Shown here: piece by piece, positions 1 to 64,000 of the stretch
Layout of the letters: each line of letters starts with the position of its first letter
Numbering within the stretch: position 1 is the first letter of the stretch
Assembly: GCA_965205485.1 (NCBI GenBank)
Contig: OZ242180.1
Span: 704,001 to 768,000 of the forward strand
From: Candidatus Latescibacterota bacterium
GTDB lineage: Bacteria; Latescibacterota; UBA2968; GCA-2709665
Reading direction: 5' to 3'
Length of the DNA: 64,000 nt
Notes under the pieces: generated by a model
What the model saw: the letters and a program-made list of their open reading frames with translations, nothing else
Told to the model about the DNA's origin: nothing
Databases searched by the model: none
Translations under genes and position numbers: made by a program

Positions 1-15
1 TACAGGCAACACCGT

Positions 16-627
16 TCAAATGCAAGTCGATATTGACGTCAGGGGCTCACTCTGCCCCGCGCGTTTTTGGTAGATGGACAATGAAGTGCCGCCGTAGGTC
101 TTCCTGACGTTCAGTGAAAGGCGTTGGCCAGTGTCGGGCATGTCAAGGTCTGCAGCGTGTTGAATGAGGATATGGGCGGAAGAAGCAACGAGGTCCGATC
201 CGCTCAGGCGGAAGAGTACAGACCGTGCCGCAGGAACGCCGTTCAGTTTCAGCTGGTACGGAGGGTCAACGTAAATGACATCGAAAGGCCGTTGTTCAGA
301 CTCCAGCAGCGGCAGGAGTCTTTCCGCACGATGGTTCGTGAGGCGGACCTGTTTTTCAGCCCCCCATTCCTTCAGCAGTCTCGAAATAGAGCCGTGCCTG
401 CGACGATCCGGTTCATTCAGAAGCACGCGTGCCCCGCGGCTGTACGCCTCGAGGCCGATCTGGCCTGAACAGGAAAACAGATCGAGAAAACGAAGATGAT
501 CGAGCCTGGCGCCCAGAATGTTGAATGCGGCCTCTTTGATCCTTGACGGCGTTACGCGGGCGTTACCGTGTTTTCTGACGTCAAAGGGGATGGTCCGGCC
601 CTTGAATTTGCCGGTGATAATGCGCAT
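16..627 (-). CDS. rsmD: 16S rRNA m2G966 methyltransferase RsmD-like
   Basis: MRIITGKFKGR N-terminus, LDLFSCSGQIGLEAYSRGA SAM-binding motif, DPPY motif, YGGT C-terminus. Confidence 0.85.
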   Translation of the reverse strand: MRIITGKFKGRTIPFDVRKHGNARVTPSRIKEAAFNILGARLDHLRFLDLFSCSGQIGLEAYSRGARVLLNEPDRRRHGSISRLLKEWGAEKQVRLTNHRAERLLPLLESEQRPFDVIYVDPPYQLKLNGVPAARSVLFRLSGSDLVASSAHILIQHAADLDMPDTGQRLSLNVRKTYGGTSLSIYQKRAGQSEPLTSISTCI

Positions 628-703
628 GAGAAAGAAAGAAGCGAATGAGTCGGATGACGGTGGCGGTATCGCGGGCGGTCAGTGAGTCATGGACGGCCGC
701 ACC

Positions 704-3700
704 TTAAAACCCCTCCAGTCTGCTCAGGTCCGCAACGCCGTCGGCGAGAGAAGCGATACGCTGAACCAGTGCCAGGCGCGCCTGGCGAAGTACCGGATCT
801 TCATCCATAACCAGGACATCCTCGAAGAAGCGGTTGATCGGACCGCGAAGGTCGGCCAGCACGATTCCAAGGGTACCGATTCCGTCATCCGAAGTGTCCA
901 TTAAGCGTTGGGCCGATTCCCATTTCAGATGCAGGGCCCGCGAGGAAGGGTGCGGGTCTGCCTCAGGATTCAGGGAACAGGATTCATCCAGGTCGCGAAC
1001 GATGCGCTTGCATCTGGCGTATGCATGGAGCGTTTCCGTCCAGTTCTCCGAACGGGCCATCTGATCGAGTCCTTCCACAGTGGTCCGGATCCCGAAGGGG
1101 TCGTCGCATCCGCCCCCAAGCGCCGCCTCGACGACGTCATGTCGAAAACCTTCCTCTTTGAGCTGTACGCCCAGACGTCGCAGGATGAACGTATACGCTT
1201 CGTCCAAGCGATTGGCATCAACCCGGATTGGAAGCCCGGCTGCGGCGGCCTTCAGACCCTTCTTCAGTGAAAAGTGACGACGTTTCCCGACAAGGAGCGC
1301 CAACAGGCCCAGCGCATCCCGACGCAACCCGTAGGGGTCGGCGGTCGACCGGGGTTTGATTCCGGCGCAGAACAGGCCGGCCAGGCTGTCCAGCCGGTCG
1401 GCGATGGAGACCGCGAACCCGGATTCGCCTGAAGGCAGCATATCGCCGGGAAACCGGGGAAGGTAGTGTTCCTGGATGGCTGTCGCCACTTCATCGGTCT
1501 CCTTCGACAACAAGGCGTAGTACCGGCCCATCACGCCCTGAAGGGACGTCATCTCCACGACCATACCGGTGGCCAGATCGGCTTTGCACAGGCGGGCGGC
1601 CCGTTTGGCCGTGGTCATATCCCCTTCCTTGAGGTCCAGAAACGACCCGACGACAGGAAGCAGTTGCTCGACTCGAACGCTCTTGTCCCTCACGGAGCCC
1701 AGTTCTTCCTGGAACGTGAGCGTATCCAGACGCGGCAGGTAGTCCTCCAGGGCTTTCTTGCCGTCTTCCCTGTAGAAGAAGGCGGCGTCCGCATATCTGG
1801 CGCGAACAACATTCTCGTTCCCCCTGACGACTGGATCGGGATCGGTCGGCCGGCCGTTGGACACGGCCACGAACCAGGGCAGCAGCCGACCTGTTTCCGG
1901 GTGCGCCACGGGAAAGCAGCGCTGGTGCTTTTTAAGTACGGTGACCAGGACCTCTTCGGGAAGTTCGAGATGCGATTCGTCGAAACCGCCGCGCAGCGCG
2001 AAAGGCGCTTCGACCAGGTCGGTCACTTCGTCGAGCAGTTCGGGATCTTCCGGAACGCTGCCGCCGACCTCGCGCGCGCGCTCGAGTACCTGATTCCGTA
2101 TGGTTTCCCTTCGCCGTTCGCGGTTGACGATCAGGCCCAGTTCTTCCATCTGCGGGCGATAGGCATCGGCGGACGACAACTGAACGGGCGGGTCGCCATC
2201 GGGCCTCAATCCGTGGCTGGTACGTCCACTCCGGATCCCTGCGAATGGAAACGATATTATCCGGCTTCCGAAAAGGGCGACAATCCAGCGCAGAGGACGG
2301 GGATAGGCGAACCCGTCGGAGTCCCAGCGCATCGTCTTGGGAAAGTTCAATCCGGCGATCAGCCCCGGAAGGAGTTCGGTCAGGACGTCCGGCGTCTCAA
2401 GTCCGGGTTCGTGGCGCCGTGCATAGACATATTCAACGCCCTTGTCGTCTTTCCTGTGTTCAACCGCACAGGTAGAGATGCCCTGACCGCGGCAGAACCC
2501 TTCCAGAGCCCGTGTCGGTTTGCCGTCGTCGTCGAAAGCGGCCCTGACAGCCGGACCGCGTACCTCGCGTTCCCGGTCCGGCTGGCGTCCCTGTAGATTC
2601 CTGACGCGTGCCACAAGCCGTCTGGGCGTGCCCGTTACTTCGATTTCGTCACAGCCAAGCCTCTGTTCCCGAAGAAGCTCGGGAAGGGACCGTTCGAGTT
2701 GCTCGATGCCGGACCGCACGTCATTGGGCGGCAGCTCTTCGGACCCGATCTCCAGAAGCAGGTCGGCGCGCTCCTGTGAACCATCGCCCCGATCGGGTTT
2801 CGGGGCGTCCGCCTCACCGGTTTTCCTGATGAGGGGGTGGCCTGACGCTTCACGCTGTTTTAAAAACCCCTCGGCGACCTGCCTCGCGAGGTCGCGGATC
2901 CGGGCGAAGTACCGCGCACGCTCGGTTACGCCGACGGCGCCACGGGTGTCGAGCAGGTTGAAGGTGTGAGAGCAGCGCAATACGTAGTCATGTGCGGGAA
3001 TCACGAGTCCGCGGTCTATAGCGGCTTTCGCTTCATCATGGAACAGATCGAACATGGACTGCAGGCGCCCGACGTCCGCGTGGTGGAACTCGTAATTGCA
3101 ATACTCCACTTCCTGCTGCCGGAGAATGTCGCCGTAGGAGACCCGTTCGTTCCAGCGGAGTTGCCAGACTTCGCGGACGTCCTGCACGTACATGGCGATA
3201 CGTTCCATGCCGTAGGTGATCTCCACGGGTACCGGGTCGAGCTGCTGGCCTCCGGCCTGCTGGAAATACGTGAACTGGGTGATTTCCAGGCCGTCTAGCC
3301 AGACCTCCCAGCCCAGGCCCCACGCACCCAGGCCGGGCGATTCCCAGTTGTCCTCGACGAAACGGATGTCGTGGCGCCTCCGGTTGAGACCCAACGCCTC
3401 CAGGCTGTCCAGGTAGAGTTCCTGGGGGTTGCCCGGCTCGGGCTTGAGAACAACCTGGTACTGCGTGTGCATCTGCATCCTGTTCGGGTTCTCGCCGAAT
3501 CGACCGTCGTCGGGTCGAAAGCTGGGTTCGACGTAGGCCACGTTCCAGGGCTCCGGCCCCAGCACCCGAAGTGCGGTACCCGGGTTCCATGTACCCGCGC
3601 CCACCTTTTCGCTGAGCGGCTGCCAGATAACACAACCGTGATCCGCCCAGAATCGTTCGAGGCGAAGAATGAGTTCCTGGAAACTCGGTGCGGCCTTCAC

Positions 3701-3748
3701 GGGCCTTTTCCTTTCCGTGTTCCCGGCGGACGATTTCCAAATGGGCAA
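704..3748 (-). CDS. glyQS: Glycine--tRNA ligase, alpha and beta subunits fused in one chain
   Basis: GlyQ motifs ([42 protein letters not shown]) continue in frame into GlyS motifs ([39 protein letters not shown]). Confidence 0.95.
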
Positions 3749-3749
3749 T

Positions 3750-4952
3750 CTAACCTGTCCCCGAGATCCGCTCGATGGGTGTTGTGGAAACTCTGGCCTT
3801 TACGTTTTTCTGTATCTGCTTGATGGTCCGCTCGACGTTCCGGACTTTTTTTCTGCTGTCGTGAACGCCAACCGTAAGGTCCATCCGGCGGGTCTCGCCG
3901 GCGCTGAGGCTGACGACCCGGCCCTGTTTGCGCTCGAAAGGCTTCGGGTTTGGGTAATTGGTGGCCGGTTCCAGGCCCGTGACGTATCCGTCTTCGCTAG
4001 CGGCGGTATTCTTCCACAGCGTAAAGCAGGGCAACTGGTTGAGCGAGCAGCGCAGACTGGAACCCAGGTTTCCTTTGGCATTCTTGAGCAAGACCGCCGT
4101 CTGTCCGCTGCCCCGCTTTCCCGCCAGTTCGTAAAAGAAGACCTGTTCGACAAAGCCGGATTCCGGCGCCCCGAACTTGCCGTATGTGGAGGCCCCCTTC
4201 CGCGCCGTGGCGTCTCTCGGAGATACGGACTTCACGGGCGCCACAAGGGCGCTGCCCTCTTCCAGCAGCGGAGGGCCGAAATTGCAGTGGTATAACATCT
4301 GCATCTCGGCGGGTTTGTTGTTGAGATTGGTAATCCGATCTGAAATGGTAAAGCAGTTGGAGCCGGGCTCCGTGGAAATGTGCGTGGTCAACCGCAGCGC
4401 GGGGCCGAACATCATGGCTTCGTCCACAACGCCGACCACGGTGATGCGATGCGGCGGAGACATGTCGATGCGTACCTCGACGTGACGCGCGGGGATGTTC
4501 GCGATCTTCCCGTGTAGCGGAAGGAATACCGTCGCCTCGTTTCCGTTGTTGTCGATGACAACGTCGTTCGTCGGCGCGCCGTTGCTCTCCATGCCGCAGC
4601 GAACGATCCATTCGTTGAAGCCCTTCAGCCAGCCGAGTCCGCCCCGGTCGTTCGCATCGACGTGGGCCGGATGGACCAGGTCGCGAACCGGGGATTCCCA
4701 GCCGAGAGGGATACCCCGGTACACGCCCTTCCAAATCCCCATTCCGCGGGTCGGGACGATGGTGAACGAGAAAGCGCCGTTGTCCAATTCAACCAGGTCG
4801 ATACCCGCCTGCAGGCCGCCGTGAAGGGTTTTCTTTTTAACGCTCCACGCATACCCGGTCCCCAGGGAGAGGGTTTCCTCATCCACGCATCCGGACTCGA
4901 CCCATTGGCCGCGATCCACGTCGGTCAGCACGTAACGAAACACGCCGCCCAT
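3750..4952 (-). CDS. Aldose 1-epimerase-like / DUF4432 family protein
   Basis: [54 protein letters not shown] motifs; start moved to ATG 4952 after AAGGAG (ORF track start 5042). Confidence 0.75.
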
Positions 4953-5148
4953 GTAGAACTCCTTGAATAATAGGAGGTTGTAATACAAGACGTGCCTGAA
5001 GCCCAGAGGCCGAAATATACTGTACACCTGACTGCGTGTCAATGAAAGAAGCCTTCCGATACCCGTCCGGATACGGTCGCACGGCTTCCTCCGCCCGGGC
5101 CGACCGACGATTTTCGAGTATCGGATTCACTTTGATTTTCCGGTATAC

Positions 5149-5177
5149 TTGACAATCCCTACGCCGGTCTTTAGCAT
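5149..5177 (+). promoter_or_regulatory. sigma-70 promoter of Mur ligase operon
   Basis: TTGACA-N17-TAGCAT. Confidence 0.6.
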
Positions 5178-5383
5178 GGTGTCAATCCGCGCGTTGGTTG
5201 TAAGAAGCTGTTTTAAAATTCCTGGTGAGTCCCGAGCGCGAGCGAAAATGTGTCGGTCAAGGCGGGCAAATTCGCCCATATTTGGGTATACGGGTGGATT
5301 TGACCAACGCAGACCGACGCTTTTGCAGCCGCGCGAAGACCGCTGGGGGTTTTAAGACAGCTTCTAAGGTGAAAGGAGAGGAC

Positions 5384-6748
5384 GTGGCGGCCCTCAAGAC
5401 GGTTTTTTTCTGCGGCATCGGGGGAAGCGGTATGAGCGCGCTGGCGCAGGTGTTGCGCCATCAGGGAATTGCGGTGAGAGGGTCCGACCGTCGCCGGGAC
5501 AACGGCCAGAGTACGGAGCTGTTTGAGAGACTCCGCGCCGATGGCATCGCGTTGTTCCCGCAGGACGGGTCTGGTGTTGACGATTCCGTGGACGAGCTGA
5601 TCGTGTCTGCCGCGGTGGAGGAACATGTCCCCGACGTGCGCGCCGCACTGCGACGGGCGATTCCGGTGCGAAAGCGCGCGGAAGTGTTGGCCGAACTGTT
5701 CAACAGGGCCGAGGGCGTAGCCGTTGGCGGCACGAGTGGAAAGACGACTGTTGCCGGCATGATCGGCCATATCCTGAAGCAGGCGGGCCGAAACCCTACC
5801 GCGATTCTAGGGGGTTCGCTGCTGAACGACGCGTCACCGCTGTCGGGCAACGCCATCTGCGGCGACTCCGGTCTGCAGGTAATCGAGGCGGATGAGAGCG
5901 ACGGTACGATTGTCCTGTACGAACCTTCAATTTCGGTCCTGACCAATATTTCGCTGGACCACAAGCCATTACGGGAACTGCGCGAGATGTTTCTTGAGTT
6001 TGTCCAAAAGGCCCGTCGGGCGGCCGTGATCAATATGGATTGCGAGCGATCCGCGGCGCTCGACGTGGAGAGGATCGGTTTTGGCGTGGACAATTGCCGC
6101 GCACAGGTCTGCGCTGGAAATGTACGGCCTCTGGCGGATGGCGTGGCGTTTGACGTCAGCGGGACCCGCTTTCGCCTGATGGTGCCCGGCAGGCACAATG
6201 TTTCGAATGCCCTCGCGGCAGCGGCCGCCTGCTCGGCATTGGATGTTCCCCTGGCGCAAACGGCCGACGCCCTGGCGACTTTCCCGGGTATCCGACGGCG
6301 CCTGCAGGTACTGGGTACCGCGGGCGGCGTGACGGTGATCGACGATTTCGCACACAACCCCGACAAGATTGCGGCCACGCTCTCCACGCTCAAGGAACTG
6401 CCCGGAAGGCTGCTGGTGATGTTCCAGCCAACCGGATTCTCGCCGACACGGTTCCTGAAGGACGGGCTGATCGCGGCTTTTTCAACGGGGCTGGAGTGTG
6501 GAGACGTGCTTGCGATGCCGGAGATTTTCTATGCAGGCGGAACCGCGGTGCGTGATATTTCGTCGCGGGATCTGGTCGAAGCGATCTCAGGTCAGGGCGT
6601 TAATGCGGTGTTTTTCAACACGCGAACGGAAATCGCGCGCTGGTTCACTGAAGTAGCGCGACCCGGTGACCGGGTGGTCATCATGGGCGCGCGTGACGAC
6701 ACGCTGACCGATTTCGCCAACGGGATATTGAGGTCATTGGCCTCCTGA
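5384..6748 (+). CDS. murC: MurC/Mpl-family UDP-MurNAc-amino acid/peptide ligase
   Basis: GIGGSGMSALA, GTSGKTT P-loop, EADESDG, DDFAHNP; GTG start after AAAGGAG; outside a dcw cluster so may be a recycling (Mpl-like) paralog. Confidence 0.8.
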   Translation: MAALKTVFFCGIGGSGMSALAQVLRHQGIAVRGSDRRRDNGQSTELFERLRADGIALFPQDGSGVDDSVDELIVSAAVEEHVPDVRAALRRAIPVRKRAEVLAELFNRAEGVAVGGTSGKTTVAGMIGHILKQAGRNPTAILGGSLLNDASPLSGNAICGDSGLQVIEADESDGTIVLYEPSISVLTNISLDHKPLRELREMFLEFVQKARRAAVINMDCERSAALDVERIGFGVDNCRAQVCAGNVRPLADGVAFDVSGTRFRLMVPGRHNVSNALAAAAACSALDVPLAQTADALATFPGIRRRLQVLGTAGGVTVIDDFAHNPDKIAATLSTLKELPGRLLVMFQPTGFSPTRFLKDGLIAAFSTGLECGDVLAMPEIFYAGGTAVRDISSRDLVEAISGQGVNAVFFNTRTEIARWFTEVARPGDRVVIMGARDDTLTDFANGILRSLAS

Positions 6749-6779
6749 AGTCCCACGCGCGTCGCCGATTTAACGTCAT

Positions 6780-7706
6780 TTGATCTGGATTCTGGAGTGT
6801 TCATTGATTGTTCCGCCGAATATACAGTCTGGCGACCTGATCGGCATCGTGTCGCCATCCGGATCGTTCGAACGGAAACGATTGCGTCCGGGCCTTTCGT
6901 ATCTCCGGAAGAGGGGCTTCCGGGTGCGGGTCGGAACGGCGGTTTACCGCCGGGATCGGTACCTCGCGGGACAGGATCTCGATCGCGCGAAGGATCTGAA
7001 CGCCATGTTCGCCGACCCCGAGGTCCGGGCCGTCTTTGCGGCTCGGGGGGGATTCGGTGCGGCGCGGGTACTCGGGTCTCTGGACTATGGGACAATCCGC
7101 GAATGTCCGAAGCCCCTGGTGGGGTTCAGCGATACGACCGCGCTGCAATTGGGGATTCACAATCGCACGGGGATGGTGAGTTACTCCGGCGTGACGTTGT
7201 GTGGTGACGTTACGGCCTCCGGAATGCCGGAAGCAACGGAAACGTCTCTGTGGAACGCGCTCATGCGGGGGCAATTTGACGACATGGCCGGCGTCACGGC
7301 GCTGAGAGGGCGGGGCGCGGAAGGGACGTTGCTGGGCGGTTGTCTCTCGGTTATCGCGTCGCTTTTGGGTACAGGATATCTTCCGGATACGAGTGGCGCT
7401 CTTCTCTTTCTGGAAGACGTGAACGAAGCCCCCTACCGGGTTGACCGCATGCTGACGCAGCTCCGGATGGCGGGCGCGTTCGACCGCGTGGCCGGCCTGG
7501 TGTTCGGGCAGTTTGAAGGTTGCGAGCCGGAACGGGAGGAGGAAGGTACAGTGGACGACGTTCTCCGCGATTTTTCAACTTCAGTCTCCGCCCCGGTCTT
7601 TTGGGGCCTGCCCTATGGGCACGGCGAGGGACGGCGCGTGCTGCCGATCGGCCTCCGGGCCATAGTGGACGGAAGCCGGGGGACGTTGACAATCGAATCT
7701 CAATGA
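6780..7706 (+). CDS. ldcA: LD-carboxypeptidase (peptidase S66)
   Basis: ARGGFG, GFSD (Ser), LEDVNE (Glu), YGHG (His) catalytic triad; exact start uncertain. Confidence 0.9.
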   Translation: MIWILECSLIVPPNIQSGDLIGIVSPSGSFERKRLRPGLSYLRKRGFRVRVGTAVYRRDRYLAGQDLDRAKDLNAMFADPEVRAVFAARGGFGAARVLGSLDYGTIRECPKPLVGFSDTTALQLGIHNRTGMVSYSGVTLCGDVTASGMPEATETSLWNALMRGQFDDMAGVTALRGRGAEGTLLGGCLSVIASLLGTGYLPDTSGALLFLEDVNEAPYRVDRMLTQLRMAGAFDRVAGLVFGQFEGCEPEREEEGTVDDVLRDFSTSVSAPVFWGLPYGHGEGRRVLPIGLRAIVDGSRGTLTIESQ

Positions 7707-7718
7707 AGGTCCGCTCTC

Positions 7719-8567
7719 ATGACGTCAGGGATGACTTGCTTGCGTCGGCTGATTACGGTCTGCCTGGTTGGATCGATGGCGTCGTGCGCGACGATCGGCC
7801 GCATCAATGTATTGAGCACGGAACAGGAAGTAGAAATCGGCCGGGAGGCGGCTCAGGAGATCGAGCGGGACCTCAGGCTCTACAACGATCCCGCCGTGAC
7901 GGCGTACGTCAACGAGCTTGGTCAGACGCTTGCGGGGTACTCCAGTCGTTCCGGTCTGACGTACTATTTCAAAGTCGTGGATTCTGACGAGGTAAACGCA
8001 TTCGCGCTTCCGGGCGGCTGGCTGTACGTGAATCGTGGGCTGATCACAACCGCTGAGAACGAATCGGAACTGGCGGGGGTTATCGGCCACGAAATCGGCC
8101 ACGTAGACAGGAAACACGGCGCCAGGGCCATCAGCCGCCAGTTCGGCGCCGCCGTCATTGTTGAAGCGACCCTGGGCGGAGAGAACGCGTCTGTGCGACG
8201 GCAGGTGCTAAGGCAGGTCGTTGCCGTTTCAACCGGAATTGGACAGTTGAATTATGGTCGGGACGCCGAGCGGGAAGCGGACCGGTTCGCCGTGGAATCA
8301 ACATACGCTACGGGGATCGATCCGGAAGGGACGGCCACCTTTTTCGAAAAGCTGATGGCGATGCAGAAGAAAGAACCCGGACGGCTGGGGCGTCTGTTTT
8401 CCACCCACCCTCCCAGCCGGGAGCGGGTTGAGAATGTGCGGGCACAGATCGGCGGGCTGCCTCCCAAAGCAGGTTTGACGAAGGACTCAAGTCGGTTTCA
8501 GGCAATTAAAGAGAGAATCTTAAAACGCGAGCGGATACGGCGCGGGCAGGAAAGGCGGCGACGATAA
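7719..8567 (+). CDS. M48 family zinc metallopeptidase lipoprotein (BepA/LoiP-like)
   Basis: Lipobox-like MASC, NAFALPGG, HEIGH, EREAD, STHPPS..R. Confidence 0.9.
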   Translation: MTSGMTCLRRLITVCLVGSMASCATIGRINVLSTEQEVEIGREAAQEIERDLRLYNDPAVTAYVNELGQTLAGYSSRSGLTYYFKVVDSDEVNAFALPGGWLYVNRGLITTAENESELAGVIGHEIGHVDRKHGARAISRQFGAAVIVEATLGGENASVRRQVLRQVVAVSTGIGQLNYGRDAEREADRFAVESTYATGIDPEGTATFFEKLMAMQKKEPGRLGRLFSTHPPSRERVENVRAQIGGLPPKAGLTKDSSRFQAIKERILKRERIRRGQERRRR

Positions 8568-8594
8568 CAATACGGACCGGGCCACGGGTCGTAT

Positions 8595-9875
8595 CTATCC
8601 CCGCAGCTTGTCCAGACATTGAAAGTACGACGGGAAGGACTTGTCGACGCAGCCCGGATTCCGTATCGCGATACCAGGCGTTTTCAGGCCGATCAGCGCC
8701 ATGCTCATGGCCATGCGGTGGTCCTCGTACGTGTCGACTTCGGCCGCACGGATGCGCGCGGAAGGATAAACCGTCACAGAGTCGGGCCCGGCGACCGCAC
8801 GGATCCCGAGTTTCGTCAGTTCGGCCGCGACGGCAGCGATGCGGTCGGTCTCCTTGATGCGCAGGTTGGCGATGTTGCGCACCGTTACCGGCCCGGTTGC
8901 AAATGGAGCCAGCGCGCAGAGGGTCTGGACCACGTCGGGCATCGCGTTCATATCCACGTCGATGCCCGAAAGCTGTTCAGGCCCGCGGACCTCAATGCCG
9001 TCCGGCCGGTTGCTGACTGCGCAGCCCATTCTGCCCAGAACCTCCACGAATCCCAAGTCACCCTGTGCGGACTCCGGAGAGAGGTTGCGGACCTTGATGC
9101 GGCCTCCCGTGATCGCCGCGGCGGCGAAGAAATAGGAAGCGTTGGAGGCGTCCGGCTCGATGGGATACTTGGCGGGCGTGTAGCGCTGCCCCGCATTCAC
9201 GTGGAAGACGTATGGGCCGCGTGTGTCGACATTCACGCCGAAATCGCGCATAATATGAATGGTCATGTCGATGTACGGCCTGGAGACAAGGTTGCCTGCA
9301 ACTCGGATCCGGACGTCCTTTCGCGCGTATGGCGCAACCATGAGAAGGGCGGAAAGATACTGGCTGCTCCGGTTTCCCGGCATAACCGTGCGCCCTCCCT
9401 CGAGGCCGGTTCCGTTGACGACCACGGGAGGACACCCGTTTCCAGCCAGGCTCCGCGCGTGAACGCCCAGGGGTCGGAGGCCGTCGATCAGGTCCTGGAT
9501 CGGCCTCTCTCTCATGCGGGGGTCGCCGTCCAGAGTATACTCGCCATAACCAAGAGAGGCATAACCCGTGAGGAAACGGGCCGTTGTGCCCGAGTTGCCA
9601 ATGAAGAGTTTGGCGTTCGGGACCGGTATCCGGCCGCCCGCGCCGTCGACGATGAAGGTGCCCTCGCTTTCAATCCGAATACGGACGCCAAGCGCGGACA
9701 GCGCATCCGCCATATACCGTGTATCGTCGCTTTCGAGGGCGCCGGAAAGACGGCTACGGCCGTTGGCAAGCGCCGCGATCAACAGCGCCCGGTTGGTGTA
9801 GGACTTGGAGCCTGGCACCGACACGTCGGCGTCGACGCGCCGCTGGATCGGATGGATTTCAAGAATATCGGACAT
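8595..9875 (-). CDS. aroA: 3-phosphoshikimate 1-carboxyvinyltransferase
   Basis: PGSKSYTNRAL, GNSGTTARFL, SSQYLSALL, RIKETDR, DHRMAM; start set at MSDILEI. Confidence 0.97.
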   Translation of the reverse strand: MSDILEIHPIQRRVDADVSVPGSKSYTNRALLIAALANGRSRLSGALESDDTRYMADALSALGVRIRIESEGTFIVDGAGGRIPVPNAKLFIGNSGTTARFLTGYASLGYGEYTLDGDPRMRERPIQDLIDGLRPLGVHARSLAGNGCPPVVVNGTGLEGGRTVMPGNRSSQYLSALLMVAPYARKDVRIRVAGNLVSRPYIDMTIHIMRDFGVNVDTRGPYVFHVNAGQRYTPAKYPIEPDASNASYFFAAAAITGGRIKVRNLSPESAQGDLGFVEVLGRMGCAVSNRPDGIEVRGPEQLSGIDVDMNAMPDVVQTLCALAPFATGPVTVRNIANLRIKETDRIAAVAAELTKLGIRAVAGPDSVTVYPSARIRAAEVDTYEDHRMAMSMALIGLKTPGIAIRNPGCVDKSFPSYFQCLDKLRG

Positions 9876-10084
9876 CGTGAGGAGTCTGAGTTGAGGCAGG
9901 GGCGTCGTAACAGCCTCGTCGTGGACCGGAATAAGGTAACGCAATGACGCGGGAAGTCCAATTGAAAAACGCTATTTTCGTGCGGATGCACCCAGGACAC
10001 CGTGTAGATCCGGATGCGGCATTGCAGGCGATTTCCAATGATAGCCCGGGTCGTCTCAGTGAGGCAAACCTGTCAATCTCTCGC

Positions 10085-10113
10085 TTGACATTCCGGCGGA
10101 CGGGAGGTAAGAT
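10085..10113 (+). promoter_or_regulatory. sigma-70 promoter of dnaE
   Basis: TTGACA-N17-TAAGAT. Confidence 0.65.
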
Positions 10114-10262
10114 TATTCAATAGCCGGGATATCCGTGCTCACCGCGGCCGACGCGCCTGCGGGTTTCACGTTCTTCCCCTCCCCGGCACAGTTCCCCCGT
10201 TTCCGGCAGTCCTGTTCTCCCTAAAAATTCCACCCGACCCGGCACATCCGGAGAATCCCTCG

Positions 10263-13200
10263 ATGGCCGAATTCGTGCATCTCCATAGTCACAGTATGTA
10301 CAGCCTGCTGGATGGCGCTTGCAAGATTGACAGTCTTGCCGCAAGGGCCGCCGAGTGGGGGATGCCCGCTGCCGCCATTACGGACCACGGCAATCTCTTC
10401 GGCGCGGTGGACTTTTACCGTGCGATGAAAGAAGCGGACGTCAAGCCCATTATCGGTTGCGAGGTCTATTGCGCCATCGAAAGCCGGTTCGACAAGAAAC
10501 CGTCGCGAGGCGTGCCCAGCGGGTCGAACCATCTGGTATTGCTCGCGAAGAATGCACACGGGTATTACAACCTGGTAAAGCTGGTCTCGGCCGGTTACAT
10601 GGAAGGATTCTACTACCACCCCAGAATCGACAAGGAGTTGCTGCGTGAACACTCCGAGGGTCTGGTCTGTCTGTCGGGATGCCTGAGCGGCGAAGTGCCG
10701 CATCTGATCGAGCGCGAGGGCGTGAATGTCGCGATGGCCGCCGTGGAAGAGTACCTCGACATATTCGGCGAAGACTATTACCTGGAAATCCAGCGGCACG
10801 GCATCGATAGAGAACCCAGAATCAACGACGGACTCATCCGGATTCACGGCGAAATGGGCGTGCCGCTCGTGGCGACGAACGACTCCCATTTTCTGGGCGC
10901 TGACGATCACGAGGCTCACGCCGTTCTCGTGGCTCTACAGACCGGAAAAACCCTTAACGACCCAGGCAGGATGTGTTATCCGGAAGACGTCTATTTCAAG
11001 TCCGCCGACGAGATGCACGCGCTCTTTTCGGATCTCCCGCAGGCTTTGGAGCAAACGCTGGAGATCGCGGAAAAGGTCGATTTGGAACTGGCGTTCGGCG
11101 ATTACCTTGCGCCGGAGTTTCCGTTACCGGCTGAGTTCGAGACGGCCGACGACTACCTCAAACATCTGTCCAGACGCGGTCTGCAAGACCGTTTCGATCT
11201 CATTTCGCAGGACCTGCGGGATCGCCTGGAATTCGAACTGGACCTGATTGTAAGCAAGGGACTCGCGGGATATTTCCTCATTGTCTGGGACTATGTCAAC
11301 TATGCAAAGGGACATGGAATCTCGGTCGGGCCGGGGCGGGGCTCCTGCGCCGGAAGCCTGGTGGCCTATTCGTTGCGGATTACCGACCTGGATCCGATAA
11401 AATACAATCTGTTGTTCGAGAGATTCCTCAACCCCGAGCGCGTGAGCCTGCCCGACATCGATATCGATTTCTCGGACAAGAAGCGCGACCAGGTGATCAG
11501 ATACGTCTCGGAAAAGTACGGCGAGCGCAACGTGTGTCAGATCATCACGTTCGGTACCCTGAAGGCCAAAGCGGCGATCCGGGACGTGGGTCGCGTGCTC
11601 GACATGTCATTCGGCGAGGTCGACCGGATTGCCAAGCTGGTGCCCAACGATTTGAAGATGACGCTGGACAAGGCGATCCAGCAGGTACCGGAGTTGAAAC
11701 AGATGGCGGACGGGGAAGGCGACGAGGCGCAGCTGATCAGGCACGCGCGGGCGCTGGAGGGGCTGGCCCGGCACGCTTCCGTCCACGCGGCGGCTGTAAT
11801 TATCGCGCCGGACAATCTGACGAACTTCGTGCCTCTTTACAAGGCCCCGAAAGACGGCAAGGTGACTACCCAGTTCGACGGGCCGACCTGCGAGGACATC
11901 GGCCTTCTGAAAATGGACTTCCTGGGCCTCAAGGAGCTTTCGCTTGCCGACCAAACGGTCGATCTGATAAAAGCGAAGGAACCGGCGTTCGACCTGACAA
12001 AGATCCCCGAAGACGACGAAAGTACGCTGGATCTGTTCGGTCGCGGCGAAACCGTGGGCGTATTTCAGTTTGAGAGTCCCGGAATGAGGGAATACCTGGT
12101 ACAGTTGAAACCCGATTGCATCGAGGATATCATCGCGATGAATGCCCTCTACCGCCCCGGACCGATGCAGTACATCCCGAATTTTGTCGCGCGCAAGCAC
12201 GGAAAAGAAGAGGTGGTCTACGACCATCCGAAGATGGAACCCATTCTGAGGGACACGTACGGGATCATGGTGTACCAGGAGCAGGTGATGCAGATCGTGC
12301 AGGTTCTGGCAGGGTTCAGCCTCGGCCAGGCCGACATCCTTCGGGACGCCATAGGCAAGAAAAAGCCCGAAGAAATGTCGCGGCAGAAGGACGCGTTTAT
12401 CGATGGGTGCGAAACGCACGGTGTGAGTACGAGCCTGGCCCGGAAAATTTTCGCCGATATAGAAGTCTTCGCGGGGTATGCGTTTCCCAAGGCGCACGCG
12501 GCGGCGTATGCGGTTGTCGCATACCGGAACGCCTACCTCAAGGCGAACTATCCTCAGGAATACATGGCCGCCAGCCTGAACGGTGAAATCGGCAATATCG
12601 AGCGAATGGTGGTCGTGATCGAAGAGTGCCAGCGGATGAAACTGGAGGTCCTGGCCCCGGACGTGAATACCTCCTACGTGGACTTCGTGGCTTCAGAGAC
12701 GGCAATTCTGATGGGAATGGCTGCTGTGCGAAACGTGGGTCGCGGCGCGGTTGATGCAATTGTCAGCGCAAGGGAAACGGGCGGCGCTTTCAACACCCTG
12801 TTCGAGTTCTGTGAGCGCGTGGATTTGCGCGCGGTTAACCGCAGGGCCATCGAGAGCCTGATTCGCGCCGGAGCCATGGATCGCCTGGACGGACATCGAG
12901 CGCAGCTTCTGCAAGGCCTGGACCGGGCCCTCGACGCGGGTCAGTCCGTCCAGGCAGCCCGGCAACGTCGCCAGATTTCGCTGTTCGACATGGAAGCCCT
13001 TGCGGACCAGTCGGCGGTCATCAACAACCACGTCCTCCCCGAGGAGCCGGAATGGACCGAGCGTGAAAGGCTTGCACACGAAAAGGAAATGCTCGGATTC
13101 TATCTTTCCGGCCATCCGCTGGAAAGGTACCGCACGGACCTGGCGGCACTGGGGATCCGATCTTGCCAGGACGTCGCCGCCTTGCCCGAGGGAGCGGAAG

Positions 13201-13697
13201 TGAAACTCGGCGGGCTGATCTCCGAAACCAGGTCGCATACCGACCGAAACGGACGGCCGATGGCGTTTGGCACCATCGAGGATCTGGACGGCGCCCTGGA
13301 CCTGGTTGTGTTCCCGGATACGTTCGAAAAGGTCAGGGCTTCGTTTGTGACGGACGCAATGGTGGTAATCCAGGGCAGGCTCTCCGGACGCAACGGTAGA
13401 CAGTCCCTGCAAGTGGAGAAGGTACTGTCAATGGAGCATGCGAGGGAGACGCTCGCGGACGCGCTGAATGTCAAGCTTCCATCTGAAATGCTGGAATTGG
13501 AGACCCTTGAACACCTGAAAGCGTTGCTCGAAGGTCACCGGGGCGGGTGTACGGTTTATCTGCACCTTGAACTGGGCGATGGTAAAACGAAAGTCATTCG
13601 TTCCCGGGGGCTTAGCGTCAACCCCTCTGAAGCGTTGATCTCGGAAATCGGCGCATTTCTCGGTGAACGGCGCGCCTGGGTATCCCAGAAATCCTGA
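10263..13697 (+). CDS. dnaE: DNA polymerase III alpha subunit
   Basis: PHP domain HLHSHSMYSLLDG, GPGRGS, PDIDIDF, KMDFLGL, OB-fold C-terminus; no intein-sized insertion. Confidence 0.98.
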   Translation: MAEFVHLHSHSMYSLLDGACKIDSLAARAAEWGMPAAAITDHGNLFGAVDFYRAMKEADVKPIIGCEVYCAIESRFDKKPSRGVPSGSNHLVLLAKNAHGYYNLVKLVSAGYMEGFYYHPRIDKELLREHSEGLVCLSGCLSGEVPHLIEREGVNVAMAAVEEYLDIFGEDYYLEIQRHGIDREPRINDGLIRIHGEMGVPLVATNDSHFLGADDHEAHAVLVALQTGKTLNDPGRMCYPEDVYFKSADEMHALFSDLPQALEQTLEIAEKVDLELAFGDYLAPEFPLPAEFETADDYLKHLSRRGLQDRFDLISQDLRDRLEFELDLIVSKGLAGYFLIVWDYVNYAKGHGISVGPGRGSCAGSLVAYSLRITDLDPIKYNLLFERFLNPERVSLPDIDIDFSDKKRDQVIRYVSEKYGERNVCQIITFGTLKAKAAIRDVGRVLDMSFGEVDRIAKLVPNDLKMTLDKAIQQVPELKQMADGEGDEAQLIRHARALEGLARHASVHAAAVIIAPDNLTNFVPLYKAPKDGKVTTQFDGPTCEDIGLLKMDFLGLKELSLADQTVDLIKAKEPAFDLTKIPEDDESTLDLFGRGETVGVFQFESPGMREYLVQLKPDCIEDIIAMNALYRPGPMQYIPNFVARKHGKEEVVYDHPKMEPILRDTYGIMVYQEQVMQIVQVLAGFSLGQADILRDAIGKKKPEEMSRQKDAFIDGCETHGVSTSLARKIFADIEVFAGYAFPKAHAAAYAVVAYRNAYLKANYPQEYMAASLNGEIGNIERMVVVIEECQRMKLEVLAPDVNTSYVDFVASETAILMGMAAVRNVGRGAVDAIVSARETGGAFNTLFEFCERVDLRAVNRRAIESLIRAGAMDRLDGHRAQLLQGLDRALDAGQSVQAARQRRQISLFDMEALADQSAVINNHVLPEEPEWTERERLAHEKEMLGFYLSGHPLERYRTDLAALGIRSCQDVAALPEGAEVKLGGLISETRSHTDRNGRPMAFGTIEDLDGALDLVVFPDTFEKVRASFVTDAMVVIQGRLSGRNGRQSLQVEKVLSMEHARETLADALNVKLPSEMLELETLEHLKALLEGHRGGCTVYLHLELGDGKTKVIRSRGLSVNPSEALISEIGAFLGERRAWVSQKS

Positions 13698-13770
13698 TTA
13701 CGCTACTCAAGGCGGCCCGTTAAGCACCCTGCAATTCGGCCCACGGGTTCATGATTTCGGGCGAGAGAGA

Positions 13771-13814
13771 ACGCAAAGAACGAGGCGACCGGACGGTCGC
13801 CTCGTTCTTTGCGT
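13771..13814. terminator. Bidirectional terminator between convergent dnaE and rodA
   Basis: Perfect 20-bp inverted repeat ACGCAAAGAACGAGGCGACC-ggac-GGTCGCCTCGTTCTTTGCGT. Confidence 0.7.
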
Positions 13815-13836
13815 AAAGGAATCAGGACGGCGCGTA

Positions 13837-15057
13837 CTAATAGTATTCGTGCCTGTAGGCATAGATGTTAAGCAGCAGACCTGCGAGAATCAGATTGACC
13901 ACGAGTTGCGATCCGCCGTAGCTGAAGTACGGCAGAGGAAGGCCGGTAACCGGTACGACGCCGACAGTCATCCCTATATTGACAAAAACGTGAAAGGTCA
14001 GCATGGCAGCCAGACCGATGGCCACAAGACTTGAAAACCGGCTCTTTACAAGACCTGCAATATGAATGGCGCGCCAGATGATTAGAATAAACAATGCGAG
14101 TACGAGAATTGCGCCAAGGAAACCGAACTCCTCTCCGATTACGGAAAACACAAAGTCGGTATGTTGTTCCGGAAGGAAGGAGAGTTTGGTCTGCGTCCCC
14201 TGCAGGTATCCTTTACCGTTAAGTCCTCCCGATCCGATTGCGACCTTGGATTGCATGACCTGGTAGCCCGCGCCGAGTTTGTCCATGTCCGGATTCAAGA
14301 ACGTCAGAATCCGACGGCGCTGGTAGTCGTGCATCTTGTTTTCCCACAGATACGGCGCGCCAACCGCGACCGCGAGATTGACGACGACAATGGCGGCAGT
14401 CATCAATCGACCTGGTCGAACCAGAAAGACGACCGCGGCAATCATCAGCACGAGGACAACAAGCGCTACGTAGTGGAAGGCGCAGATCACACTCAAAAGG
14501 GGTGAAATCAGGAAAAACAGGACAACGGGTCTCATCCCGGCCCAGTACAACATCGGCAGAAGCACCGAGATGAAGACAAGCGCAGTGCCCAGATCGGGCT
14601 GTCTGAACACGAGAACCGCCGGAAGCAAGACCAGAAAGAACGGCGTAAACAGCGAACGAGGCCGGTCCAGATCCAGGTTGCGCGCGGAGAGGTATCGTGC
14701 AAGTGCAAGAATGGTTGCGATTTTGGCCAGTTCCGACGGTTGCATATGAAATGGGCCCAGATCGAACCAGCGACTCTCTCCGAACAGCAGAACAAGCACC
14801 AGCAGACAAATTGAGGCGCCGTAGAGGATATACGCGAATGCATAATAATATTTGGGTGGTACGAACAGGGTCAGCAGGAGCGCGCACGCGGCAATCGCGC
14901 TCCAGATGATCTGCCTCTCGTAGATGCTGCCGGCGGCGCCGTATTCCCAGTTGTAGGTAGCGCTGTAGATTGCACCAATTCCGAACAGCGTGGCAAGAAT
15001 CACCGAAAGCAGCAGCGGAAGGTCGAATTCCTGTTTGAGAACGCGCGAGAGAATCAC
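13837..15057 (-). CDS. rodA: Rod shape-determining SEDS glycosyltransferase RodA
   Basis: QPSELAK, QPDLGT, GYQVMQSKVAIGSGG, LPEQHTDF, LPYFSYGGS; start 15057 (GTG) or 15087 (TTG). Confidence 0.95.
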   Translation of the reverse strand: MILSRVLKQEFDLPLLLSVILATLFGIGAIYSATYNWEYGAAGSIYERQIIWSAIAACALLLTLFVPPKYYYAFAYILYGASICLLVLVLLFGESRWFDLGPFHMQPSELAKIATILALARYLSARNLDLDRPRSLFTPFFLVLLPAVLVFRQPDLGTALVFISVLLPMLYWAGMRPVVLFFLISPLLSVICAFHYVALVVLVLMIAAVVFLVRPGRLMTAAIVVVNLAVAVGAPYLWENKMHDYQRRRILTFLNPDMDKLGAGYQVMQSKVAIGSGGLNGKGYLQGTQTKLSFLPEQHTDFVFSVIGEEFGFLGAILVLALFILIIWRAIHIAGLVKSRFSSLVAIGLAAMLTFHVFVNIGMTVGVVPVTGLPLPYFSYGGSQLVVNLILAGLLLNIYAYRHEYY

Positions 15058-15125
15058 GTGAAGATTCCTGCGAAACGGATGTTGCAAAACGGAACACCGG
15101 GGTCCGGATGTTCCGCCGGACCCTG

Positions 15126-17018
15126 CTATCGCAAGACGACTGCCGGAGCTGTATCGCCCGATTGCGTAGGCTCGACGTCCTTCGCTTCCGCGGCAGGTTC
15201 GTCGTCGACGTGCGAGGCGACGATGATTTCCGGTTTCTTCTTCGGCTGCGCCAGGTCAAAATAAGCTTCCAGGACCCGTCCTGCGATCGGCGCCGCAACC
15301 GCGCCGCCGTGGCCCGCGTTTTCGACCACGACAGCGACGACGATTTCGGGGTAATGTGCCGGCGCAAGGGCGGTGAACCAGGCATGGTCTTCGCCGTGGG
15401 GATTCTGCGCGGTGCCTGTTTTGCCAGCCACACGAACGCCTTCCACCCGGGCGCGTTTTCCGGTACCGTACGGATCCTCGATGACGTCCAGCATGATGCT
15501 TCGTATGGTCTTCAGGGTCTGTGCGGAAATCTGGACCGGCGTGGACTCGGGCGTCGTTTCTTTAAGGACGTGGGGCCGGGGTAGCCTTCCGACGGCCAGC
15601 GCACTGATGTAGCGGGCTATCTGGACGGGTGTTACAGACGTCTCGCCCTGTCCGATTGTCAGATTGAGCATGTACCCCTCCGCCCAGTGTCCGAAACGTT
15701 CCTTATAATACGAACGGTCGGTCACAAGGCCGGCGGCTTCACCGTCGCCTCCCGCTGCGATGTCGATCCCGGTCGGTCGACCGAATCCGAGCATTCTGGT
15801 GTAGCGACTCCAGTTGGCAATGCCCACCTTGCGACCCAACTGGTAAAAATAGACGTCGCAGGACCGGACGAGCGCTCCTCGCAGCGACAGCCGCCCGCAC
15901 CCTTTGGCATTGTGGCAGCGGAAAACCCTGTCTCCGAACTCCATTCTGCCCCTGCACGGTCGAAAACGCGCCGTTTCCGAGTCGATCAGGCCCATTTCGA
16001 GGCCGGCAATCGCCGTAATCATCTTGAATACCGAAGCAGGCGGGTATTCACCCTTTATGCTTCGGTTCAGAAGGGGATTTGACGTATCGGCCTGCAGGGT
16101 CCGCCATTGGCGCAAATCACGAATGGACCGCGGATGAAAACCGGGTTTGCTGACCATGGCAAGGATCTCCCCGTTGTTCGGATCCATTGCCACCAGGCTG
16201 CCTCTCAGCGAATCGGCGAACGCGAGCTCCGCTGCCTGTTGCAATCGCCAGTCCAGGGTCAGGTGAATGTCGTTGCCGCGCACGGGCCGGGTTGTTTTGT
16301 CGGGAAAGCTTCCGACCTCCCGGCCGAAGGCGTCAACTTCGATGAATCTCATGCCTTCCCGTCCCCTCAATTCCGACTCGCACAAGCGCTCGACGCCCCG
16401 CTTGCCGATCTGATCGTCCAGCCGGTAACCCATCTCCCGCTTGCGCTCATAGGTCTTCGCATCCATCAGGCCTACATATCCGATGATATGGGGCGCCAGG
16501 GGAAGGCCGCCGTTGTAGCTCAAATAGCCTCTCCGTGATTCGAACTGTATTTCCACGCCTGGCAGATCGTGGCGTTCTTCTTCCACGACGGACACGATAT
16601 TGAATCCAGCGTCGCGCAAGATTCTTACGGGCTCGTGGAAACGACGGTTTCGGTCCGCGATCCGTCGGTTGATGTGTTGCACAGGCAGACCGGCAACCTG
16701 ACTGAGTCGGCTGACGACGTGCCCGTGATTCGCCAGATCGGAATTTCGGCGCAGTCGCTGGGGAAGCACGGAAATGGTGTACGAGGGACGATTGTCTACG
16801 AGGACCACGCCGTTGCGGTCCCTTATGAGACCGCGGCCGGCTTCAATAGGCACGACTTGCATCGTATTCTTCTTGGATTGGATGCGGTAGCGTTCGCTGT
16901 TTGTAATCTGCAGCCGAAAAACCCCGACAAACAGCATGGCGAACAGAACGATCACCACCGACATCATCCATCGCGCACGGGCCCTCCGAAAGCCGTTATC
17001 CATAAAGTCGTCGTGCAT
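15126..17018 (-). CDS. mrdA: Penicillin-binding protein 2
   Basis: RGLIRDRNG, YPPASVFK (SxxK), SCD (SxN/D), KTGTAQ; between mreD and rodA; start at MHDDF or MDNG. Confidence 0.95.
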   Translation of the reverse strand: MHDDFMDNGFRRARARWMMSVVIVLFAMLFVGVFRLQITNSERYRIQSKKNTMQVVPIEAGRGLIRDRNGVVLVDNRPSYTISVLPQRLRRNSDLANHGHVVSRLSQVAGLPVQHINRRIADRNRRFHEPVRILRDAGFNIVSVVEEERHDLPGVEIQFESRRGYLSYNGGLPLAPHIIGYVGLMDAKTYERKREMGYRLDDQIGKRGVERLCESELRGREGMRFIEVDAFGREVGSFPDKTTRPVRGNDIHLTLDWRLQQAAELAFADSLRGSLVAMDPNNGEILAMVSKPGFHPRSIRDLRQWRTLQADTSNPLLNRSIKGEYPPASVFKMITAIAGLEMGLIDSETARFRPCRGRMEFGDRVFRCHNAKGCGRLSLRGALVRSCDVYFYQLGRKVGIANWSRYTRMLGFGRPTGIDIAAGGDGEAAGLVTDRSYYKERFGHWAEGYMLNLTIGQGETSVTPVQIARYISALAVGRLPRPHVLKETTPESTPVQISAQTLKTIRSIMLDVIEDPYGTGKRARVEGVRVAGKTGTAQNPHGEDHAWFTALAPAHYPEIVVAVVVENAGHGGAVAAPIAGRVLEAYFDLAQPKKKPEIIVASHVDDEPAAEAKDVEPTQSGDTAPAVVLR

Positions 17019-17505
17019 CGAGGTAAATCCCCCTGTTGAAACGAACGGACAATACCAGCGAAATGCCGACTCCAACGACCGCGGTGTACAATGCCGTCCC
17101 GAATCCGAACCTGAAAATCAACCCCAGTATCGCATCCGGATTCGAGAGAATGTTGGCGAACAGAAAATAAATCAGATCGTGTAGAACAACCGCCACGAAC
17201 AATAGCAGAGCCTGTACCCGGAAATCTTCGACGCTGACACCCGTCCGAAAGTGTCCGACGGAGAACCCGACCACGCTGTTTGCAAGCGCATTGACTCCCA
17301 TCGTCTCCGGGCTGTAGACATCCAGCAGAAAACCGGATGCGAATCCGTAAAGGGTGCCTTCAATCTGTCCGCCGTTTAGGCCCAGGTATACCAGCACGAT
17401 GATCACAAGGTCGGGGCCGATATCCAGAATCCGGACCGAATGCGCCCAGGAAGTCTGAACCAGCAGCGCCAGGGCGATGAGCAGAAGGTTTCGAACGACT
17501 CTCAC
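16996..17505 (-). CDS. mreD: Rod shape-determining protein MreD
   Basis: Hydrophobic 169 aa, GPDLV, GF.SGFLLD motif; directly upstream of PBP2. Confidence 0.85.
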   Translation of the reverse strand: MRVVRNLLLIALALLVQTSWAHSVRILDIGPDLVIIVLVYLGLNGGQIEGTLYGFASGFLLDVYSPETMGVNALANSVVGFSVGHFRTGVSVEDFRVQALLLFVAVVLHDLIYFLFANILSNPDAILGLIFRFGFGTALYTAVVGVGISLVLSVRFNRGIYLDARRLYG

Positions 17506-17556
17506 AAACGACGAATGGGGCGTGGGCGAATCCTCCCATTGGTTCTGTCGGTTGAC

Positions 17557-19494
17557 TCAGTCCACCGTCCGAAACCCGGTTGGGCGTATCAGGAGCCGGG
17601 CGCCCACCCTGAGGTTTGCGGGTTTCCGGATACGGTTCCATTTTTTAAGGTCGTTGACGCGGATGCGGAAATTGCGGGCAATGTCCCAGAGCGTATCCCC
17701 CCGTTGCACAATATAGAAGTCGCCGCGACGCAGGTCCGCAGGATTGGCCGCGGCAACCTGAGGCGCCTCAGGTCTCCAGATAACCAGACGGTCTCCGGGC
17801 GTTATGTACTTCCTGACGTTGTTCCACGCCCGGATCTGACGTGGCGTGACGCCATACCTGCGTCCGATTCCCCAAAGGGTGTCTCCCTTCCTGACACGGT
17901 GCGCGACTTTCCTGTGGGTGTCCGGATCGGGTGCCGCGTCCACGCGCGCAAGGTTCCTTGCCGCACGGCTGGATTTGCCCCTTGGAAAGATCGGGATCTT
18001 CAACAGCGTGCCCACGCGCAGGCGTCTTGGATTCGATATGTTGTTAGCCTCGAGCACCGTGCGAGTTGAAACGCCCCAGTCACGCGCGATGCCGCCGGGG
18101 GTTTCTCCGCGGCGCACTCGATGTTCTGCCAGCTGGACTTTCCGGCTGGCGGGAATTCGGGCGAATCTGGCTTTGAACCTGTCGGCGGTACCCGCCGGAA
18201 TTTTCAGGCTGTAGGCTCCGCGCGACGAAGGCGGCGTGTAGCCTGACCGGAGTTCGGGATTGAGGCTACGCATGCGTTCGTACGTTGTGCCGGCGCATTC
18301 CGCGGCGACCCGGAGGTGGACGCATTCCGATACCGGTACCAAATCGAATCCCGCGGGCATCTGATAGACCACGTCATCAAAGCCGAACCACTCCGGGTCC
18401 CTGGAGATGATCAGGGCCGCCATAAACCGCGGCACGTGCCTGCGTGTTTCCCGTGGAAGGCCCTTCAACTTCCAGAAGTCGTCTGTGCCCGAACGCCGGA
18501 TAATGCGTTCCAGGCGACCCTGCCCGCAGTTATATGCCGCAATGACAAGGCGCCAGTCGCCGAACAACCCGTACAGGTGCTGAATATGCCTGATTGCCGC
18601 GCGCGTGGACTTCTCGGGGTCGCGGCGTTCGTCGATAAATGTGTTGCTTTTGAGACCGTAGAGCCGCGCCGTGCCACTCACAAACTGCCAGATCCCGGCG
18701 GCCCTGGCTCGTGAATAGGCCCTTGGGTTGAAGCCGCTTTCGATCATTGCCTTATAAACGAGGTCCTCGGGCAGACCCGCTTCACGCAGGGCTTTGCGAA
18801 TCATCGGGACATAAAGAGGTGATCGTGAGAGCCAGGCCTTGAATGCCTTCCGTGCGGTCGTCTGGAAATAACGGATGGTCTTGACGACCTCGGAGTTGTA
18901 GTCGACCGGAAGGTCTGCGGAACCTGCCAGTTTGCGCACATAGAGATCTCTGTAGTTAACGTCATCACGCAAGTGCGGGGCGAGGCTGTGTGGAACGGCG
19001 TCGAGAAGCCGCGCCAACACGGAATTCGGCAGCACGAGCGCCGACGGAGGGAGCATCTCCCGATAGCGCTCAAGCGTCGCGCTGAGCAATTCGAGGTGGC
19101 GCGCCGGCGAAAGGGATCCGGTGACCGCGGAATCGGCGAGCAGAATGCTTATGCGTTCCACGGATATCGCCGAGCTGTTCCGCCGGACCTCGTTGAGTGT
19201 TTCCAGGGCTCGCCGAAGTCGTTCGTCGTTCGCCAGACGGCGATCCGGAGTGACTGCCGCGGAATCCACGACGGCCTCCGGCGGCCTGGAGGCTTGCGCC
19301 GGTGCTTCCGCTTCGGGAAACGTTGCAACCTGCTTCGTCGTTGAACACCCCGAAAGCAGCCACATCAGGAGAAGGCTGCAATACGCGACGACAGGGTTCA
19401 GCGTACTGTCTCTCATCTGGACATTCTGGAAAAGTCGATCCATAAACACGGCCACCGGAGACTCCGATGAACGAGTAGCGGACCGGTCGCGCAA
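17557..19494 (-). CDS. mltD: Lytic murein transglycosylase with three LysM domains (MltD-like lipoprotein)
   Basis: IESGFNPRAYSRARAAGIWQF SLT motif, AAYNCG, ETRRHVP, three LysM repeats; lipobox LSGC; true start probably later than 19494. Confidence 0.85.
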   Translation of the reverse strand: MRDRSATRSSESPVAVFMDRLFQNVQMRDSTLNPVVAYCSLLLMWLLSGCSTTKQVATFPEAEAPAQASRPPEAVVDSAAVTPDRRLANDERLRRALETLNEVRRNSSAISVERISILLADSAVTGSLSPARHLELLSATLERYREMLPPSALVLPNSVLARLLDAVPHSLAPHLRDDVNYRDLYVRKLAGSADLPVDYNSEVVKTIRYFQTTARKAFKAWLSRSPLYVPMIRKALREAGLPEDLVYKAMIESGFNPRAYSRARAAGIWQFVSGTARLYGLKSNTFIDERRDPEKSTRAAIRHIQHLYGLFGDWRLVIAAYNCGQGRLERIIRRSGTDDFWKLKGLPRETRRHVPRFMAALIISRDPEWFGFDDVVYQMPAGFDLVPVSECVHLRVAAECAGTTYERMRSLNPELRSGYTPPSSRGAYSLKIPAGTADRFKARFARIPASRKVQLAEHRVRRGETPGGIARDWGVSTRTVLEANNISNPRRLRVGTLLKIPIFPRGKSSRAARNLARVDAAPDPDTHRKVAHRVRKGDTLWGIGRRYGVTPRQIRAWNNVRKYITPGDRLVIWRPEAPQVAAANPADLRRGDFYIVQRGDTLWDIARNFRIRVNDLKKWNRIRKPANLRVGARLLIRPTGFRTVD

Positions 19495-19556
19495 TGCAGC
19501 CCTTCATTCGCGGCGGCCACGGCATCATGACCGCTCGCGGTCATACCCGTACGCGT

Positions 19557-20339
19557 TCAGTTATCGGTTGTCTGATCCGTAGATGCTTCGATCTGTGTCC
19601 GGACTACAAAGGGTGTATCGTACCCGTAAGTCTGCAGCCTTTCCACGAGCCCTTCTGCGGCTTCCCTCGTTCGGAAATTACCAATCCGTACCTTGAAGTA
19701 CGGAGGCTCGGATTCCATGTAAACGTCGTCCTGACCCAGGGTGTCCCGGACCTTGGCCATCTCGCCCAAAGCGGCCGCCCGGTTCGATGTCGCGAAAACC
19801 TGGACGCGGAAGCCGAACACCGGATCCGGACCGTAGACATCGGCGCGAGGCAGTTCGATCCTGGTTCGTACGATGAATGCTTCCGGATACCCCTGGCTCT
19901 TGGCCAGGTGACGCAGGGATTCAACCTCCGTCGCAGTTCGTCCGTTTCCGGCGTGAATCTTATGCAGGCCTGTGTCCGGGTCACGGTAGACGTGAACCCT
20001 TACGCCCAATTTGGTTTCCGCTTCGCCTTTAACGATTCCGGCCCGCCCGGGACTCGATACGACCGCGATCTGCACGCGATATCCGTCGAGTCGGACGACG
20101 GACGGCGCTTCTTCGGCAGTTTGATCGACCGAGGGCGTTTCCGCCCCGGCAGTCGGTTTCAGCAGGAAGTCATCGTCGTTGAGACTTTGCGGATCGAAGG
20201 TCTCCTCAACGACCGCGGCGGGGTGAGCGATTCCCCGGCCTGGAGCCGCGCACGCCGCGTTTAACGCCAGCAGACCACCCAGGAAAAGAACGCCGAATCG
20301 TCGTGTGATCGAACAGGACACGGCCAGCCGTCCCAACAT
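19557..20339 (-). CDS. Lipoprotein with tandem SPOR domains
   Basis: GYRVQI and GFRVQVFA..YFKVRIGNF SPOR signatures; N-terminal hydrophobic segment with AAC. Confidence 0.8.
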   Translation of the reverse strand: MLGRLAVSCSITRRFGVLFLGGLLALNAACAAPGRGIAHPAAVVEETFDPQSLNDDDFLLKPTAGAETPSVDQTAEEAPSVVRLDGYRVQIAVVSSPGRAGIVKGEAETKLGVRVHVYRDPDTGLHKIHAGNGRTATEVESLRHLAKSQGYPEAFIVRTRIELPRADVYGPDPVFGFRVQVFATSNRAAALGEMAKVRDTLGQDDVYMESEPPYFKVRIGNFRTREAAEGLVERLQTYGYDTPFVVRTQIEASTDQTTDN

Positions 20340-20369
20340 CTTGTTATATCGAGAAATGTACTATACCAT

Positions 20370-20398
20370 ATATTACGGCACAAAGTCGACTTTGTCAA
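20370..20398 (-). promoter_or_regulatory. sigma-70 promoter of SPOR-mltD cluster with overlapping palindrome
   Basis: Minus strand TTGACA-N17-TAATAT; perfect palindrome ACAAAGTCGACTTTGT at 20380-20395. Confidence 0.6.
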
Positions 20399-20591
20399 TA
20401 GATTGAGCGTCGTTATTTACGGGAAATAAGGCATTTAGACTGCTTTTTCACAATTGCCGGAAGGGATGGTCCCGGTATCTTCACTCGGGCGCCGGAATTC
20501 GGCTCCCGCGAACGGCCCGACCCTTTCCCTGAAGGGTCGGATGACGTGACGGAGACCGCCATGGAAAATCACGAATATGTACAGCCGTTTT

Positions 20592-21614
20592 TCACGCCGG
20601 CAGCGCCAGGATCAGGACCCACATGGACTGTTTACCCACGGTATAGGTCCTTAAAGGACTCAGCCGGCCGGTTTGTGCGTCAATCCGGTATGACGCCAGT
20701 TTTCCGGAATCCTGGCCGCCGGCAAAGAGAAAATGACCCGCGGGATCGATCCCGAATGCCCTGGGTACGGGTTCCGTTCGCTGAATCCCGATGCCCGTGA
20801 GACGGCCGGTCCCGTCGACCGCAAAACACGCGATGCTGTCGTGGCCCCGGTTGGAAACATAAAGAGACCTGCCCGACGGGTGGATGTGGATTTGCGCGCA
20901 CGTGTTTTCTCCTTTGAAGCCCTCAGGCAGGGTGGACAGCGTCTGCAAAGGTTCGAGTACGCCTGAACTGGCGTCCAGCAGATATGCGGTTACGCTGCTG
21001 CCCTGTTCATTGGACGAGTAGACCGTATTCAGTTCCGGATGGAACGCCAGGTGCCGGGGACCCACATCGGGTCCGTGGGACGTCCGTGAGACCTCCCGTA
21101 ACGCGCCCGTTTCCTCGTTGAAACGAAATCCTATAATCGTATTGGATTCGCCCACGTGAGGCAGGAACGCCAGACGATTCGACGGATCCGTCAGAATGAA
21201 GTGGGCTTTAGGCAACGTATTGGTTGTGTGGACGGGCGAGTCGCTGAGCGTCCCGTCTTGCCGGATGGCGTGCACATACGCCATCCCACCACCGTAGGAG
21301 GCTGAAAGCAGAAAGCGTCCATTTCGATCCGTACTCAGATAACACGCGTCGAATTCCACGGATACCGAGCCCAGAAGGGTAAGACCGCCCGTGCCTGCAT
21401 CGACTGAATAAGCTGAGATCTCGCGCGCGCCGCGCCTGCTCAGATACAGGTATTCTCGATCCGGGTCAACGGCAAGCGGTCCGGGCGCGCGTTCTGCGGG
21501 GATACTGTACTCGAAATCGAGATCGCCCGTTCCGGGATCCATCCGATACTTCAGAATCCTGTCTTCGCTGGAAACAGTGATGTACGCATGGTAATTCATC
21601 GTTTGTCCGTTCAA
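20592..21614 (-). CDS. pgl: Lactonase family beta-propeller (6-phosphogluconolactonase-like)
   Basis: ASYGGG, GPRHLAFHP, YVSNRGHDSIA, PRAF motifs. Confidence 0.85.
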   Translation of the reverse strand: MNGQTMNYHAYITVSSEDRILKYRMDPGTGDLDFEYSIPAERAPGPLAVDPDREYLYLSRRGAREISAYSVDAGTGGLTLLGSVSVEFDACYLSTDRNGRFLLSASYGGGMAYVHAIRQDGTLSDSPVHTTNTLPKAHFILTDPSNRLAFLPHVGESNTIIGFRFNEETGALREVSRTSHGPDVGPRHLAFHPELNTVYSSNEQGSSVTAYLLDASSGVLEPLQTLSTLPEGFKGENTCAQIHIHPSGRSLYVSNRGHDSIACFAVDGTGRLTGIGIQRTEPVPRAFGIDPAGHFLFAGGQDSGKLASYRIDAQTGRLSPLRTYTVGKQSMWVLILALPA

Positions 21615-21921
21615 CGACGGGCATTCAATGCCGTTCTCATTTTGTTTTTCCGGGTGGGAAAAGGCGAAGTAACGACGGCCCCCAAATGCCTTCGACAGAC
21701 TCTATTAATCCAGATTCGGACCATTATAACTTGCCTGAATCATGCACGCAAGTGTTTTCTGTATCGGTATTTAGACCGAATCCCCGCTTCGCGCAGCCCT
21801 CCCCTGACTGCGGACTTTGGGGGGTTTAGACCTATGTCAGAAGACCACTCGGAACGGCCGTTCAGGGTTCGGGTTGTGGTATAAGTGCGTATGGACTGCA
21901 AAGTTCAGCGTGCGATTGACC

Positions 21922-21950
21922 TTGACCACGCTTATATACTCCGATATATT
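21922..21950 (+). promoter_or_regulatory. sigma-70 promoter of ABC exporter leader
   Basis: TTGACC-N17-TATATT. Confidence 0.5.
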
Positions 21951-22029
21951 ATACATTGTTCCCGGACCGACGTATACAGATCTTCGAAACTAATGCGAGT
22001 CTATCTATAAATCATTGAAAATAATTAAC

Positions 22030-22083
22030 ATGAAAACATCACTCCGCGCCTTCAGGGCAAAACCGAAGTGCCCTGGGGGCTGA
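22030..22083 (+). CDS. Putative leader peptide MKTSLRAFRAKPKCPGG (17 aa)
   Basis: Short ORF in leader overlapping hairpin CAGGGCA/TGCCCTG, upstream of an intrinsic terminator; no clear SD. Confidence 0.4.
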   Translation: MKTSLRAFRAKPKCPGG

Positions 22084-22127
22084 ATATACGGCGGCCTTTC
22101 GGAGGCCAGGCCCGGTTGACGGCTATC

Positions 22128-22167
22128 GCCCGTTGTCGAGGTTATCTCGACAGCGGGCTTTTTGTTT
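22128..22167 (+). terminator. Intrinsic terminator (attenuator) inside the ABC exporter 5' leader
   Basis: GCCCGTTGTCGAG-gttat-CTCGACAGCGGGC followed by TTTTTGTTT, ~45 nt before the start codon, no upstream co-oriented gene. Confidence 0.75.
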
Positions 22168-22212
22168 GCTGGTCGCAGCCGCATGCCAATTCGGAAAGGA
22201 AGGAGAGCGACG

Positions 22213-23196
22213 ATGCCTCACATTCTCGTTGATAGACTGGTGAAGACGTTTCGCATCGCTGAACGGAAACCTGGCCTCCGGGGCGCGCTCACGGGCGTGA
22301 TCAACCGGCGCCACCGCACCGTAAGCGCGCTGGGCGGGATCTCATTCACCATTCAGCCGGGTGAACTCGTCGGTTACATCGGCCCCAACGGCGCAGGCAA
22401 GTCCACGACCGTCAAGGTCCTCTCAGGCATCCTCGTGCCCGATTCGGGCCGCTGCGAGATCCTGGGACGCGTACCATGGAAGGAACGCATTTCACACGTT
22501 CGCGATATCGGCGTCGTCTTCGGACAGCGCACCCAGCTCTGGTGGGACCTGCCGGTTATCGAATCCTTCGACCTGCTCCGCGACATATACCGCGTCTCAC
22601 AGTCCGACTACGTCCGCGCCCGCGACGAACTCGTCGCCCTGCTCGATCTGGACTCGCTTCTCGACGTCCCCGTACGCCAGCTTTCCCTCGGCCAGCGCAT
22701 GGGCTGCGACCTGGCCGCAGCCCTCCTCCATTCTCCTCCGCTCCTGTTCCTGGACGAGCCCACCATCGGTCTGGACGCCGTCTCCAAGCTTGGGGTCCGC
22801 GACTTTGTCAAACGCCTCAACAGGGAACGCGGCGTTACCGTCATCCTCACGACGCACGACATGGACGATATCGAAGCCCTCTGTACCCGCGTCATGGTCA
22901 TCGGCCAGGGAAGAATCCTCTCCGACGGTACACTGAAGGACCTGACGGAACGCGTCACCCGGCAACGGCGGCTCACCGTGGACCTGGTCGACGGTACTGA
23001 AACCGTTCAGGACCCGGACGCCGAAGTTGTCCGGCGGGACGGACACAGGATTCACCTCAGCTTCGATCCTGAGCGGGTCTCCGCGGCAACCCTCATCGGT
23101 CGTATCGCTGCCCGGCACCCTGTCCGGGACCTCTATGTGGAAAGCCCGCCCATCGAAGAAGTCATCGCCCGGATGTACGAGCAGGAGGAGCTATGA
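22213..23196 (+). CDS. ABC-2 type exporter ATP-binding protein
   Basis: GPNGAGKST, LSLGQRM, LFLDEPT, TTHD; AAGGAG RBS before ATG 22213. Confidence 0.92.
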   Translation: MPHILVDRLVKTFRIAERKPGLRGALTGVINRRHRTVSALGGISFTIQPGELVGYIGPNGAGKSTTVKVLSGILVPDSGRCEILGRVPWKERISHVRDIGVVFGQRTQLWWDLPVIESFDLLRDIYRVSQSDYVRARDELVALLDLDSLLDVPVRQLSLGQRMGCDLAAALLHSPPLLFLDEPTIGLDAVSKLGVRDFVKRLNRERGVTVILTTHDMDDIEALCTRVMVIGQGRILSDGTLKDLTERVTRQRRLTVDLVDGTETVQDPDAEVVRRDGHRIHLSFDPERVSAATLIGRIAARHPVRDLYVESPPIEEVIARMYEQEEL

Positions 23197-23984
23197 AAGC
23201 CTACGCAGCCGTGATCAGCGCCAGGTTCCGGATGATGCTGCAATACCGGGTGGCGGCCCTCGCGGGACTGGGCACGCAGGTATTCTGGGGCCTGATCCGC
23301 ATGATGTTCTTCACCGCATTCTATAACTCCACCACGGCCCCGCAGCCGATGAACCTGACCGACGTCATCACCTACGTCTGGCTGGGCCAGGCACTTCTTG
23401 GCATGCTGCCCTGGATTATCGACCGGGAAATGCGCGAGATGATCCGGTCCGGGGCGGTAGCCTACGAACTCGTGCGGCCGCTGGACCTGTATGCCTTCTG
23501 GTTCTGCCGGGACCTCGCCAGGCGAACCGCCCCGACGCTGCTGCGTGCGGTCCCGATGTTTGTCATTGCCGGGCTCTTCTTCGGCCTTCAGCCGCCGCCC
23601 TCGTGGGCGTCAGCCGGCGCGTGGGCCCTGGCAACCCTCGGAGCCCTTATGCTCGGCGCCTCGATAGCGAACCTGCTCAACATCTCCATGTTCTGGACCG
23701 TCTCCGGACAGGGTATCTCCACCCTGATGGTTGCCGCTGTCGCGATCTTTTCCGGCATGTATGTCCCGCTGCCGTTTTTTCCGGAATGGGCGCAGACCGT
23801 ACTGAACATCATGCCGTTCCGAGGCCTTGTCGATGTGCCTTTCCGCCTCTATATGGGTCACATTTCTCCTTCGGAAATCGTCTCACTCTTCGCGCACCAG
23901 TTGGCCTGGACGCTGGGTCTGATCGTTCTGGGACGCCTTCTGCTTGCCCGGGGGACCCGCCGCCTCGTTTTCCAGGGAGGATAA
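23193..23984 (+). CDS. ABC-2 family permease (DUF990-like)
   Basis: Multi-TM, IRSGAVAYELVRP, SG..VPL.FFP; ATGA overlap with ATPase. Confidence 0.85.
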   Translation: MKAYAAVISARFRMMLQYRVAALAGLGTQVFWGLIRMMFFTAFYNSTTAPQPMNLTDVITYVWLGQALLGMLPWIIDREMREMIRSGAVAYELVRPLDLYAFWFCRDLARRTAPTLLRAVPMFVIAGLFFGLQPPPSWASAGAWALATLGALMLGASIANLLNISMFWTVSGQGISTLMVAAVAIFSGMYVPLPFFPEWAQTVLNIMPFRGLVDVPFRLYMGHISPSEIVSLFAHQLAWTLGLIVLGRLLLARGTRRLVFQGG

Positions 23985-23988
23985 TGCG

Positions 23989-24792
23989 ATGAAAAACGCC
24001 CTTCGTCTCTATATCAGCTACGTCGCAATTTCCGTTCGCGGCCAGATGCAGTACCGGGCATCGTTCGTGATGCTGGCCGCGGGGTACTTTCTGATGACCG
24101 GGCTGGATTTCGCCGCTCTCTGGGTGCTGTTCGATCATTTCGGAAGCATCCATGGATGGACCCTTCCGGAAGTGGCGCTGCTCTACGGGTTGGTCAATAT
24201 TGCCTTCGCCCTCGCCGAGGCTACTGCCAGGGGATTCGACACGTTTGGGACGTGGGTTAAGAGCGGCGATTTCGACCGGCTGTTGCTACGCCCTCGAAGT
24301 ACGGTTCTGCAACTGGCTGGCCAGGAACTCCACCTCCTGCGCATCGGGCGGTTGCTCCAGGGTCTCGCCGTACTTCTTTGGGCACAGTACACGCTGGAGG
24401 TGCCCTGGACGGCCGCCTCGGCCGCGCTCGCGGCAGGCGCCATTCTGGGCGGGGTCGGCCTTTTTGTCGGCTTGTTCATTCTTCAGGCCACCCTCGCCTT
24501 CTGGACCACGGAAGGCCTGGAAATCGCCAACGCGCTCACCAACGGAGGCACAGAAACCGCCCAGTACCCTCTGGTGATCTACCCCCGCTGGTTCCGCCGT
24601 TTCTTCACGTACGTGGTCCCACTGGCCGGCATTTCCTACTTTCCCGCCCTCGAGATACTGGACCGGGCCGATCCCCTCGGGACTGCCGCATGGGTGCGGT
24701 GGATGTCCCCTCTGGCCGGCATCATATTCCTGCTCATCGCGCTGCGCGTCTGGAATCTGGGCGTCCGCCACTATCGGTCGACCGGAAGCTGA
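23989..24792 (+). CDS. ABC-2 family permease (DUF990-like)
   Basis: MQYRASF, GDFDRLLLRP, YPLVIY, G.RHYRSTGS C-terminus; GGAGG RBS. Confidence 0.85.
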   Translation: MKNALRLYISYVAISVRGQMQYRASFVMLAAGYFLMTGLDFAALWVLFDHFGSIHGWTLPEVALLYGLVNIAFALAEATARGFDTFGTWVKSGDFDRLLLRPRSTVLQLAGQELHLLRIGRLLQGLAVLLWAQYTLEVPWTAASAALAAGAILGGVGLFVGLFILQATLAFWTTEGLEIANALTNGGTETAQYPLVIYPRWFRRFFTYVVPLAGISYFPALEILDRADPLGTAAWVRWMSPLAGIIFLLIALRVWNLGVRHYRSTGS

Positions 24793-24912
24793 TCCACCGG
24801 TAAACCCCCGTTTCTGCCGGTGTCCTTCCGGAACAGCGCTTGTGCCGGCTCTCGACGGATTCGGTTGAAATACCCTCGCGATTTGGCTAATTTCCATACG
24901 TGAAGAGAGCCA

Positions 24913-25145
24913 TCAGCTATCAGTCCTCAGCTGTCAGCAAGAGGCGGAACCTCTCCCCGCGGCCGCCCAGACCTCTCTCCCCGGCCCTCTCTCCCGCGGG
25001 AGAGAGGGAGCAAACCGATACGTCGCGTGCCGAGCCTCTATAAACATTGTGATCGACAGGATTTCGCCTTCCGGCACATTTCCAATCACAGTGCATCGAC
25101 CCATCGCCATTCCCCCTTCCTTTAGGAAGGGGGCAAGGGGGTAGG
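24913..25145. repeat. Cluster of short intergenic repeats: 4 x TCAGnnn heptamers and two CCCTC/CCCCTT palindromic REP-like elements
   Basis: TCAGCTA-TCAGTCC-TCAGCTG-TCAGCAA; perfect palindrome CCCTCTCTCCCGCGGGAGAGAGGG (24985-25008); CCCCCTTCCTTTAGGAAGGGGG (25112-25133). Confidence 0.65.
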
Positions 25146-25179
25146 TCCGACCCCGTACCGAGTTGTTCGTACAAACGAA

Positions 25180-27303
25180 ATGATCAATCTCTCCCTATAT
25201 GACACGATCTGGCTGGTAGGCGGAGCAATCGCCGCCGGACTGCTCTGGGGCATTTTCGTATCCGCCATTAAGCGCAGGGGCACGCCGCTTCCGTTGCTGC
25301 TGTTGATTGCTGCGGGTGCCCTGTGGTATACGGGCGATGCGCTGCGGATCCTGATAGAACAAGCGTCGCCGGGTGCTCTCGCGGCGGCCTATGCGGCACA
25401 GGTCGCACGCTTTGGAACGTGCTTCCTTCCTTCAGCTTTACTGGCGACGGTCCTGATTTCAGCTGATGAACAAAGGAACAGGATCGCCGACGGGTTGCGA
25501 CGCAATCTCGTTCCATTCGCGATCGTCCCCGGCTTGATCGTATTCGCTATTGGACTGTGGGAAGTGCCGCTGAAACGAGTGACCTTCAGCGTATACGCCA
25601 TTGCCGCGCTGCTGTCTTCGGCGTGGCTCTGCCGTGGGTTCGCCAGGCAGTTGACAACCGAGGTGCAACGGTCGTTTTACCGGCAGACGGCGCTCGCGCT
25701 GACCGGTATCGCCATTCTGGCCTTTGTCGCATATCCCCTGGGAGGAATCAACCTCCCTCTCGCCGGACCGGCGTTCGACCTCGCGCTGTTTCTGTCGCCG
25801 ATCGCGCCGGCCTACATTCTCGGTTACTACATCTACAGGTACAGTTTTTTCCGGATCGTGGTGAATCCCGCGCTGCTCTATTCGGCGCTGACGGGGATCG
25901 TGCTCACAGTCTATCTGCTTGTGATCCGGCGCGTCGCCGAAGAGCTCGGGCGCCTGGGCGGCGGGTTCCGGGTGGAAGTCGTCGAGGCGGTTCTGATCTC
26001 GCTGCTGATCTTCCTCTTTCAGCCAGTCAAGAATCGGTTGCAGGGGGTCATCAACCGGCTGTTCTTTAAAGCGCGGTACGAATACCAGCACCTGCTGGGG
26101 ACACTGAGCCAGACGCTGAACGTGCCGGATGCGCTGGAGAGCCGGTTGAAGGCGGTTGTGGACGCCGTGGGTACAGTACTCAAGGTCCACCTTGTTTCGC
26201 TGGTGTTGTTTGACAGCGAGGACGGGCGCGTCGATCACGTGAGGGTAATCTCGGGAGGCGGACTGGCCGGTTTCGATCCTCCCGCGTCGCCGTTCAGCCG
26301 AAGTGAGGGGAACCGGGAGCAGGTTCGGCAGGTGGCGGACTGGATGTTGTCCCACCGCAGAGCGCTGGACGTGGGCGAATTGCATCGTCCGGCGCTCGCC
26401 GCGATCCTTGCGGAACAGGGCGTCCGGCTTTGCATACCGGTATTGCATGAGGAGAGGCTGGCCGGTTTTCTTTGCCTCGGAGAGAAGAAACGCAGCGTTC
26501 CCTTTTCGTCAGAGGAATGGGAACTGCTCGGTACGCTGTGCAATCAGATTGCGCTGGCGGTGGAGAATACGCGCCTGGTGGAGCGCCGGCTGCAGCTGGA
26601 ACGGCGCATGTACGAGGCGGAGCGGCTCTCCGGGCTGGGACTGCTTTCTGCGAGCATCGCTCACGAGGTGAAGAATCCACTGAGTTCGATGAAGGCGATT
26701 ACCACCGTGCTTCGGGAAGACCTCGAGACCGACCCTGACAAGGCCGGCGATCTGACAGTCGTTTTGAACGAAATCGACCGGTTGGGCCACGTCGTGGACA
26801 GGCTCCTCAGGTTTGCGCAGCCGAAACACGGGGATACATTTGAGCCCGTGGACATCAAGGGCGTTCTCGACGACGTCGTCCTGATCCTGTCGCACGAGGC
26901 GGAACGGCGGAAGGTGGTAATCCGGGCGGAGGTCGCCGGCGGCCTGGTCGTTTCCGGAGATCCTGAGGACCTGAAAGAGGTGTTTTTCAATCTGATCCTG
27001 AACGGAATTCAGGCGATGGACGACTCGGACCGGACGACGGACCGGCAACTGACAGTACGTGCGGGGCGGTCGGACGGGGGCGTTTCGGTTTGGGTATCGG
27101 ATACCGGGCCGGGAATTTCAGGGGAGGCGCTGCCTCACGTCTTTGAACCGTTCTTCACGACAAAGGCTTCGGGGACGGGCCTGGGGCTTGCTACCGTGAA
27201 ACGGGACCTGGAGCGCATGGGAGGATCAATTGGAGTCGAGAATGGGGAGCAGGCCGGGGCGGTGTTCGAAGTTCAACTTCCGGGAGCGAACGATGCGGCA
27301 TAG
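25180..27303 (+). CDS. Membrane-bound GAF sensor histidine kinase
   Basis: Multi-TM N-terminus, GAF-like domain, AHEVKNPL H-box, NLILNG, DTGPG, FFTTK, GTGLGL. Confidence 0.9.
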   Translation: MINLSLYDTIWLVGGAIAAGLLWGIFVSAIKRRGTPLPLLLLIAAGALWYTGDALRILIEQASPGALAAAYAAQVARFGTCFLPSALLATVLISADEQRNRIADGLRRNLVPFAIVPGLIVFAIGLWEVPLKRVTFSVYAIAALLSSAWLCRGFARQLTTEVQRSFYRQTALALTGIAILAFVAYPLGGINLPLAGPAFDLALFLSPIAPAYILGYYIYRYSFFRIVVNPALLYSALTGIVLTVYLLVIRRVAEELGRLGGGFRVEVVEAVLISLLIFLFQPVKNRLQGVINRLFFKARYEYQHLLGTLSQTLNVPDALESRLKAVVDAVGTVLKVHLVSLVLFDSEDGRVDHVRVISGGGLAGFDPPASPFSRSEGNREQVRQVADWMLSHRRALDVGELHRPALAAILAEQGVRLCIPVLHEERLAGFLCLGEKKRSVPFSSEEWELLGTLCNQIALAVENTRLVERRLQLERRMYEAERLSGLGLLSASIAHEVKNPLSSMKAITTVLREDLETDPDKAGDLTVVLNEIDRLGHVVDRLLRFAQPKHGDTFEPVDIKGVLDDVVLILSHEAERRKVVIRAEVAGGLVVSGDPEDLKEVFFNLILNGIQAMDDSDRTTDRQLTVRAGRSDGGVSVWVSDTGPGISGEALPHVFEPFFTTKASGTGLGLATVKRDLERMGGSIGVENGEQAGAVFEVQLPGANDAA

Positions 27304-28690
27304 GATTCTGGTTGTGGACGATGAACGCGCCGCGCGGCTCGGTCTGAAGCGGGCGCTCGCGGCGCTGTCCTGCGAGGTTGTCGAGGCGGGAGACGGTGTG
27401 GCGGCGCTCGAGGAAATCGCACGCGGCGGTCCCGATCTGGTGATCTGCGATATCCAGATGCCGAGAATGGATGGTCTGACGCTGGTGAAGCGGCTGGCCG
27501 AACGGGGAGACCCGCCGCCGATCATCATGATGACCGCGTACGGATCGGAGCGGATTGCCGTGGATGCGATGAAGGCGGGCGCGTACGACTACCTGAGCAA
27601 GCCCTACGACGTGGATGAACTTCGCTGCCTCGTCCAGAATGCGCTCGAGACGATTCGGTTGCGGAAGGAGAACGAAACGCTGCGCGACGAGCTCCGGCGG
27701 CAGTCCGGGTTCGGACTATTGGTCGGCCGCAGCCGCGCCATGGATCGGGTCTGCGACATGATAGGCAAGGTGGCCGGGACCGACGCGGCCGTGCTGGTAA
27801 ACGGCGAAAGCGGGACGGGCAAGGAACTCGTGGCGCGGGCGATTCACGAACAGGGTGGTCGCAAGGACCGTCCGTTTGTGGCCGTGAATGCCGCGGCGCT
27901 ACCCACCGAGTTGATCGAAAGCGAACTGTTCGGCCACGAGAAAGGCGCATTTACAGGGGCTGCTTCAAGGCGGCAGGGCAAATTCGAGTTGGCGGACGGC
28001 GGAACACTTTTTCTGGATGAAGTCGGGGACATGCACCTCGAAACCCAGGCGAAGCTGTTGCGTGTGGTGCAGGAGCAGCGTTTCGAGCGGCTGGGCGGCT
28101 CGGAGACGGTGGCGGTGGACGTTCGGATGATCAGCGCCACCAATCGGGACCTTCCCGGCGAGATCTCCGGAGGGAGGTTCCGGGAAGACCTCTACTACCG
28201 GCTGAGAGTGGTGGAAATTTTCCTGCCCCCGCTGCGCGACCGCCGGGAGGATATCGGGCTGCTGGTCCGGCACTTTCTTGAGCAATACAATCGAAAACAC
28301 GGAAAGGCAATCAAGGAAGTTCCGGCCGGTGTGATGAAGCGATTGACGTCCTATGCCTGGCCGGGCAATATTCGCGAACTGATGCACGCCGTCGAACGTG
28401 CGGTCATCTTCGCGGAGGGTACCGTCCTCAGCCGAGACCTGCTTCCGGAGGAAGTCCGGTCGCACGGTACGGAATCCAGCGCCACTGGAGCGCCCGCATG
28501 GCGGGACGGTATTTTCTTCCAGGATGCAAAGCAGGAGGCTGTACAGAACTTCGAAGCCGCGTTCATACGGTCGGCGCTGGAGCAACACAAGGGCAATATG
28601 AGCAGAACCGCGCCGGCCATCGGCATGAAGAGGCAGGCGCTGCAGCAGAAGGTCAGGGAACTGGGGATCGATCCGGGGATATACAGATAA
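27293..28690 (+). CDS. sigma-54-dependent response regulator (REC-AAA+-HTH, NtrC family)
   Basis: ILVVDDE/CDIQMP/KP receiver, [26 protein letters not shown]; overlaps kinase stop. Confidence 0.95.
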   Translation: MRHRILVVDDERAARLGLKRALAALSCEVVEAGDGVAALEEIARGGPDLVICDIQMPRMDGLTLVKRLAERGDPPPIIMMTAYGSERIAVDAMKAGAYDYLSKPYDVDELRCLVQNALETIRLRKENETLRDELRRQSGFGLLVGRSRAMDRVCDMIGKVAGTDAAVLVNGESGTGKELVARAIHEQGGRKDRPFVAVNAAALPTELIESELFGHEKGAFTGAASRRQGKFELADGGTLFLDEVGDMHLETQAKLLRVVQEQRFERLGGSETVAVDVRMISATNRDLPGEISGGRFREDLYYRLRVVEIFLPPLRDRREDIGLLVRHFLEQYNRKHGKAIKEVPAGVMKRLTSYAWPGNIRELMHAVERAVIFAEGTVLSRDLLPEEVRSHGTESSATGAPAWRDGIFFQDAKQEAVQNFEAAFIRSALEQHKGNMSRTAPAIGMKRQALQQKVRELGIDPGIYR

Positions 28691-28691
28691 A

Positions 28692-28828
28692 GGAAGACGG
28701 AAGAAGGTCTACGGAAGAAGGTAGAAGGAAGAGGGCCACACCGCACACCACCGGTCATCAATACGGCCTGGCGATATCAATTCGAGGATGCTTGGTGTTG
28801 GTAGGGGCGACCGGCCGGTCGCCCTTAC
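28692..28828. repeat. GGAAGAN heptamer run and GTAG-type REP palindrome
   Basis: GGAAGAC-GGAAGAA-GGTCTAC-GGAAGAA-GGTAGAA-GGAAGAG; GTAGGGGCGACCGGCCGGTCGCCCTTAC at 28801-28828. Confidence 0.6.
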
Positions 28829-28980
28829 AGATTCCGCGGTGGCATGGGATTTCGTGCGGCCGGCCTATCGCTTTGGACCGTCGCACGCACGAAACGCAGT
28901 TCCAAAGAAACCGAAAGGCGAAAGAAGGCGTGAGATTGTAATTGCATAAAATAAAACCTGATGTTATTGCCCCAAACGAT

Positions 28981-29015
28981 GCCCGAAGACGGAAGATTTG
29001 TCTTCGGGCTTTTTT
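28981..29015 (+). terminator. Intrinsic terminator
   Basis: GCCCGAAGAC-N9-GTCTTCGGGC-TTTTTT. Confidence 0.75.
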
Positions 29016-29031
29016 CGGTTCCTCGTCCGCT

Positions 29032-29076
29032 ACCTGCAAGAACCGAATTGCAGGTGCAAGTTTGGTATTGCACCTG
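29032..29076 (+). promoter_or_regulatory. Tandem enhancer (bEBP binding) palindromes TGCAA-N8-TTGCA x2
   Basis: ACCTGCAA-gaaccgaa-TTGCAGGT and CAGGTGCAA-gtttggta-TTGCACCTG, 20 bp apart, 60-105 bp upstream of a -24/-12 promoter. Confidence 0.7.
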
Positions 29077-29136
29077 TCATCCTTTTTTCGTGTCGGATTT
29101 CCGTGGAATCGGCCTGTTTTCGGGCTCAATCCGCTA

Positions 29137-29152
29137 TGGCACGAGGTTTGCA
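29137..29152 (+). promoter_or_regulatory. sigma-54 (-24/-12) promoter
   Basis: TGGCAC-gaggt-TTGCA, consensus match, 30 nt before ATG 29182. Confidence 0.85.
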
Positions 29153-29181
29153 CAAGGTGTGCTGCAGGAAAGGAGGACGTT

Positions 29182-29829
29182 ATGTCCACACACACATTGA
29201 CGATTGCAGCCACCCTTCAACGCCACACCGCCAACCTGATTACCGCCTTCCGGGTCGTGTGCCTGTTTCTGGCTGCGGCCTTTGCGGTCACCGGAGATAC
29301 CGTGCTGGCCTGGATTGCGGTTCCGCTCGCGTTCGCGGCGCTTTTGATGGACTGGCTGGACGGGTACGCCGCGCGCCGGCTGGGTTGCGAAAGCAAGGTG
29401 GGCGGCCTGCTCGATATCGTGGGGGACCGGATTGCGGAGAACGTGTGGTGGGTGGTGTTCGCGTGGCTGCATCTGGTCCCCCTCTGGGTGCCGCTGGTGG
29501 TACTCAGCAGGGGATTCGTGACGGACGCCATTCGGAGTTGCGCCCTTACGCAGGGAAAGACCGCATTCGGAGAGACGACGATGATGCGTTCGCGCATCGG
29601 TCACGGACTGGTCGCCTCCCGCGCAAGCAGGGCGGCCTACGGCGTTGCAAAGGTCATGGCATTTGTCGCGCTGTTCATCCTGAACGCGGTGCAACGTTCG
29701 TCCAACCTGGCGCCGGGGCTGGAATCCGGGGTGGAGACGGCCGCACTCGCGGCGACTTATCTGACCGTCGCCCTCTGCGCGATAAGGGGGATACCCGTTA
29801 TCACCGCCGCAAAAAGGGTTGTCTACTAA
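29182..29829 (+). CDS. CDP-alcohol phosphatidyltransferase family protein
   Basis: ANLITAFR and DWLDGYAARR..G..LDIVGD signature; AGGAGG RBS. Confidence 0.9.
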   Translation: MSTHTLTIAATLQRHTANLITAFRVVCLFLAAAFAVTGDTVLAWIAVPLAFAALLMDWLDGYAARRLGCESKVGGLLDIVGDRIAENVWWVVFAWLHLVPLWVPLVVLSRGFVTDAIRSCALTQGKTAFGETTMMRSRIGHGLVASRASRAAYGVAKVMAFVALFILNAVQRSSNLAPGLESGVETAALAATYLTVALCAIRGIPVITAAKRVVY

Positions 29830-29854
29830 CGTATCGATATTCGAGGAGTACGCG

Positions 29855-30886
29855 ATGAAACAGGAAGCCTATATACTGCTCTGGCTGCTGGGCCTGGCGG
29901 GCCTTGGCGTGCTGCTTCACCAGCTCGGTGAGCCGGAAGTGTGGCAGCACGTGGTGATGATGGGCTGGGGATATGTCCCGATAATTGGAATAACCCTGGC
30001 GGCCTATATGAATAACGTCTGCGCGTGGCGGGAGAGTTTTGACGGTGGGACCGAAAGGCCTCGAATGAGACCGTTGCTCTGGGTAAAGCTGGTCGGCGAA
30101 GCCCTGGGCAACGTGATGCCGGCCTCGCAGATCGGCAAAGAGGTCGCCAAGGTCATGATGCTGCGGGAGAGAATGGGCGTAACGGCCGGGGTGTCGTCTC
30201 TTGTACTCACCAAGACGGGCGAGATGGTCAGCGGCGTTCTCTTCGTCGTGGGCGGCGTTCTGGCGGGTCTTCGCCGATACGTATTTCCAGAGGAAATCCA
30301 ATGGGCGCTGTTTGCCGCACTGACGATCGCCGTCGTTGGCGCGGTATTTACCGTGGTGAGACAGCGCCGCGATCCCTTCACCGGGCTTGTGAACTTCCTG
30401 GTGCGGATGCGGATCTCGTTTGTGGCGCGGTTCCGCAATCGTGCGACGGAGATCGATCGCAATCTGGCCGGGTTTTACCGGCTGAAAGGATGGCGTCTGG
30501 CGGGCCTGCTGGGTATTCACCTGGTGACATGGGGCCTCGGAACCCTTGAGATCTACGTGATCCTTCGTGTGCTGGGCGAGCCGATGCCGTTTGTTTCGGT
30601 TTACCTGTTCCACTCGCTGATGATGGTGATCAATTTGATTTTCGGTTTTGTCCCGTACGGCATGGGGGTCTTCGAAGGTGGGCACGTGTTTCTCTTCCAT
30701 CTGATGGGACTGGAGCCGGGTACCGGATTGGCCGTGGGCATCGTCCGGCGGATCCGGAAGATCTTCTGGATGCTGCTCGGCCTGCTCCTGCTGCTTCTGG
30801 GGTCCCGCACCATCCGGTTCAGGACGCCGAAGGAGAAGGACGGTCTCGAACGAGTGGAGACGAAAGCGTCATTGCACCACGGGTAA
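29855..30886 (+). CDS. Lysylphosphatidylglycerol-synthase-TM / flippase-like membrane protein
   Basis: Multi-TM, N.MPA..GKE..K and PYGMGVFEGG..RRIR motifs; GAGGAG RBS. Confidence 0.7.
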   Translation: MKQEAYILLWLLGLAGLGVLLHQLGEPEVWQHVVMMGWGYVPIIGITLAAYMNNVCAWRESFDGGTERPRMRPLLWVKLVGEALGNVMPASQIGKEVAKVMMLRERMGVTAGVSSLVLTKTGEMVSGVLFVVGGVLAGLRRYVFPEEIQWALFAALTIAVVGAVFTVVRQRRDPFTGLVNFLVRMRISFVARFRNRATEIDRNLAGFYRLKGWRLAGLLGIHLVTWGLGTLEIYVILRVLGEPMPFVSVYLFHSLMMVINLIFGFVPYGMGVFEGGHVFLFHLMGLEPGTGLAVGIVRRIRKIFWMLLGLLLLLLGSRTIRFRTPKEKDGLERVETKASLHHG

Positions 30887-30940
30887 ACATCGTAAGGAAT
30901 CATTGATCGGTACTTTCACCTAAGACACTGGAGGAAGATC

Positions 30941-32065
30941 GTGAAGATTACCGCACTCGTCCTGTCCGCGACAATGGTGTTTAGTGCGATTATCCCGTCC
31001 GTAGTACAAGCGGCATCGGATTCGACTGCGGAAGCGGCCATTCAGAGACTCCATGCGAAGGCGGTCACGGTAATGTCCGGTAAGGAGGTTGATCTGAACA
31101 GGCTCTCTCCCGGCTGGTATGCTTACGTGGTGTTCATATTGAACGAGGCGGAAAGCGCGGCGATGGGCCGGATTGTCTCCCGCGAATCGAATCGAGTCGT
31201 GATCGCACCAGGCGAGGGGAAAGGATGGGAGATAGCACGACAGGATATCGCGGTCGTCGCAGTCGCCGACAACCCCGGCGGCATCGAGCTGTGGCGAATG
31301 GCACGGCGTGAGATGTTGGAGGTTCAGAAATCGACGATGACGGTGTTGTCCGGCGAAAACCTCGACCGCGGGAAGCTGAGAATCGGATGGCACGTACACA
31401 TCGATTACCGGTCCACCGGGATCGACCGCTCAACTAAGGGAATGATCGTGCGCAAAGACGCAGATCAGATCGAGATCAAACCACAGAAGAAGCAAGGAAT
31501 CCGACAGAGAATCCGTATGGACGATATCGAACGAATTTTCGTTACCCGAAGACGCAGCGAAATGGATCGCTGGCGGAAAGCGAGAGCGGCCATGCGTGAA
31601 CTCCAGGGTCCCAGGGTCCGGTTGAAGGCGCCATCGATATCGCCGCATTGGATGATCGGAAGGTTTGCAGGCGCCGTCCGGGACTCACTCGAGGTCCTGT
31701 CCGAACGCGGTACCGAACGGATCCCCCGTGCCCTGGTCAAAGAACTGGAAGTCAGCACGGGTCGTCATCGAAACACGATCAAGGGTATGGCCATAGGGGC
31801 TCTTGCCGGACTTGGCGCTGCACTTCTGATATATCCATATGATGTATCTGACGACGATAGAAGAGGGGAAGTTGAAGAAAGGGACCGCGCCGACCGATTC
31901 TTCTACGCCGTTCTCGTAGTGCCTCTCGCGACAGTCTGCGGCACCCTGGTCGGCGGCAGGACGATTACCGAAAAATGGGTCGAAGTTCACCCTTCCCGGA
32001 TCAATTTAAACATATCGCCGACAAGGAATAACGGCCTGAGGGCCGCGCTGTCTTTCCACTTTTAG
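30941..32065 (+). CDS. Hypothetical exported protein with internal duplicated domain
   Basis: GGAGG RBS, signal peptide (VQA), two ~88 aa homologous units, glycine-rich hydrophobic C-terminal hairpin ending LSFHF. Confidence 0.7.
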   Translation: MKITALVLSATMVFSAIIPSVVQAASDSTAEAAIQRLHAKAVTVMSGKEVDLNRLSPGWYAYVVFILNEAESAAMGRIVSRESNRVVIAPGEGKGWEIARQDIAVVAVADNPGGIELWRMARREMLEVQKSTMTVLSGENLDRGKLRIGWHVHIDYRSTGIDRSTKGMIVRKDADQIEIKPQKKQGIRQRIRMDDIERIFVTRRRSEMDRWRKARAAMRELQGPRVRLKAPSISPHWMIGRFAGAVRDSLEVLSERGTERIPRALVKELEVSTGRHRNTIKGMAIGALAGLGAALLIYPYDVSDDDRRGEVEERDRADRFFYAVLVVPLATVCGTLVGGRTITEKWVEVHPSRINLNISPTRNNGLRAALSFHF

Positions 32066-32241
32066 GCGTCGGCCAGGGCGAGAGGATGTCGTGTTTTACT
32101 GTGCCGGTAGATCGTCAATCCAGTTGGCAAGACGCTAGAGGTGGGGAGAGGGAAAGGGGAAGAAGGAAGAAGGAAAACGGACCACGGTGGGGGAAGGAAC
32201 CAGCACAGCGGAGATAGTGATCCATGCTCAACCGGGTTACT

Positions 32242-32541
32242 CTAGGCCGTGTGAACACGCACCTCTTGATCGAGCCTGCCAGACAGGGTGTCGCGGGCGG
32301 CTTCAAGGTCGTAACGGGTTTGCAGATTCATCCAGAACTGAGCTTCCATTGAAAAAAAGCGCCCCAATCTCAAGGCTGTATCTGCAGTAATGCGCCGCTT
32401 CCCGTGTATGATTTCATTGATGCGGCGCGGCGGCACATTGATTGCCTTCGCCAGGCGATACTGACTCATCTGCATCGGCTTGAGGAAATCTTCCAGCAGG
32501 ATCTCGCCCGGATGGATCGGTGAAAAGTCGCGGGTCGTCAT
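32242..32541 (-). CDS. higA: HigA family antitoxin (Xre HTH)
   Basis: PIHPGEILLEDFLKP, RRINEIIHGKRRITADTALRL, FWMNLQ. Confidence 0.95.
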   Translation of the reverse strand: MTTRDFSPIHPGEILLEDFLKPMQMSQYRLAKAINVPPRRINEIIHGKRRITADTALRLGRFFSMEAQFWMNLQTRYDLEAARDTLSGRLDQEVRVHTA

Positions 32542-32550
32542 CGTTGCTCC

Positions 32551-32832
32551 TCAATGATAATCGACGATCTCGACGTCGTAGGCATTTTCGTCTCGCCACA
32601 CGAAACAAACACGCCACTGATCGTTGATGCGAATGCTATGCTGCCCTTTACGATCATGGCTTAACGCTTCAAGTCGGTTGCCACGAGGTACGCGGAGCGT
32701 TTCAAGGATCGTCGCGGCGTTAAGTTGCTCGAGCTTGCGTGCGGCCGTTCTTTGAATATTCTGCGGCAATTTCAGGGAATACCGGCCGCGAAATATCTTT
32801 TCGGCTTCCCTGTCCCTGAAGGATCTGATCAC
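32551..32832 (-). CDS. higB: HigB-like toxin (RelE/ParE superfamily)
   Basis: MIRSFRD, GNRLEAL, HSIRINDQWRVCF, EIVDYH; toxin upstream of antitoxin. Confidence 0.95.
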   Translation of the reverse strand: MIRSFRDREAEKIFRGRYSLKLPQNIQRTAARKLEQLNAATILETLRVPRGNRLEALSHDRKGQHSIRINDQWRVCFVWRDENAYDVEIVDYH

Positions 32833-32838
32833 CCATTA

Positions 32839-32875
32839 AGCATAACAACTAAGAGTAATAACGTCAAGCGTTATT
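32839..32875 (-). promoter_or_regulatory. higBA promoter and operator
   Basis: Minus strand TTGACG-N17-TATGCT 6 nt before GTG; palindrome AATAACG-N5-CGTTATT over -35. Confidence 0.7.
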
Positions 32876-33059
32876 GAATGAAAAAACAAGGATGAACTCG
32901 CAATCGCGACAGGAGGGCAGTTTAACATGTGGAATAGCAGAGAAGCCAACCGGCGCATCAGAAACCCGATTGCTGTCTGAAGCTGCCTGACGGTGCGACT
33001 GCCCGCGAACTCAAAAGGTTCATATGTAGCAGCCAACGCCAACAATGACCAACCTTTAA

Positions 33060-33187
33060 TGGGAGACCCGGTAGTCCAACCCGTGCAGGCTGATTCGCTG
33101 ACCGAATACGACGGCCGCGTCGTCGGGTTCTGCAATCCGGGCTGCCGCGACGAATTCCTGAGCGCGGTCCCTATTTCGACGAAGTGA
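33060..33187 (+). pseudogene. Remnant of a YHS-like small-domain gene
   Basis: PVQADSLTEYDGRVVGFCNPGCRDEF resembles the C-terminal half of YHS-like domains; N-terminal CP motif and credible start absent. Confidence 0.45.
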
Positions 33188-33492
33188 CGGTCGCGCGAAC
33201 CTCACCATAGATCGTTTCCCGGCCGTGCCAGGCCGCCTGCGAGTCACCTCCCGCCCGCGATCGGCATCCCCACTCATTCCTCAATTTCATCCTTCCTTAT
33301 TGCCAACACAATACCCTCCTATACCGATTTCCTATCGTTTACGCCGCATCCATCGATCCGAATCCCGCCGATCAAAAGATCCGAATGTGGGCAGTGCACC
33401 CCGGATGGCGTACGACCGCATCAAATGCCGTATGGGGACAACGGACGTCATAATTTAGCCACTTCGCCGGATCTCCGACCCAAAATGCAACG

Positions 33493-33560
33493 AAATTCAT
33501 CATTAAATCATCAATATAGCGCTATAAATCAACGTTATTTCAACAAGATTTGGTTATATT
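33493..33560 (+). promoter_or_regulatory. Recurrent 4xTCA direct-repeat promoter, copy 1
   Basis: TCA at 33497/33508/33529/33540, TATATT at 33555. Confidence 0.7.
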
Positions 33561-34183
33561 AACATAATCCTGATCGTAAGATTCTCGCTCGTCACTTCGG
33601 TCGAGCTGATCAGGCTGTGATGCACGATGCAAAACCCGGTCGCCAATAAGGACATCCCGTCGTTCAGTTCACGGCGGTTCAGTGGTGGACCATACACATC
33701 AGGAGCGAGATTGTTGCCGCGAATGCTAAGAATCCGAGTGCCTGAATCGTCGAACGCAAGACCAGGGAGATTCTGGATCTTCGAGAGACTGGTATTGCGA
33801 CTAATTAGGAAAGTCGAGGGATAAATTATCTCACAAACTGCACTGTGGATTGATCTTGTCGTTCTCCTTTGTTTGCCGGCGGTCTCGAGAATTGCCATTT
33901 GCCTGCTTCATCTGGCGCATCGGTTAGCGGGTGCGGTTGAGAGTATCGCCGATAGATGTGAGTATATCGAGGGATGCAAGATACAGACCGCATCGCGTTG
34001 ACATGACGTGTGAGAAATGAGGATTGCAGGAGCCGTCGGCGGAAGAACGGTATTCCGAAGACGGTTACGATCGACTATTGAGCCCGGGGCATCTTTCGAT
34101 CCGGAGGGAAGGCGAACAAGCACGTAGCCATTGATCCCGTTTGCGATGTCGGGGCCTCACGTGGTGTTTACGCGGAAATATCG

Positions 34184-34453
34184 GTGGCCGGCATTGATGA
34201 AGAAACAAAATTCGTAACTCCCCAATCGGATTTGGGAAATCCTCGGATGAATTCTCGAACTTATCGCGGCAGAGATTACGTTGCCCATGACAGTCGCAAG
34301 ATGCGGAAGTGCCTGAAATGCGCGAGGATGTTTAACAGCGCCGGACCCGAAAACCGGATATGTGGAAGGCACGGAACAAAACGATCAAAATACGAAGAAT
34401 GGGCGGAGGGGCCTGGGGAGGGTCTCTTGAATCCCGGTGATGACGACGTTTGA
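34184..34453 (+). CDS. Small zinc-ribbon-like protein
   Basis: RKCLKCARMFNSAGPENRICGRH (CxxC-x13-CxxH); start 34184 or 34247. Confidence 0.6.
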   Translation: MAGIDEETKFVTPQSDLGNPRMNSRTYRGRDYVAHDSRKMRKCLKCARMFNSAGPENRICGRHGTKRSKYEEWAEGPGEGLLNPGDDDV

Positions 34454-34782
34454 GTGAATCACAGGTCCGGATGGTCCATACGGGACTGAAGACGCCGACA
34501 TTGTCCAGCTAAGCAAACAAGCCTCTGTATCGACCCCCTTCTGCGCCATCGGCAAGCTTCAGACTTCCTTTCCATGCGATGTCCACTCCGCCGCGATGCG
34601 CCCGGCCGATCGCACATACACGCCTCCTCTTTTCCACAGTCTTTGACGATCGGTTCCTGGCCCCTCACTCCGTGTCCCGGCCTTCCCGCCTGGTCTGTCT
34701 GTAATCACGATATTATAGATCAAGTGCTGTCATTTGTATCTGCATCTCGCGGATTTCGGACCTTCGCATGTAAGATAAGCCA

Positions 34783-34850
34783 AAATTCATCATAAAATCA
34801 TTAGAAATGTCGAATAATTCAACATTAGTTCAACAAAAAATCGTTAAGTT
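34783..34850 (+). promoter_or_regulatory. Recurrent 4xTCA direct-repeat promoter, copy 2
   Basis: TCA at 34787/34798/34819/34830, TAAGTT at 34845. Confidence 0.7.
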
Positions 34851-35045
34851 ATCACCTTACAAAGAAACGACTCGTGGAAGTCTCCATCTCAGATGGCTTG
34901 AAATCTGCTGGTGCCGGATAGAACGGATATACGGGTTGAACCAAATGTGGTGTTCTGTCCCGGTTAAAGGTTGGCCAAATACGGCGGGAGACTCAGGGAA
35001 CAGGACAATGGTCCCGTTCAAACCGGACCGCGGAGGAAGCTGAAT

Positions 35046-38000
35046 ATGGATTCCAGGAACGCGCAAGCCCGTCACAGGAAACAGGTCTTCGTTGTCGCCT
35101 GCACGGTCGGATTGATGGTCCTTGTCGGCTATACAATTCGCAACTATCTGAGCGGCGAGGTACTGGCGATGTCGACCCACAGTGTCATGACGTTGCTCGT
35201 GGCTGGCGGTCTGGCCGGACTCCTGCTGGGCGCGGAAGCTCGAAAATCCTATCGCGTCGTCTTGTTGGGAGTCGGGATCGGGCTGCTTTGGCTTTCCGCG
35301 TTTACACATAACTTCCTTTATTTTCACCTCCTGATGCCCTTGCTGTTTTTCTTTTTTCTTGGCAGACGCGAGGGCGGAATTCTGACAGGTTTCTTCTCTC
35401 TTGTAGCGGCCGTGTTGTTGCTGGCGCCGGGGCTGGCCGGCACGTTCGTCTACGAAACCGAGCAAGTTATCAGGTTCCTCGTCGGGTTTGTCTTCGTTAC
35501 AATCATCGCGTGGGGCCACGAATCTTCCAGCCAACGCCTTTATGACCACCTTCTGGCAAACAACGAACAGCTCGAAAACGAGCGGAGACAACTGGAGCGG
35601 GCCCTGGAACAGATCACTGAAACCGAAGCCCGACTGGAACAGACGGTCTCCGAACTGCACGACCGAAGCCAACTCATGAAGACTGTCTTCGACAATATGG
35701 ATGAGGGCGTGGCGGTCGCCGATGCGGACGGCAAATTGCTCCTGTTCAACCCCAGCGCGGAGCGCATTCTGGGCATGGGCCTGATGGATGCGACGCCCGA
35801 TGAATGGTCGGACACGTACGGCGCCTTCTATCTGGATAAGGAAACCCGCGTTCCAACCGAACAACTTCCCCTCGTGCGCGCTCTGCAGGGAGAAAACACG
35901 AACAATCTGGAATATTTCGTGCGCAATGAGAAAAAGCCGGGCGGTACCTACGTCAGCGCGAAGGGCCGATTCATACGAGGCACCAACGGTACTGGCGAAA
36001 AAGTCAAAGCCGCTGTGGTTGTGTTTAGCGATATCACCAAGCATAAGGAGCAGGAAGCAGCACTTTTGGAAAACATCGGCCAGCTGAAGAAACAGGCCCT
36101 GCTTATGGAAACGGTATTCAGAAGCGTCAGCGACGGCGTGGTCGTGACCGGTACGGATGGTGAATTCCTGTTCGTCAATCCCAAAGCCCAAGACATTGTC
36201 GGCATGGGACCGACGGAATCACCGGCTGATGAATGGGCCGAGACGTACGGAACGTTTTATCCGGACAAAGTGACCCCCGTTCCATCGGAAGAACTCCCGC
36301 TCATGCGCGCCATGCACGGCGAGACAACCGACGACGTCGAGTTGTTCATCCGCAATCAGGAAAGACCGGACGGGGTCTACATCAGCGTGAGCGGAAGACC
36401 GCTTCAGGACGATTCCGGCGAGATCGAGGGTGGGGTCATCGTACTCCGCGACGTCACCGTACAGAAGGCGACCGAATCGAAGTTAAAGAAAACCGTCCGC
36501 GGCCTTCAGGAGCAGACCCATCTGATGGAAACAGTCTTCGACAGCATCAGCGATGGTGTGATCGTTATCGATAAGAATAAGAAAACTCTGATTTTCAATC
36601 CCAGCGCGAAACGCATTCTCGGCTTGCACGTTCCGGATACGAGCTTTTCAAATTGGTCGGATACATACGGCATTCACACCATAGATGGAGAAACGGTCCT
36701 GCCGCAGGACGAGCTTCCGCTGGTGCGCGCCGTCCGCGGGGAGCCGTCGGATGGTGTCGAGCTGCTCGTACGCAACCGGGAAAAGCCGGAGGGTGTCTAC
36801 ATCAGCGTCAGCGGCAGACCCTTGCGGGGCGAGACGGATGTCATTACGGGCGCGTGTCCACTTTCCGGGACGTGACTGAGATCAAGGAAGCAGAGAGAGA
36901 TCTGAAACGAACGGCCGACAACCTGCGAATGCAGACTCACGCCATGGAGACCATATTCAACAGCATCAGCGACGGCGTGGTCGTTGCCGACGAAGACGGG
37001 AACTTCACGATCTTCAATCCCAGTGCGGAACGGATGGTCGGAATCGGGATGACGGAGACCGGCCCCGATCAATGGACGGACCAATACGGTATTTTCTTTC
37101 CCGATCGGGAAACGCCCTATCCAATGGACGAACTTCCGCTGGTTCGCGCCATTCAGGGCGAACCCTCCGATGAAGTGGAAATGTTCATTCGAAATCCGAA
37201 CGTACCGGAAGGCGTCTACATAAGCGTCAGCGGCAGACCCCTCCGGGAGTCGGGTATCGCCAAAGGCGGCGTGATCGTATTCAGGGACGTCACCGAGCGC
37301 AGACTCGCGGAAGAAGCGCTTTCTCAGGCGTTCGCGCAGGGAAGGCTGGAGATTGTGGACACGATCCTCCACAACATCGGAAACGCGATCAACAGTGTCG
37401 CCACTGGCCTGGGGACGATTCACGAGGAGTTGTCGAGAAACGAACTGTTACGTCGCCTGTCCGCGCTTGCAGCGGCTATTGAGGCGCATCGGGACGATTG
37501 GATAACCTATCTGAAAACGGACCCGCAGGGCCAGAAAGTGATGCCGTTCATTCTTGGCCTCGCCCATGACTTTGCCGAGCAAAACGCGCAGCTGACTCAG
37601 ACGGTGGGACGCGTGGAGAGCCGGGTTGCGCACATCGTCGATATCATCCGAACCCAGCGAACGATCGACACGGGAGCCCTTGCGCGAAAGGACATCAGCA
37701 TTGGAAAGGCCATATCCGACGCCACCAAGCTGCTCCAGGATTCGCTCGGCAAGAGAGGAGTCCGGGTTGAGGTCGACTGCCGGAATGCGCCGGAAGAGAT
37801 TCGAATCCAGGAGAGCAAGTTTCATCAGATGCTGGTCAATCTCATCAAGAATGCCATCGAAGCCATCGACGATCTGGAGAAAACCGTCGGAGTCCGGGAG
37901 AAGCCCCGCATTCAGATCCGGTCCTACGTTCAGGAGGACTACCTTGTCATCGACGTCATCGACAACGGCATCGGTATCGAAGAAAAGCGCCTGAAGATCA

Positions 38001-38200
38001 TCTTCGCAGCCGGATATACGACGAAAGAGGTGGGGAGCGGGCTGGGTCTTCACTCAATCGCGAATTTTATAATCGGTTCAGGCGGGCAAATTTACCCGAT
38101 AAGCGCAGGCTACGGCAAGGGAACCACTATGCGCGTCAAGCTGCGGCTTTCTTCGGTGGTGCCGGGGTCCGAGGCTGAGGACGGAGATTCGCTTTCCTGA
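35046..38200 (+). pseudogene. Membrane-anchored 4xPAS histidine kinase, split by a 1-nt deletion at ~36852 (real or sequencing error)
   Basis: ORFs 35046-36875 (TM + 3 PAS) and 36653-38200 (PAS, LHNIGN H-box, NLIKNA, DNGIG, GSGLGL); adding one G restores ITGGVSTFRDVT, matching GGVIV.RDVT in sibling PAS repeats. Confidence 0.8.
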
Positions 38201-38322
38201 ATCGCCGTCGACAGTCATGTGTAATGGGACACAGCGACAGATTGTGCGCCATCGTCGAATCCTGGAACTGATGGTGCAGTTCTAACGATATGAAACGCAG
38301 GACAACAACGCAGAGGTATTCG

Positions 38323-40218
38323 ATGGATTTCAGTAATCTTAAAACCCGTCGCGTGTTGATCGTCGATGACCAGAAAGAAATCCACGACGACTTTGCGGAA
38401 ATGTTGCGGCCTCGATTCATGGAAACCGTCACGGATGAGCTCGCGTCAGCCTTCACGCAGCAGACGGTCGGATCGTTTCTTCCGGAATTCGAGCTCCTGC
38501 ACGCGAACAGTGGCGAGGATGCCTGCGAGGTTATCAAGTCGGAGAAGGCAGCCGGACGGCCCATATGCGTCGCATTCGTTGACATTAGAATGCCGCCGGG
38601 GATCGACGGCATCGAAACGATCCGTCGGGTGCGGACCATCGATCGTGACATCGAGGTCGTCATCATGACCGCTTACACGGACAAGTCACTGGCCGAAATC
38701 ATCCACGATATGGAGTTACTCCACAAAGTGCTCTATATCCGAAAGCCTTTCGCACGGGAGGAAATCCAGCAGATCGCGCTTTCACTGGTTGGGAAATGGA
38801 ACGTGGAACAGGAGTTGGCGGCAAGGCGAAGCCAGCTGAATGACAGTCATCAAAGGCTTGAAGCCGTACTCGATGCCACTGGAGACGCGCTGGCCATGTA
38901 TGACGTCACCGGCAACCTGGTGTTTGCCAATCGCAGGTACGAAAGGGTACTCGACCTGCCGAAGAGCGAATTGCAAATGATGTCTCCGAAGGCCTTCAAG
39001 GAGCGGTTTGATGAGAGATTTCGAGAACCTGATCTGACTGACATGGAGGGAAGGTTCATTTTCGGGAGCAAGGGTAAAGTCGTAGAAAGGGCCGAGGCAG
39101 ACAATTTGCCCGGCAATCGTCTGTTCTATCGATCCGTAGCCCCGGTGAGCGATATCCAGGGAGAAATCATCGGCGATCTGTACGTGTACCGCGACGTGTC
39201 CAGAGAGATTCAGGTCGAGCGTATGAAGGCCGAAGTACTTCGCCTGCGCACCGAACTCAAGACGACCTACTCCTTCTCAGGCATGGTCGGCTCCAGCGCC
39301 CCGATGAAGCAGGTGTACGCGCTGGTGAAGCAGGCTGCCGAGAGCGACATTACCGTGTTGATCCAGGGCGAGAGCGGCACCGGCAAGGAACTTGTTGCGA
39401 AGTCCTTTCATTTCAACAGCCACCGCAAAGAGGGTCCGTACCTCACCATCAATTGCGCTGCCATTCCGGAGGCGCTGATCGAGAGTGAACTGTTCGGACA
39501 CGAAGAGGGCGCCTTTACGGGGGCGACGAAGCGGAGGATAGGCGTCTTTGAACGAGCCACGGGGGGAACGGTCTTCCTGGACGAGATCGGAGACATGGAC
39601 CTGGCCCTTCAGGCCAAATTGCTGCGCGTCCTGCAGGAGCGAGAGATCCAGCGCGTTGGTACAACGACCCCGATCCCGGTAGACATCCGGCTGGTCGCCG
39701 CCACCAACAAGGACCTGGAGGATGCGGTAAAGACCGGCAGATTCCGCGAAGACCTGTTCTATCGAATCTCCGTTTTCCCGATCGCGATTCCGCCGCTCCG
39801 CGAACGCCGCGAAGACATTCCGTTGCTGGCGAAACACTTCCTCGAAAAGCACACGAAACGCAACGGCAAAACCATCAGTGGCATTTCCACGGCCACGCTG
39901 CGTCTGTTGTTGCAGTACGATTGGCCGGGCAACGTTCGCGAACTCGAGAACGCCATCGAACGCGCCGTATTGCTCGAGACAACCGACGTTCTGCAGGTGA
40001 ATAACCTGCCGCCGCAACTCTCGCCGATCGTAGATTCCGGAACGGGCGGCGCGGCGCCAATGTCTGTGCTCCCACTGGCGGAAGTCGAACGGCAGGCGCT
40101 GGTCAACGCCCTTGAAGTATCCGACAACAACGTAACCGAAGCAGCACGTGCCCTCGGTGTCGGACGCGCGACACTGTACCGGAAATTGAAGAAATACAAC
40201 CTGATTGCCGGTCACTGA
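38323..40218 (+). CDS. sigma-54-dependent regulator REC-PAS-AAA+-Fis HTH
   Basis: [24 protein letters not shown]-like middle, [34 protein letters not shown]; start 38290 or 38323. Confidence 0.93.
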
Positions 40219-40294
40219 ACCTCGGCAGTTGCTGGTACGTCCCTATACTCGGGTTCTGCCAAAGACAGTTGAAATCCTACAGGGACTGTGAGTC

Positions 40295-40555
40295 ATGGAA
40301 AAACAACCGATACGCGCTATTTGTTTCCTGGCGGTCTCTGTCTTGTTGGCTTCCATTGTCATCGTTGTTGGCGGCTTCCTGATTGCCGAGCGGGTCTATC
40401 GTTACGAGAGAATCTCGATATATCCGGCCGGCTCGGATCAACCAACGGAGTATGTGTTGAATCGGGATGAAGGTTCTATCTGGATATTAAAGGGGGACGT
40501 CCTGCATCCAACGCGAAAGACCCCCACGGTGATGGCGGATCGAGGGGTACGGTAG
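40295..40555 (+). CDS. Small hypothetical membrane-anchored protein
   Basis: 86 aa, one N-terminal TM, YRY..Y.LNR..GSIW beta-rich tail; weak RBS. Confidence 0.5.
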   Translation: MEKQPIRAICFLAVSVLLASIVIVVGGFLIAERVYRYERISIYPAGSDQPTEYVLNRDEGSIWILKGDVLHPTRKTPTVMADRGVR

Positions 40556-40796
40556 GAACATCCAGATGCCAAAAACCGGACAAATCTGTCAGACCGCCGG
40601 AATCTACCGGGCCTTCGGCTTATGCCCCTGCAAGGATCGAATCGAGGTCCGAAAGGGACAACGATTTCCTTCCTGCAGGGAACATGGATGGAGAGTCCTG
40701 TGGGTCTTTCTTCAGGCAAACGGACAGCGAACATAACCTGATCCGGCTTAACATCCATTGTGGGATGATTTAAGCGTCGTCCGGCCGAACCCTTCA

Positions 40797-40839
40797 ATAC
40801 AAAGCCCGGTGCAATCAGAGATTGCACCGGGCTTTGTAT
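40797..40839. terminator. Bidirectional terminator-like hairpin
   Basis: ATACAAAGCCCGGTGCAATC-aga-GATTGCACCGGGCTTTGTAT 20-bp stem. Confidence 0.7.
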
Positions 40840-41236
40840 GTGGAGAATCATGGGTTGCCAGTCTTGTGTGCCGGCGAATGATGGCCGATTTCGTATACAT
40901 ACTATAAAAAATATGCCATTTTGGCCCTTCGTACACGTTATTTAAATATACATATTATATTTAATATATACTTCCGGGGACCGGCGCCGGGTCGATGGAC
41001 CAGGCACTGGCGAATCCCGTCTCGGCGGGCCTGAGCTGACAAGACAGCAATGTGTACTCGTCTATATGAAAATAGCCAGGCTTCAAGACATGAAACTCCG
41101 CGCCGTCCGGATCGCAACTTGCGAGAACCAGGTGGCGATATCATGTTCACATTTCCGGGCCCGTCCGGGCATGAAGGCGAATGACCGGTCAGATTATCTT
41201 GCTTTACGTCAGGGTTCATCCGCCCGGTTGTTGTTT

Positions 41237-41270
41237 GTCTCAAATTGAGACTTGCGTTTCGATTCGTGAC
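41237..41270 (+). promoter_or_regulatory. Putative bEBP enhancer pair
   Basis: Palindrome GTCTCA-aat-TGAGAC plus degenerate copy GTTTCG-att-CGTGAC 19 bp later, ~175-205 bp upstream of a -24/-12 promoter. Confidence 0.55.
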
Positions 41271-41443
41271 ACATCAAATGGGATTGGGTATAACTTATTG
41301 TATTCATTTGTCTTGTATGGATCACGGTCGGTCGGATCGCAACGCCGGCGTTCCATTTCGAAACAAATGCGAATAATGTCCTCTCTGCGAGAAATAGTTC
41401 ATAAGTTCTTTGTTTAAAAGGATTTAAAGATATCCTGCGGCTT

Positions 41444-41459
41444 TGGCACGGCTTCTGCT
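41444..41459 (+). promoter_or_regulatory. sigma-54 (-24/-12) promoter of giant adhesin
   Basis: TGGCACG-gctt-CTGCT (GG-N10-GC). Confidence 0.7.
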
Positions 41460-41530
41460 TGCAATGGCGGAGCGAACATTCCGCGCGCCCTTTACGGGCT
41501 GCAATCATCCATTTCAAGAAGGAGCCGGCA

Positions 41531-44500
41531 ATGCACGTTGGATGCTTAGAGATTCTCTTCAAATTTCACGGTCTGTTACCTTATTTCAATCTCTCCAGAC
41601 GGCGCCCCAGTCTTGCGAGGTCAACAGCGCTGACGGCGAAGACCTTCCTTTTCGGAGCCGCCATCCTGTTGATGCTTCCTACGAACGCGATCGCCAACGA
41701 CCCCACGGTCAGCCTCAGCGGTCCGACGTACACGTTGGGGGGCCATCCATTTGTTGTGGACATCACCTTTTCGGTGTCGGTGACCGGGTTCGAGCAGAGC
41801 GACGTGGCGGTGGGCAACGCTTCGGTTATGGCCTTCTCCGGTTCAGGGAGCAGTTATGAGATCACGCTCCATCCGTCGGCCAGCGGCGAGGTGACCGTGG
41901 ACGTGGCCGCGAACGTGGCTAACGATATCGCCGGCAATGGCAACAGCGCGGCGACACGGTGGACGGGGACCGCGGACCTGGATCCTCCATCAGTCGATAT
42001 CACGGGTCCGTCGGTCGCTCAGACCGGTTCGTTCACCGTGAACATCGCGTTTTCGGAGCCGGTGGGTGTGCACGGGCATCCCTTTGAGCAGGGGGACGTG
42101 ACGGTGGGTAACGGGTCGGTGACGGGATTCTCCGGTTCGGGGGCCAGCTATTCGATCACGATCACGCCGTCGGCCAGCGGGACGGTGACCGTGAACGTGG
42201 CGGCGGGCGGGCGTGGCCAGGGACGCAGGTGGCAATGCCAATACCGCGGCGAGCCAGTTTTCGGTACAGGCCACATTGAATTCTCCGCCGCAGATCTCGC
42301 TGCCGGGCGACCAGACGTACGAGCAGGGCCAGACGATCTCGGGAATCGATTTCAAGGTGACCGATGAAGACGGTGACGAGGTGACCCTCACGGTATCGGG
42401 GCTGCCCTCCGGATTGTCCTACACGAACTCGCTCCTGCAGGGCACGGTCTCCACCAGCGCAACGGCCCAGGACTACACCGTCACCGTCTCCGCCAACGAC
42501 GTCGTGAACCCGGCCGTGACCGGGACCTTCACCATCACCGTGACCGCGCCCGCGCCGCCGGCGAACAGACCCCCGGAGATTTCGGTGCCGGGCGACCAGA
42601 CTTACGAGCAGGGGCAGACGATCACAGGAATCGATTTCAAGGTGACCGATGAAGACGGAGACGAGGTGACCCTCACCGTATCGGGCCAGCCTTCCGGGTT
42701 GTCCTACACCAACTCCCTCCTGCAAGGCACGGTGTCCGCCGACGCGGCGACGCAGGATTACACGGTCACCGTCTCCGCCGATGACGGCGTGAACGCCGCC
42801 GTGACGGGGTCCTTCACCATCACCGTGACCGCGCCCGCGCCGCCGGCGAACCGTCCGCCGCAGATCACGGTGCCGGGCGACCAGACGTACGAGCAGGGGC
42901 AGACGATCACGGGAATCGATTTCAAGGTGACCGATGAAGACGGAGACGAGGTGACCCTCACCGTATCGGGTCAGCCTTCCGGGTTGTCCTACACCAACTC
43001 CCTCCTGCAAGGCACGGTGTCCGCCGACGCGGCGACGCAGGATTACACGGTCACCGTCTCCGCCGATGACGGCGTGAACGCCGCCGTGACGGGGTCCTTC
43101 ACCATCACCGTGACCACACCCGCGCCGCCGGCGAACCGTCCGCCGCAGATCACGGTGCCGGGCGACCAGACGTACGAGCAGGGGCAGACGATCACGGGAA
43201 TCGATTTCAAGGTGACCGACGTCGACGGAGACGAGGTGACCACAACCGTATCGGGCCAGCCTTCCGGGTTGTCCTACACCAACTCCCTCCTGCAAGGCAC
43301 GGTGTCCTCCAGTGCAACCGCCCAGGACTACACGGTCACCGTCTCCGCCGACGACGGCGTGAACCCGGCCGTGACCGGGACCTTCACCATCACCGTTACC
43401 GAGCACGCGACCACGCCCCCGGCGAATAGCCCTCCGCAGATCACGGTGCCTGGCGACCAGACTTACGAGCAGGGGCAGACGATCACAGGAATCGATTTCA
43501 AGGTGACCGATGAAGACGGCGACGAGGTGACCACAACCGTATCGGGCGCGCCTTCCGGGTTGTCCTACACCAACTCCCTCCTGCAGGGTACGGTGTCCTC
43601 CAGTGCAACCGCCCAGGACTACACGGTCACCGTCTCCGCCGACGACGGCGTGAACGCCGCCGTGACGGGGTCCTTCACCATCACCGTGACCACACCCGCG
43701 ACCACGCCCCCGGCGAACAGCCCTCCGGAGATCACGGTGCCGGGCAACAAAACGTTCGAGCAGGGCGAGACGATCACGGCTTTCTGGCCTACGGTAAGCG
43801 ATGCGGACGGCGACGCGGTAAGGCTGACACTGTCGGGTCTGCCGTCAGGGCTGTCCTACAGGAACGGCATGGTGCAGGGCACGGTGTCCGCAACCGCGGC
43901 GACGCAGGATTACACGGTCACCGTCTCCGCCGACGACGGGGTGAACCCTGCGGTCACAGCGACCTTCACAATCACCGTGACCGAGCCGGGGGGCACTCGA
44001 CCTGCGAACAGGCTGCCGGAGATCACGGTTCCTGGCGACCAGACGTACGAGCAGGGACAGACGATCACGGGAATCGATTTCAAGGTGACCGATGAAGACG
44101 GTGACGAGGTGACCCTCACGGTATCGGGCCTGCCCTCCGGGTTGTCCTACACGAACTCGCTCCTGCAAGGCACGGTGTCCGCAACCGCGGCGACGCAGGA
44201 TTACACGGTCACCGTCTCCGCCGATGACGGGGTGAACCCTGCGGTCACGGCGACCTTCACAATCACCGTGACCGAGCCGGGGAGCGCGCGACCTGCCAAC
44301 AGGCTGCCGGACATCACGATGCCGGGCGACCAGACGTACGAGCAGGGACAGACGATCACGGGAATCGATTTCAAGGTGACCGATGAAGACGGAGACGAGG
44401 TAACCCTCACTGTATCGGGCCTGCCCTCCGGGTTGTCCTACACAAACTCGCTCCTGCAAGGCACGGTGTCCGCAACCGCGGCGACGCAGGATTACACGGT

Positions 44501-47500
44501 CACCGTTTCCGCCGACGACGGGGTGAACCCTGCGGTCACAGCGACCTTCACAATCACCGTGACCGAGCCGGGGGGCACTCGACCTGCGAACAGGCTGCCG
44601 GACATCACGATGCCGGGCGACCGGACGTACCAGCAGGGAGAGACCATCACGGCCATCGATTTCAAGGTGACCGATGAAGACGGAGACGAGGTGACCCTCA
44701 CTGTATCGGGCCTGCCCTCCGGGTTGTCCTACACGAACTCGCTCCTGCAAGGCACGGTGTCCGCAACCGCGGCGACGCAGGATTACACGGTCACCGTCTC
44801 CGCCGACGACGGTGTGAACGCGGCCGTCACCGGGACCTTCACGATTACGATAACAGAGGCAGTGACGGTCACCCTTTCAGGGCCGACGAATGTTCAAAAC
44901 GGTGCATTTGACGTAACCGTCACCTTCTCTGAAAACGTCACCGGGTTCCAGCAGGGAGACGTGACGGTCGGCAACGGGACCGTGACGGCCTTCTCCGGTT
45001 CCGGAGACAACTACACCGCCACGATCACGCCTGCAGCCTCTGGAACGGTGACGGTGGACGTGGCGGCAGACGTCGCCATTGGCGCCGCGGGCAAAGGCAA
45101 CGAGGCAGCCGACCGGTTTTCAGTAATGGCGGACCTGGATGCGCCAACGGTCGGCATTACAGGGCCTGCGGATGCGCAGAACGGTCCGTTCGACGCAACG
45201 ATCACCTTCTCGGAGGACGTTACCGGTTTCGAGCAGGGTGACGTGACAGTCGGCAACGGGGCAGTGACGGCTATCTCCGGTTCGGGTGACAGCTACACCG
45301 CCACCGTCACACCGGCCGCCACCGGAACGGTCACGGTGGACGTCGCGGCCCGCGTGGCCAGGGATTCGGCGGGCAACGGAAACACGGCAGCAACCCGATT
45401 GTCGGTTCAGGTGGACGTGGATCGCCCGTCCGTCAGCATCACGGGCCCGGCGACCACGCAGACCGGCGCGTTTGATGTGAGCATCACATTTTCGGAGGAG
45501 GTCACCGGATTTCAGCAGAGCGATATAATAGTCGGCAACGGGACGGTGACGGCTTTCTCCGGTTCGGGTGACAGCTCTACCGCAACGATCACGCCAACGG
45601 CAACCGGACTGGTGACGGTTGACGTGGCGGCGAACGCGGCTGTTGATGCGGCGGGCAACGGCAACACCGCGGCGGGCCGGCTTTCGGTAACGGCGAGCCT
45701 GGACGTTTCGAATCCGGTGCTGGAGATCATAGCGCCCGAAGATAAGACGTATGCTCAGGGCGAGACGATCGCCTCGTTCGGAATCCCGGTGATAAACACG
45801 GGCGTCGGCGTGTCGCCGGGCGGCGCAAAAAGGGCATTTGCCAACGCGGATCCTCTGACGGCGATAGAAGGTGATCTGGCAAAGGTGACGGTGGGGGGTC
45901 TGCCTTCCGGGTTGTCGTTCACGTCCAGGAAAGTCGGGGGCACCGTTTCGGCGGACGCGGAAGTGAAGACCTACACGGTTGATATTAAAGCAGCCAATGT
46001 CAACGGACAGCTTGACGACGCTACGTTCAAAATCACGGTGACAGCGTCGACCGAAATGACGGTGTCCGACGCGACGGCTATCGAGGGCGATGTGCTTTCG
46101 TTCACGGTCAGCCTGGCCGACTCCATACCTGGCGGTTTGACGGTAGCGCCAGTCTTCGGAATCGGCACGGCCAGCGCGGATGTGGACTACACGCCGAACA
46201 CGGCCCCGCTCAGCTTCAAAGGCACTGCGGGCGAAGAACAGACGTTCTCGGTGGCTACAATTGAGGACGAGGTCGTGGAAGCGGCAGAGACATTTTCAGT
46301 AAGCCTGGCCGTCTCGGGCACGACGGCGAAGGTAACGGGTACCGTTACGGCAACGGGGACGATCGTTGACGACGATGCGGGAGGCGGTGCGACCGTGACG
46401 GTGGCCGACGCGTCCGCGGTGGAGGGCGAGGCGCTTTCGTTCACGGTGAGGCTGGCCAGGGCGGTTCAGGGGGGTCTTACGGTGACGCCGGCCTTCCACA
46501 ACGTTACGGCGACGTCAGGTACCGACTACTCAGAGAATACTTCACCGCTCAGTTTCATCGGTGCCGCGGGCGAGGAGCGCACCTTCACGGTATCGACCGT
46601 CGAGGACGAGCTGGAGGAGGAGGACGAGACGTTCACGTTGAGTCTCGTCGTGTCCGATGCTCCCTCCGGTGTCAGAGCCGGCGGCGCCACGGGCACGATC
46701 ATCGACGATGATGGCGCCCGCGTCTACGTATCGATCCATGACCCGGAAAGCCCGGTCGCCGAGGGTACCAGCGTGGAACTGCCGGTCAGAATGACCTCCA
46801 CCGTCGAGGGAAATGTCCAGGTGCCGTGGACCACCGACGGCGACGCGGGTCCGGCATTGGCGTCAAAGATCGCCATCGCGTCGGACGAGTCCGGCAGTGA
46901 CATACGACCGGCGCACGAACACGTACCCAGTTCCGGAACCGCCACCCTTGCGGCCGGCCAGTTGGAGACAACCATCGAGATTACCATACTCGACGACGAA
47001 GAACACGAGGACCTGGAGAGCTTCGGGATAACCCTGGGCGAGCCAACCGTCGCGAGCAGTGTCTCCCGGAGGGTATCGGTGGATCGGCGGACCGCAACGG
47101 TGACCGTCCTGGACAACGATGCGCCGCCGGTATTCGACGAAGGCGATGCGGCCATCCGCTTCGTGGTTGAGAACACCCCGCCGGGCACTGCCATCGGCGG
47201 GCCCTTTCTTGCGACGGACGCGGAAAACGACCCGCTTTCGTTCGCGCTTGGCGGGGCGGACGCAGCCGCCTTCGCCCTGGATCCGGACTCCGGCCAGTTG
47301 AGGACCAGAGAACCGCTGGACTTCGAGACAAGAAACTCGTACGACGGACTCACAGTCACCGTGGACGACGGGCACGGACACACGGACGTTTTATCCCTTA
47401 CGGTCAATGTGACCGACGCGTCGCCGCCCGACGCGCTTGACGCACCGGCGGTCGTCCGCTCATCGAGCGATCCCGAAAGTTCGCTGGACGTCAACTGGAG

Positions 47501-50500
47501 TGCGCCTGCCGACAACGGCTCGCCCATCAGCGACTACGACGTGCGGTACAGAGAAGCGGGCACAGCTACATGGAGAGACCATGCGTTTGACGGCGCGGGC
47601 GTTCGCGCTACCCTCACCGGCCTGAAGGCGGCTTCCACCTACGAGGTGCAGGTGCTGGCGAAGAACGTCGAAGGCGCCGGCGAGTGGTCGGTCAGCGGTC
47701 GCGGCTCCACCCTCGACCCTTCCGCACCCAGGGAGACGGTGACGACTGCAGGCGCAGGCGCTACGGAGGGTGCGACGTTGACGTTTGCGGTGACACTGAA
47801 CCGGACTGTACAGGGCGGTCTGACGGTCACGCCCCGATTCAGCGACGGGACGGCCGCTCGGGGCTCGGAATACGCCGCGAAGTTCACGCGCCGGTTCAGC
47901 GACCGGAGGGCTACCATAGGCACGGACTACAACACGAGCGCAACGGGCATGCGTTTCGAAGGGACGAAGGGTGAGAGGCACACGTTCACGGTGACGACGA
48001 TCCAGGACGAGGTTGTCGAATACAACGAGACGTTCACGGTGCGCCTGGACATCTCCGGCACATCGGCATCCGGTTTGACAGGGGGCTCCGCGACCGGCAC
48101 CATCACAGACGACGACAGCGGCACCGTTACAACCGGGAACAGGAAAGCATCTGAAGGCGATGGGCTAACCTTCAGGGTGACGCTGAACCGGGCGGTTCAG
48201 GGCGGTCTGACCGTCACGCCTGTTTTCAAGGACGGTACCGCGACGGCGGGAATCGACTACACGGCCAGCGCGTCACCGCTCACCTTCGCCGGCGCGGCGG
48301 GGGAAGCGCACACGTTCACCGTGGCGACGACGGAGGACGAGGCCGTTGAAGCAAACGAGACATTCACCGTCAGCCTGAGGGTGTCCAACGCGCCGCCGGG
48401 GGTGACGACGGGCGACCCCGTAACGGCCACGATCATCGACGACGACGGCCGGAACGAACCGCCGGACTTCGACGACGCCGGCCACGCGACCACGCGCGCG
48501 GTGGCTGAGAATACGCCTGCAGGCGGCCCGGTCGGCGCCCCGGTCGAGGCAACGGATCCGAACGGTGACGTGCTGAGCTATTCGCTGTCGGGGTCGGATG
48601 CCTTTGGCATCGATTCGGAAACCGGTCAGATTGCCGTTTCCGAAGGCGTCAATCTTGACTACGAAGCGGGGCCCCTGTCCTACGCGGTTACGGTGACCGT
48701 CAATGACGGAAGAGAAGGCAGCGACGTCATCGAGGTCGCCATCAGCGTCACCGACGCGGCCGAACCCCCGTCCGCCCCGGCGGCGCCGAGGGTTACCGCC
48801 GCCTCGCTGGCAAGCGTCCGGTTGGACTGGCGGGCCCCCGCCAACACCGGCCCGGCGGTGAGCGTCTACGACGTTCAGTACCGGATGCAGGGTGCAGACG
48901 ACTGGACGTCCCATGCATTCACGGGCACGAAAACGACCGCTGAGATTCGGGAGCTGGAATCCGCCGCGACCTACGAGGCGAGGGTGCGGGCAAAGAACGC
49001 GGAAGGTACCGGCGCCTGGTCGGCGCCGGGCTCCGGTCGAACCCGGGTCAACAACGCGCCGGTGGCAGTAGACGACGCCGTTACCGTGTTTCGGGGTCGC
49101 AGGACGACGTCGCTGTGGACCGGCGACCCCCGGAACGGTACACGAAGTCCGTCTGTCCAGCCACCCGAAGATTTCGACGTACCGGAACCGGAGGCGGGCG
49201 CGAAGATTGCGCCGTTGGCGAACAGCGTTTCGGCAACCGATGACGGGCACATCAGCGTATTGGCCAACGACGTCGACGCTGAAGACGACTGGAGTCTGTT
49301 GACGGCGATACTGGTCGACCCCCCGGCATACGGCCACCTGACGCTGAACGGGAACGGGACCTTCATCTACACGCACGACGGAAGCAGGGCGCCCGAAGAC
49401 CGCTTCACCTATCGGGTTGAAGACAGCGGGGGCGTCAGCAGCGATGAGGCCACGGTGACTATTTTAATAACGGGAGTGAACCTGGGGCCCGCGGTGACGG
49501 GAACCATCCCGGACCAGGTGCTGACAATGGGCACGAACGGAAGGGTCGACCTGACGGGGCTGTTCGTCGATCCGGATGGAGACCCGCTCAGTTACGAAGT
49601 CTTGTCGGACAACGGCACCGTGAACGCAAGTCTTGTGGGCAAGGTGATCGCCCTCACGCCTGTGGCAGTCTCGACCGACCGCGTTACGGTTACGGCTCGC
49701 GACCCCTATGGCCTGAGCGCGAAGCTGTCTTTCGCCGTCACGGTGGAGAACATCCAGACCAACCGCGCCCGCGCGCTGGAGCTGTCCCTGGCGGCATTCG
49801 GCCGGACGGTGCTGAGCCAGGCCGTGGATGCGGTCGCAGGCCGCTTCGAAGCCACGTCCAGGGCGCTTCGCGCCACCCTGGACGGAGGCAGGCTTGTCCT
49901 CGGACAGGCATTCAACGCCATGGAGTGGGTACACGTTGCCGCACGTCTGTTTGGCATCCCCCTGGACGCCCCGGCTTCCAGGTCCTCCATCGCAACAGCG
50001 GAGGCGTCCGGTCCGAACGCCGTTCCACCGGCCCTGAGGGCGCCCTCCGGTCGGAGTATACTGACCCGCAGTTCCTTCCAGATGGCATTGGACCGGTCCG
50101 GATCCGTAGAAAACGGATGGACGCTCTGGGGACGGGGCGCCGGCAGCAGGTATTCCGGAGATCCCACTTCGGATAATCGCCTGGACGCCAGGGTTACGGC
50201 AGCGTACATCGGCGCGGACTACCACTGGAATTCGAAGCTCGTGGTGGGTCTGGCCGCCTCGTACAGCAACGGCGTACAGGACCTGGACAATGCAGGAAAC
50301 AGTATGGGCACGTGGAAGACCCGGCTGACCAGCCTGCGTCCCTACGTTCACTGGTCCCCTACCGGGAAGCTGGGCCTGTGGGGTATGCTGGGCTTCGGGA
50401 GGGGCGACGCCATACTGAACAGCGGCTACGGCGGCCCGCTGGCAGGCACGGGCAGCAGTACGATCCAGACGGACATCAACAGCCGCTCCGCGGCGCTCGG

Positions 50501-51314
50501 CGGGCGGATGGACCTGACGCGGGTGGGCGACGTCGACCTGGCATTGACGGCGGACGCCTTCGCCGTGAGCACCGTCTCCGAAGCCGGGGCGGGGCTGAGG
50601 GCCGCCACGGGCGACGCCCAACGCATTCGCATGATGGTCAACGGCGCCACGGGCTGGTCCGTAACGCCTGATTCGCGGATGGACCTGAGCCTGGCGCTCG
50701 GCGCCCGCGTCGACGGCGGCGACGTCGAATCAGGGCTGGGCGCCGAACTGGCCGGCGTGCTCTCGTTTTCGAATTGCCGCATCGGCCTGGACGTGGAGGT
50801 GCGCTCGCACTGGCTCGCGGCGCACCAGGATCGGGACTTCAGGGAAGGGGGCCTTAGCCTGGCGCTGCGCCTGGATCCCGGCTCTGACAAGAAGGGATTG
50901 GCGCTGTCGCTAGCGCCGGAGTGGGGAGAGAATGCCTCCAGAGGAGTCGATTCGATCTGGAAAGGCGGGCGGATGCCGGCTTATCAAATCGGCAGCGACG
51001 GTTTGGACTGGCGCCCCAGTCGGACACGCGTGGCCCTGGGTTACGCACTGGAGACCTGGGAAGGCCGCGGCCGGATGGAGCCCTTCGTGGAGATGGACGT
51101 TGCGGACCGGGGACTACACCGCCTTGGCGGCGGTCTGCGCCTCAATCTACCGGGCGCCTCCGTTGGATCGGCGGGCGCTGGCAACAGCAATCTGAGGATG
51201 GAGTTGCTCGGCGAATATCGACTCACCGGGCTGAACGCCGCGACCGGAGAGTCCGCCACACGCGGCGGGAGTCGAGACTATCGTCTCGGATTGTCCCTCT
51301 TCCGGGATTTCTGA
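41531..51314 (+). pseudogene. Giant (~3259 aa) surface adhesin: bacterial Ig-like domains, 9 tandem putative-Ig repeats, Calx-beta, cadherin, Fn3, C-terminal autotransporter-like beta-barrel; frameshifted at 42202-42213
   Basis: ORF 41531-42367 (AAGGAG RBS, signal peptide, two Ig domains) joins ORF 42213-51314 if one GGCG is removed, giving VNVAAGVARDAGGN like sibling VDVAARVARDSAGN; WTLWGRG..GADY barrel motifs, terminal F. Confidence 0.85.
42279..44860 (+). repeat. Nine intragenic tandem repeats of ~285-291 bp (putative Ig domain)
   Basis: N(R/S)PP.I..PGDQTYEQGQTITGIDFKVTDEDGDEV...GLSYTNSLLQGTVS...FTITVT unit, near-identical at DNA level. Confidence 0.95.
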
Positions 51315-51347
51315 ACCGCCGCGACCGATAGCCGAATGCAGGCGTCG

Positions 51348-53735
51348 CTACTGTGTCCTACCCAGTCGATAGCCGACGCGCGGCTCGTTGAATATCCATT
51401 TGGGGTCCTTTGCGTCATCGCCCAGTTTTCGCCGGACGTTTTTGACCGCAGCGTGGAGCGGCCGCCTGTCGGTGTTGCCTCTCTTGGCCCAGATACGTCT
51501 TAGCATGTCTTCGTAGAAGACGGTCTGGCCCGCGTTGAGGGAAAGTTCCTGGAGTACGAAGTACTCGATTCTCGTCAGATCCACGAGCTGTCCGGCAATC
51601 ATGACTCTGCGGCGGGTGTAGTCGATCTTCAGATCCGCCAGTACGAACGGTTCTTTGGGTATGGCCTTGAATCGTGGGGCCCTGGCGCGCAATACCGCCC
51701 TGATCCTGGCCACCAACTCCGTGGGCGAAAAGGGTTTGGTCAGGTAATCGACAGCACCTTCGTCCAGAGCCCGGGTAACGGCGTCTTCGTGCCCGTATGC
51801 GGAAAGGAAAACAACCGGTATGTCCACGCGCTCGAAGATTTCCTTCATCAATTCGATTCCGTCGCTGCCCGGGAGCACCAGGTCCAGCAGGGCCAGTCCC
51901 GGACCATGTTCTTTCAGAAGGTCCAGAGCCTCATTCGGATTGCCCGTCACGACGGGAACGTAGCCGGCACCAGAAAGGGCATGGCGAACGCTTCGCAGCG
52001 TCTGGGGATCATCGTCCACAACGAGTATCCTGGTCCGGTCCGCACCCACCAATCTCGCGCCCGCGACGGCGTAACGGGAATCCGCACTGACAATCGCACC
52101 GGCTTCTTCGGCAACCGGTATGGTAAACGTAAACCGTGTACCCTTGTCCGGTCCATCGCTATCCGCCCAGATCCGGCCCCCATGCGCCTCAACAATGCCC
52201 TTGCATATCGACAGGCCCCAGCCACCTCCGCCGTCGTTTTCGAGGCTTGCGTCTTGCCTGCTTTGGGAGGACCTGCGGAAGAGTTGCGACATCTGCTCAG
52301 GAGACACTCCCCGCCCCCTGTCGGTTACACTGATCGCAACCTTGTCCCCATCCTGGGCGGCTTCGACACGTATGGGCGATGCTCCCGGCGAATTCTTCGC
52401 TGCGTTCGTAAGCAAGTTGACCAGAACCTGTACGATTCGGCCAGGGTCCGCCATAACGGGCGGAAGGCCGGGAGCCATTTCCATGTGGATATTGTCCCGG
52501 TCCCATCCACTCAGAACGGTATTCCGCGCCTGATCGAGCATCGCCATGACCATGGTAGGCATGGGATTGACAACGAGAGTGCCGGTCTCGATACGCGCCA
52601 CGTCCAGCAGGTCATTGATCAGGCCGGTCATCCGGTCGGCCTGTTCGCTGATTATTCTGAGGAACTGGACCATCTCGGCCTGACGGAACGGGAACGTGTC
52701 GCTCAATGCCGTCGTAGCGGAACCCTTGATTGCCGCCAGCGGCGCCCGCAATTCGTGACTGACCTTGGCAAGAAACTCAGCCCTCATATGTTCGAGTTCA
52801 TCCATAGGCGCGGTGTCCTGCAGGGTCACGACAGAGGACGACACGCGCCCGTCGTCCGAACGAATGGGCGTGGCGTTCAGGAGCGCCTTGACGCTGCGTC
52901 CGTCAGATATCTCAAAAACGACTTCCTCGGCACGTACCGTCTCGCCCTCGCTCAGCGCCTGGGCGATAGACAGTTCTTTCAGGGAAACCTGCCGCCCGTC
53001 GGCCCGGCGGATGGTCACATCTTCCAGGAAGTCTTCCAGCCGCGGTTCGCCAGTCAGCAGGCCCCCCAGGATCCTCACCGTCTCCCGGTTGTACGACACC
53101 GGCTCTCCGCTGACGGCGTCGAAGACAACCACGCCCACCGGGGCTGTGTTGACCACGGCTTCCCGGTCGGCCATTGCCCGCTGCTGGTCCCTGTAGCGCC
53201 GGGCGTTGGCGATTACCAGCGCCGCCTGGGAGGCGAACATGACCAGTGTCTCTTCGTCTTCATCGGTAAACTCCGGACCGCTCACCTTTCCGGCCAGGAA
53301 GAAGTTCCCGACGCTCTCGCCGCGGTGACGGATCGGCGCGGCCAGGAAGGACATGGTCTCGGCCGTCGATCCGGGAGCCCTCACTACCGGGAGTCCGAGC
53401 GCGCCGACGTGGCTGTATAAGTCTCGCAGACGCAGGGGTTCCTCAAATCCGCCGAGGTACTCGTGTAGCGGCGCCGCCTCCGGGAAGTTTCGCATTTGTC
53501 CGACCCAGTGAGGCGGTATGCCGGAGACAATGAATTCCTGTACTTGTCCTTCGTCGTCAGGCAGTGTGACAACGCAGTACCTCGCGTCAGTCACGGACCT
53601 GGCGCTGTCCACGACTCCCTGAAGCACTGTTTCGAAGTCAAGGCTTTCGTTGATGCGCTGGCTGGCCTGGCTCAACCGCGACAGACGCTCCCGAAGCTTT
53701 CCGTTCTCCGCCTGAAGTTTCTCTGTGAGTTCCAT
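51348..53735 (-). CDS. Soluble hybrid sensor kinase / DNA-binding regulator: GAF-PAS-HisKA-HATPase-REC-OmpR winged HTH
   Basis: SHELRAPL, NLLTNAAK, DRGRG, GWGLSICK, ILVVDDD..LLDLVLP..TKPF, C-terminal ..NVRRKLGDDAKDPKWIFNEPRVGYRL (KdpE/OmpR-like); AGGAGG RBS before ATG 53735; no TM. Confidence 0.9.
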   Translation of the reverse strand: MELTEKLQAENGKLRERLSRLSQASQRINESLDFETVLQGVVDSARSVTDARYCVVTLPDDEGQVQEFIVSGIPPHWVGQMRNFPEAAPLHEYLGGFEEPLRLRDLYSHVGALGLPVVRAPGSTAETMSFLAAPIRHRGESVGNFFLAGKVSGPEFTDEDEETLVMFASQAALVIANARRYRDQQRAMADREAVVNTAPVGVVVFDAVSGEPVSYNRETVRILGGLLTGEPRLEDFLEDVTIRRADGRQVSLKELSIAQALSEGETVRAEEVVFEISDGRSVKALLNATPIRSDDGRVSSSVVTLQDTAPMDELEHMRAEFLAKVSHELRAPLAAIKGSATTALSDTFPFRQAEMVQFLRIISEQADRMTGLINDLLDVARIETGTLVVNPMPTMVMAMLDQARNTVLSGWDRDNIHMEMAPGLPPVMADPGRIVQVLVNLLTNAAKNSPGASPIRVEAAQDGDKVAISVTDRGRGVSPEQMSQLFRRSSQSRQDASLENDGGGGWGLSICKGIVEAHGGRIWADSDGPDKGTRFTFTIPVAEEAGAIVSADSRYAVAGARLVGADRTRILVVDDDPQTLRSVRHALSGAGYVPVVTGNPNEALDLLKEHGPGLALLDLVLPGSDGIELMKEIFERVDIPVVFLSAYGHEDAVTRALDEGAVDYLTKPFSPTELVARIRAVLRARAPRFKAIPKEPFVLADLKIDYTRRRVMIAGQLVDLTRIEYFVLQELSLNAGQTVFYEDMLRRIWAKRGNTDRRPLHAAVKNVRRKLGDDAKDPKWIFNEPRVGYRLGRTQ

Positions 53736-53866
53736 GCTTTTTTCCTCCTGCGACTCCCGTCGCCTCCCGATTATCCGGCTGGACGCCGTCTGATTGGACG
53801 GCCGTGAAATCCAATCAACCTCGCACCGCTGGCACCGACACGGCAACCAAGGTACAATTTGCGCCA

Positions 53867-53933
53867 AAATTCACCAAAAATCAACAAAAAATACGGAAAC
53901 TTCAGCGCAAATTCAAACAAATTTTCCTATTGT
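53867..53933 (+). promoter_or_regulatory. Recurrent 4xTCA direct-repeat promoter, copy 3 (divergent from hybrid regulator)
   Basis: TCA at 53871/53881/53902/53913, TATTGT at 53928. Confidence 0.65.
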
Positions 53934-54039
53934 ATTATAGCCATCTTGCTTGAACGATACCAGGAACACGGCAGCCACGCACTTTGCGTAGATTTCGGGC
54001 AGCATGATTCAAAACCCCACAACGGTCAGGAGGTGCAGA

Positions 54040-54960
54040 ATGTATCGGACAGACGTGCGGAGGATTGATATTCTGGAACATAGATTGCGTTGGCAAAAGC
54101 GCGCGATCATCGGTTTGCTTCTTTTGTTTCTCTTCACGGCTTCACCGGCCTTGAGTACGGCGACGAAATGGTTTGCGCAGCTACAGACCGGGAACGTGCC
54201 GGTTCCGGGATTATCTGCGGACCGGTCTTCGGCAGGCGTCATTTCGAAATGGGTGCCGTCACCTGAGTCTGAGGCCGGCGGGTTGAGCAAGACTGCACTG
54301 GCTGCTGACGAAGTCCTGAAGATCGGCAGGTTACAGATCGTGAATGAAGAGGGTAACGTTGTCGCGTTCCTGGGTTACGACGAGGCAGGGGACGGGGTGC
54401 TGGCCATCCGCAACAGTAAGGGAAAGTACCGTATAATGGCCGGCTTGGACGAATCCGGAGGAGGCTTGTTGAACGTTTTCAACTCAACTGATCGGCCCGT
54501 TGCGGTCATGGGCGCTGACGATACGGACCAGGGCAATGGATTTATGAATGTCAGCGGCGGATCGGGGACTGTTGCCGGTGTGTTTTTTGGCGAGTCGGGA
54601 GATGCGTCTATGACGTTTTTCAACAGCAATGGAAACCCCGCTTCCGCCTTTGGATCGGATGCAAACGGCAACGGTTTTCTGGTTACCCTCAGTGAGTCGG
54701 GACTGCCGATCGGCACGCTTGCAGCCGATCCCGGCGGCATGGGTACTCTGGCGATTTCGGGGGGTAAGTTCAGGGCTTACGTAGACGAAGACGGGAATGG
54801 CGCAGCGGAGACGCTGGGAGACGACGGAAGCGTCCGGTGGACTTCTGAAATGAAAACGGGTGGTACTGGTGTTTTGTTGGGAGATCTCGACGGTGACGGC
54901 GACGTGGATTTCGAAGACTTTCTCACGTTTGCCGCAAATTTCGGGAAAACCAGCGGGTAG
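54040..54960 (+). CDS. Exported glycine-rich beta-repeat protein with C-terminal EF-hand/dockerin-like motif
   Basis: AGGAGG RBS, N-terminal hydrophobic segment, ~25 aa repeats (G.L...N..G..V..G.D..G), GDLDGDGDVDFEDFLTFAANFG. Confidence 0.75.
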   Translation: MYRTDVRRIDILEHRLRWQKRAIIGLLLLFLFTASPALSTATKWFAQLQTGNVPVPGLSADRSSAGVISKWVPSPESEAGGLSKTALAADEVLKIGRLQIVNEEGNVVAFLGYDEAGDGVLAIRNSKGKYRIMAGLDESGGGLLNVFNSTDRPVAVMGADDTDQGNGFMNVSGGSGTVAGVFFGESGDASMTFFNSNGNPASAFGSDANGNGFLVTLSESGLPIGTLAADPGGMGTLAISGGKFRAYVDEDGNGAAETLGDDGSVRWTSEMKTGGTGVLLGDLDGDGDVDFEDFLTFAANFGKTSG

Positions 54961-55009
54961 AACGTACGCACTCGAGCCTGAGGACAGCCCGAGGGATCGA
55001 AGCGTAGAA

Positions 55010-55315
55010 GTAGGGCCTACCTGCCGGGCCTCTCTGCGTACTTACCCGCGCAGGCAGGCGTTTACGGTTTGAGGGTGGGGCGGACATTCCTGTCTGCCCG
55101 CATCGATGCCGACGAAGCGTCCGCGCAGATGCGTTCTGTGCGCACTTCCGCTCCACGTCCTATCGAGAAGACGGGAGATTCTTCGCTCCGCTCTGAATGA
55201 CATGCTTAGCCATATCAGTGATCGACAGGCATCCTTTACACGTTAGCCCGAACTGTCATCCTGAGGACTTGCCCTGAGCTTGTCGAAGGGTGCCCCCTTG
55301 GCCGACGAAGGATCT
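55010..55315. repeat. Cluster of REP-like palindromic elements of several families
   Basis: GTGGGGCGGACATTCCTGTCTGCCC (55075-55099); GAGATTCTTCGCTCCGCTCTGAATGACA (55175-55202); TGTCATCCTGAG...CGAAGGATCT (55254-55315) containing CCCTGAGCTTGTCGAAGGG, which recurs at 56011-56029. Confidence 0.6.
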
Positions 55316-55497
55316 ACTGCAGCATGAGATGATCCCTGTACGCCATGCACGTGACGATATCCAAGAGGCAGCACGTCCGCCTTTCCATCCTGCGATGTCG
55401 GTTCCCCTAAAATTCCTCGATCGCTGTTGCAGAAAACGTGGCCTGCTTCAAGTCTCCGTTGATGTGAATCCGTGTCTCCTTGGACGAAAAAACACCG

Positions 55498-55565
55498 GAA
55501 TTCACCAACAAATCATCACAAATGGCTAATTTATCAGTGATAGTTCAAAAATAAAGTGTTATCTT
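55498..55565 (+). promoter_or_regulatory. Recurrent 4xTCA direct-repeat promoter, copy 4
   Basis: TCA at 55502/55513/55534/55545, TATCTT at 55560. Confidence 0.7.
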
Positions 55566-56160
55566 ATGCCCTGCGCACTGACGCAATTTGCGACACATTT
55601 GCTGACGATAGCGTCGCGAGGTCATTCTCGAACGGGGTATCGTCTGAACAATCGAGCCGGAATGTCGTCCCGGGATTCCACCGCCCTGAGCAGCACCGTG
55701 CCACTGTTGTGGTTCAGGATACCTCAATCTGAGACGGCCGTCAGCCTGGCATCCCCGTCAGGTCAACCTGAATTGCCGGCTTGTTCGGTTGGTTTCTTCC
55801 CGTCGACAAACCTCCTTCCTCTCTTTATTCCTTCTTCGCATTTTCCATCGATCCGCACCGCTGCGACCTGCGCCGGTTTGCACGGCAGACACGCCGCCCG
55901 CGGTCGGATCGATCCATATACAGCACCCGGGAGTGTCCCTTCGACGGGCATCCGCCCGCGGCGACGCTGTCCTCGAAACGCTTTCATCTTCGAATTCAAC
56001 CTGGGCCGGTCCCTGAGCCTGTCGAAGGGCCGGCGAAATAGATCTCAACTCTTTACTGTACACGGCAATACATCCGGCGGCTACTCATTTGGTAGCGGTC
56101 ACACACCCGGCAGTACCCCTTCGTGTCGCCGCTCGGGTGACGAGTAAATGGGAGGTAGCT

Positions 56161-59100
56161 ATGCAGAGGGGCCTGGTGGTTTCGGTATGCGCGGCACTGA
56201 CTCTGGTCGCAGCGACGTGGACAGGTGATATCGGCGTAATAGAGCCGCAATCCGTGTCTGCGCAGTCCGCGACATGCCCCGGCGACTTCAACGGCGACGG
56301 GAAGGTGAATCTGGCTGATTTTCTGGCTTTCGCCGGTGGCTTCGGCATGCGTTCCGGAGATGCCAATTTCAACGCGCGTTTGGATATGGACGGTAGCGGC
56401 TCGGTCGATCTGTCCGATTTTCTGGCATTCGCCGGGGTGTTCGGGACCAACTGCGAAGACCGGCCTCGCGGTTCGGTCAGCGGGGACCGGGCGGCGCTGG
56501 TTGCGCTGTACAATGCGACCGACGGGCCGAACTGGGTCGACAACACCAACTGGCTGACCGACGCGCCGCTCGGAGAATGGTATGGGGTAGAGACGGATGC
56601 TTCCGGGCGAGTCGTGGAGCTGAATCTCGGCGGAATCCTTGACGAAAGTGGATGGCCCGTGCCCCATGGCCTCCAGGGACGGATTCCGCCTGAAATCGGT
56701 GATCTCGCGAATCTGCAGCGTCTTATCCTGTATCGAAACAACCTATCCGGCTCGATTCCCTCAGAAATCGGCCAGTTGGCGGCATTGCGCGATCTGTATC
56801 TCCACTCCAACGAACTGAGCGGTACAGTTCCGCCGGAACTGGGGAGACTGGGTCAGTTGAGGATTCTAGATTTGAGTATTAACTACCTGGAGGGAGGCAT
56901 TCCACCGGATCTGGGAAGGCTGGTTCAGTTGACTAGCCTTGAACTTAACTCCAACCCGATGGGCGGACGAATTCCGTCGGCATTGGGCAACCTGAGAAAA
57001 CTGGACGTATTAAGGTTAGAATTTTGCCTGCTCAGGGGCCCGATCCCGCCGGAGTTGGGCAATCTGAGAAATCTGCGCTATCTGAGTCTAACTGAAAACG
57101 AACTCACGGGCGTCATTCCGCAGGCGCTGGGAAACCTAGGGGAGTTGGAATCCCTACATTTATTTCGTAACAAGCTTACGGGCCCGATCCCGCCGGAGTT
57201 GGGCAATCTCAGCAAGCTGCGCTCTCTGAGTCTATATGAAAACGAACTCACAGGCGTCATTCCGCAGGCGCTGGGAAACCTCGAGGCGTTGAAATACCTA
57301 TATTTATTTCGTAACAAGCTTACGGGCCCGATCCCGCCGGAGTTGGGCAATTTGAGAAATCTGGTTGACTTAAGTATCAGGAACAATGAGCTTTCCGGAC
57401 CTATGCCGGCTGAAATTGCGAAACTCGACAGACTACGTAGTTTGAACATTTCAGGCAATCGATTGACGGGTTCGATTCCACCGGAACTGGGAAGTCTCGC
57501 GGCGTTGGAAGACTTGAGTCTTGCAGAAAACCGTTTAAGCGGGCCGATTCCTCCCGATCTCGGCAACCTCGGCAATTTGCAGTACCTTACTTTAGGGGAC
57601 AATCTGCTGGAAGGCTCCATTCCACATAGTTTTTTACGCTTGAACCGGCTGATAGATATGGGCTGTCGAAATACCCGCGGCGTATGCATACCTGCGACGG
57701 AAGCGTTCAGGGAATGGGAGCGAGAGGTTGTAGCGCGTGGAAATGTGCACAGACCCTTACTTATCCCGCATTGCGACGAAATCGACAGACGCGGCCTGGA
57801 GGCCCTGTACGAGGCCACGAACGGCGACGGATGGACGCGGTCCAACGGCTGGCTCGAAGACAAGAATCTGAGTCGTTGGCACGGGGTGAGGACCGATGCC
57901 GTCGGCCGGGTCTCCGGTCTCGATCTGAGCGGCAACGGGTTGTCGGGATATCTTCCGGTCGAGTTGGGGCTGCTTGCCAACCTGAATGAACTGCGGCTCC
58001 GAAACAATGCGCTATCCGGCCGACTTCCGTTGTCGCTGACAGGTGCGCCACTGAAAGCAATTGACTACGGAGGCACGTCTCTGTGCGTGGTCGATAATGC
58101 CGATTTCCAGGAATGGCTAGACGGCATCCCGCGCCACGTCGGAACAGGGATCCAGTGCCTACCGCTTACAGACCGCGAAATCCTCGAATTGTTGTACCGT
58201 AACACCGATGGCACGAACTGGGACGAGAGCGCGGGTTGGCTGACCGACGCCCCACTGTCCGCGTGGCACGGCGTGGGCACAGACGAGGACGGCCGCGTCA
58301 TTAAACTCCAATTGCCAAACAACATCTGTCCGGCTTGATTCCCGTGGAAATCGGGCAAATGGGCAAACTGCGGATACTTGACCTTAACCGAAACAGGCTT
58401 TCAGGCTCGATTCCTCAGGAACTGGGTACACTGGCCCGTCTGAAGCGGCTCGAACTCTACGGGAATCAACTCAACGGCAAGATCCCGCGAGAACTCGGGC
58501 AACTGCGGGAATTGCAAGTGCTTCGTATTGGCTGGAACCAGCTTTCGGGTTCCGTCCCGTCAGAGTTGGGTCATCTGGACAGTCTGGAGCGACTCGATCT
58601 TTACAGGAATCAACTCAACGGCGAGATCCCGCGGGAACTCGGCAAGCTCGCTAACGTGACCGACCTGAACATCGGTAGGAATTTCCTCTCGGGCACGATT
58701 CCACCGGAACTGGGTGACCTGGGCCGTCTGGTGTGGCTCAATCTTGAACGTAATCAGCTCGTGGGTGGCATCCCCCCGGAACTTGGCAAGCCGAAAACGA
58801 TCGAGTCCATCAATCTTGCCGACAACCGGTTGACCGGGCGGGTTCCGCCCCAGCTTGGCGCCCTGGTCCGCCTGTCGGCTTTGAACCTGTCGGCCAACCA
58901 ATTAAGCGGTCCGATTCCCCCGGAACTCGGCAGGCTCGGCGATCTTCAGGAGCTTACGTTATTCGGCAACAATCTCTCGGGGCCGATCCCTGAGGAACTG
59001 GGTGAGCTCGCGAACCTGACTTCGCTGAATCTGGGCGACAATGGGTTCTCCGGACCACTGCCTGGCGAACTTGCGCAGGCCTTGAACCTCGAGAGTCTTG

Positions 59101-60818
59101 ACCTTCGGAACAACGCGCTTTCCGGTCGGGTTCCGGCCGAGTTGGGCAACCTCACACAGTTGACGTCGCTGATTCTCGCCGATAATCCCGCTCTTGCCGG
59201 TCCATTGCCTCTCGTATTCACGGCATTGGAGAAGCTCGAACGGTTCATGGCGGGTGGGACTGGACTGTGCCGACCGGCGAACACCAGCTTCGATACGTGG
59301 TTTGGCGCAATACCTGATCGACGTATTGTGCGCTGCGCGGGTGGGGCAGCCGTGTATCTCACCCAGACGATACAGTCGTGGGACGATCCGGTGCCGCTGC
59401 TGGCGGGCGAACCCGCGCTGCTGCGTGTGTTCGTGACTGCGCCAGGTGGGGGCGCGGCCACAATGCCTAGTGTGCGTGCCACATTCTTTGGGAATGATAC
59501 TCAACGCCACACAGTCCGTATTGTCGGGGGTATGCAGTCGATACCCACGGAAGTTTTCGAGGGCGATCTTGACATGTCCGCCAACGCCGAGATTCCGGGA
59601 TGGGTCATTACGCCCGGCCTCGAGATGGTGATCGAAGTCGACCCCGAGGGTACCCTGGCTACGGCGACAGGTGTGACGAAGCGAATTCCGGATTCCGGCC
59701 GCATGGTCGTCGATGTTCGATCCGTTCCCCCGTTTAGATTGACCCTGGTCCCGCTTCTCTCGACGAGTGACTCTGACGCATCTGTTGTCAAGACCGTGAC
59801 CGAAATGGCGTCGGATCCGCATAATCACGAGTTGCTCCGTGACCTGCGGACGCTTCTGCCAATAGCGACGTTCACCGTCAAGGAGCACGAGGCCATAGTC
59901 ATGTCGACACCGGACCCCAGAGAGAAGCTGAACCAACTTCAGGCTACGCGACTAATGGAAGGCGGTACGGGATATTGGCTGGGAATCTTTGTTGAGAGAA
60001 AAACAGGTGATCATATCTGGAACTCGGGAATTGCCATACTTGGAGGCTCAGTGAGTGTCTCACTCCCCGTTGCGAGTACGATAGCACATGAACTGGGGCA
60101 CAACCTTTCGCTCGATCACGCGCCTTGCGGCCAACCCGGAGCTATTGACCCCTGGTTCCCCCACGAAGGCGGTCTAATTGGCGCCTGGGGTTACGACTTT
60201 GGAAAACGTGCAACGGTCAACCCCAATACGCCCGACGTGATGTCCTATTGTGGTGGACGCAACTGGATCAGCGATTACTTCTACAGAAAGGCGTTCCGAC
60301 ACCGTCATTCCAACGAGGTTGCTGTGAAGTCAGCGCTGGCCGTCGCGAATCACGATCGCACACTTCTGCTGTGGGGCGGACGAGACAAGGTTGGGGTCCC
60401 GTACCTGGATCCCGCTTTCGTCGTTGACGCAGTGCCCTCCCTTCCTCCCGCGGGCGAAGATTACACGATCGAGGGAGCGACCGCTGACGGAATGCCTGTC
60501 TTCTCATACACGTTCGACATGCCGGTCACAGCAGACGCTGAGGGCGAAGAGACGAACTTTGTATTCGCCCTGCCTCTTCAGCCCGAATGGACCGGCAACC
60601 TGGCGAGTATCACGCTGTCCGGCCCCGGCGGCTCGGCCACGCTGGACGGGAGTACGGACCGTCCGATGGCCATCCTGCGCGATCTGCAGACGGGCCAGGT
60701 AAGCGGATTCCTGTCTGATCTTACGGCAGAGGAAGCGGCGCAGGCAGCGGAAGGCGCGTTCGCGGCCAAGCCCGGAACGGAAGCGATCTTCAGCAGGGGA
60801 ATTCCGGATCTTCGGTAG
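56161..60818 (+). pseudogene. Secreted EF-hand/dockerin-like + plant-type LRR arrays + zinc metallopeptidase (M66-like) protein, split by a 1-nt deletion at ~58324
   Basis: GGAGG RBS, signal peptide, two GDFNGDG/LDMDGSG..DFLAFA motifs, 24-aa LxxLxLxxNxLSGxIPxELG repeats with three DR.AL..LY..T.G..W caps, HELGHNLSLDHAPC; one added A restores LQLPNNNLSGLIPVE. Confidence 0.85.
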
Positions 60819-61047
60819 ATGGTGAGCAGGATTCCAACAGCTGGCGGACTGGTGCGTCAACGCGGCCGGCCGTGCGCTCGTTCGGAACGCCGCCGCCTCC
60901 CATCGTGTGTCATCCGGATCATTAGCCGATTTATGAGCATTGCCTGGTCTTCGCAACTGGCAAAAAGCCGCTCCGACTCGTAATTGCGTTCCGATCGGCC
61001 GACTTCGGTCTGCTTGCCGCGGCGGTCCCGACAGGGAGCAATTCCGC

Positions 61048-61085
61048 TCCCCTCTCCGTGCCGGGGAGGGGCCGGGCGAGGGGTC
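61048..61085. repeat. CCCCTCTCC-type REP-like palindrome
   Basis: TCCCCTCTCCGTGCCGGGGAGGGGCCGGGCGAGGGG, same family as 24972-25009 in opposite orientation. Confidence 0.55.
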
Positions 61086-61256
61086 GCCTTTCCCGACGTG
61101 AGGGTGGGGCCTGCCGGCTCCCCGCATGACCCGTTTTCTTCCCTTCCAGATCCGACGAACCCAATCCGTTTGACTTTCAGACCGACGCATCACTTCCACG
61201 GCGAGAAAACCAGTCGTTGTTGGATCGGTACGTTCCGGGCGGAGCGAAGTGACCCG

Positions 61257-61324
61257 AAATTCATCATAAAATCAGCAAAAAGGACCAAAAATTCAAAGCT
61301 AATTCGAAATAATTTCCGTATCTT
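61257..61324 (+). promoter_or_regulatory. Recurrent 4xTCA direct-repeat promoter, copy 5
   Basis: TCA at 61261/61272/61293, TCG at 61304, TATCTT at 61319. Confidence 0.7.
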
Positions 61325-61539
61325 ATTAGTTTGTTTGGAAAATAAGGTGTATACCCGAACAGTGATCGCGTCGGCCGCCGCGGTCGGTTCTGGTTCTTTT
61401 AGACAGCCTCGCCAGCCTGGTCCGTACCTCTCATGTGGTTGGCTGGGAATACAGGTACGTCAAATGAGATTTTCGTTTCCAAACGCCGCCTCGTTTCTGC
61501 CCGTAGATTGAAGCCCAAAGCCGCCAGACAGGAGATCGC

Positions 61540-61704
61540 ATGCTCATGTTTGTTCTGGTCGTTTCGATGATTTGTCTCCTTGCCACATTGGTCGCATTGA
61601 GCTATGTGGTATCCCTCTCAGTCAAAATGGATCATCTGCTCAAGCGCGTTGCTGAGATCGAAGGCTATCTGGCCGTCAGCTCCGGACCGCACAAGGAAAT
61701 CTGA
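61540..61704 (+). CDS. Small single-TM protein (54 aa), below ORF-track cutoff
   Basis: AGGAG RBS; MLMFVLVVSMICLLATLVALSYVVSLSVKMDHLLKRVAEIEGYLAVSSGPHKEI. Confidence 0.6.
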   Translation: MLMFVLVVSMICLLATLVALSYVVSLSVKMDHLLKRVAEIEGYLAVSSGPHKEI

Positions 61705-62065
61705 CGAAGTCCGGTCCGGAATACCGCAGATCCAATACGCGCGGATAGCTGGCAGAACGCACAATTCCGGATCCCTGCCGGAGGTTTAACCTCAATTCCG
61801 CAAAAGCCGCAACGCGGCACCACGACGAGACCCTTCGAAACAGGCCGAAATGGTCGTCATGAAGGACATTATTTCAGTTCACGTACAGTGTCCTGGTGTA
61901 TCCTGGTAATCAGCAGTCTAATCGCCTTTTTTACTGACACATATTCAAATTAACGTCCTCGAAAAATGAGGAATCAAGGTTAATCGGGGCGCGCGGCGGC
62001 TTTTGTGGAACAATCCAGGTCCTGATTCAGGAAACGGTTTCCAGTAGATTTCCAAGGAGTGGACA

Positions 62066-62230
62066 ATGGAACTGACGAAACTGGAGTTTTTCGCCGGGAT
62101 GGCGCTTTGCGGGGCCGCCAGGTCTGACAACACCTGGCACGAACAGGCAACCGTAGATACCGCAATTGAGATCGCGCGGCGAATGATCAAGACGCTCGAA
62201 GAGGAAAAGACCACCGGCGAAGCGTCATAG
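62066..62230 (+). CDS. Small helical protein (54 aa), below ORF-track cutoff
   Basis: AAGGAG RBS; MELTKLEFFAGMALCGAARSDNTWHEQATVDTAIEIARRMIKTLEEEKTTGEAS. Confidence 0.6.
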   Translation: MELTKLEFFAGMALCGAARSDNTWHEQATVDTAIEIARRMIKTLEEEKTTGEAS

Positions 62231-62378
62231 TCGCGGCATTATCGGTGTTGTTTCGTAATGAAAGGCGCCTGATCCCGATTCGTACACACGTAATCGGAGG
62301 CGCGAAACGACCGGTTAATGTGAAAGTGATTTCCCGAAACAGAACTGATCATTTCGGACTGGTCGGCTCTTTCTATTT

Positions 62379-62627
62379 CGATGGGGCGGTTAAACCGGGG
62401 ACGCTACTCATTCCCGCAAGGGCAGCCAAAGCCGGAAATTCTTCCAGGATACCTCCGTTGACACCCGGCGTTGTCCTGCCGCCCCATCGGTATGGACCGG
62501 AAGTGTACGTGAATTGTGCCGGGCAGTGGTCAAACCGGGCGTGAATGCCTGCAAGGGCGGCCACACGCCGGGCGCCCTTCCCTCATGACGGTTCTGGCGT
62601 CTGGCGCCGTCCTGCCGCTGCCCGGCA
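62379..62627 (+). ncRNA. Candidate tandem structured RNA motif (two ~111-nt units)
   Basis: Units 62379-62489 and 62517-62627 share GGTYAAACCGGG, CCYGCAAGGGCRGCCA, GCCGG and CYGGCGYYGTCCTGCCGC with different but complementary closing stems. Confidence 0.6.
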
Positions 62628-62768
62628 GCAGGTTGATTGTCACTTCCGTCGCCGGAAAGCGTCACGCCCAGTGAGTATTCCCTGCCCCGAAGTCCTCGAT
62701 TCACCCCGCCATTCAACTGACGTACTACCTCTCCAACCCGCCGAAAAAACAGATTGAAGGCGAGAAAT

Positions 62769-64000
62769 ATGGCGAATTCACGCATGGAAATCATCATCGT
62801 CGCACAAGAACGGGCAGTCGCAATGCAATTGGAAGCGGTTCTGGCAGAATTGGGTTACACGGTAGCCGCGGTCGCCTCGCGCGGGCGCGACGGCGTTAAA
62901 CTCGCGTCAGATGTACGACCCGACCTCGCCGTCGTCGACCTCGGCCTACAAGGAGACCTGAATGGCCCCGAAGTCGGCGACCAACTACGCGGCGGGTCCG
63001 ACGTACCGGTCGTTTACCTGACCGACGTGGCGGAGGGAGACCTATTCGATCGGGCGCGAGCAACGAATCCGTACGGCTTCGTGCTCAAGCCATTCGATGC
63101 CCGCCAACTCGAACTAAACATCCAAACCGCCCTGTGCCTGCACGAAAGGGAAAGAAGGCATCGAGAAACGCGAGTCCGTCTGGAAGAATCCATCGAAGAA
63201 TCGAAATGTCATTCTGAATTGATGGAGACCGTCTTTAACAGCATGGGCGAGGGTGTGGTTGCCGTTGGTGAAGACGGGACGATTCTGTTTCACAATTCAA
63301 GCGGTCCGCGCATCGGGGGCAGGCATCACCTGGTGAAGGACATCGCAAGATGGCCCGAAGAATATGGTGTTTTTGAGCCCGATGGCGAGACCGTCCTCAG
63401 CGAGGACCTGAACCCGCTGTTGCTTGCCCTCAGAGGTCAGTCGACGGAAGAAACCGAGTTTCTGATCCGCAACCCTCAGAAGCCCGCGGGTGTCCAGGTG
63501 AGCGTCAACGCCAGACCTTTGCGTGACAGGGCCGGGTCTCCGATGGGTGGCGTAGCAGTCATACGTGACGTCACGAAATTGAAGCAAGCGGAAGCTGAGT
63601 TGGAGCGGACGGTCGCCAAACTGCAGGAACAAGCCAATTTGATGGAGACCATCTTCAATAGTATCAGTGATGGAATCATCGTTGCAGATAACGCGGGAAA
63701 GTTCCTTTACGCAAACCCCGGGGCCCGTCAGATTGTCGGCGTGGATATATTGGACGGTTTTCCGGACAATTGTGCGGAGAAACTCGGTTTGTACTTTCCG
63801 GACCGGGAAACGCCCACGAAGACGGAGGACCTGCCGCTGATGCGAGCCATACGCTTCGGCGAGTCCACGGATGAGGAAGACGTGTTCTTGCGGAACGAGA
63901 AAAAGCCGGACGGCGTTTACATCAGGATGAGCGGACGGCCCTTGCTCGATAAATCTGGCGGAATCAAGGGCGGCGTCGTGATTTTTCGTGATGTTACAGA
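62769..64000 (+). CDS. REC-PAS-PAS signalling protein, 3' truncated by window end
   Basis: Open frame from ATG 62769: MANSRMEIIIVAQE..PDLAVVDLGL..GFVLKPF receiver, then two PAS repeats (LMETVFNSMGEGVV..RDVT; LMETIFNSISDGII..FRDVT); absent from ORF track because it has no stop. Confidence 0.88.
   Translation, partial: MANSRMEIIIVAQERAVAMQLEAVLAELGYTVAAVASRGRDGVKLASDVRPDLAVVDLGLQGDLNGPEVGDQLRGGSDVPVVYLTDVAEGDLFDRARATNPYGFVLKPFDARQLELNIQTALCLHERERRHRETRVRLEESIEESKCHSELMETVFNSMGEGVVAVGEDGTILFHNSSGPRIGGRHHLVKDIARWPEEYGVFEPDGETVLSEDLNPLLLALRGQSTEETEFLIRNPQKPAGVQVSVNARPLRDRAGSPMGGVAVIRDVTKLKQAEAELERTVAKLQEQANLMETIFNSISDGIIVADNAGKFLYANPGARQIVGVDILDGFPDNCAEKLGLYFPDRETPTKTEDLPLMRAIRFGESTDEEDVFLRNEKKPDGVYIRMSGRPLLDKSGGIKGGVVIFRDVT

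What the first reader, a model, noticed from the sequence alone, without database searches (positions are those of the whole stretch)
62379..62627. Tandem three-way-junction RNA motif with compensatory changes upstream of a REC-PAS gene (riboswitch candidate)
Seen: two ~111-nt units 27 nt apart. Unit 1: P1 CGATGGGGCGGT/GCCGCCCCATCG, bulge TAAACC, P2 GGGACG/TGTCCT, hairpin CCC-GCAA-GGG, linker CAGCCAAA, P4 GCCGG/CCGGC. Unit 2: P1 TGCCGGGCAGTGGT/GCCGCTGCCCGGCA, bulge CAAACC, P2 GGGCG/CGTCC, hairpin GCCT-GCAA-GGGC, linker GGCCACA, P4 CGCCGGGCGCC/GGCGTCTGGCG. Stems differ in sequence but keep pairing, with G-U pairs favouring the + strand, while junction nucleotides are conserved. The pair ends ~140 nt before a signalling gene. 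Known: tandem aptamers and GNRA tetraloops are riboswitch hallmarks. The order GG(T)YAAACC..GNRA..AAAGCC loosely recalls c-di-GMP-I, but I see no tetraloop receptor and cannot match a known family. Inference: novel cis-regulatory RNA or sRNA.
Basis: partly seen in the sequence, partly recalled or inferred. Interest (0 to 1): 0.8.

Follow-up and report, generated by a model that had tools for sequence, protein, structure and literature searches.

The report
New structured leader RNA, tandem copy
The two repeats are real copies of a previously undescribed folded RNA that one genus of Latescibacterota places mostly in front of genes for secreted, eukaryote-like repeat proteins, where it probably controls their expression.

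Summary
Window 62379-62489 and 62519-62625 (+) are two copies of one about 110-nt RNA fold. Its P2 and its GCAA tetraloop hairpin are wrong: covariation supports a P2 hairpin and a long P3 instead.

The fold is a three-way junction with a conserved core. It matches no Rfam 15 family, including c-di-GMP-I and LOOT.

Covariance-model searches found 48 copies in 14 of 22 genomes of the family: 12 of 14 genomes of the genus and 1 of 2 in a second genus. Nothing was found in the rest of the class or phylum samples. In 38 aligned copies, 28 of 31 base pairs show compensatory changes.

Copies are often tandem. Twenty-five of 33 sites are co-oriented with the next gene. Some end only 29-53 nt before a start codon, so there they are 5' leaders. 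The downstream genes are enriched for LRR, WD40, TPR, PD40 and Ig-like repeat proteins (13 of 25, against 9 of 114 control ORFs).

Half of the dereplicated P4 loops carry CCUCC, the core of the 16S anti-Shine-Dalgarno sequence.

Best reading: a new cis-acting leader RNA. Its effector is unknown and transcription was not tested.

The parts
62379..62489 (+). Unit 1 of the RNA motif. P1 62379-62390 with 62478-62489; J1/2 62391-62395; P2 hairpin 62396-62416; J2/3 62417-62418; P3 62419-62426 with 62470-62477; 4-nt bulge 62427-62430; P4 62431-62435 with 62465-62469; variable P4 loop 62436-62464.
   Evidence: MFE fold. Scores 124 bits with model R1 and 111.6 bits with R2. Helices supported by covariation.
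62452..62456 (+). CCUCC in the P4 loop of unit 1. It is identical to the anti-Shine-Dalgarno core of this genome's 16S rRNA 3' end.
   Evidence: Sequence. CCTCC is the most enriched 5-mer in P4 loops: 11 of 22 dereplicated loops, 0 of 2000 shuffles. The 16S 3' end was read.
62519..62625 (+). Unit 2 of the RNA motif. P1 62519-62530 with 62614-62625, extendable to 62517-62627; J1/2 62531-62535; P2 62536-62551; J2/3 62552-62553; P3 62554-62561 with 62606-62613; bulge 62562-62566; P4 62567-62571 with 62601-62605; pyrimidine-rich P4 loop 62572-62600.
   Evidence: 114 bits with R1, 96.6 bits with R2. Covariation.
62490..62518 (+). Short linker between the two units. It is too short to hold a terminator plus a promoter, so the units should lie on one transcript.
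   Evidence: In the 431-nt fold, part of the linker pairs with 62628-62650 and extends P1 of unit 2.
62626..62768 (+). Spacer between unit 2 and the start codon. No intrinsic terminator was found in it. A weak purine-rich ribosome-binding stretch lies just before the ATG at 62769.
62754..64000 (+). 5' part of the downstream gene for a REC-PAS-HATPase_c sensor kinase, 712 aa in the genome. A sigma-54 activator gene follows beyond the window.
   Evidence: ORF. Pfam results on the full gene L046:6755-8893 and on the next gene.
62066..62230 (+). Small upstream ORF of 54 aa with no Pfam family. Its 3' end is conserved upstream of the tandem RNAs in two related genomes.
62345..62366 (+). Weak terminator-like hairpin with a T-rich tail, ending 12 nt before unit 1. 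It may end the transcript of the small ORF.
   Evidence: That scan found 2 such sites against 1.6 expected from shuffles, so this is not significant by itself.

Best explanation
Shown: the two units are tandem copies of a previously undescribed, strand-specific structured RNA family of about 95-125 nt. The fold is a three-way junction. A 12-bp P1 is closed by an almost invariant U-G pair. A 5-nt J1/2 strand (YAAAC) follows, then a variable P2 hairpin and a 1-3 nt J2/3. A sequence-conserved P3 carries a G-U pair and a one-sided 4-5 nt bulge. P4 follows, and there is no J3/1 strand. The family occurs 1-9 times per genome in one genus of Latescibacterota MAGs, and once in a sister genus. It is usually co-oriented with the next gene. 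In several cases it ends only 29-53 nt before the start codon, so there it must be part of the mRNA leader.

Inferred: it is a cis-acting leader element that co-regulates a set of genes, mostly for secreted eukaryote-like repeat proteins. In this window the regulated unit would be a two-component/sigma-54 operon. The conserved junction core is the docking site for a shared effector, which could be a small molecule or a protein; which one is unknown. In most copies the exposed P4 loop carries an anti-Shine-Dalgarno mimic (CCUCC). This loop would pair with the ribosome-binding site of the downstream message and set its translation. The tandem units would sharpen or add to that response.
For: Structure: 93.0% of 1140 cells are paired in 38 copies, and 28 of 31 pairs change on both sides. 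None of 500 shuffles reached this, and slid controls gave 37-53% paired. An alignment made without the model (MAFFT plus RNAalifold) recovers P1 and P3, with 15 of 19 predicted pairs compensatory.

Strand: the U-G pair closing P1 is present in 37 of 38 copies. The reverse strand scores 12-13 bits against 112-124 bits.

Distribution: 48 matches in 14 of 22 genomes of the family.

Leader position: 25 of 33 sites have a co-oriented ORF of at least 100 aa within 1.4 kb (my tally; binomial p 0.002). The start codon lies 29 nt downstream in L150 and L151, 30 nt in L064, 39 nt in L059, 44 nt in L061, 51 nt in L149 and 53 nt in L048. That leaves no room for a terminator plus a promoter.

Gene class: 13 of 25 downstream genes carry LRR, WD40, TPR, PD40, Ldl_recept_b or Ig-like repeats. 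The control was 9 of 114 evenly sampled ORFs of at least 200 aa. Fisher p is 1.7e-6, or 1.8e-5 after merging orthologous sites. One RNA subtype precedes WD40, TPR, LRR and PD40 genes alike, so the link is not just co-duplication with one gene family.

Anti-SD loop: CCTCC is the top 5-mer in P4 loops, in 11 of 22 dereplicated loops and 0 of 2000 shuffles. The 16S 3' end reads ...GATCACCTCCTTTCT. Downstream genes have strong purine-rich ribosome-binding sites.

One transcript: units lie 10-29 nt apart in two loci.
Against: Transcription was not observed. Eight of 33 sites have no co-oriented gene or face a convergent one (L049, L054:5912, L056, L058:6635, L060, L148, L152, L154). One of these is a well-conserved tandem pair in genome G010. 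Several distances to the next gene are long for a leader, 660-1400 nt (L053, L062, L055, L052). No terminator/antiterminator or other switching element was found. The subtype upstream of WD40/TPR genes lacks CCUCC in P4. CCUCC would pair with almost any ribosome-binding site, so its presence does not prove action in cis. The site classes and the list of 'eukaryote-like' repeats were drawn up by me, and paralogous sites are not independent. ORFs were called by length only.
Confidence: 0.5

Rival explanations
1. A trans-acting small RNA family ('sibling' sRNAs, possibly processed from leaders). The exposed CCUCC loops would act as seeds that pair with ribosome-binding sites of target mRNAs, and the junction would be a scaffold or a chaperone-binding site.
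For: There are 1-9 paralogous copies per genome, often tandem. An anti-SD-like sequence sits in a terminal loop. Eight of 33 sites lack a co-oriented gene, including a conserved tandem pair in G010. Some copies lie far from the next gene. One copy (L059) has TTGACA, a 17-nt spacer and TAAATA ending 3 nt before P1, so that RNA would start at P1. Four copies have a U-run right after P1 (L052:18348, L065, L048, L058:6635).
Against: Most copies have no terminator-like element after P1. Units 10-29 nt apart cannot be separate genes. Seven copies end 29-53 nt before a start codon and must be in the mRNA. Orientation is biased, with 25 of 33 co-oriented. The strong conservation of the junction core is not explained by a seed function.
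Confidence: 0.25
2. A passive 5' structure with no specific effector, such as an mRNA-stabilising 5' cap-like fold, an RNA thermometer or a ribosome standby element.
For: The motif sits at or near the likely 5' end of leaders (L059). It is GC-rich and very stable. No switching element was found.
Against: Junction strands, the P3 sequence, the G-U pair and the one-sided bulge are conserved at the sequence level across diverged paralogs, while P1 and P2 covary freely. That pattern suggests specific recognition rather than stability alone. A fold of -52 to -72 kcal/mol would not melt at physiological temperatures.
Confidence: 0.12
3. A diverged c-di-GMP-I (GEMM-I)-type second-messenger riboswitch.
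For: It has three-helix junction architecture. The downstream genes are signalling and surface or secreted proteins, the sort of genes that cyclic-dinucleotide riboswitches often control (the latter from general knowledge).
Against: RF01051 has no match at E<=1 anywhere in the genome and none at E<=10 in the region. There is none in 20 other loci that carry the motif. The supposed GNRA loop is not a loop. There is no J3/1 strand. The order and lengths of the helices differ.
Confidence: 0.03
4. A dispersed repeat or mobile-element remnant (REP/MITE-like) with no RNA function.
For: It is multi-copy. One copy (L153) lies beside a DDE transposase fragment.
Against: A BLAST-type search of the genome with unit 1 finds only unit 1 itself (E 7e-58; next best E 0.54). 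The copies have diverged in sequence yet keep pairing through compensatory changes. G-U pairs are strand-specific. Copy number is low and orientation is gene-biased.
Confidence: 0.03

Closest known systems
c-di-GMP-I (GEMM-I) riboswitch, Rfam RF01051
   Same: Three-helix junction with an A-rich strand between P1 and P2. It can occur in leaders of signalling and surface-protein genes (general knowledge).
   Different: No covariance-model match. No tetraloop and receptor. No J3/1 strand. P3 has a conserved G-U pair and a one-sided bulge followed by P4.
Tandem-aptamer riboswitches (glycine riboswitch architecture)
   Same: Two homologous folded domains joined by a short linker on one transcript, upstream of one gene.
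   Different: No sequence or structure match to the glycine family in Rfam. No ligand is known and no expression platform was identified. Many copies of this motif are single.
Leader structures that sequester the ribosome-binding site, and sRNAs with C/U-rich seed loops (LhrC and RsaE types; both recalled, not looked up here)
   Same: An exposed loop complementary to the Shine-Dalgarno sequence. Multi-copy and tandem arrangement beside two-component genes resembles sibling sRNA clusters.
   Different: Here the loop caps a conserved three-way junction. Most copies lack terminators and many are demonstrably in leaders.
LOOT motif, Rfam RF03000 (orphan structured RNA reported from Latescibacteria and candidate phyla)
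   Same: An orphan multi-stem RNA from the same phylum.
   Different: RF03000 has no match in this genome at E<=1 and none in the window. It is a different family.

Membership tests
Any Rfam 15 family | Match to the family covariance model at or near its gathering score | tested here: not met
   There were 0 matches at gathering score in the 64 kb window. The region at E<=10 gave only RsmW, on the opposite strand, at 14 bits against a gathering score of 52. Twenty other loci carrying the motif, scanned at E<=1, gave one unrelated match away from the motif.
c-di-GMP-I riboswitch (RF01051) | Covariance-model match | tested here: not met
   No match at E<=1 in the whole genome. No match in the region at E<=10.
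c-di-GMP-I riboswitch (RF01051) | GNRA tetraloop on P2 docking into a receptor in P3 | tested here: not met
   The GCAA hairpin is paired in only 72.9% of cells with 1 compensatory pair, while the competing P2/P3 are paired in 93-94%. The P2 loops vary in length and sequence.
c-di-GMP-I riboswitch (RF01051) | Binding of c-di-GMP at the junction | not testable with these tools
   Needs in-line probing or ITC.
Riboswitch (general) | Conserved structured aptamer in 5' leaders of functionally related genes | tested here: met
   Covariation. Leader position. Enrichment of repeat-protein genes.
Riboswitch (general) | Expression platform with mutually exclusive structures (terminator/antiterminator or SD sequestration) | tested here: inconclusive
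   No terminator was found. An anti-SD-like loop is present in 11 of 22 dereplicated copies. No alternative pairing was demonstrated.
Riboswitch (general) | Direct, selective ligand binding | not testable with these tools
   No candidate ligand follows from the gene context, which is secreted repeat proteins rather than enzymes or transporters.
Independent sRNA gene | Own promoter and own terminator flanking the RNA | tested here: inconclusive
   One of 32 copies inspected has a sigma-70-like promoter ending 3 nt before P1 (L059). Four of 28 listed copies have a U-run after P1, and there is none in the window. The promoter type of this phylum is unknown to me.
Dispersed repeat (REP/MITE) | Many near-identical copies, no orientation preference, no compensatory change | tested here: not met

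The most novel reading that the evidence does not exclude
This is a new riboswitch class, often built as tandem aptamers. Its junction would bind a small signal, for example a host-derived or symbiosis-related metabolite or a second messenger. It would switch on or off a regulon of secreted eukaryote-like repeat proteins (LRR, WD40, TPR, PD40, Ig-like), and in this genome a two-component/sigma-54 module, through an anti-Shine-Dalgarno loop. If so, it would be the first RNA-level control circuit described for the proteins thought to mediate symbiont-host interaction.
Probability: 0.2. Interest if true: 0.85.

Novelty: new variant of a known kind. Interest (0 to 1): 0.64.

Why it matters
Eukaryote-like repeat proteins are the hallmark gene class of sponge-associated bacteria. 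A recent paper reports that single such genes change how sponges handle bacteria (PMC13747020; only its title and the start of its abstract were seen, in the listing). How these genes are regulated is essentially unknown.

A conserved RNA sitting in front of many different classes of them in one lineage points to post-transcriptional co-regulation. It also gives a concrete handle: about 110 nt, with a defined core and a defined loop, ready for reporter assays, ligand or protein fishing and metatranscriptome mapping.

For RNA biology it is a well-supported new orphan motif. Its design is unusual: a three-way junction that presents a copy of the 16S anti-Shine-Dalgarno sequence. Its reach is narrow, essentially one genus, which limits general importance.

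Tried and rejected

2. Known families were ruled out. These were all of Rfam, c-di-GMP-I and LOOT.

3. I recalled a 'Poribacteria-1' motif from the 224-motif study. A text search for that name found 0 papers. The main text of PMC5737381 has no hit for Poribacteria, sponge, WD40 or leucine-rich. Its supplement could not be read, so a name given only there cannot be excluded. All Rfam models were negative.

4. A BLAST-type search of the genome with unit 1 found only unit 1. The paralogs are too diverged for that method.

5. Expression: no RNA holder was listed, and read laying was not used.

6. Wider distribution. The class sample had 0 matches outside the family: 13 of 132 genomes matched, all in family f1. 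The phylum sample had 13 of 151, all in the genus. Five genomes of other phyla that hold relatives of the kinase had 0 of 5; that tool notes an empty answer there shows little. Among 77 loci around relatives of the kinase, only the 4 known genomes plus one known copy matched. Eighty metagenome loci around distant M60-peptidase relatives had 0 matches.

I stopped that step, so distribution outside the species-representative genomes remains open.

8. The small ORF upstream (62066-62230) and a small ORF downstream of another copy (L030) show no similarity.

9. By eye, three copies have TGGCAC- or TGGCAT-like boxes upstream (L065, L063, G000 2361718). By my recollection of the sigma-54 consensus, the spacing to a GC element is off by 1-2 nt, so I do not claim a sigma-54 promoter.

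10. Literature searches for a described RNA of this kind gave nothing relevant: 'Poribacteria + riboswitch', 'sponge symbiont / eukaryotic-like / riboswitch' and 'Latescibacter + RNA motif'.

11. Earlier notes of this scan hold no look-alike stretch.

Full report
**What is in the window.** Between a 54-aa ORF (62066-62230) and a REC-PAS-HATPase gene (ATG at 62769) lie two related stretches on the + strand: 62379-62489 and 62519-62625. Each folds alone into the same shape, and much better than shuffled sequence. Unit 1 folds at -52.2 kcal/mol (z -3.5) and unit 2 at -71.9 kcal/mol (z -4.6), with 0 of 200 shuffles as good in either case. The reverse complements are weaker, z -2.4 and -2.0. A pattern covering the conserved junction occurs only at these two places in the 64 kb window, against 0 expected.

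**The fold.**
- The minimum-energy fold of both units is a three-way junction.
- It reads: P1 of 12 bp, a 5-nt strand (T/C)AAAC, a P2 hairpin, CA, then P3 of 8 bp (AGGGCAGC with GTTGTCCT in unit 1).
- A 4-5 nt bulge sits on the 5' side only, followed by P4 (GCCGG with CCGGC) and a 29-nt loop.
It paired GGGACG with TGTCCT and read CCC-GCAA-GGG as a tetraloop hairpin.
- On 32 homologs those two helices are paired in only 64.9% and 72.9% of cells and hardly covary.
- The P2 hairpin and P3 are paired in 92.9% and 94.5% of cells. Changes on both sides occur in 6 of 6 and 6 of 8 pairs.

**Homologs and covariation.**
- A covariance model built from the two units (R1) found only the pair in its own genome.
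- In 151 related genomes it found 17 matches in 7 genomes. All were in the same genus (6 of 14 other genomes), and several were at other loci.
- Rebuilt models found more (R2 from 19 copies; R3 from 38 copies).
- With R3 there are 48 matches in 14 of 22 genomes of the family. That is 12 of 14 other genomes of the genus, 1 of 2 in a second genus, and 0 of 5 genomes in the other three genera. Copy number is 1-9 per genome.
- The window's genome holds six copies. These are the tandem pair plus copies at genome positions 1223849, 182178, 451956 and 2361718.
- In the 38-copy alignment 93.0% of 1140 cells are standard pairs, against 72.7% when partners are shuffled.
- Twenty-eight of 31 pairs show changes on both sides. 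None of 500 shuffles reached the observed values, and sliding the partners by 1-3 columns drops pairing to 37-53%.
- That alignment is fitted to the model, so I also aligned 34 copies with MAFFT alone. RNAalifold on it again returned P1 and P3, with 15 of 19 predicted pairs compensatory. P2 and P4 were lost there because of length variation.
- The U-G pair closing P1 is present in 37 of 38 copies, and a G-U pair in P3 is common. Together with reverse-strand scores of 12-13 bits against 112-124 bits, this fixes the strand.

**Not a known family.**
- The window has no Rfam 15 match at gathering score.
- At E<=10 the region gives only RsmW, on the wrong strand, at 14 bits.
- Twenty other loci with the motif give nothing at the motif at E<=1.
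- The c-di-GMP-I model (RF01051) and the LOOT model (RF03000, an orphan RNA of this phylum) have no match in the whole genome at E<=1.
- Text searches found no description of such an RNA.
- The supplement of the 224-motif study could not be opened.

**Whose genome.** Named records that hold close relatives of the downstream kinase are titled MAGs of 'Candidatus Latescibacterota', and some 'Gemmatimonadota'. I did not verify the habitat. Sponge-associated Latescibacterota rich in eukaryote-like proteins are described in PMC12993501 and PMC7081726; I saw only titles and abstract starts in the listing.

**Restricted to one lineage.**
- Outside the family the motif was not found in the genomes searched.
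- The class sample had 13 of 132 genomes with a match, all in family f1.
- The phylum sample had 13 of 151, all in the genus.
- Five genomes of other phyla had 0 of 5.
- Eighty metagenome loci around distant M60 homologs had 0 matches.

**Gene context.**
- I grouped the 38 aligned copies into 34 sites, counting tandem copies as one. One site is at a contig edge.
- Of the other 33, 25 have a co-oriented ORF of at least 100 aa starting within 1.4 kb (binomial p 0.002).
- Eight do not. They face a convergent gene or have only small ORFs.
- In seven sites the start codon follows closely: 29 nt (L150, L151), 30 nt (L064), 39 nt (L059), 44 nt (L061), 51 nt (L149) and 53 nt (L048). There the RNA must be part of the mRNA leader.
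- By Pfam the downstream genes include LRR proteins, WD40 proteins (one fused to an M60 peptidase), a TPR protein, and a PD40/dockerin/CARDB protein.
- They also include Ldl_recept_b/NHL, Big_12/He_PIG and LRR-fn3-cadherin proteins, and a lipocalin-like lipoprotein.
- Many start with a signal-peptide-like N-terminus, judged by eye.
- Thirteen of 25 downstream genes carry such repeats. The control was 9 of 114 ORFs of at least 200 aa taken from ten evenly spaced 20-kb regions of the same genome (114 of the 116 ORFs called were scanned).
- Fisher p is 1.7e-6, or 1.8e-5 after merging orthologous sites.
- One RNA subtype, with a distinct P4 loop, precedes WD40, TPR, LRR and PD40 genes alike. So the link is not explained by co-duplication with a single gene family.

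**The kinase link is incidental.**
- In three related genomes an LRR gene lies between the RNA and the orthologous REC-PAS kinase and sigma-54 activator genes.
- In this genome and one other the LRR gene is missing, and the RNA abuts the kinase gene.
- In genome G010 the conserved tandem pair is followed by opposite-strand genes.
- Kinase orthologs of 58-78% identity in other genomes have no motif within 2.5 kb upstream.

**Tandem arrangement.**
- Tandem copies recur at independent loci.
- They are 29 nt apart here and in one relative, and about 200 nt apart in two genomes.
- They are 82 nt apart in L052 and 10 nt apart in L064. A degenerate extra copy lies upstream in L057.
- Gaps of 10-29 nt cannot hold a terminator plus a promoter, so those units sit on one transcript.

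**The P4 loop.**
- With no prior motif, the most over-represented 5-mer in 22 dereplicated P4 loops is CCTCC. It is in 11 loops and in 0 of 2000 shuffles.
- The genome's 16S rRNA ends ...GATCACCTCCTTTCT.
- So the loops copy the anti-Shine-Dalgarno core, and in some copies up to 8-9 nt of it.
- Unit 1 has CCUCC at 62452-62456. Unit 2 has CCCUUCCCUC.
- The WD40/TPR subtype lacks this motif.

**Mechanism.**
- Shown: a structured, strand-specific, lineage-restricted RNA family. It is often tandem and usually lies in leaders of genes for secreted repeat proteins. Its junction is conserved and it carries an anti-SD-like loop.
- Inferred: the junction binds a common effector, and the loop pairs with the downstream ribosome-binding site to set translation.
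- I put this cis-leader reading at 0.5.
- The rivals are a trans-acting or leader-derived sRNA at 0.25, a passive stabilising structure at 0.12, a diverged c-di-GMP-I riboswitch at 0.03 and a functionless repeat at 0.03.
- No terminator or alternative pairing was found in the window, and no RNA data were available.

**Verdict.** This is a well-supported new orphan RNA motif. Its association with eukaryote-like protein genes is biologically suggestive. Its mode of action is unproven and its taxonomic range is narrow.

Noticed in passing
window 60819-62753: This is an unusually long stretch of about 1.9 kb without a convincing gene, apart from the 54-aa ORF at 62066-62230. It lies between an LRR/metalloprotease-like gene (58335-60818) and the kinase gene. 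I looked only at its last 400 nt.
   Followed up: no
window 62497-62516 with 62628-62650: In the 431-nt fold, the linker before unit 2 pairs with the sequence just after it. This extends P1 of unit 2 by about 20 further pairs. The same letters are largely kept in the closest relative.
   Followed up: partly
window 62066-62230: This 54-aa ORF has no Pfam family. Its C-terminal coding end is conserved just upstream of the tandem RNAs in two related genomes (L049, L050). It is unrelated to the small ORFs after the copy at L030.
   Followed up: partly
L051:12635-12994: Right after one motif copy there is an open frame encoding an HEYGH zinc-protease-like motif. It has no start codon and is open from inside the motif. 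It may be a gene remnant. A repeat protein with a signal-peptide-like start follows about 365 nt after the motif.
   Followed up: no
L065 upstream of 6151; L063 upstream of 5961; G000 2361690-2361717: TGGCAC- or TGGCAT-like boxes lie 15-25 nt upstream of three copies, and sigma-54 activator genes are neighbours in two loci. By eye, the spacing to a GC element is 1-2 nt off the usual sigma-54 spacing.
   Followed up: partly
L059:5840-5879: TTGACA, a 17-nt spacer and TAAATA end 3 nt before P1 of that copy. This is the only clear sigma-70-like promoter I saw upstream of a copy.
   Followed up: no
L153:4959-5522: A DDE transposase fragment (DDE_Tnp_1_4) lies 206 nt downstream of one copy.
   Followed up: no
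L158:9277-11310 (G000 1309277-1311310): A control-region ORF combines a GPP34 domain with a cytochrome P450 domain. GPP34 was recently linked to sponge symbiosis in Actinobacteriota (PMC11706023, title seen in the listing).
   Followed up: no
L054 and L052 (G006 contig 32; G009 3.42-3.43 Mb): Two to three motif copies flank a GAF-HisKA-HATPase-REC-Trans_reg_C hybrid kinase gene within 12-17 kb, in two genomes. This is a second recurrent neighbourhood with a signalling gene.
   Followed up: partly
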